IMG/VR virus record: IMGVR_UViG_3300037461_001570
Coordinates: 1 to 31,926 of that record
DNA length: 31,926 bases
Source of the DNA: a virus
Taxonomy: Duplodnaviria; Caudoviricetes
Strand: one strand, 5' to 3'
Shown one piece after another: positions 1 to 31,926 of this stretch (its first letter is position 1; each line of letters starts with the position of its first letter). The notes beneath the pieces were generated by a model, which saw nothing but the letters and a program-made list of their open reading frames with translations, did not search any database and was not told the DNA's origin. The position numbers and the translations under genes were made by a program.

Positions 1-102
1 GCGCCAAAGTAACAGCGCCAAAGTAACAGCGCCAAAGTAACAGCGCCAAAGTAACAGCGCCAAAGTAACAGCGCCAAAGTAACAGCGCCAAAGTAACAGC
101 GC
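1..102. repeat. Perfect tandem repeat, 14-bp unit GCGCCAAAGTAACA, 7 copies plus 4 bp, probably truncated by the window edge
   Basis: Read directly: units start at 1, 15, 29, 43, 57, 71, 85, then GCGC at 99-102. Confidence 0.98.
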
Positions 103-354
103 TTGTTAATAACGCTAAGTCCGCTATGCCTAAAAGCCCCCCAAAAATCGTAATGCATGCCTCTTTGGTCGAACTGGACTTAGTGCATCTTTGGTCGCGT
201 AGCTTTAGAAAAATTCGTTTTAACGCAATTACGCCCGCGCCGTTGCCGCCAAAAACCCATTCCCGTGTACCTCCCAACAAAGATGTATTTATTCAATGCC
301 AACGATTTTAGAAAGCCATATAAGAGGAATCAGCGATAGAGTCATAAAACAAAA

Positions 355-415
355 GCTTTGTTGGCGGAACCAGAGGCAAAGCAATTTAACAAGGCTTTGT
401 TGGCGGAACCAGAGG
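355..415. repeat. 22-bp perfect direct repeat GCTTTGTTGGCGGAACCAGAGG, 2 copies
   Basis: Copies at 355-376 and 394-415, 39-bp period. Confidence 0.95.
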
Positions 416-700
416 AGACGCCTTTTTGGTTAAATTTTTGTAATTAAATAGAAATAATCGGATTCACATTTAATGGTTGAATTTGTTAATTGAGTTATTG
501 GTAACCCAGTTCAAGTTTGGCGGGCATGGGAGGAGAGGTACTATTTTGGTAGAATCCATTTTTGAATGGAGGTTATTTGCGTTTAAAAATTTTTAATAAG
601 ATAGACGTGGCTTATCGCGATTGGAAATGTATGGTTATATTCCTGTTTTGGTTGAGTATTTTAATTTCCTGTATTTTACAAAATACTAATATTGAATCTA

Positions 701-762
701 CTCAATTTTGGTTGATATCAACTAAAATTGGTTAATATCTGTCAAAATTGGTTGATATCAAC
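701..762. repeat. Three 20-bp-period boxes containing the palindrome GTTGATATCAAC (possible operator or iteron array)
   Basis: CTCAATTTTGGTTGATATCA / ACTAAAATTGGTTAATATCT / GTCAAAATTGGTTGATATCA; 703-730 is a near-perfect 28-bp palindrome. Confidence 0.8.
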
Positions 763-930
763 CCCTAAGAATACGGGCACGAACTAGACACTAGCAGGAC
801 CACAGCAGAGACTAGAACTAGAGAGGACAAAAGACTATACAGTATATTTATATATTCTTGCTACCGCACAAGATTGGCCATACGCTGCTGGGACAATAGT
901 GGTCTAATCTCAGATTACACCAATATATTG

Positions 931-958
931 TTGTATTCTTATAGTATTGTGCTATACT
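931..958 (+). promoter_or_regulatory. sigma70-like promoter upstream of tnpB
   Basis: TTGTAT-16 bp-TATACT with an extended -10 TG motif (TGTGCTATACT). Confidence 0.55.
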
Positions 959-1016
959 TTATTTATGAGCATCTCGGATACCTTGCTTAAGCTTTAAAGC
1001 AGATTTTTAAAAAATT

Positions 1017-2090
1017 ATGATAATAGAAACCTTTAAATATAGAATCAAAAAACCTAGCGCAAAACGTAGGCTATTGCGTTTAAGTAGGTCTGCTAACAAA
1101 GTTTTTAATAGTTGCAACGAACTATCTATAAAAGAGTTAGAGCAAAACAATAAGTTTTTAAGTTACTTTGATTTGGCTAAGCTCCACAAAGGCAAAGAAT
1201 GGGCTAAAGATATTGGCTTGAATTCGCAAACCACACAGGCTATATGCAAAGAGTATACAATCAGAAGAAAACAATTCAAAAAGAAAAAGCTTAAATGGAG
1301 AGTAAGCGATAAAAAGAAAAAGAGCAGATATTCTTTGGGATGGATACCGCTTAAAGCCGGTAACATTAAATTCAACGATGGTGTGGCCACATATTATGGT
1401 TATCAATATAAAACGTTTTTTCATAGACCTCTTCCTAATGGCGCCAAGATTAAATGTGGTAGTTTTAATGAAGACACATTAGGCAATTGGTACATCAATT
1501 TAACAGTTGAATATACACCTAATGAGCATACCCATGAAGTATGCGAACCAATAGGCGCAGACCCAGGGTTAAAGGATACCCTGGTTTTTTCAAATGGCGA
1601 GAGAATAAAAAACAACAGAGAATTTAAAAAACAGGAAGAAAAGATAGGGAAATTTCAAAGACACCATAAGAAAAAACAAGCAAGAAAGTTACATCAAAGG
1701 ATAAAAAACAGGAGAAAAGATTTTTTACATAAGGAGTCCCTAAGACTCACCAAGAAATACAAAGAAATATTTATAGGCAATGTCAGCGCTAAATTTTTAC
1801 AAAAAACAAACGGAAAATCTAGCGTTGATTCATCGGTTAGTATAATCGTAAATCTACTTGAATATAAAGCCAAAAGGCTTGGTGGATTTGTAAAAAAAGT
1901 AAAAGAAAATAACTCTACGGTAACTTGCTCAGCTTGTTTTAAAAGAACAGGGCCGAGTGGACTAAGAAACTGTAGTGTAAGAGAATGGACTTGTTCTATT
2001 TGTGGAGCAAATCATGATCGAGATATAAATGCTGCGATCAACATTCTCCGTTTCGGGCGCGAAACGCTGATAGTAGCAAACACTACTTAG
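1017..2090 (+). CDS. tnpB: IS200/IS605-family RNA-guided endonuclease TnpB, RuvC-II-rearranged type
   Basis: N-terminal TFKYRI, RuvC-I GADPG (D182), IFIGNV at the canonical RuvC-II position (G254), alternative Glu in KENNST (E297), Zn ribbon CSAC...CSIC, RuvC-III HDRDINAAINI (D336); 357 aa. Confidence 0.93.
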   Translation: MIIETFKYRIKKPSAKRRLLRLSRSANKVFNSCNELSIKELEQNNKFLSYFDLAKLHKGKEWAKDIGLNSQTTQAICKEYTIRRKQFKKKKLKWRVSDKKKKSRYSLGWIPLKAGNIKFNDGVATYYGYQYKTFFHRPLPNGAKIKCGSFNEDTLGNWYINLTVEYTPNEHTHEVCEPIGADPGLKDTLVFSNGERIKNNREFKKQEEKIGKFQRHHKKKQARKLHQRIKNRRKDFLHKESLRLTKKYKEIFIGNVSAKFLQKTNGKSSVDSSVSIIVNLLEYKAKRLGGFVKKVKENNSTVTCSACFKRTGPSGLRNCSVREWTCSICGANHDRDINAAINILRFGRETLIVANTT

Positions 2091-2145
2091 GGAAGCGCCG
2101 GCCTTTGGGCCGGTGAGGGCGCCACGGTTGTTCCGCTTGTTGAAT
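2050..2145 (+). ncRNA. 3' part of the putative TnpB omegaRNA (right-end scaffold plus about 19-20 nt guide)
   Basis: Hairpins AGTAG/CTACT (2072-2087) and CGCCGGCC-TTTG-GGCCGGTG (2096-2115) follow GGAAG, matching the layout of IS605 right ends. GGCGC (2056-2060) can pair with GCGCC (2119-2123). The guide is inferred at about 2126-2144, followed by a T7 run. The 5' boundary is unknown. Confidence 0.65.
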
Positions 2146-2165
2146 TTTTTTGAGTATTTATGCTA

Positions 2166-2193
2166 TTGCTTATTTGTATAAATTAAGTATAAT
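2166..2193 (+). promoter_or_regulatory. sigma70-like promoter for the DNA ligase (apparently leaderless)
   Basis: TTGCTT-16 bp-TATAAT, then 7 nt to ATG 2201; no SD. Confidence 0.6.
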
Positions 2194-2200
2194 AGAACAT

Positions 2201-3358
2201 ATGAAGCTTCCTACTTTATACAAAAAGACTAATACCGGTGCTATTCAGTTTTGGTCTGTATCCGTTGATACCGATTTAGTTGATTTGAGTCTTAAGCCTG
2301 GAACCAGCAAAATAACGGTTCAGTATGGCCAGCTAGATACCGATAGCCCACAAGAAACCTTTGACATTATAGAGCACGGTAAAAACGTTGGAAAGAAAAA
2401 CGAAACAACTGCCTACGAACAAGCGGAACTAGAAGCTAAGTCTAAATGGGAAAAGCAGCTTAAAAAAGGTTATGTTAAAACCATAGAAGAAGCTAGAGAA
2501 GGAAAAATCGATACTATTATCGAGGGCGGTATATCCCCTATGCTTGCCCATAGATTTGACGAACATGGCCACAAAATAAAATATAGTTGCTACGGGCAAC
2601 CCAAACTAGACGGACATAGAATCATAGCCGTAGTCAAAGAAGGGCGTTGTACTCTTTGGTCTAGGACACAAAAGCCTATTAATTCTTTACCGCACATAGT
2701 AGACGCTATAGAAAAAATGGTCGGCAGTACATCTTGTATACTAGACGGCGAAGGATACTCCCATGATTTTAAAGAAAATTTTGAAAAAATCTCTTCTCTC
2801 ATAAGACAAGAAAATCCAGCCCCAGACTGCCATTTAGTTCAATATCACATTTATGACATGCCTAGCGCAAACGTACCATTTGAAGAGCGGCTGAAAGCAA
2901 TAAAGTCTTTACCCTGGGCCCAAAATCCCGGATGCCTAGTTATGGTCGATACAGTATTGCTTAACAATCAAGATGAAGCCACTGAATTTTTCTTAAAATG
3001 CTTAAATGATGGATACGAAGGCGCCATACTTCGAAATAAAGCTGGAATGTATGTCAACAAAAGATCGTATGACCTACAAAAAGTTAAAACCATGAAAGAC
3101 GATGAGTTTGATATCGTGGGCATAGAAGAAGGGAAGGGGCGACTTATTGGGCATGTAGGTTCTTTTATTTGCTCTATGCCAAACGGTAAGACATTTTTAG
3201 CGAAAATGTCAGGTAGTACAGATAAGCTTAGGGAATATTTTGTAAATCACCGACTTTGGGAAAACAAACGGCTGACCGTACAATATCAAGGACTTACCGC
3301 CAAAGAAGGCGTTCCAAGGTTTCCTGTAGGCATTAGAATAAGAGAAGAGGAGGATTAA
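2201..3358 (+). CDS. ATP-dependent DNA ligase with N-terminal WGR-like extension
   Basis: Motifs PMLA, QPKLDGHR (adenylated Lys), LDGE, YEGAILR, LQKVK, C-terminal OB-fold ending PRFP. Start moved from TTG 2150 to ATG 2201 because of the promoter position. Confidence 0.93.
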   Translation: MKLPTLYKKTNTGAIQFWSVSVDTDLVDLSLKPGTSKITVQYGQLDTDSPQETFDIIEHGKNVGKKNETTAYEQAELEAKSKWEKQLKKGYVKTIEEAREGKIDTIIEGGISPMLAHRFDEHGHKIKYSCYGQPKLDGHRIIAVVKEGRCTLWSRTQKPINSLPHIVDAIEKMVGSTSCILDGEGYSHDFKENFEKISSLIRQENPAPDCHLVQYHIYDMPSANVPFEERLKAIKSLPWAQNPGCLVMVDTVLLNNQDEATEFFLKCLNDGYEGAILRNKAGMYVNKRSYDLQKVKTMKDDEFDIVGIEEGKGRLIGHVGSFICSMPNGKTFLAKMSGSTDKLREYFVNHRLWENKRLTVQYQGLTAKEGVPRFPVGIRIREEED

Positions 3359-3458
3359 TCGATATAATCGCATATCCTTATTTAAACTGCACTATTTTGT
3401 TTTATATACTATTGAAACAGCTGTCAATTATACTGATATCTTTACTTGCATATTATTC

Positions 3459-3487
3459 TTGTTTTTTACTTTACTCTAGTATATAAT
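3459..3487 (+). promoter_or_regulatory. sigma70-like promoter (apparently leaderless)
   Basis: TTGTTT-17 bp-TATAAT, then 6 nt to ATG 3494. Confidence 0.6.
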
Positions 3488-3493
3488 ATATTT

Positions 3494-3829
3494 ATGAAAA
3501 TAAAACCAAACATTGCATTAGAAGCCGTCCGATGGTTTAAAAATGGCGATCATCCACAAGATGATGTGTATCGCCCGTTTGAAGATACGGGGCAAATTCC
3601 AACTGAACCAAGGGAAGGAAAAATTGTTCTATATTTTCGTCATCCGAATATTTCTGGCAACAATATGTGTTGCAAATGCGGCACGTTAGTCCACCACCAC
3701 GGGTGGATAGACAGCGGTGGGCCAGGACAAACAGTTTGTCCCGGAGATTATATTTTGACTGGACCAGACGGAAAATTTTATATTTTTAACCCTGAAGCAT
3801 TTTGGATCATTTTCGTGAAAGGTAACTAA
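3494..3829 (+). CDS. Hypothetical phage protein, Cys/His-rich (WFKNGDHP...CxxC...HGWID...VCPGD)
   Basis: ORF with protein-like composition; start reassigned to ATG 3494 from the promoter position. Confidence 0.75.
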   Translation: MKIKPNIALEAVRWFKNGDHPQDDVYRPFEDTGQIPTEPREGKIVLYFRHPNISGNNMCCKCGTLVHHHGWIDSGGPGQTVCPGDYILTGPDGKFYIFNPEAFWIIFVKGN

Positions 3830-3831
3830 CT

Positions 3832-4569
3832 ATGTGTCAATTTTTTAGCTTTATTTTAGACGAAAACGGCAAAATGCATTACTTTAATGCTAAACAACGT
3901 CTTGAATTTTTAAAGGATAATCCTAAACAACTTCATCTTGATAGCCATGCTTCAATAGCTGATTTTTTCAAATTAGATGAAGATAAATGCAATAAATACG
4001 AATATTCAAACGGCAAACTTATTGAAGATAATATTGTTCATAGCTTAAAGCCTAATAATTTCAATAAGTTTGTCAATAGCAAAGAGTTTCAAAAACTTTG
4101 CCTTGCAGCGGTAACGCGGGATGGCTTTGCTTTAGAATTTGTTAAAAAGCAAACCCCCAAAATTTGCCTTGCAGCGGTAAAGCAGAATGGCTGTGCTTTA
4201 TATTACGTTAAAGAGCAAACCCCCGAAATCTGCATGACAGCGGTAAAACAGAATGGATACGCTTTACAATTTGTTAAAGAGCAAACCCCTCGACTTTGCT
4301 TGGCAGCGGTAAAATATGATGGTTATGCCTTAAAATACGTTAAAAAGCAAACCCCCGCAATTTGCCTAGCAGCAGTAAAACAATGCGGCCATGCCCTAAA
4401 ATACGTTAAAGAGCAAACCCCTGCAATTTGCCTTGCAGCAGTAAAGCAGAATGGCCTTGTTTTAGATTATGTTAAAAAGCAAACCCCCGAAATCTGCTTG
4501 GCAGCGGTAACGCAGGATGGCTTAGCTTTACTATTTGTTAAACCAGAATTTATGCATCTATTTAAGTAA
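3832..4569 (+). CDS. DUF4116-like tandem-repeat protein (7 x 22 aa) with a unique N-terminal domain
   Basis: Repeat consensus xICLAAVKQNGxALxYVKxQTP, which resembles DUF4116 repeats. Confidence 0.85.
   Translation: MCQFFSFILDENGKMHYFNAKQRLEFLKDNPKQLHLDSHASIADFFKLDEDKCNKYEYSNGKLIEDNIVHSLKPNNFNKFVNSKEFQKLCLAAVTRDGFALEFVKKQTPKICLAAVKQNGCALYYVKEQTPEICMTAVKQNGYALQFVKEQTPRLCLAAVKYDGYALKYVKKQTPAICLAAVKQCGHALKYVKEQTPAICLAAVKQNGLVLDYVKKQTPEICLAAVTQDGLALLFVKPEFMHLFK
4093..4554 (+). repeat. 66-bp coding tandem repeat, 7 copies
   Basis: GCAGCGGTAA...GTTAAA(A/G)AGCAAACCCC recurs every 66 bp; the last copy diverges at its 3' end. Confidence 0.95.
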
Positions 4570-4597
4570 AAGTAATTTTTAGATTAAAGGAGAAAAA

Positions 4598-5224
4598 ATG
4601 GGTAAGAAATATTTTTCAATATCAATGAAAATAGAAACTGATATTACGGATACAATCTCTACATTACGAAAAATTGAACATGATTTAATTAATAGCGAGA
4701 ATAGGGACTTTATTTTAAAAAGAGAAATAACGGACGGAATGTTGTGGCTACAACGCAGTTTTATGGAAAAACTATCCGTAATTCCAGATATAACCATAGA
4801 TAAAAATAAAGCTAGACTACATATGATTGATTGTTTTGAAAAAGATTTTCCTGGACTAACGGCCTCCATCTTATGGACTGGCCCTATAGCAGCAGAAATT
4901 TTTAACATTCGATATAAAGACTGGTTCTTGGAAAACAAGGGCGTAAACCCAAAATACATAGAGATAGAACATGAATCCGGGATAACAGCGTTTACTTATA
5001 GTTTTTGCTATACGGACAAAAATTTTTGGACATACGCAAGACAGGGCAACGAGTACTATAAAAATATATCTAAACGCATAGATACACCATTTAAACATAA
5101 AGATATCGTTAAATTTATCAAAAAAATGAAAAAAATAGGATATAACTTAAATGTAGTCCGATGGTCCATTCAAGCCGAAGATGAATACAACAGAAGATAT
5201 TGTAAAGATGAGGAGAATTCTTAA
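4598..5224 (+). CDS. Hypothetical protein (208 aa)
   Basis: Strong SD (AAAGGAG) upstream of ATG; long ORF in operon orientation. Confidence 0.8.
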   Translation: MGKKYFSISMKIETDITDTISTLRKIEHDLINSENRDFILKREITDGMLWLQRSFMEKLSVIPDITIDKNKARLHMIDCFEKDFPGLTASILWTGPIAAEIFNIRYKDWFLENKGVNPKYIEIEHESGITAFTYSFCYTDKNFWTYARQGNEYYKNISKRIDTPFKHKDIVKFIKKMKKIGYNLNVVRWSIQAEDEYNRRYCKDEENS

Positions 5225-5331
5225 AACCATGAATAGTCTATCAACAATAACGCAGAAAACTAGACATGACTGGAGAATACTGCCCTCGACACGCTGGCCT
5301 AAGCAGAATGGGAAAAATAGCAAATAGTATT

Positions 5332-5446
5332 ATTTTATCTTTATAACAGTAAATTTTGCCACTTAGGGGCAGTAAATAACTTAAAATTATTCAAAATAAC
5401 ACCATTTTATCCTTATAGCAGTAAATTTTGCCACTTAGGACAGTAA
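5332..5446. repeat. Intergenic direct repeat, 36-bp core (34/36 identical), 72-bp period
   Basis: ATTTTATC(T/C)TTATA(A/G)CAGTAAATTTTGCCACTTAGG at 5332-5367 and 5404-5439, each followed closely by CAGTAA. Confidence 0.92.
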
Positions 5447-5487
5447 GCTAATAACAGAGTATACGACGGCTCACTAAACGATATTGT

Positions 5488-5520
5488 ATAGTTTATAGTA
5501 AACCACTAACTATAAACTAT
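5488..5520. other. Perfect 12-bp inverted repeat (hairpin; possible terminator or binding site)
   Basis: ATAGTTTATAGT-9 nt loop-ACTATAAACTAT; no poly-U tail. Confidence 0.7.
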
Positions 5521-5631
5521 GCGACTATTTATCCAAAGGAAACAAATTCTTACAATACACAATACCAATAGTTAACACTAATGTTAATAATTTGCATTGT
5601 ATATTATCACAAAAATAAATATATATCGCGA

Positions 5632-5661
5632 TTGACATTGACAATATAATCATATTACAAT
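5632..5661 (+). promoter_or_regulatory. sigma70-like promoter (apparently leaderless)
   Basis: TTGACA-18 bp-TACAAT, then 6 nt to ATG 5668; tandem TTGACATTGACA. Confidence 0.6.
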
Positions 5662-5667
5662 ATGTAT

Positions 5668-6003
5668 ATGCGTAGCTGGTATCCAATTCCGACTCAAATG
5701 TTGGACAGAAAGAGACTTTTAGCCGAGCATAACGAGTTACTAATTATGGCCAGAACAATAGCCGGTTTATCTAAAGGATGGGCCAATCATCCAGAGACCA
5801 ATCGCTGGAGGGGCCACTCTAAGGCTATGAAAAAACGACACGATGAATGCGCAGAAGAAATGGTTCGCAGGGGCTTTAAACACAGGTCTCCTTGGCCGGA
5901 AGAATTGATCAATTCTAACGAAACAGAAGATTATCCGGTAGCGCTGGTCGAACCGCTAGAAATAATGATACAAAAATTAAAAGAAAAGCAAGGGCTTTTA
6001 TGA
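5668..6003 (+). CDS. Pyrimidine-dimer DNA glycosylase / T4 endonuclease V-like (Pyr_excise family)
   Basis: MRxW...LDRKRLLAEHNE, NHP...W and EEMVRRGFKH motifs typical of the family; start at 5668 or 5662. Confidence 0.8.
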   Translation: MRSWYPIPTQMLDRKRLLAEHNELLIMARTIAGLSKGWANHPETNRWRGHSKAMKKRHDECAEEMVRRGFKHRSPWPEELINSNETEDYPVALVEPLEIMIQKLKEKQGLL

Positions 6004-6242
6004 ACAAAAAAGAAACAATTGATCTATTTCAGTTTGTTTTAAATAAAACTTCTAAAAAAGTTACTAGATATTTGTACGTAGATTTAACTACCGCAAAACC
6101 TTATTTTATAACCGATATAAATGATGATATTATTCAACAAATCCGAGACCTTAGCGGCTATGTGATTGATATTACGTTGGGAGAATCAATCTTTTTTGAC
6201 GGAGAAAACATCGTAAGAAAAAACATTACGACAAAAAACTAA
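6000..6242 (+). CDS. Hypothetical protein (80 aa)
   Basis: ATGA overlap with the upstream stop codon. Confidence 0.7.
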   Translation: MNKKETIDLFQFVLNKTSKKVTRYLYVDLTTAKPYFITDINDDIIQQIRDLSGYVIDITLGESIFFDGENIVRKNITTKN

Positions 6243-6250
6243 AAAATATA

Positions 6251-6279
6251 TTGACTTTTTTGATTAATCCGCTTATATT
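6251..6279 (+). promoter_or_regulatory. sigma70-like promoter
   Basis: TTGACT-17 bp-TATATT followed by GGAGG SD. Confidence 0.6.
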
Positions 6280-6294
6280 ATTATTGGAGGCCAA

Positions 6295-6480
6295 ATGAAG
6301 AATAAAATTGTTGATTTAGAAAAATACCTAGATTTATTAAAAGTTAGGCTATCGAGCCCTGTTCCACCAAAACACTTAAAGCGCGAAAAATCATTCAAAG
6401 ATTTCTTAAAACGAGAGATTGATATAGCATCAAAAACAATTGAAAAATTGCGACTTAGTAGCCCGGCTGATAAAAAATAA
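6295..6480 (+). CDS. Small basic hypothetical protein (61 aa)
   Basis: GGAGG SD and own promoter. Confidence 0.75.
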   Translation: MKNKIVDLEKYLDLLKVRLSSPVPPKHLKREKSFKDFLKREIDIASKTIEKLRLSSPADKK

Positions 6481-6511
6481 ATATATTTTATACGATATAA
6501 TATATCTATAA

Positions 6512-6754
6512 ATGTCAACAGAAAACATACTATATAGTAAAATTTATAACTATATAGATTCTATTAAAAATTTAGAAGAATATCAATTTCACTTAAAATT
6601 AAGAGGATTGATTTATTCTTACAATCTTTCTTGGGATCTCCATTTTATGGAGTGTGCGATTCAAGATATCGCTTATCTAAGAAGACTCCATAGAAGAGAC
6701 CATAGAGAAGTGCAGGAGATGGCCCTACTGATTTTCAGCTATGTGGCCATGTAA
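6512..6754 (+). CDS. Hypothetical protein (80 aa)
   Basis: ORF fills the gap in operon orientation; TATAAT 10 nt upstream. Confidence 0.65.
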   Translation: MSTENILYSKIYNYIDSIKNLEEYQFHLKLRGLIYSYNLSWDLHFMECAIQDIAYLRRLHRRDHREVQEMALLIFSYVAM

Positions 6755-6761
6755 ATATATA

Positions 6762-6790
6762 TTGACATATACTGTAGATTGTATTAAACT
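6762..6790 (+). promoter_or_regulatory. sigma70-like promoter
   Basis: TTGACA-17 bp-TAAACT. Confidence 0.7.
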
Positions 6791-6800
6791 AAATTAAGAT

Positions 6801-6932
6801 ATGAGATTTATAATTATATTAAGTTTATTTGTTTCAGGATGTGCAACATTACGTGAAGAAAAATGTAAGTATTTTTCAAAACATGGCGAAACCATAGAGG
6901 TTTGTCGCCCAATTACAAGTGAGGATATATGA
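6801..6932 (+). CDS. Small lipoprotein, 43 aa (not in the ORF track)
   Basis: Hand translation MRFIIILSLFVSGCATLREEKCKYFSKHGETIEVCRPITSEDI*: basic N-region, hydrophobic H-region, lipobox VSGC; directly behind a promoter and ATGA-coupled to the next gene. Confidence 0.75.
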   Translation: MRFIIILSLFVSGCATLREEKCKYFSKHGETIEVCRPITSEDI

Positions 6933-7738
6933 AAATGACGTTTCCATCTGATTTTAAAAATAAACAAACTAAACCAGAATTTATTGCTACCCAAACTCTA
7001 GGCCCAATGGGGGCGATGGTTGGAGGGTCTAAGTCAATATATAGGTATGATAATCCCAAGAATTTAGTTTTATTTAACGCCAACATATGTACTGAAAATA
7101 ATGGTAAAATTTGGTATGGAGACTTAGATATCACTAAGGATTATAAAAAGCTAATTAAGTTGTCAAAATTATTAAATATGCCAATTTTTATTTTATACGA
7201 AATGGATGCTAGATTTGAAAAATCGGACAATCCAGATTTGTCTAAATTTGTAATAAGCTTTGATAATAAAAAAATTAACTTTAGCAAAAAGTATGAAAAA
7301 TATTTTTATCTATCCAAGGGAGTGCCGTTACAACTAACAGATGAGGAATGTATAACAAAGTTTCCGGCTCCGCCAGAAGAAAAACGTTTATATGATAAAG
7401 AAAAGTACACCGAAATAGATCTACCAGATCTAAACTTAATTAAAATAAAAAAAGATTATTCTCCCTTAAATGATTTTCAAAAACACTTTATAGACAAGTA
7501 TGGCCGAGATAGAGCAGTTGAGGTTTATCGCAATCTACATGTTACTCCAGATTATATTAATAGATTAGAAGCATTAATCACAAAATGTATCAAAAAGACT
7601 TATCCTAATTTACATCCAGTTAAGGTACAACAATCCGTTTCAATGGAAATGCTACAAGAATCTCCGTCTCATTTTATAGATAAACCAGATTGGGCCGACA
7701 ACAATAAAGGATACGTTAAAATAAATGAAGAAAAATAA
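6929..7738 (+). CDS. Hypothetical protein (269 aa)
   Basis: GAGG SD, ATGA overlap, long ORF. Confidence 0.85.
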   Translation: MKMTFPSDFKNKQTKPEFIATQTLGPMGAMVGGSKSIYRYDNPKNLVLFNANICTENNGKIWYGDLDITKDYKKLIKLSKLLNMPIFILYEMDARFEKSDNPDLSKFVISFDNKKINFSKKYEKYFYLSKGVPLQLTDEECITKFPAPPEEKRLYDKEKYTEIDLPDLNLIKIKKDYSPLNDFQKHFIDKYGRDRAVEVYRNLHVTPDYINRLEALITKCIKKTYPNLHPVKVQQSVSMEMLQESPSHFIDKPDWADNNKGYVKINEEK

Positions 7739-8330
7739 GATACTTTTTTATAGCAAACCAGTTAAAAGATTTTATAGTAAGCCTATTACTCGCGACTATA
7801 ATGACAACTATACGCACAAAATAAAGAGTATTTATTATAAAATCGTGAGCCATATTCTGTTAATGTTAGAAAAAATCAGAAGGTCTTTAGCTTATGCTGC
7901 CCTTGGCTGGAACTCGTATGATTTTGACTTTGTATATATATACAAAATGTTAGAGTTTAAGCTACGAAGATTAAAGCGATGCTTAATCATGAGCCATTTG
8001 GTCCAAACCCAAGATATTTTAGATGCACTTTCTGAAGCAATTGATATTTGTTCTAGATTGTCAAAAGATGAATATTATAATAAATACAATAAAATGCATT
8101 CTAAAAAATGGGGAAAGCTAAAGACGATATTTCATCCAGAGCCTAATTTCAGCGAAAAAGGATTAACGAGAATTGAATTTATGCGCAGTAAGGCCAAGAC
8201 GGCCAAACAAAAAAGACAAGAAAGACAAGAATCTAGAAATAATTTGATACAGTCTGAAATAGATAGAGATAATGATTTAAAACGCTTATTTTATTTATTC
8301 ACAAAATATGAAAGGCAATGGTGGGACTAG
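7725..8330 (+). CDS. Hypothetical basic protein ending in WWD
   Basis: 201-aa ORF overlapping both neighbours; short FYSKP duplication at the N-terminus. Confidence 0.8.
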   Translation: MKKNKILFYSKPVKRFYSKPITRDYNDNYTHKIKSIYYKIVSHILLMLEKIRRSLAYAALGWNSYDFDFVYIYKMLEFKLRRLKRCLIMSHLVQTQDILDALSEAIDICSRLSKDEYYNKYNKMHSKKWGKLKTIFHPEPNFSEKGLTRIEFMRSKAKTAKQKRQERQESRNNLIQSEIDRDNDLKRLFYLFTKYERQWWD

Positions 8331-8638
8331 TGCATTCAGATTTATATCATAAGCAATTGACCGATAAGCAAAAGAAGGACATTCGTAAACAAACTATAGA
8401 TTATGTAAAAAGTAATCTGATTCTATTTGTTAAATTTGTCGCCTTGTTATATCTTACTTCATCGTTTATTTTCATTTTAGGGTTTTGGTGGGTTAAATCA
8501 ATAGACTTTATATTTTTTGGATGCGCGGTCAATGGGTTTATTTTTATGTGCAATTGGATAGCTAGAGTTAACAAATTAGATACAAAATTAAACCATAAAA
8601 TAATTGAGATCGTCAAAAATGAGACCAAACAACAATAG
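8318..8638 (+). CDS. Hypothetical membrane protein (about 2 TM segments)
   Basis: Hydrophobic stretches at about aa 34-59 and 63-82; exact start uncertain. Confidence 0.65.
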   Translation: MVGLVHSDLYHKQLTDKQKKDIRKQTIDYVKSNLILFVKFVALLYLTSSFIFILGFWWVKSIDFIFFGCAVNGFIFMCNWIARVNKLDTKLNHKIIEIVKNETKQQ

Positions 8639-8876
8639 ATCAATAGGAGATATAGTTAGAGTTCACCTTCAAGAGTTTAATTTGCATTATAATGTTCAAA
8701 TTCCTGATATTCCTGAAAATCGGACTAACTATATTTATTGTACTCATTGCAATAATAAGCAATGCCGGATATGGCCAACTGTCTGGATTTTAGATTGCAA
8801 TGGAGCTGTTTTTTCAGAATTACATAACATAGGCGAATGCCATATGTATGATTTAACCGATGATATTGCCAAATAA
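8619..8876 (+). CDS. Hypothetical protein with CxxC (possible Zn-binding)
   Basis: CTHC...C...C...CH; ATG 8619 preferred over TTG 8604. Confidence 0.65.
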   Translation: MRPNNNRSIGDIVRVHLQEFNLHYNVQIPDIPENRTNYIYCTHCNNKQCRIWPTVWILDCNGAVFSELHNIGECHMYDLTDDIAK

Positions 8877-8882
8877 TATTTA

Positions 8883-8911
8883 TTGACAATTACCTGTATT
8901 TATTATATTCT
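8883..8911 (+). promoter_or_regulatory. sigma70-like promoter
   Basis: TTGACA-17 bp-TATTCT. Confidence 0.55.
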
Positions 8912-8957
8912 AAAATAGACATACATCAATAAAGATGTATTTTTTTAAGAGGAACGC

Positions 8958-9638
8958 ATGGGAATACCAGGCCCACAGAATAAAATAGTTGTACCCTCAG
9001 GAGTTGTTTGTTGGCTAGACGTGGACGATGTTTTAGTTGATTTTCATAGATTGTTTAACGCTTTAATTAAAAAAAAGGGATATGATGTACCCCTAAACTA
9101 TATTCCTTCAAAGTATAGCTATGCAGAATTAATGCCAGAAGAACAATTTTCTGAATATTTTGTGCAGCTTGGCCAAAATTGGCCCGCTAAATGTAAGGTT
9201 TTTAAGGGAGCAGCGGAGTTTACGCGCAAATTAAGCGAACACGGTGTAAGAGTAATACTGATCACCAGCGTGTTTGGCCATCAAGGTCCCGAAAGAATTA
9301 AGAATTTGTGCAAAAATCATATTTATTTTGACGAAATATATCTAACAAAAGGTAGGCAAAAAAGTGAGTTTGCTAGCTGGCTATCTACTAGATACGTTGA
9401 TTCTAAGGGATGTCCAGTTAAAAATATTTTAGTTGATGATTTTGCAAAAAACGCCGTAGAGTTTATTAAGATGGTTCCAAATGCTGTAGCCGGAATAACA
9501 ATGAATATAGGGTATAGTCAGCCTTATATCAAAAAAGCAAAAAATAATAAAAAATTATTCAGCGAATCAGTTACACAAACTGAATTATATGATACCACTT
9601 TTAGGGTTTTAGCTCAGTTGATGTCAGAGGGCAAGTAA
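8958..9638 (+). CDS. HAD-superfamily hydrolase, 5'(3')-deoxyribonucleotidase-like
   Basis: Motif I LDVDDVLVDF, motif II LITS, motif III K, motif IV ILVDD; AGAGG SD. Confidence 0.85.
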   Translation: MGIPGPQNKIVVPSGVVCWLDVDDVLVDFHRLFNALIKKKGYDVPLNYIPSKYSYAELMPEEQFSEYFVQLGQNWPAKCKVFKGAAEFTRKLSEHGVRVILITSVFGHQGPERIKNLCKNHIYFDEIYLTKGRQKSEFASWLSTRYVDSKGCPVKNILVDDFAKNAVEFIKMVPNAVAGITMNIGYSQPYIKKAKNNKKLFSESVTQTELYDTTFRVLAQLMSEGK

Positions 9639-9682
9639 TTGATTTTATTGAAAAATGTAGATCAAGGGAACGGTGAATTAAA

Positions 9683-9943
9683 ATGGAGATAGACATTGAT
9701 AAATATCAGGCTAGCGAGCAATATGTCAAAACAACATTTATCAATACATGTACCGGAGATTTACAATTCGCAATTTCTGTTTTATCTGCCGCATGCCATT
9801 GCCCCTGCATTGTGGTTGCAATTTGGGTAGGCGAATGCACTAACTGGTGCCAAGAAAGCCAAATTATTATTAAAAAACTTAAAGATTTTTACGGATACAC
9901 AAAAATTTTAAATAAACCGGATGGATGTCCGATTTTGGAATAA
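9683..9943 (+). CDS. Cys-rich hypothetical protein (86 aa)
   Basis: ORF in operon orientation. Confidence 0.65.
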   Translation: MEIDIDKYQASEQYVKTTFINTCTGDLQFAISVLSAACHCPCIVVAIWVGECTNWCQESQIIIKKLKDFYGYTKILNKPDGCPILE

Positions 9944-10326
9944 TTATGCTAAATACACTAAAATATTTATACAATAGAGTTAAATTATATATAGAAAAAC
10001 CTAAACCAGGAGATATTTTTACTGGCAGTTTGAGCGATATATCATTTAAAGACCCTAAGGCATATTATAGCGTAGAGTCTATCTTTCATAAAATGTTAAG
10101 CTCTCGCGGTAGAATATGGGACATCGTTGAAAGTAAAAACAATTATCGGTTAACCCTAGTTTCTGTTCAACCCACTTACTATGTTTTTGAGGCTGAGTTA
10201 CTAGCCGTTAATGTTAAATTTAGTGCGTTTTCTTGGCTGCCAAGATCTATGCCTAGACGGATAAACAAAGAACTTTTTCATCAATTACTATTGTTAAATA
10301 AATTTAATAAAGTTAAACCTTTTTAA
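9925..10326 (+). CDS. Hypothetical protein (start may be ATG 9946)
   Basis: 133-aa ORF in operon orientation. Confidence 0.7.
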   Translation: MSDFGIIMLNTLKYLYNRVKLYIEKPKPGDIFTGSLSDISFKDPKAYYSVESIFHKMLSSRGRIWDIVESKNNYRLTLVSVQPTYYVFEAELLAVNVKFSAFSWLPRSMPRRINKELFHQLLLLNKFNKVKPF

Positions 10327-10433
10327 TTTATACCTTTGTTTTATCCTTTTTATTTCGATCCATATATTAAAAACGAAAATATATTACAACTATATGATAT
10401 AATTATACTATAGAGCGTATTTATACCCGACAG

Positions 10434-10441
10434 AATCTTTA
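10434..10441 (+). promoter_or_regulatory. Candidate phage late-promoter motif AATCTT upstream of the tail operon
   Basis: The same motif lies shortly upstream of the starts at 18125, 31427, 30819(-) and, as TATCTT, 20788. Confidence 0.4.
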
Positions 10442-10476
10442 AGAAAGAACTGATTATTTAATAAATCTAGGATATT

Positions 10477-12969
10477 ATGGCACGCAAAGAGCTACAAATG
10501 GGCATCAAACTCGACACAAAAGAGTTTGATAGAGCTATTTCAGACATGCAAAAAAAATTACGCGAATTATATGCGCCAAGCGATATGATGCGAATGCAAC
10601 AGCAGACTGCCCAGAGGCTCCAGGGTATGGGAATGGGCGGCATTATGAGCGCCCCAAGTCAAGAAGCATATAGACAATCTACACAGCAACCCAAAAGAGA
10701 GCTGGAAAAACTTATTAGAGATGAAGCCTTGGCACAAGAAAGGCTTGGAAAAGAGATTTCCAAAAGATTAGAGTTAATCAAAGAATTGCGTACCCAACAG
10801 CAATCGGTGGTTAAAGGGTCAGAAGATGAATTAAAAATAAAACAACAAATAGCTAGAGTAGAGGAAAACAATTTTAGATCTAGAGAGTTATACAAACAAC
10901 GCGATGTGGCTTTAAATCAAATGATTGACGCCAAAGAACAATCCAAGCCTCAAGGTATCGCCAGATTACTGCAAGCATATCGCGGTGGCGGAATAGGAGG
11001 CGTCGCTACGGCAGCTGGGCGAATGTTCACGCCACTCGGCGGAATTGGCGCTATATCTGCCATAGGCGCAGCCGCAGGATCGGCTCTTGCCTTGGGATCA
11101 GAAGTTTATCGCGGATTCGGAAGGGCCCCAGTTGGCACACAGGTTGCGACAGGAAAAACGGTTGGCGGGACCATAGGCAGACAATTACAAGATATATATA
11201 GCGGCAATGCGCCCTTTGAAGCACTATTTGCAGGTGAGCGTGCCCAGGCTGCCCAGGCAGCTTTAAAAAATTATCAAATGGCCAGGACAGCCGACCAGAT
11301 GGCCCTGGGCGGAGGGCTGCTTAAAAGTGGTGCCGTTGGAATGGGAGCTGGTGCGCTCATAGGCGCAAAAATTGGGGGCACAGCTGCCGGAATCGTGACA
11401 TTGGGACTTGGAGCACCAGCTGGAGCTGCCGTTGGAGCGGGAGTCGGAGGAGCGATCGGAGCATTAGGAGGAGCTGGAGTCGGAGCTATGAGCGCTCTGG
11501 GAAACGAGAGACAAAGAGCTTTACTTTTAAGTCCAATATCTAAGACTATGGATCAGAGATACCAATCAATATTAGCCGAGCAGTTGGTCAACGATTACGA
11601 ATCTGTGCTAGAAGCGCAAAAACAGCAAAATCCGTTAAAAACTATTGCCATAGAAGAATATAAACAAAATTTTAGACAAAACTTGCAAGCACAACGTGGC
11701 ATGGGCCTTGGCTATGAAGGTTTTTATGGAGAATCCGGACTTTTACAACAGGCCGCAAACGCTGGGTTTACGCGTGATTTAGCTTTAGGCATGTCCGGTG
11801 ACATCTTGGCCGCTGGAGGGTCTACTCGCGTAGCTAGAGAGTCAACCCTAGGATTACAGCTTCAGCGTAATTTTGACTTAACCAATGCTGGGCAAGTACT
11901 CGGCACACTTAGCGGAGGGCTTGGAGGCGCAGAACTTACAAAGCAGGCTACGATTAAAATCTTAGCAGAAGGAACTAAATTAGGTTTAGATGACAGTAAA
12001 TTTGTAGAAGAAAATCGCCGGTTCACGCAGGCCGCATCTGAAGTTATAGCTAGAAGTGGAGCTAGGTCTGAAGTAGACATAGATAGATTATCTGAACGAT
12101 TTTCGAGCATGCTAACAGAGCGCACATCACAAGGGGTAGAGGCGGCAAAAAATGCATACGAGAGATATCAACAGCTTTCCACAGAAGTGACAGGACGAAA
12201 GGGCATGATGCGAGCGGCGGGTATGCTGCAAAGCGCTGAAGTAGGAGAGCTATTTAGAGTTAGCGGAGGAGACGTAGTAGCTCAAGCTTTAATGCATATA
12301 CCAGAAAATCAGATGACAGAAGACCACCCAGTTGTTCGACAGGCGGCTAGACTATTAAATAAGCCTCCATCAGAAGTCGTAAAAGGAATGGAAAAAATTA
12401 CAATGGGCGCTGTTAGTCCAATAACAGAGGTCCTAACATTGCGCAAAACTCTACAACAACGACAAAAAGAAACCGGTGTAACCATGAGCCGGGAAACCTA
12501 TGGTCAGGCGCCTAAAGATATGCAGGAAATGTATGACCAGCTGTCCACGCTTATTTCTTTGCCCGGAATGGGGATGGACATTCAGGACCCAAGACAACTA
12601 GAAGCTTTCATGAAGCGGTTTATAGCCGAAGAGCGCCCAGGCGAGCTGGGGCCATACACTACCGAAACGGCAATTAAAAATAAGTTAGCCAGAGAAGCGA
12701 CAGAAACGGGTCGAATTGAAGATACTACAATTAAAGATTTAGCTGAAAGTTCTAAGGTTGTTTTAGATAACTTTAGAGGATTAAAAGATGAGCTGGTTCC
12801 TACTGCTGAAGCATTAGAGCAATTTACGGTGAAAATAAGAGAGTTGGCTATGGCGATAAGTACCGCTCAAACGCCAGAAGAGCGCAGACGTATAGCTACA
12901 GAATGGGTTAAAGAGCAAGCTAAGCCGGCAGCCAAAAATCAATCTCAGGCGACAAAGGGCCGTCAATAA
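10477..12969 (+). CDS. Tail tape-measure-like protein
   Basis: N-terminal IKLDTKEFDRAI followed by coiled coil, Gly/Ala-rich hydrophobic middle, helical Ala/Gln/Glu-rich remainder; first gene of the baseplate block. Confidence 0.75.
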   Translation: MARKELQMGIKLDTKEFDRAISDMQKKLRELYAPSDMMRMQQQTAQRLQGMGMGGIMSAPSQEAYRQSTQQPKRELEKLIRDEALAQERLGKEISKRLELIKELRTQQQSVVKGSEDELKIKQQIARVEENNFRSRELYKQRDVALNQMIDAKEQSKPQGIARLLQAYRGGGIGGVATAAGRMFTPLGGIGAISAIGAAAGSALALGSEVYRGFGRAPVGTQVATGKTVGGTIGRQLQDIYSGNAPFEALFAGERAQAAQAALKNYQMARTADQMALGGGLLKSGAVGMGAGALIGAKIGGTAAGIVTLGLGAPAGAAVGAGVGGAIGALGGAGVGAMSALGNERQRALLLSPISKTMDQRYQSILAEQLVNDYESVLEAQKQQNPLKTIAIEEYKQNFRQNLQAQRGMGLGYEGFYGESGLLQQAANAGFTRDLALGMSGDILAAGGSTRVARESTLGLQLQRNFDLTNAGQVLGTLSGGLGGAELTKQATIKILAEGTKLGLDDSKFVEENRRFTQAASEVIARSGARSEVDIDRLSERFSSMLTERTSQGVEAAKNAYERYQQLSTEVTGRKGMMRAAGMLQSAEVGELFRVSGGDVVAQALMHIPENQMTEDHPVVRQAARLLNKPPSEVVKGMEKITMGAVSPITEVLTLRKTLQQRQKETGVTMSRETYGQAPKDMQEMYDQLSTLISLPGMGMDIQDPRQLEAFMKRFIAEERPGELGPYTTETAIKNKLAREATETGRIEDTTIKDLAESSKVVLDNFRGLKDELVPTAEALEQFTVKIRELAMAISTAQTPEERRRIATEWVKEQAKPAAKNQSQATKGRQ

Positions 12970-12971
12970 TT

Positions 12972-14816
12972 ATGCCAAACTCTAAAGCGTATACCCACGT
13001 TATAGCGCAAACAGAGTCGAATTCGTCTGAATTTAACTCTGTGTATCAGACTAGTCCAGCGTGGGTTTTAACGTTCGTTCGATGGGAAAACAGGGATACA
13101 TATAGGCTAACTGATAAAAATTTTAGACAAGTTAGAACGCCACTAGTCGTAGAAAACGATTGCGTTCAGATTAATACTATATGCAAAAAAGGAGTATTAA
13201 CACCGTCTGTTAATGCTATTTTAAGGCACACCGATGTAAACTATGAAACCGCAATAGCTCCAGGAGATTTTGTTTTTGTCAACATCTTGAACTGGGAATC
13301 AGAAGCTAGACGAGTGGCCGAACAGGCTAGAAGCAGTAAGCCTATTAATGGCCCAAACGATGGATTTAAAGGTATATTTAAAATTCAAGGTGTCAGAAAA
13401 ATTATCCAAAATGACGCTAACACTGGGACGAGATCTGTATTGTTTAAAATCGATGGGTTTGGTTTTACAGAATTTAATAATACTATTTATTTTAATCCAT
13501 ACCTGTTAAACGTGGGAGATACCAAAAATTATTTATTATTCATGAGCAATCTTTCTACTACGTGGTCAAATTTAATTAATGATAAGGGATACAAGCATGT
13601 TCAAGATATCCTTAGCATATTAATACAAAGTTTTATAGGAATAGGACTAGACAACAAAGGTAGGCTGAATATCCCTAAACAGCCAGTAACAGTTGCCAAT
13701 ACACATTTCTATATGCCCGCACAAATAGGCCAGTTGTTGGGCCTTAATGGAGTTAAGGCTGCCAAGGATATTTATTCCTGTTTGTTCGGCATACAAAAAT
13801 ATGCCGGAGGTACATCGCAAGGCTTGTCATCCGGCATGAATCCCATTGATTTAAAAACGAACAATAAGTTTCAGTATACTCCAACACCATGCCAAGGCGA
13901 ATCGTTATTAAAACCGGAATTTTGGAATCAGGTTAAAGCGTGGTCTATATTAAATCAATATACCAACTCACCATTAAATGAACTTTATACTTGTTTTAGG
14001 CTATCCAGAGATAACAAGGTTTTACCAACTATAGTATTTAGACAAATACCCTTTACAAATGAAGATTTTGTTACAAAATATGGTAACAAAATACCGGTAA
14101 CATTATTTTTGACCCTACCAAGATGGAAGGTAGAGCCTAGTACTGTCCTTTCTGTTGACATAGGAAGAGATGAGGCCGCCAGGGTCAACTTCGTACAGTA
14201 CTTTGGACGATTAGGGCTTGACGAACGCGGCTCCGGAGTGTCTATCGAAACATCTAAATTTAATTATGTATATGACGTAAATGACGTAAAAAGAAATGGG
14301 CTGAGACCATATGTAGTATCTACAGGGTTTGATCCATCTACGATTAAAACTACAGATTATAAAAGTCCAGTTTGGGCAAAAATTTTAGGCGACTCACTCA
14401 TTGGCGGACACCTTAAAATGAACGGAACACTTGTATGCAAAGGAATAGTGGAGCCAATAGCAGTAGGCGACAACCTTGAATTTGATAATACAGTATATCA
14501 CATTGAACAGATTACACATTCAGCCATGATCTATCCAGATAGCGGCAAAAAAACTTTCCAGACTACCGTAAACCTAAGCAATGGAATAGACATCACAAGC
14601 GATAGCACTGCTCTGAGGTATTCAGAGATGACATATTCTGATGCATATTTAAGTAGGGAAAATGATTTTAAGAATAATGAAATATTGCCAGGAATATCTG
14701 AAGCACAAGATACAGCTAAATCTAAATCTATAGTAGACCGATCTCCTGGTGGAGGGATAGGATTTCCGCAACCAGGGGTAGCGCCTAAAACTAAATATAC
14801 CAAAAAGAGTAAATAG
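12972..14816 (+). CDS. Putative baseplate hub / tail protein
   Basis: Lies between tape measure and spike; C-terminal NGTL...IAVGDNL...YHIEQITH...TTVNLSNG pattern resembles hub proteins (gpD/Mu gp44-like). Confidence 0.65.
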   Translation: MPNSKAYTHVIAQTESNSSEFNSVYQTSPAWVLTFVRWENRDTYRLTDKNFRQVRTPLVVENDCVQINTICKKGVLTPSVNAILRHTDVNYETAIAPGDFVFVNILNWESEARRVAEQARSSKPINGPNDGFKGIFKIQGVRKIIQNDANTGTRSVLFKIDGFGFTEFNNTIYFNPYLLNVGDTKNYLLFMSNLSTTWSNLINDKGYKHVQDILSILIQSFIGIGLDNKGRLNIPKQPVTVANTHFYMPAQIGQLLGLNGVKAAKDIYSCLFGIQKYAGGTSQGLSSGMNPIDLKTNNKFQYTPTPCQGESLLKPEFWNQVKAWSILNQYTNSPLNELYTCFRLSRDNKVLPTIVFRQIPFTNEDFVTKYGNKIPVTLFLTLPRWKVEPSTVLSVDIGRDEAARVNFVQYFGRLGLDERGSGVSIETSKFNYVYDVNDVKRNGLRPYVVSTGFDPSTIKTTDYKSPVWAKILGDSLIGGHLKMNGTLVCKGIVEPIAVGDNLEFDNTVYHIEQITHSAMIYPDSGKKTFQTTVNLSNGIDITSDSTALRYSEMTYSDAYLSRENDFKNNEILPGISEAQDTAKSKSIVDRSPGGGIGFPQPGVAPKTKYTKKSK

Positions 14817-14819
14817 TTT

Positions 14820-15770
14820 ATGATTAATTTTCTTGACAATGGAGCTGTATTGCCGTTCGGACTGCTAGGGGATAGCCCTGATATTGATTTAGCTGGATTT
14901 AATAAAAACTATAACAATACCCCGCTAAGAGCTGGTATTATAGTAGAATCGTACCCAAAAAACCACGAAAACAATAAATCTAAACTTTCAACTGAGTATG
15001 ACGTTATAGTGTTTGAGCAAAATGTTGATCAAGGCGTCACCCCTATTAGGTATAGGAACTGCTTGGCATCTGAAAGTTTAGGGTCAATTGCTGATTTTTT
15101 TGAACATTCACTAAGAAAACCAAAAAATATACCGAGCGTTGGCGGAGCTGTCGCAACTAAGGGGCATGACGCTCCAGTAGCCTTATTATTATGCCTAGAC
15201 GGATTTTCGGAAAAAGCTATCATAATTGGAGCATTGACGCATCCAGATAGACAGACTACAATAAAGGATAGCGATCCGCACTTAGAAGGCGAATATAATG
15301 GAGTACGGGTAAAAATTACTAAAGATGGCGGCTGTAGTATTACGATTAAGGGCGCCACCAATAACGACGGCAAAGTAATTAATAATAATGGTCAAGTAAA
15401 AATTTCGGTAACTCCCAATAAAGACATTTCAATTGAAAGCTCAGGAAACATAAACCTTATAGTTAAGCAAGATGCTAATATTACTATAGAAAAAGACGCA
15501 ATGATTTCTTGTCAAAATGCATCTATAACAGCTGCCAAAAATATTACCGCTACTTGTATTGAAGCCTTGATTAGTGCATCTGGAACTGCTACAATAGAAG
15601 GTAAGGAAGTTGAGTTAGGAGAAGACGCAACAGAAGCGGTAGTCAAAGGTGATACATTTAAGAAATTGTTCGATGAGCACATTCATATTGGAAACCTGGG
15701 CGCTAATACTACGCCGCCATTATTTCCGCTAGAAGTTTCGGCTCTTAGCAGAAAGGTAAAAACAGAATGA
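14820..15770 (+). CDS. Baseplate central spike (gpV/gp138-like)
   Basis: N-terminal OB-like region, about 8-residue-period beta-helix repeats, C-terminal HIH metal-binding tip motif. Confidence 0.8.
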   Translation: MINFLDNGAVLPFGLLGDSPDIDLAGFNKNYNNTPLRAGIIVESYPKNHENNKSKLSTEYDVIVFEQNVDQGVTPIRYRNCLASESLGSIADFFEHSLRKPKNIPSVGGAVATKGHDAPVALLLCLDGFSEKAIIIGALTHPDRQTTIKDSDPHLEGEYNGVRVKITKDGGCSITIKGATNNDGKVINNNGQVKISVTPNKDISIESSGNINLIVKQDANITIEKDAMISCQNASITAAKNITATCIEALISASGTATIEGKEVELGEDATEAVVKGDTFKKLFDEHIHIGNLGANTTPPLFPLEVSALSRKVKTE

Positions 15771-16327
15771 TGATCCCAACGGTATTCGTGGATGAAACCT
15801 ACGGATGTATAACTAAGGGTAAACTAGAACTACCAAGCCTTGATATGCCCGGCCTGCCTAATATGGTATTAGGATGCTTCATGGCATCTTTAGCTGGAAT
15901 AAACTATATTTTGAAATTTTTACCGCCAGATCCACTAAACTTACCAAAACCGCCCAGCATGAAGATTTTTGTCGATGGATTCATGGGCGGAATTAATATT
16001 CCATCTCCAAGTATACCTCCATTTACCTTAGGCGCAGAAATTGGATTGCCAAATATTACCATACCAGGAGTAGGAATTGAACCTCCCAGTTATGACTTGT
16101 CGGGACAACTTGGATTAATCAAAGTCTTTATTTTGCTACCAGCAGCATTAATTAAACTGATAATAACTTCATTTCCAGTAATTAAGCTGCCAAGCCCTTC
16201 TACTATTAAATTGGCAATAGGAAACATAGGACTTCAAGTAGGACTCCCAATTGCCACAATAGATATGTTTGCCGGATGTCTATCTGGAACCATGTTTAAA
16301 TTAATTAAAAGCGCGGTACCGGTGTAA
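15767..16327 (+). CDS. Pro-rich hydrophobic hypothetical protein
   Basis: ATGA-coupled to the spike gene; very high P/L/I/G content. Confidence 0.7.
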   Translation: MMIPTVFVDETYGCITKGKLELPSLDMPGLPNMVLGCFMASLAGINYILKFLPPDPLNLPKPPSMKIFVDGFMGGINIPSPSIPPFTLGAEIGLPNITIPGVGIEPPSYDLSGQLGLIKVFILLPAALIKLIITSFPVIKLPSPSTIKLAIGNIGLQVGLPIATIDMFAGCLSGTMFKLIKSAVPV

Positions 16328-16328
16328 C

Positions 16329-16874
16329 ATGGATACACTAGATGTAACGCTTGCGATGGCGCCGTCTTGGCTATTAGGCATAATAATCCTATGTGTTGTT
16401 GGATTTACCAAATATAAATCGATTTTGCGCATTGATTGGGCCGCTATTCTTAAGTGGATCATCATGTTAACTACATGTAGTATATTAAGAATATTATTTT
16501 TGATTTATTTTAATTTTATAGATTCGCTTTTAAATCAGCTACTTACAATCTCTGAAATACCCATAGTAGTTTTACCGATGGTATTCTGGGAAGATGCATG
16601 CTTTGTTTTGCCGTTATTAATTTTAGATAGGTTGCTAGCGAATACCCCAGTAGCCAAAGTTATTTTTTTTGCTGCCGCTATTATCTCAAGCGTAATATTT
16701 GGATTAGGACACCTATATCAAGGATTTTTTGCGGTTGCTCTATTATTTTTATATGTTCCGTTAGCCTTTCAATTAGGTAAACGCTATGGGCTGGGCACGA
16801 TCATGCTCGGCCATGTCTCGTATGACGTGGTTACTTTCATGTCATCAATTATTTTCTTGCGTTATTTCATATGA
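16329..16874 (+). CDS. CPBP (Abi/type II CAAX) family intramembrane metalloprotease
   Basis: Multi-TM protein with motif 1 WED (EE variant), motif 2 FGLGH, motif 4 HVSYD. Confidence 0.85.
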   Translation: MDTLDVTLAMAPSWLLGIIILCVVGFTKYKSILRIDWAAILKWIIMLTTCSILRILFLIYFNFIDSLLNQLLTISEIPIVVLPMVFWEDACFVLPLLILDRLLANTPVAKVIFFAAAIISSVIFGLGHLYQGFFAVALLFLYVPLAFQLGKRYGLGTIMLGHVSYDVVTFMSSIIFLRYFI

Positions 16875-17140
16875 CAAAAAATAAATTAAAAAATCCATAT
16901 CTTAATTTTACATTAGACGAACTTGCAAGAGCGGAATCATGCTGCTATGCTATACAGCTTGGCAATGATTTTTATAGTCACAATGACCAATGTGTGTTCA
17001 AAAAATCCCAAATAATTAGACATTACAATAAAATATTGGATGAATTGGTGTATTTGTTAAACAATGGATCAGAAAAGGAAAAGAAAAAGGCAAGATTTTA
17101 TATTGAGCGATTTCATGTTCATCCATTGAGGGTTCACTGA
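16871..17140 (+). CDS. Hypothetical protein (89 aa)
   Basis: ATGA overlap with the CPBP gene. Confidence 0.7.
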   Translation: MTKNKLKNPYLNFTLDELARAESCCYAIQLGNDFYSHNDQCVFKKSQIIRHYNKILDELVYLLNNGSEKEKKKARFYIERFHVHPLRVH

Positions 17141-17150
17141 AAGTAAATAT

Positions 17151-17507
17151 ATGTTATATAACCACAAATATCAGTTTGATTCAATCGATTTAGTTTATAA
17201 CAAAATATTGCAATATGAAAAGGCTCAATGGGGACCCCACGATGATCAATTGGCATGCCTAGACTGGCTAACCAACGATGAATTATACCGAGAGTCAGAA
17301 TTATTGTTTGAACGGCAACGAAAATTAAACCCACGATGTTTGCTAGATCATCCTATTTCCGAGTGTATGATTCCCACGTTATTTATTGCCGTGAGTACTA
17401 TTTTGAGTTTATATAGAGATACAAACGAATTGTTAGATAAATATAGATATATATTAAAGTATTATCTATTAATGAATCAATGCGGCTTTATTGTAACCAA
17501 GTCTTAA
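17151..17507 (+). CDS. Hypothetical protein (118 aa)
   Basis: ORF continuing the operon; stop overlaps the convergent gene. Confidence 0.7.
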   Translation: MLYNHKYQFDSIDLVYNKILQYEKAQWGPHDDQLACLDWLTNDELYRESELLFERQRKLNPRCLLDHPISECMIPTLFIAVSTILSLYRDTNELLDKYRYILKYYLLMNQCGFIVTKS

Positions 17508-18037
17508 TATGGGATACAGCCATCGAACATTTCATCTATATAGTGATCATAGTGATTTTCCATACACGCGTCCGACAATATAAAAGGATGCATTATAGTA
17601 GTCGGGCATCCATCTTCGAAATATCCGGGTTCATTTGCTAATAATTGAGAATCAACAAGAAAAATATCGGCATCGTCTTCATAGGATTCTTCTTCATTAT
17701 AATTATGAGATCTATCACAATAACAATGCGTAAGTTCATGAAAAACAAGGGTTATTTTAGTTGTACTGCTTAGTTTGTCCCATTTATTGGAATTGATTGT
17801 TACGCTACGCATAGGTTGATTTGGATCACAGAATCCTAACCAGTCATTTTTTGGTATGGGCCGTAGCTTTAAGGGAACGGTATCGCTAAATTCTAAGTTT
17901 TTACGCTTACTTAGCAAAATATAATGATCGTGTAGCATTTCCAGTCTCATATCAACCGTTGGAGTAATCGTAACATTGAGAGTTTTACACGAGGTCAGGC
18001 ATAGTATGGCAATTAAGGACAAAATGATATAGCGCAT
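17504..18037 (-). CDS. Lipoprotein zinc metallopeptidase (HExxH, metzincin-like)
   Basis: Signal peptide with lipobox LTSC; LVFHELTHCYCDRSH zinc motif; putative Met-turn TIMHP. Confidence 0.8.
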   Translation of the reverse strand: MRYIILSLIAILCLTSCKTLNVTITPTVDMRLEMLHDHYILLSKRKNLEFSDTVPLKLRPIPKNDWLGFCDPNQPMRSVTINSNKWDKLSSTTKITLVFHELTHCYCDRSHNYNEEESYEDDADIFLVDSQLLANEPGYFEDGCPTTIMHPFILSDACMENHYDHYIDEMFDGCIPY

Positions 18038-18124
18038 TTAATAATGATATATCATAGTTACGATTAATTTTTAGGTCACAATCTTATAATATAAGGGTAA
18101 TAACAAAAATAGGGCAATTGCGCT

Positions 18125-20749
18125 ATGAGTGAATGGTCAGGATCTATAAAAGAGATGCAAAAAGGTGTTGACAACCTATTTGTGGATAGAGAAAAACAAA
18201 ACGAAGACGAAGACATATTAGCGCAGGTCAAGGCCCCCTGGGACACAGAGAGGGGTTATAGTAAATTTTTCGAAAATACCGAACTAGACGGCATACGGTG
18301 GGACAGGGTCTACCCATATAGACTGTTGGTCGTCGATGGGCGAACTAAGCGTATAATATTGCACAACAATATGAACGAAGAAGTTCCCACTCTAGTCGAT
18401 GTTCCATATTTTAGTTGGTCTTCGCAGGGAGTAACAACATTAGATTTTAAGCCTATAAATCCAGCGAGCTGGATATTCACATTGCCGATTACACCGCAAC
18501 AATTAAATATTACCGATCAATATGCAATTAACACTAGCGCTACATTACGCGGAATCATAGAAGAACACGGAGGAATTAGATTTAAAAATATCACCGCTTC
18601 AGGCACTATGGGCGTATGGCCGTTTAGAACAGAAATTTCTCACAATGAATCTTCTAATAGCACATTAAGCGCTTTATTTGGAGGAACCATCGAAAGTGCA
18701 GGGTCGGTTATAGGTCAATTCAATAGAACAATTAATACCATTACGTCCTCGCATCCAGCTAATCCGCCTAAAACCACGCGCCCAGAGAGTGGAGGAGGCG
18801 GGCTGGTTAGTACAGGGTACTACTGTGCTATGGCACTGCAGCGATTTTTAGAACAGTATGTAGAGGCCAAAAAAGATCCAAATAATGCGCACTGGAGGTT
18901 GGTATTTGACATACCTAAACAAAATCAATCTTTTGTGGTTACGCCAGTTCAGTTTGTGTGGCAACAGAATGCCAATAAACCCTTAGAGATTTTATATACC
19001 ATGCAATTTAAAGCTTGGCGTAGAATCCAGCTGGATGCTGGTATACCTATAGAAACAAAACCTAAGATATCCCTACTCGAAGCGGACTTTTTGACAAAAG
19101 CCCTGAATACCATAACTGAAGCTAGAAAAACCGTGTCTTCAATTGTTAACCTTACTCAAGCTATTCGAAGCGATTTTAAAAAACCGTTCGAAGTTTTAAG
19201 GCAAAGCTCTCTTTTTGTTAAAGATTTAATTGGAGCGGCCATAACTTGCGCAGACTTGCCATCAAATTTAATAAAAGATATCAAGGGGCAACTATCTGAT
19301 ACTTGGAAAAATTTAACAAGTGCTTTTGGATCAACGGAAACGTTTCCGTCTGGGGCTCTTTCAAAAAGAACTATATTGCAGTATCACGAGGGCTTTGAGG
19401 GATTAAGCGGCGACGCGATAGAGTCGGGACAATCTGGAATAAACCTTTCAAATAAAAACAAAACAGATCCATTAAATGAATTTTTTGATAATCCAGAAAA
19501 ATATTTTGATTCATTTAATTCTGCGACAATTGATGATTTGGCATTAACCCCGCAACAACAGGAAGCCGTAGACGCTACAATCGAAGAGACTAGATCCTTA
19601 ACAGTAGATGACCTTAGACAATTTAAATCGACCATGCAAGAATTTTCCTTTCAATTATCTGACAATTATGGCGTAGGAGATAGCTATTACAATTCTGTTT
19701 ACAACAAAGCAGCACCAAAAGACAGGATACAAGAAATTACGCTTGATGAATATGACGTTTTGCGAAAAATATACGATGTAATTCAAGTATTTGATTCTTT
19801 AACTTCTACCAGCGAGATTGACGATCAAAACAAGCGTACCAACATGGAATACGTTTCAGATTTAGCTGGACAATCTGATATAACCTTTAACATTCCGGAC
19901 AGTAAAATTTATGTCCCGGTGCCGTTCGGGCTTACAATTGAGGAGATAGCTCTACGGTATTTAGGTGATCCCCAGCGTTGGCTTGAGATAGTAACCCTTA
20001 ACAATCTAAGAAGTCCTTATATTGACGAAAATGGATTCAAATTAACACTCTTATCTAATGCGAGCGGTAGACAGATTAACGTTAATAGCTCTGAAAATTT
20101 ATACATAGGACAAAGAGTTACACTATCTTCTTCTACGCAAAATCCCACTACGCGAAAAATATTGGGCATAGACCGATTGTCGGATACCAACTATCTAATA
20201 ACGCTTGATGGGCAGCCTAATCTTAATAATTTTTTAACAGTTAATTCAGCTTATATGCAAGCTTATTTGCCCGGTACCGTAAACAGCCAACAAAAAATCT
20301 TTTTGCCAAGTTATTTACCCGCAGAAATATTGCCCAACATTACCCCTCCAGTGTCCACACAGGGAGACCCCCTCGTAGGGATGAGCTTGGTTGATTGGTT
20401 GTTGACCGATACTGGAGATATTGCTATTAACAATTATGGTGATTTTAGGTATTCAGCCGGAATAACAAATTTAATACAGGCACTCAAAATTAAAATGGGA
20501 ACGATACAGGGCCAATCGGTTATCCACCCTGGTTTTGGGTTCGGAATACGCCCAGGAACCAGCAATGCCGATATATCCCCGCAAGATATATACGGCTCAA
20601 TACAACAGGGCATTTTGGCGGACCAGAGGTATAGCGGTTTGACCAAATTATTAGTTGAATTGGACGGAACAGCGGTTAAAATAGGAATGGAAGTAGCCTT
20701 GGCAGGCCAGCAGGGAATACTACCACTAACATTTCAATTAAAAGAATGA
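18125..20749 (+). CDS. Multidomain baseplate protein (tube-initiator-like N-terminus, LysM-like segment, gp25-like C-terminus)
   Basis: TIEEIALRYLGDPQRWLEIVTLNNL is LysM/gpX-like; NLIQAL...G....HPGFG is gp25/gpW-like; directly precedes the Baseplate-J gene. Confidence 0.7.
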   Translation: MSEWSGSIKEMQKGVDNLFVDREKQNEDEDILAQVKAPWDTERGYSKFFENTELDGIRWDRVYPYRLLVVDGRTKRIILHNNMNEEVPTLVDVPYFSWSSQGVTTLDFKPINPASWIFTLPITPQQLNITDQYAINTSATLRGIIEEHGGIRFKNITASGTMGVWPFRTEISHNESSNSTLSALFGGTIESAGSVIGQFNRTINTITSSHPANPPKTTRPESGGGGLVSTGYYCAMALQRFLEQYVEAKKDPNNAHWRLVFDIPKQNQSFVVTPVQFVWQQNANKPLEILYTMQFKAWRRIQLDAGIPIETKPKISLLEADFLTKALNTITEARKTVSSIVNLTQAIRSDFKKPFEVLRQSSLFVKDLIGAAITCADLPSNLIKDIKGQLSDTWKNLTSAFGSTETFPSGALSKRTILQYHEGFEGLSGDAIESGQSGINLSNKNKTDPLNEFFDNPEKYFDSFNSATIDDLALTPQQQEAVDATIEETRSLTVDDLRQFKSTMQEFSFQLSDNYGVGDSYYNSVYNKAAPKDRIQEITLDEYDVLRKIYDVIQVFDSLTSTSEIDDQNKRTNMEYVSDLAGQSDITFNIPDSKIYVPVPFGLTIEEIALRYLGDPQRWLEIVTLNNLRSPYIDENGFKLTLLSNASGRQINVNSSENLYIGQRVTLSSSTQNPTTRKILGIDRLSDTNYLITLDGQPNLNNFLTVNSAYMQAYLPGTVNSQQKIFLPSYLPAEILPNITPPVSTQGDPLVGMSLVDWLLTDTGDIAINNYGDFRYSAGITNLIQALKIKMGTIQGQSVIHPGFGFGIRPGTSNADISPQDIYGSIQQGILADQRYSGLTKLLVELDGTAVKIGMEVALAGQQGILPLTFQLKE

Positions 20750-20787
20750 TATATATGAATATATCTTTAATTTTTAGAAGGTAGAGT

Positions 20788-23700
20788 ATGGCAGACTTAC
20801 CAGTACCAAAATCATATGAACAAATATTGTCTGAAATGCTTAGCGCATATGCTTCGCGTGTTGGCGTTAACGATTTTAACGTAGGCGGGGCCGCCCTAAG
20901 TTTTTTTGAAGTAGTAGCCCTAAGCACAGCGCGTGCATCTGGAGATATTTTTCAAATATTGCGAGATTTTAGCGTCGATAGAGCTACAGGTGAGGCATTA
21001 CAAAGATTAGCCATAGAAAACAAAGTTACTCCGATTACAGCTAAACCATCAACTGGCTCTATTTCGGTTACCGATACTAGTTTTACCAAAATTTTTACTA
21101 AAATTTATGCTGGAGCCAATCCACCCAATATAGGATCTACAGAAATTAAAGTAAGTGATGCGTCTCAGTTTCCTGCTTCCGGAACGGTTTATATTGGCAG
21201 AGGAACTCCAAACGTAGAAGAAGTTGATTATTCAAGTATTACGCCAAGCGGTGGATTGTACATTATAACATTATCTTCTGCTACCCAAAAATTTCACAAT
21301 GTAGGAGAAACAGTTGTATTGGCACAAGGCGGAGTAAGAACTATACCGGCTAACACTATTGTTAGATCCCCAGGCGTTGGCGCTAACGAAGATATAACTT
21401 TTACAGTAGTAAGCCAGGCTATTATATTAGACGGAGAAACAACTGTAGACAACGTTCAGGTCACCGCTCTAACGCCCGGAACCACAGGAAACGTTCCCCG
21501 TGGAGCCATCCGAGAGTTTGCCTCGCCTCCAATTGGATTATCTGAATCCGTTATAACGAACGATTTACCTTTTACTACTGGTCGAGATACAGAAACTGAC
21601 GATGAGTTGAGAGTTCGCATAAAAAGAGCAATAGCCTCCAGAGGGCTCGGTACTGCTACGGCCATTAAATCTGCTGTCATTGGAGCCGTTCCATCTGATG
21701 AACAATCTACTATTATTAGTAGTGAAATAATAAATGATGACTCTAGCGCCGTACTATATATAGATGACGGGACCGGCTATGAAGCAAAAACTGACGGAGT
21801 CGGCCTAGAGCCCATAGTTGACCAAGCATTTGGCGGAGAACAGTATTTTCAGCTTACAACTGGCGGAAGACAGGCGCCTATAGCTAAAGCATTTTTACTG
21901 TCTACTTTTGAGGCCCCATTTGACTTAATTGGAAGCGATACGCTTGCAGTAGTAGTCGGAGAACAAACCTATCAGCATGTTTTCTCTGATTCTGATTTTA
22001 GAAGTCCAGGCGGAGCTACCGCTTATGAGGTAGCGGCTAGCATTAATGCTAACACCACAATCGGCTTTGAAGCTACAACTAGTGGAGGCGGACAATACGT
22101 TGTAATTAGATCTAAGACTGAGGACAGCGATTCTTTGATGGTCACAGATCCTACAACTACTGGACGCAACGCAGCAACGCTACTAGGCTTTCCATTCAAT
22201 CAAGTACAGACGTTGAGGTTATATAAAAACAAGAAATTTTTGACTAAAGATGGAAAATCTGCATCCGTTTTTACTACTAGTCAGCAAAATTGGGCATCAA
22301 CAATAGCAGAAGGTGACACCCTCACTCTTAGCGTTGACGGGACCGACTATATTACTTATACACTAATGGATGCCGATTTTATAGCAACAGGGCTAGCTAA
22401 TAGCGTATCATCTACCGCTCCCCTTGAAGTTTGGGTAGAAGTATTAAATAATAAATTAACTGGAGTAACCGCATCAATAGTTGGCCAACAAATACGATTA
22501 ACTAGCAATTTAGGTATTAGCAATAGGGCCCAGATTTCTATCGACCCTTATTCTGTTTTGGTGTCTAAGGGAATGTTTACTGTTACAATGGGGTTATCGG
22601 CGCAAGGACAGGCGTCAGATTTTTCGCTATCAAGAAATACAGCCCAATTTAAATTAGCGACACCGCTAGAAGCCGGAGATGAATTATCAGCTGGATCTGA
22701 TAAAACTGAGGCTAGAATCGAAAGCTTAGAAATATCAGGCGGAAGCATCACCCTTACCTCGGACGCCCACGTCTGGTTTTTGGTAGATAGTAGCGGAGAA
22801 ATAATTCCTACTGGAGTAACCAGCAATTCAATACTGGATATCACTAAGCCATCCCCAAATAAAGTACGATATGAATCCGGCATTGTTAATGCATTTGCCA
22901 ATGTTTTGGTCGGCGATTACTTTATCGTTTGGTCGGAAGAAATTGACTCCAATAATAGATTAGAAGGAAGAGTCAGTGAGGTTACTTCATCTACATTAAC
23001 CATTGACGTTACATCCGCAGAATATTCGGCATCGGTTCCACAAACTGGTATTATTTTTAGTGAAGGATTTAGCGTTCTTAGAAGCGTGTCTGCTCCACAA
23101 AAATTTAAAGTAAGCGCAGGAACCAAAACTATTGACCAAATAGCGGCAGAACTACAAGCGCAAACATCAGCTTTATCGTTTAGCACACTAGAAGATAAAT
23201 ATTTAGTAGTTGAATCGCAGACTAAAAATACGTCTGGATCAGTATTAGTAGTAACGGCGGATTTAGAAGGAAAACTATTAAATTTTAGAGCCGGAGCTAG
23301 CGATACCAGCAAAGAATCCTTAATTGCTTTTTATGAGAGTGGAGCCAAAGAAGCTCAGTTTCCATTATTCGTACACGCAGCTTTTGCCGCAGGATCTGCT
23401 GCCAATCCTCCAGATACTTTTATTAACAGTGTTGTGTCTTCGTTAAGTTTTTCTGGACGAGATCCAAATGAATTGATACGCATTATTCAACCATATGGCT
23501 CTGTTAACGATGTGCAGCCATATAACGAGTATACACAAATCGAGACTATTTCCGGAGCAACGCTTGGTATAGACACTAATCCATTAATTCGTAGACTTAG
23601 GGTGGCAGATAGATTTTTTATAGCTAATCCGCTAGATTTCGGACACAAGGATACATCCGTAGTAATAGCTGACGATGATACTACATCTAAAAGCTTCGAG

Positions 23701-26700
23701 ATACCATTTTACCGTAGGGCTATTACAAATACATCACTAGCCGTAAATCCATCTAACTTTAATGCTTACGATGTTGATTCTGGTCCTACAACTAGCTTTG
23801 CAGCTTATTTTGATGAGTTTGATTTTTCTAACTTTAAAGTGATGATGCAGGCCAAGAAAGTATTAAATCATTCTAGCCTAGAAGATGCCCTTCTTTATAG
23901 ATCGGTTAGATGGGGCAGAAGTGGAGAAAAAATAACCATAGGGTACGATTACCCATCTTCAGCAAATAAGGCCCTTGATCACACCGTTTCTGTCTCGGAA
24001 TCCGTGGATATTAGAGTTTATCTCAAGAGCGGAGCCTCTATAACTACCTTGATTAATGCCACAACTGGATGGAATGTAACCATAACTCCAAATACTCCTG
24101 TAGCTGGAGTAGATCAAGTTACTTATACATGGAGCGGTGTAGGCGCTGCGCCAGCACTATCTTTGTCTGGCGGAGAGTATGTTAATATATCTTCACAATC
24201 AGGATTTGATCCTGCCAATATAGGCATTTTTAGGGTATCAACCGAGGTAGGATTTGCCCCAACAGCGACTAGCTTTACCATACAACGAAAAACGGGAGAA
24301 GCCGTAGCAGAATCTGGAGTTTTAACTCAAGTTAATGGATCTATCAATTTTTATAACTCTAGCGATACAACCGCTGACGACATAAATACTTATGTAAATG
24401 CATCAATCGCAGATTATATAACCAGTTTGATAGTTGATGATGGCGGAACCAGCGGCTCTGGAATTATAAATAAGAGTACATATGAAGATAGCAATTTTGT
24501 GTACGATAGAGTACAGCTTAAAGACGGATTAAATTGGATTTTATCTAGCGATACCGCTGGGTCTCCACAATTTATTTTCAAAAAGCCGTTAGATTTATCA
24601 TCTGACACTGGATATAATTTTAACGAAGCCGAAGAATTACGATTAGTACCGACAACACAGGATCAAGTTAAACGTTTATTGTCAGTATTAGCTGTAACCG
24701 GATTTACGACAGTGGGAACAATTAAAACCACTGAGCGCGGCTCACAATTAGAACTTGCGACTAAACTATTAGGCAGTGATGGGGCCATTCAAATCATAGG
24801 CGGTGCAGCCAATGGATATGAGGTGCCAATAATTGGTACGGCGTCTAGATTGAACAATACGTCAGCTTTAGTTTCTGTAGACAAAGTGGCGGCGCAGGAT
24901 GTCCATAGTGACCAGTGGTTTAGATTAGAGTCTTCTGTTTTACAAAGAAAAGTTATAAATATAGACTCTAACACAAGCGTATCAGTAGCTAGCAATAGTC
25001 CAACTGCCGGAAAGAGTACTATCGGTTTCTTAAATAGATCTCTTAACCAAAGGTATTTTGGCCAACCCAGACATTTTGTTAGGTCTAAAGGGCGTAATTT
25101 TAGGATCGAAAAACACGGAGATATCGCCTGCTTAAGCTGGGATGGCAATGGATCTAGTCCACAGTTTATCAAATCTAGTTTAAATTTTAATGATGTTGGC
25201 GGTGGAACCATTAACGTACAAACAATATTTGGATCTAATGATGCCGAATACACTATTTTGACCGGAGACGCCAATTTCACAGAACTTTCGATAGGAGATC
25301 TGATTACTATATCAGGACTTCCGGTTAGCGCGAACAACGGTACTTTTTTGGTTACCGGGGTCTCTGATAACGGAAAAATAGTTAGAGTTCTTAACCCTGA
25401 AGCTGAGGATGAGTTTTCTAACGGGTATTTTGATTTTTCTGGAAACGTTACACCTGTTGATAATTTCAATATTAATAACAATAATTTATATGCAGATGTT
25501 GATTTTGCCATTGGTGTCACAACATTAGACACCCAAAACAACTTAGCTGCAGCGCTTGCGGCGTTGCCTAACGTATCTTCATCTGTTGTTGGTAGCGACG
25601 TAATAGCTCAATCTACATTATCTATACCACAAATTTCAATATTTCATGCCGGAGACGCAGCAATAACGTCAAAGGGAAGATTTGATTTTTCCAGTAATTG
25701 TAATTCCGGAGATGTTTTCTCTGTAGGAACAACAGACTTTATAGCTGGAACTAGCTTTACGATTGGAGCAACTATTCTCGATACAGCCACCAATCTGGCC
25801 GCTGAAATCAATTCATTGCCTGGATACACATCTTTGGCGGGAGCAACCGATGTTTCGGTATCTTCTACTTCTCCAAATGGAACCGTATCTATTATTTACA
25901 AAGGATCTGCTACTATTACAGTAAACGGCATATTCACGTTAGGAGCAAACGCATACGAGGGTGATGCTTTTACGGTTGATACTACTACTTTAATTACAGG
26001 CAAAGACTTTGTTGTTGGAAACACTACGGCTGAATCCCAAGTCAATCTATCCTTGGCCATCAGTGCGATAGCCGGGGTTACGTCGCATGTCGATTCTACT
26101 TATGTTATTGTAACAGCTACATCTTTAAATGCTACGATACCGATTTCATACGCAGGAAGCCCAGTTGTTACCGTTAGCGGAGCATTACTTGTTGGAGATA
26201 GTTTTTCTGCAGGAGATTTTTCTGCTTCTAGTGAAGTCTCAGAGGGCGATTCATTAATTATTGAATTCCCATTTCCTGAATTAAATCAAGGTAAATTTAG
26301 AGTAATTCGCAGATATCAGGATAGCGTATGGTTTGAAAATTCCAATGCAGTTGAACAAGAAGTATCGTTGCCATTAAATCCGGCTCCCACGGGAGTAAAC
26401 CTGTATGTAGACGTAACAACTTCATTAAAAATTGATAGCTCTAACAATGGTTGTTATTTGACCTGGAATGACCTAGGAACAGAGCCCGCCCTTGGCAATG
26501 CAAAGGTAGGAGATATCTTAACCCTAGGTTCAGATTTTGCCGTTGTAAATCAAGGTGAATTCATGGTAAAACGCTCAGGCGCTAAATTACCAGAAATAAC
26601 AAAACTGACAATGCCAAGCTCAACCCAATTGCCCACTGGGGCTGGCGTTGGCAAATATTTCCTGATCAATAGCGCAGGAGATGCCATCGAGTATTATGTG

Positions 26701-27843
26701 TGGTTTAACAATGGGTTTAATACCGATCCAGCTATAGTAGGTAAAACTGATATAGAAGTAGCCTTTTTACCAGGAGATTCTGCGATACAGATTGCAGCAA
26801 AGGCTGCTATAGCCATCGGGGCTGCCACCGGATTATCTGCAACGTCATCGGCAGAAGTTGTAACTGTTACCACTACCGATTCTAAAGAGACAACGCATGC
26901 CTCTAATGGCGATATGCCGTCTCCATTTGGGATTATATTATTTCAAGCTGGAAGACGTACATTCTTAGAATGTATCAATCCATCCGCTGCAGACGAGGCC
27001 GCCGTTTTCGTATCAGGCGGAACCTTTGAGTGCCATAGACCGCAGATTCAGTTCTATGAATATGATGCCACGGTAGCCGGCGATAGTATTTCTGTTACAG
27101 GCGACGTACTAACCCTGCCTAATGCTGGAACTTATGTTGTCGATTCAGTTTTAGATAAGGATACAGTGGTAGTAACCGGATCTTTAGTTTCAGTGTTTAA
27201 CGTTAGTCTTAATAACAGAGAAACATCAATATTTGTACAAGAACAAAACGTTTATACTGGATATAAACGGGTTTCTTTGGCTGCCACTCAACCTGGGGCT
27301 CCACAGCGCACTAATTTGATTTTTGATACTAATGCTCAATATAATAAAATTAACGAATCGTCTCTCACGCAAATGAGCGCTATTGGCAAATTGTCATTTA
27401 GCACATCTATCAAAAAAGGTCTTGATAGTTATAGGTATAATATTGGATTAATAGCTGAAGCTAATCGCATTATTTATGGCGATCCTAGAGATCCAACTAC
27501 TTATCCAGGCGTTGGAGCAGCTGGTGCAGATATTTATGTTCGCGAACCATTGACTAGGCGCATTCAAGTATCTATAGTTGTTCGAATCAATACAGGTGTA
27601 CCATTTGCCGCCATTGTCGAGCAAGTTAGAACTAACGTAAGCTCATTGATTAATTCGAATCCGATCGGTCAACCTATTGCAATTAGCGCCATAGTAAGTA
27701 CAGTAAATTCTATACCGGGAGTAAGAGCGGTAGCTATAAGTAGTCCACAATATGACTCGACACATGATGTTATTTATTTAGCATCTTCTGAGAAAGCTAG
27801 AATTATCGACCCAGTACTAGACGTATCGGTCTCATCAGTTTAA
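20788..27843 (+). CDS. Giant Baseplate-J/gp47-like wedge protein (2351 aa) with a large multidomain insertion
   Basis: N-terminal ATGEALQRLA, ALTPGTTGNV, TGRDTETDDELRVRI and C-terminal IGQPIAISAIVSTVNSIPGVRAV are Baseplate-J hallmarks; Ser/Thr/Gly-rich beta-domain repeats lie between. Confidence 0.88.
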   Translation: MADLPVPKSYEQILSEMLSAYASRVGVNDFNVGGAALSFFEVVALSTARASGDIFQILRDFSVDRATGEALQRLAIENKVTPITAKPSTGSISVTDTSFTKIFTKIYAGANPPNIGSTEIKVSDASQFPASGTVYIGRGTPNVEEVDYSSITPSGGLYIITLSSATQKFHNVGETVVLAQGGVRTIPANTIVRSPGVGANEDITFTVVSQAIILDGETTVDNVQVTALTPGTTGNVPRGAIREFASPPIGLSESVITNDLPFTTGRDTETDDELRVRIKRAIASRGLGTATAIKSAVIGAVPSDEQSTIISSEIINDDSSAVLYIDDGTGYEAKTDGVGLEPIVDQAFGGEQYFQLTTGGRQAPIAKAFLLSTFEAPFDLIGSDTLAVVVGEQTYQHVFSDSDFRSPGGATAYEVAASINANTTIGFEATTSGGGQYVVIRSKTEDSDSLMVTDPTTTGRNAATLLGFPFNQVQTLRLYKNKKFLTKDGKSASVFTTSQQNWASTIAEGDTLTLSVDGTDYITYTLMDADFIATGLANSVSSTAPLEVWVEVLNNKLTGVTASIVGQQIRLTSNLGISNRAQISIDPYSVLVSKGMFTVTMGLSAQGQASDFSLSRNTAQFKLATPLEAGDELSAGSDKTEARIESLEISGGSITLTSDAHVWFLVDSSGEIIPTGVTSNSILDITKPSPNKVRYESGIVNAFANVLVGDYFIVWSEEIDSNNRLEGRVSEVTSSTLTIDVTSAEYSASVPQTGIIFSEGFSVLRSVSAPQKFKVSAGTKTIDQIAAELQAQTSALSFSTLEDKYLVVESQTKNTSGSVLVVTADLEGKLLNFRAGASDTSKESLIAFYESGAKEAQFPLFVHAAFAAGSAANPPDTFINSVVSSLSFSGRDPNELIRIIQPYGSVNDVQPYNEYTQIETISGATLGIDTNPLIRRLRVADRFFIANPLDFGHKDTSVVIADDDTTSKSFEIPFYRRAITNTSLAVNPSNFNAYDVDSGPTTSFAAYFDEFDFSNFKVMMQAKKVLNHSSLEDALLYRSVRWGRSGEKITIGYDYPSSANKALDHTVSVSESVDIRVYLKSGASITTLINATTGWNVTITPNTPVAGVDQVTYTWSGVGAAPALSLSGGEYVNISSQSGFDPANIGIFRVSTEVGFAPTATSFTIQRKTGEAVAESGVLTQVNGSINFYNSSDTTADDINTYVNASIADYITSLIVDDGGTSGSGIINKSTYEDSNFVYDRVQLKDGLNWILSSDTAGSPQFIFKKPLDLSSDTGYNFNEAEELRLVPTTQDQVKRLLSVLAVTGFTTVGTIKTTERGSQLELATKLLGSDGAIQIIGGAANGYEVPIIGTASRLNNTSALVSVDKVAAQDVHSDQWFRLESSVLQRKVINIDSNTSVSVASNSPTAGKSTIGFLNRSLNQRYFGQPRHFVRSKGRNFRIEKHGDIACLSWDGNGSSPQFIKSSLNFNDVGGGTINVQTIFGSNDAEYTILTGDANFTELSIGDLITISGLPVSANNGTFLVTGVSDNGKIVRVLNPEAEDEFSNGYFDFSGNVTPVDNFNINNNNLYADVDFAIGVTTLDTQNNLAAALAALPNVSSSVVGSDVIAQSTLSIPQISIFHAGDAAITSKGRFDFSSNCNSGDVFSVGTTDFIAGTSFTIGATILDTATNLAAEINSLPGYTSLAGATDVSVSSTSPNGTVSIIYKGSATITVNGIFTLGANAYEGDAFTVDTTTLITGKDFVVGNTTAESQVNLSLAISAIAGVTSHVDSTYVIVTATSLNATIPISYAGSPVVTVSGALLVGDSFSAGDFSASSEVSEGDSLIIEFPFPELNQGKFRVIRRYQDSVWFENSNAVEQEVSLPLNPAPTGVNLYVDVTTSLKIDSSNNGCYLTWNDLGTEPALGNAKVGDILTLGSDFAVVNQGEFMVKRSGAKLPEITKLTMPSSTQLPTGAGVGKYFLINSAGDAIEYYVWFNNGFNTDPAIVGKTDIEVAFLPGDSAIQIAAKAAIAIGAATGLSATSSAEVVTVTTTDSKETTHASNGDMPSPFGIILFQAGRRTFLECINPSAADEAAVFVSGGTFECHRPQIQFYEYDATVAGDSISVTGDVLTLPNAGTYVVDSVLDKDTVVVTGSLVSVFNVSLNNRETSIFVQEQNVYTGYKRVSLAATQPGAPQRTNLIFDTNAQYNKINESSLTQMSAIGKLSFSTSIKKGLDSYRYNIGLIAEANRIIYGDPRDPTTYPGVGAAGADIYVREPLTRRIQVSIVVRINTGVPFAAIVEQVRTNVSSLINSNPIGQPIAISAIVSTVNSIPGVRAVAISSPQYDSTHDVIYLASSEKARIIDPVLDVSVSSV
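25420..26175 (+). repeat. Three diverged 84-aa (252-bp) domain repeats within the Baseplate-J-like protein
   Basis: NGYFDFSGN (25420), KGRFDFSSN (25672), NGIFTLGAN (25924), each with FxxGxT...NLxxxI/L. Confidence 0.85.
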
Positions 27844-27858
27844 TTATGGAGATTTAAA

Positions 27859-29472
27859 GTGGCGACCACAGAAGAAGAACAATATAAACGCTTAAGAGCA
27901 TATCTTAATCCATACCTTAAAGGACCGAACTGTGAGGCTATTCTAAGAGCCCTGGCTAAAGGTAGCGCATCTTATTTGATCGATAATGTTAGAGCCGTAA
28001 ACGATCAACTATATGTGACAACGGCCCAAGGTCGATATTTAGATGAAAGATTGTCTGAAGCCGGTATTACTAGACCGCCACAATTAGGTTTATCCGATGA
28101 AACCTTTAGGCAAATTGGAATTGAGATAAAAAACCGCAAACAAGTTAGAGATCTTATTAATAATTTGTTAAATGCGGTATTTGGCGATGAATTCGTTCGA
28201 GCAATCAATCCAGCTAGATTAACTGAACCATACAATTTAGTCGATGGAGACACACTAACAATTAACTTTGATGATCACCACACAGTAACAGTACAATTTA
28301 AAGCCGCTGATTTTCAAAATATAGCCGCAGCAAAAGCACAAGAAATAGCTGATATTATTACTAAAGAATTGCGAAACCTAGGATTTACAGGTACAGCCAT
28401 CGCCAAAGACGATGGTATGGGCCCATATGTAGCTATACTAAGCGATACAGTAGGGCCGGCATCTTCTGTAACAGTATTAGGCGGTAGAGCCCAGAATGAA
28501 TTAAAATTTGACTCACCAATATCTGCCGGCGGCAATATGTCTACGCAATGGACACTATCGCTAGAATCCGGAGGTAATGTTAGGTTTACCTGGAGCGGTG
28601 GCGCTAATCCACAATTAGGAAAAGTTAAAGCTGGTAATTACGTTAATATTTATGGCGGAGGATTTTCATCTTCAGATAATGAAGGTAGCTATACCATAAC
28701 AAGCGTGCAGAGTGGACAGGTAAATATAGCTTATTTTGAAGTTTACAATCCACTTGGAACCTCTGGAATCGTCGTGCAGGGAGCAGATGATGCCATTGTA
28801 TTTTATAATCCAGAGCGAAAAGTGTTAGCAAGCAGATTGTCTTATGCAGCAGCATACCAACCTGAGGCTAGACTGTTACAAATATTTTTACCGGCATCTA
28901 CAAAGGTTATTAGGCGAGATAGGATAGGGTCTGCCCATTTTCACGATCCGTCAGATCCCCAATCTTTACTCCCCGAACAAGAAGGGCCGTACATATATGA
29001 CCTTTCCCAACCCTTTGTCGTTGGGAGCGTGGGCACTACTTTAGATCAAAATTTAGACGGAACAATGCCAAAAATTATCACAGTAAATGATGCAACACAG
29101 TTTCCTGATCGACAGGGGTATTTGGTTTTAGACTATGGTACAGATAGACAAGAAGGCCCGATACCGTATATAGCTAGACCTTCAAATAACACACTATTGA
29201 TAAGCCCAGCGTATAAAATTCAGAAATCGCATCCAATCGGAGCAGACGTTGCATTGATTGCACAAAGGGCTCCAGTTTCTGTCAGCAGAGATGGCCTTGA
29301 CTATCCTATTTATTTGACAGACGTTGTAAGTGGACGTGTTTATGCAGAAGATTTAATAAATAGCGTTGCTGCTACTGGTATTAATGTTGTAGTAACTATT
29401 TTGTATCCATCTGACATAGGGCTAGGCAAGTTTGATACCGAATATTCCGAAAATCCATTTGTTTGGGGTTAA
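27859..29472 (+). CDS. Baseplate wedge partner subunit (gpI/gp48-like)
   Basis: TAQGRYLD...GITRP..LSDETFR motif; follows the J-like gene; GGAG SD with GTG start. Confidence 0.75.
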   Translation: MATTEEEQYKRLRAYLNPYLKGPNCEAILRALAKGSASYLIDNVRAVNDQLYVTTAQGRYLDERLSEAGITRPPQLGLSDETFRQIGIEIKNRKQVRDLINNLLNAVFGDEFVRAINPARLTEPYNLVDGDTLTINFDDHHTVTVQFKAADFQNIAAAKAQEIADIITKELRNLGFTGTAIAKDDGMGPYVAILSDTVGPASSVTVLGGRAQNELKFDSPISAGGNMSTQWTLSLESGGNVRFTWSGGANPQLGKVKAGNYVNIYGGGFSSSDNEGSYTITSVQSGQVNIAYFEVYNPLGTSGIVVQGADDAIVFYNPERKVLASRLSYAAAYQPEARLLQIFLPASTKVIRRDRIGSAHFHDPSDPQSLLPEQEGPYIYDLSQPFVVGSVGTTLDQNLDGTMPKIITVNDATQFPDRQGYLVLDYGTDRQEGPIPYIARPSNNTLLISPAYKIQKSHPIGADVALIAQRAPVSVSRDGLDYPIYLTDVVSGRVYAEDLINSVAATGINVVVTILYPSDIGLGKFDTEYSENPFVWG

Positions 29473-29474
29473 CC

Positions 29475-29912
29475 ATGGCACAACCGATCGTACTAACAGG
29501 GTCAAATATAAAATTGTATATAAATAATCAAGTATATACATCTGTTCAGTCTATATCTTTTAGTATTGATTATGGCGAATCTGAAATTTATGGAATAGAT
29601 AGTGTTTATCCTCAAGAAATTGCGGTCACCAAATGTGCAGTAAGAGGGTCGGTTAATGGGCTTAGAATAAAATTAAGCGGAGGCATTCAGTCTGCAAACC
29701 TCAGACCTTTATATAGCGACATTGCCGCATCTCCATATATATCTATACGAATTCAGGATAGAAATACAAAAGAAGACATACTATATATTCCAAATGCAAA
29801 AGTTACCAGAGAAAGCCATTCGGTCGCCATTAGAAGTACCTATAAACTTAATTTCGATTTTGTTGGGATGGTACCATTTAGCCCGCTAGACCGAGTAAAC
29901 AATAAATCCTAG
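29475..29912 (+). CDS. Tail-tube-like protein
   Basis: 145-aa beta-rich protein with LTGSNIKLYIN...QSISFSIDY...IYGIDS..PQEI pattern like myophage tube proteins; ATG 29475 preferred. Confidence 0.6.
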   Translation: MAQPIVLTGSNIKLYINNQVYTSVQSISFSIDYGESEIYGIDSVYPQEIAVTKCAVRGSVNGLRIKLSGGIQSANLRPLYSDIAASPYISIRIQDRNTKEDILYIPNAKVTRESHSVAIRSTYKLNFDFVGMVPFSPLDRVNNKS

Positions 29913-30279
29913 AAAACGCTGTGCTGATGACCGGTGCAATAGAGCGGCTTAGTTTTATCCCCACAGACCAGGCGGTTATGGAGAAGGTGATGGGTCTATT
30001 TGGGTACAAAAAGCTGTAGCATGCGGTCTTTGACGTGATACAAAAATGGAAACATGCCGTAACCATATAAAATTACAGATAATTTAATGTAGAATTTTGT
30101 GTTATATCTTGTATTATATGATATTTATTTGTGTTATATTGGTTAGCAAGGATAAACATGAAACAAGAAGAGTAAGGGACTTAAAAGGCTAGGTATCTTA
30201 ACAATTTGACTCTATTAATAGAACTATTTTTGTTTTATATATAGATTAAAACATGACTGAGTAGGGTAATAAATAATTA

Positions 30280-30819
30280 TTATTTTCTAATTAATTTTAA
30301 TAATTCAATAAAAGTTCTAAAAGTATTGACGGCATCGTCCATTCCATCGTGCTTGGTCCCAACAAAATTTAAACCTATTTTAGTCATAGCCTTGGCCAGT
30401 CCAGCCTGAAGCTTCATTTGATTAGCCATACAATATGCTTGATATACTGTTTTTACGTCGAATACTCTCCACCCAAAGATCCAGTCTGATGGATTCATTC
30501 CTTCTTTTATTAAATCTTCTTTTAATTTTCTAGAATCTCCCTCTCCCCATTGGATAGGGCTTTTATGACAGCTATGCTTAGTATATAGATTTTTTAGTAA
30601 TCCATACGCTTCTAATAGACTAACACCTAAAGTTTGAATTTGATGATCGCTTATATTAGTTAAAGTATTAATAAATGGGTCTATAGGTTCGTCAATTTTT
30701 ATATAGCATCTCAATGTTTCTAATATTTCTCCGGTTTCCAGACATCCAACGCATGCACCTAGCATGATTATCTTATTAGAAGGCTTATTCATTTCTAGAT
30801 CAAGCGATATAAAATTCAT
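30280..30819 (-). CDS. DEDDh 3'-5' exonuclease (DnaQ-like)
   Basis: ExoI LDLE, ExoII WGEGD, ExoIII HDGMDDA. Confidence 0.9.
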   Translation of the reverse strand: MNFISLDLEMNKPSNKIIMLGACVGCLETGEILETLRCYIKIDEPIDPFINTLTNISDHQIQTLGVSLLEAYGLLKNLYTKHSCHKSPIQWGEGDSRKLKEDLIKEGMNPSDWIFGWRVFDVKTVYQAYCMANQMKLQAGLAKAMTKIGLNFVGTKHDGMDDAVNTFRTFIELLKLIRK

Positions 30820-30831
30820 ATATTACTAAGA

Positions 30832-30951
30832 TTATCCTTCCTCAAACAAATACCTAAGCCCTGGTTTAACATAACGTAAAGCCCGGCCATCCTGCTTTAC
30901 CGCTGCTAAGCAAAGTAGACCTTTCAATGACAATTTAACATGTATCTCCAT
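30832..30951 (-). CDS. Micro-ORF or remnant carrying one DUF4116-like repeat (31-39 aa; not in the ORF track)
   Basis: (MEIHVKLS)LKGLLCLAAVKQDGRALRYVKPGLRYLFEEG* aligns without gaps to the last repeat and tail of 3832-4569; possible starts ATG 30951 or TTG 30927. Confidence 0.6.
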   Translation of the reverse strand: MEIHVKLSLKGLLCLAAVKQDGRALRYVKPGLRYLFEEG

Positions 30952-31340
30952 TTATTTGGAAATCGTAATTTTACCTTTTCTACATATATATGATTAGCCG
31001 GTTTTCTAGGATATTTTGAACTTTGAATAAATTTGCCGGCATTGTACGCGGCAACGCTTTTGCACCAATCATTATTATACCGACTTAGTTGGTATTTTAG
31101 GTACTTAGCAGCAATTTTTGCATTTATTTCCGGCACCATTAAATCACTAATATGGCCGCGATGACCCATCATGTCTGCAGTTGACTTTTTGACTTGGCAA
31201 ATTCCATAGCTTGGAGATCCGCCATCGTGAGGAACAATTGTATTTTGCAAATGACTTTCATGAGAACAAATTGCCAATAATAGAGCACTAGGTACTCCAA
31301 CTATATTGGCAGCTTGTAGTATCAATGCGGTATATAGCAT
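30924..31340 (-). CDS. Lytic transglycosylase, SLT domain
   Basis: AICSHES (catalytic Glu), YGICQV, AAYNAG motifs; GGAGG SD supports a start at 31340 rather than 31484. Confidence 0.9.
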   Translation of the reverse strand: MLYTALILQAANIVGVPSALLLAICSHESHLQNTIVPHDGGSPSYGICQVKKSTADMMGHRGHISDLMVPEINAKIAAKYLKYQLSRYNNDWCKSVAAYNAGKFIQSSKYPRKPANHIYVEKVKLRFPNKWRYMLNCH

Positions 31341-31426
31341 CATACCTCCATTTTTTAATGTTATCGGATTAAATCTAAAAAGTAAAGCATTTTTTGCCAA
31401 TACAATCTTAAATAAAGAGGTACTAT

Positions 31427-31926
31427 ATGCCAAGATATCCATTAGAACCAATAAATACCACGCAGTTACCAGAATGCCAACCATACACCGATAAGTATGG
31501 AATGATGCAGGACAATCCAGAGGGCAACAGCACCGGCAATGGAAACCTGTTTACAGCCCATTTGGTATTTGCTTTATTTACATTAGGAATAATTAGCGAA
31601 CAAGAGCGGGCAAGGCTGTATCAGGTATTTAAAAACAACTTTAGAGAGCCGGGGCTACTATTGAGAGCACCCGGATATTATTTTTACCAGGCTCATGACG
31701 ATATAATCGGCCTAGTAAGCGCAGAATCATTCCTATCTCCCCAAAATAGGCAATTAACAAATCAAATCTACGAGTACGGGCGAGACACGTATTGCGATGG
31801 AGTTGACCAAAAAGAATCTGACCCTCCTAAAATTTTGCTTAATAAACGAGCATATACGATTTTGTCATTTTTGTTCGGTAAAATACGCTGGGTATGGAAT
31901 ACCGAGTGTCCCAAAAAGTTTCACGT
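31427..31926 (+). CDS. Hypothetical protein, truncated by the window end (not in the ORF track)
   Basis: AGAGG SD, ATG 31427, open for 166 codons to the edge (MPRYPLEPINTTQLPECQPYTDKYGMMQDNPEGNSTGNGNLFTAH...). Confidence 0.75.
   Translation, partial: MPRYPLEPINTTQLPECQPYTDKYGMMQDNPEGNSTGNGNLFTAHLVFALFTLGIISEQERARLYQVFKNNFREPGLLLRAPGYYFYQAHDDIIGLVSAESFLSPQNRQLTNQIYEYGRDTYCDGVDQKESDPPKILLNKRAYTILSFLFGKIRWVWNTECPKKFH

Follow-up and report, generated by a model that had tools for sequence, protein, structure and literature searches.

Genes and features of the locus

The window, that is, the whole stretch of DNA analyzed, covers an entire virus record of 31,926 bases, in which genes for baseplate, virion, and transglycosylase proteins were identified with Pfam and PHROG profiles. 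The region of interest contains a tnpB gene, the right end of a transposon, and a neighboring DNA ligase gene, with the following features.

931..958, plus strand: promoter-like site TTGTAT-16-TATACT with an extended -10 element TG-n-TATACT, read from the sequence only
965..997, plus strand: upstream ORF of 10 codons, in a different frame from tnpB; its start lies 6 nt downstream of the -10 hexamer
1017..2090, plus strand: tnpB, 357 aa, of the RuvC-II-rearranged type (profiles, homologue alignment, fold model)
2049..2066, plus strand: predicted omegaRNA stem 1 (2049-2054 with 2061-2066), inside the tnpB ORF (alignment pairing and fold)
2056-2060, plus strand: predicted 5' pseudoknot strand GGCGC, in the loop of stem 1
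2073..2086, plus strand: variable hairpin (fold); its position matches that of a hairpin of different sequence in the sister loci L168 and L355
2092..2095, plus strand: right-end TnpA guide tetranucleotide GAAG (alignment and guide/cleavage pair counts); GAAT in most relatives
2096..2115, plus strand: right-end hairpin and predicted omegaRNA stem 4, 8 bp, loop TTTG (alignment, pairing, fold)
2119..2125, plus strand: end GCGCCAC, comprising the 3' pseudoknot strand GCGCC (2119-2123) and the transposon boundary
2126..2144, plus strand: predicted guide, the flank outside the right end (~16-19 nt; alignment position and the guide-from-flank rule of PMC10097598)
2145..2151, plus strand: T7 run (sequence), 15-21 nt upstream of the promoter-like site of the ligase gene (2166-2193)
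2201..3358, plus strand: ATP-dependent DNA ligase gene (Pfam/PHROG), a neighbor of tnpB whose membership in the element is not shown

The nearest ligases found are at most 59-60% identical to the ligase beside tnpB, and no close phage relative is among them. The preliminary description drew attention to the position next to a ligase gene; a link between the two genes finds no support, as tnpB was present within 3 kb at 0/23 loci of related ligases (31-55% identical). Several ligase relatives reside on contigs of 165-177 kb, a hint of a large myovirus group.

Several further features of the contig were recorded. It starts with a perfect 14-nt tandem repeat (1-102, 7.3 copies). The long non-coding region upstream of tnpB carries a 36-nt direct repeat pair and a 20-nt repeat (352-426 and 702-763), the latter doubling as a 21-bp inverted repeat that is possibly operator- or origin-like. 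Two genes near the ligase gene (3832-4569 and 5662-6003) encode a DUF4116 repeat protein (tandem unit of 66 nt) and a pyrimidine-dimer glycosylase. An ORF of 2351 aa (20788-27843) has a Baseplate_J match near its N-terminus as its sole match.

TnpB protein and its catalytic site

The product of ORF 1017-2090 scores 169 bits with the guided_TnpB profile NF040570 (cut-off 100) and matches the Pfam families OrfB_IS605 and Cas12f1-like_TNB, with PF07282 and PF01385 above cut-off. Its key residues are D182, G254 (within IFIGNV, at the position of the canonical Glu), E297, and D336, together with a C4 zinc ribbon (C304/C307/C326/C329). G254 is aligned to the RuvC-II position of ISDra2 TnpB, and E297 lies 43 residues after G254 and 7 residues ahead of C304, the first zinc-binding Cys. 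The preliminary description had reported the same arrangement, and all 119 of the 119 best homologues agree with it, D182, G254, E297, and D336 being invariant among them. Thus, the relocated Glu is a clade trait, and by this alignment E297 is very likely the catalytic residue that replaces the RuvC-II Glu.

Homologues are numerous: 1412 of 5570 candidates were retained at E<=1e-30, and the top non-self matches are 53-55% identical. The protein cluster of the window TnpB has only two members; its representative, not identical to the window protein (residue 293 differs), keeps 54/56 highly conserved columns and ranks 28 of 120, which is normal. A near-identical second protein (P0001), with I for K at residue 293, is encoded on a 3242-nt contig. 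In the tree, which comprises the sequences gathered in the present analysis and leaves the published RIIr references outside, the window protein falls in a clade with L168 (support 1.0) on a terminal branch of 0.52, above the 90th percentile.

No stop codon, frameshift, or excess loss of conserved residues was observed in tnpB. Comparison with tnpB of L168 gave a dN of 0.49 versus a dS of ~2.9, the latter saturated. The GC3 of tnpB is 0.31, host-like when set against 0.24-0.37. The AlphaFold model has a pLDDT of 84.6 and a pTM of 0.58, with residues 257-269 below a pLDDT of 50, and its fold matches place ISDra2 TnpB at rank 1 and Fanzor2 at rank 11. Judged by these sequence features, the gene is intact and its product is a TnpB of a type described before, predicted to cleave DNA under RNA guidance.

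Expression signals

An own promoter had been proposed for tnpB. The promoter-like site at 931-958 is indeed present, and its spacing from the -10 hexamer to the ATG equals that of the sites before the ligase gene and the ORF at 3494; however, it is absent from the 8 sites returned by the consensus scan, a number that is itself near chance (5.5 +/- 1.8). Among relatives, a -10-like hexamer 5-8 nt ahead of the start codon was found in 46/131 cases, compared with 2/334 for internal ATGs; thus, such a promoter is ordinary in the clade rather than particular to the window. The three -10 hexamers located 6-7 nt ahead of an ATG in the contig (953-967, 2188-2203, and 3482-3496) suggest leaderless transcripts.

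No Shine-Dalgarno-like sequence precedes tnpB, and the nearest ATG (965) opens the 10-codon ORF. Thus, the expression of tnpB is uncertain. The T7 run was considered as an intrinsic terminator and rejected, since no hairpin stands before it; it may just as well be an A/T tract belonging to the ligase promoter. Few relatives (2/78) have a T6 run located 10-35 nt past the end.

Right end and predicted omegaRNA

Of 241 sequences (240 loci and the window), 167 ORFs carry the alternative Glu, and an end was found for 107 of them: TCAA in 92, TCAC in 7, CCAC in 4, and CCAA in 4. The other 60/167 ORFs had no end under the end-finding rule and lie outside all end counts; from a second viral set, 28/59 loci were dropped as duplicate or unparsed. 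The alignment combines the window with 54 relatives, namely 50 of 89 compact ends and 4 loci added later. Conservation in this alignment stops after CAA or CAC, which fixes the boundary at 2125. The cleavage tetranucleotide of the window is therefore CCAC (2122-2125), in the place where TCAA or TCAC is usual. The right hairpin, the 19 nt after the end, and the T7 run of the preliminary description are all present, with the correction that the guide starts at 2126 and not at 2125.

Pairing is retained throughout the alignment. Stem 1 is paired in 99.7% of cells, with two-sided changes at all 6 pairs; the pseudoknot, in which GCGCC of the end pairs with GGCGC as had been proposed, is held across relatives (99.3%), and the hairpin is paired in 89.0%. 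Over all pairing, 95.1% of cells are paired compared with 70.9% in shuffles (0/500 shuffles as high), and two-sided changes number 219 versus 66 in shuffles, for rows that were hand-picked and a structure that was read from those same sequences. Relative to the tnpA-bearing sister L355, two-sided changes are seen by eye in stem 1 (one pair), in the pseudoknot (two pairs), and in the hairpin; the hairpin at 2073-2086 also differs in sequence from that of L355 by eye. The loop of the right-end hairpin is TTTA in 51/60 parsed ends and TTTG in the window, and the window right end has 77% GC.

In ISDra2, bases -5 to -3 form a pseudoknot (PMC10097598), and the pairing layout of the window right end matches that of ISDra2. 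We thus predict an omegaRNA that overlaps the end of the gene and places the pseudoknot directly before the guide, and the predicted RNA fold is conserved by compensatory changes. A search of Rfam gave no match.

A subgroup of these rearranged TnpBs has other ends. Fifteen loci (L007, L010, L011, L014, L050, L185, L193, L197, L203, L206, L211, L213, L223, L226, and L227) possess a longer, different 3' end, which is located ~140-160 nt after the RuvC-III Asp codon, reaches the stop codon, and has no TCAA/TCAC finish; this subgroup possibly represents an immobilised lineage. Among the loci with unparsed ends, 37/48 are solo and lack a left end.

Position -4 in the TnpA code and in the pseudoknot

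In IS608, the cleavage tetranucleotide pairs with the four bases located 5' of the hairpin (C-3:G and T-4:A), and the AG after the hairpin forms triplets (PMC3201880). In our alignment, these two guide pairs hold in 52 and 50 of 54 rows. The third guide pair, which we take to be that of guide position 4 with the last base, holds in 51 rows and shows five switches from T:A to G:C. In the window, the first pair and the AG are retained and the third pair is switched, but A:C stands at the second pair. By these signs its end is an otherwise well-kept transposon end. The change from T to C at position -4 keeps the pseudoknot and breaks the A-T guide pair of TnpA; thus, the odd base favors the RNA over TnpA. 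The switched third pair is a change at the level of TnpA, and selection by TnpA therefore probably continued in the lineage once it had split from L168 and L355.

Ends with C at position -4 (C-type ends) show three features: (i) none of 9 is accompanied by a left end, versus 48/95 T-type ends (Fisher p=0.003, window excluded, without phylogenetic correction), and the viral loci taken separately give 0/9 versus 15/44 (p=0.047, with the same phylogenetic caveat); (ii) they are commoner in viral loci (9/56 versus 2/72); and (iii) they are scattered over the tree, at no fewer than five positions. They also occur apart from tnpB. One genome (G005, contigs C4-C29) has 21 right ends, 20 with TCAA and one with CCAA, the latter without tnpB, and another C-type end likewise lacks tnpB; orphan right ends with C at position -4 are represented by L423 and L431. 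A pattern search gave 12 matches in 11/401 genomes, none of them a C-type end at a tnpB gene: 2 are orphan ends and the others are chance matches by eye. No conclusion rests on two of these matches, which come from the unpublished genomes G146 and G313. C(-4) thus marks dead-end copies, yet it is also found on fossil ends lacking tnpB and can arise by drift.

Pattern scans for the window-type end returned only the contig of L012 and chance matches. The C(-4) pattern was not met in the publications surveyed, which were gathered for other questions, and this is no proof of novelty. The earlier suggestion that selection acts on the RNA rather than on mobility therefore stands in part: the pseudoknot of the window is kept at the expense of a TnpA guide pair, and relatives with C(-4) lack left ends, but the hairpin, the AG, and two of the three guide pairs of the window are retained, and C(-4) is not confined to ends with a tnpB gene.

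Absence of tnpA and of a left end, and mobility of relatives

The absence of tnpA and of a left end, noted in the preliminary description, was confirmed. A tblastn search with tnpA of L355 found no tnpA in the whole 31.9-kb contig, whereas tnpA is present in 18/131 relatives. No left end was found in 1-1046: the best profile score was -7.4 bits, compared with a mean of -10.4 +/- 4.6 and a maximum of 6.7 in shuffles, and the hairpin finder was negative in the same region. The profile was built from 35 seeds, of which 29/35 scored >=16 bits in leave-one-out runs and 6 were missed; in the background, 1/130 stretches passed 16 bits. At ~975-1000, GATAC stands before an AT-rich palindrome; this candidate for a decayed left end was discarded, its score being -31 bits.

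A solo tnpB without a left end is the commonest state in phages (41/56 viral loci), left-end calls being lower bounds. The nearest relatives with available DNA carry tnpA: L168 and L355 (52% identity) have divergent tnpA genes and GAAT/TCAA ends. With the single protein as query, direct locus searches found one distant locus in viruses and none in genomes.

Mobility is evident within the clade. The Ralstonia phages Hyacinthe (L358), Heva (L359), and Dimitile (L360) share an element that is 99.5-99.8% identical and is flanked on the right by different DNA in each of the three; in the clade, nearly all pairs of near-identical copies likewise have unlike flanks. Copies with different right flanks had been named beforehand as the sign of an ordinary passenger; they were seen in these relatives of the window element. 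The match of Heva to the other two phages begins 2 nt before tnpB, so its tnpA and left end were lost very recently.

Guide and target search

The exact guide 16-mer has 86 matches in 84 viral stretches, the longest extending to 20 nt in total. None of these matches continues into the flank, and no common TAM was found (flanks available in full for 80/84). A blastn search of phage records with the guide gave chance-level matches (E 2-8) among the 15 of 125 listed, and blastn against phages and plasmids gave chance matches or none. The left flank of the element is lost, and the TAM is thus unreadable.

Guide positions 5-16 (2130-2141) match 12 nt of the minus strand of the ligase gene (2418-2429). 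This antisense match was taken as chance, as 3 of the first 4 guide positions mismatch; comparable 12-nt matches occur for ~2% of 19-mers in the contig (within 1.5 kb) and in 4/78 relatives. Published TnpB activities include the cutting of empty (chromosomal donor) sites (PMC10055086) and gene drive or action on plasmids (PMC11870625).

Interpretation of the locus

The locus is probably a stranded remnant of an IS605 element, consisting of tnpB and the right end without the transposase and the left end, a selfish passenger that is probably still active. A transcript overlapping the 3' end of tnpB would be processed to an omegaRNA whose scaffold ends at 2125. Catalysis would proceed via D182, E297, and D336, with E297 in place of the RuvC-II Glu. 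The guide (2126-~2141) would correspond to the DNA flanking the last insertion, and the only predicted target would be the element-free version of the element's own insertion site. No empty site was seen and this target is thus inferred, the nearest ligases, being so distant, offering no close counterpart of the locus. With no left end and one TnpA guide pair broken, the copy would not be excised by TnpA. The copy may persist passively, or it may act by homing or gene drive, cleaving the same phage locus where a co-infecting genome lacks the element; neither would require any benefit to the phage. Counting against the stranded passenger, homing requires homology on both sides and the left flank is lost, and the long branch, the host-like GC3, and the GC-rich right end also fit a long residence under other selection.

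A recently truncated relic, which lost its left part by recombination, is translated little or not at all, and drifts with a fold inherited from its mobile past, is unlikely. Such truncation is exemplified by Heva, at 99.5% identity to intact copies, and the missing Shine-Dalgarno sequence and the out-of-frame upstream ORF would suit poor translation. Plain drift could produce C(-4), as it occurs on the orphan ends L423 and L431 and on 1/21 ends in one genome, and the T:A to G:C switch at a TnpA-level pair indicates that the lineage was probably still mobile after leaving L168 and L355. The gene itself argues otherwise: it has no stop or frameshift and retains the conserved residues, its dN is far below the (saturated) dS, and every omegaRNA helix is intact.

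A broader scenario, of which the window locus would be one example, may also be considered. Phages may repeatedly free TnpB by losing the left end and convergently changing T-4 to C, at the single base required by TnpA and dispensable for the pseudoknot; selection may then retain the locked-guide nuclease to attack rival phage alleles or some gene of the host. We regard this as quite unlikely.

Domestication by the phage, as suggested in the preliminary description, is unsupported and appears improbable for a nuclease or a binder alike; the fixed guide would be directed against the ligase region, a phage in competition, or a gene of the host. The absence of left ends from relatives with C(-4), the excess of C-type ends in viral loci, and their several places on the tree speak for it, as do the rarity of the T6 run and the antisense match to the ligase gene. 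However, the counts for C(-4) are not phylogenetically independent, no conserved neighbor was seen (0/23 ligase loci), and the solo state is usual in phages. No target or empty site was found either: the 16-nt matches in viral stretches share no TAM and none exceeds 20 nt, the phage matches are at chance level, and the ligase match misses most of the first guide positions and recurs by chance.

It is very unlikely that the window carries a still mobilisable IS1341-like element, whose left end would be too divergent for the profile and whose CCAC would be accepted by a TnpA acting in trans. Hairpin, AG, and two of the three guide pairs persist at the right end, the left end of L056 has CCAT opposite an uncompensated GAAA guide (by eye), and the profile overlooked 6/35 seeds. 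Against this, two methods found no left-end-like hairpin in 1-1046, and no multi-copy C-type end at tnpB was present among the 12 pattern matches. In addition, T-4:A belongs to the recognition network of IS608 (PMC3201880), and elements with mutated right-end motifs were not excised (PMC10055086).

A nuclease-dead, TldR-like RNA-guided repressor is highly improbable: the canonical RuvC-II Glu is absent and TldRs are known from phages (PMC10705468), but D182, E297, D336, and the zinc ribbon are intact and invariant, and TldRs as described there lack identifiable ends and have conserved partners, unlike the window locus.

The stranded passenger offers a compact TnpB of 357 aa that is usable for a cleavage test, although not a surprising one. 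Of more general interest is position -4, a base shared by the cleavage code of TnpA and the pseudoknot of the omegaRNA, at which C marks copies without left ends. If this pattern holds with phylogenetic control, immobilised TnpBs could be recognised simply from their sequence, and whether phages retain them as nucleases for homing could be addressed. Should the guide prove fixed and aimed at a real target, the locus would be a nuclease-active counterpart of TldR domestication.

Comparison with known systems

Reports of tnpB genes carried by phages have been published (10.64898/2026.02.14.705889, PMC11437467). As to phage-borne TldRs (PMC10705468), the window locus resembles them in phage location, in the absence of tnpA, and in a guide encoded after the gene; the decayed active sites, the lack of recognisable ends, and the conserved partner genes reported for TldR loci have no equivalent in it.

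The likeness to IS605/IS1341 elements such as ISDra2 and IS608 includes (i) stem 1 and a pseudoknot ahead of the guide (PMC10097598), (ii) a four-base guide located 5' of the hairpin, an AG after it, and a cleavage tetranucleotide 10 nt from its foot (PMC3201880), and (iii) the solo tnpB, which is the commoner form (PMC10055086). The window differs from ISDra2 and IS608 in CCAC with an uncompensated GAAG guide, in the loop TTTG, and in the lack of a left end; the canonical RuvC-II Glu is present in ISDra2 TnpB and replaced in the window TnpB.

The term "Fanzor-like" in the preliminary description was overstated. Fanzor2 (ApmFNuc/L79, PDB 9b0l) has the same kind of relocated catalytic Glu; however, its similarity to the window protein is far weaker than that of bacterial TnpB (E 3e-8 versus 4e-18), it is 520 aa long compared with 357 aa, and the window gene has a bacterial IS605-type end and relatives in bacteria and phages. 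Kinship with Fanzors was rejected, as ISDra2 TnpB outscores Fanzor2 in both sequence and fold and the setting is a phage; the large number of homologues places the protein in a large prokaryotic TnpB group.

The closest known counterparts are RIIr-5 (Altae-Tran 2023, PMC10691335) and TnpB2, e.g., TvTnpB (Jiang 2023, PMC10530073). RIIr-5 is the largest rearranged TnpB group, in which Gly takes the place of Glu and an alternative Glu is present; in the same survey, 89% of TnpB clusters appear immobile, solo TnpBs are frequently found, and certain rearranged branches are specific to viruses (PMC10691335). Cleavage has been described for the rearranged TvTnpB, and the alternative Glu is essential in a Fanzor (PMC10530073). 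Both RIIr-5/TnpB2 and the window TnpB have Gly at the position of the RuvC-II Glu, an alternative Glu offset by ~45 residues in the former and 43 in the latter, a DRDxN RuvC-III motif, a C4 zinc ribbon, and an omegaRNA (predicted for the window) overlapping the end of the gene. They are thus the same in kind, the window copy being without tnpA or a left end. By its motifs, the window TnpB would be of the RIIr-5/TnpB2 type, its branch being RIIr-5 or another RIIr, e.g., the virus-associated RIIr-4. Rather than a special link to Fanzors, the locus represents a further compact member of a large, lightly characterised TnpB group.
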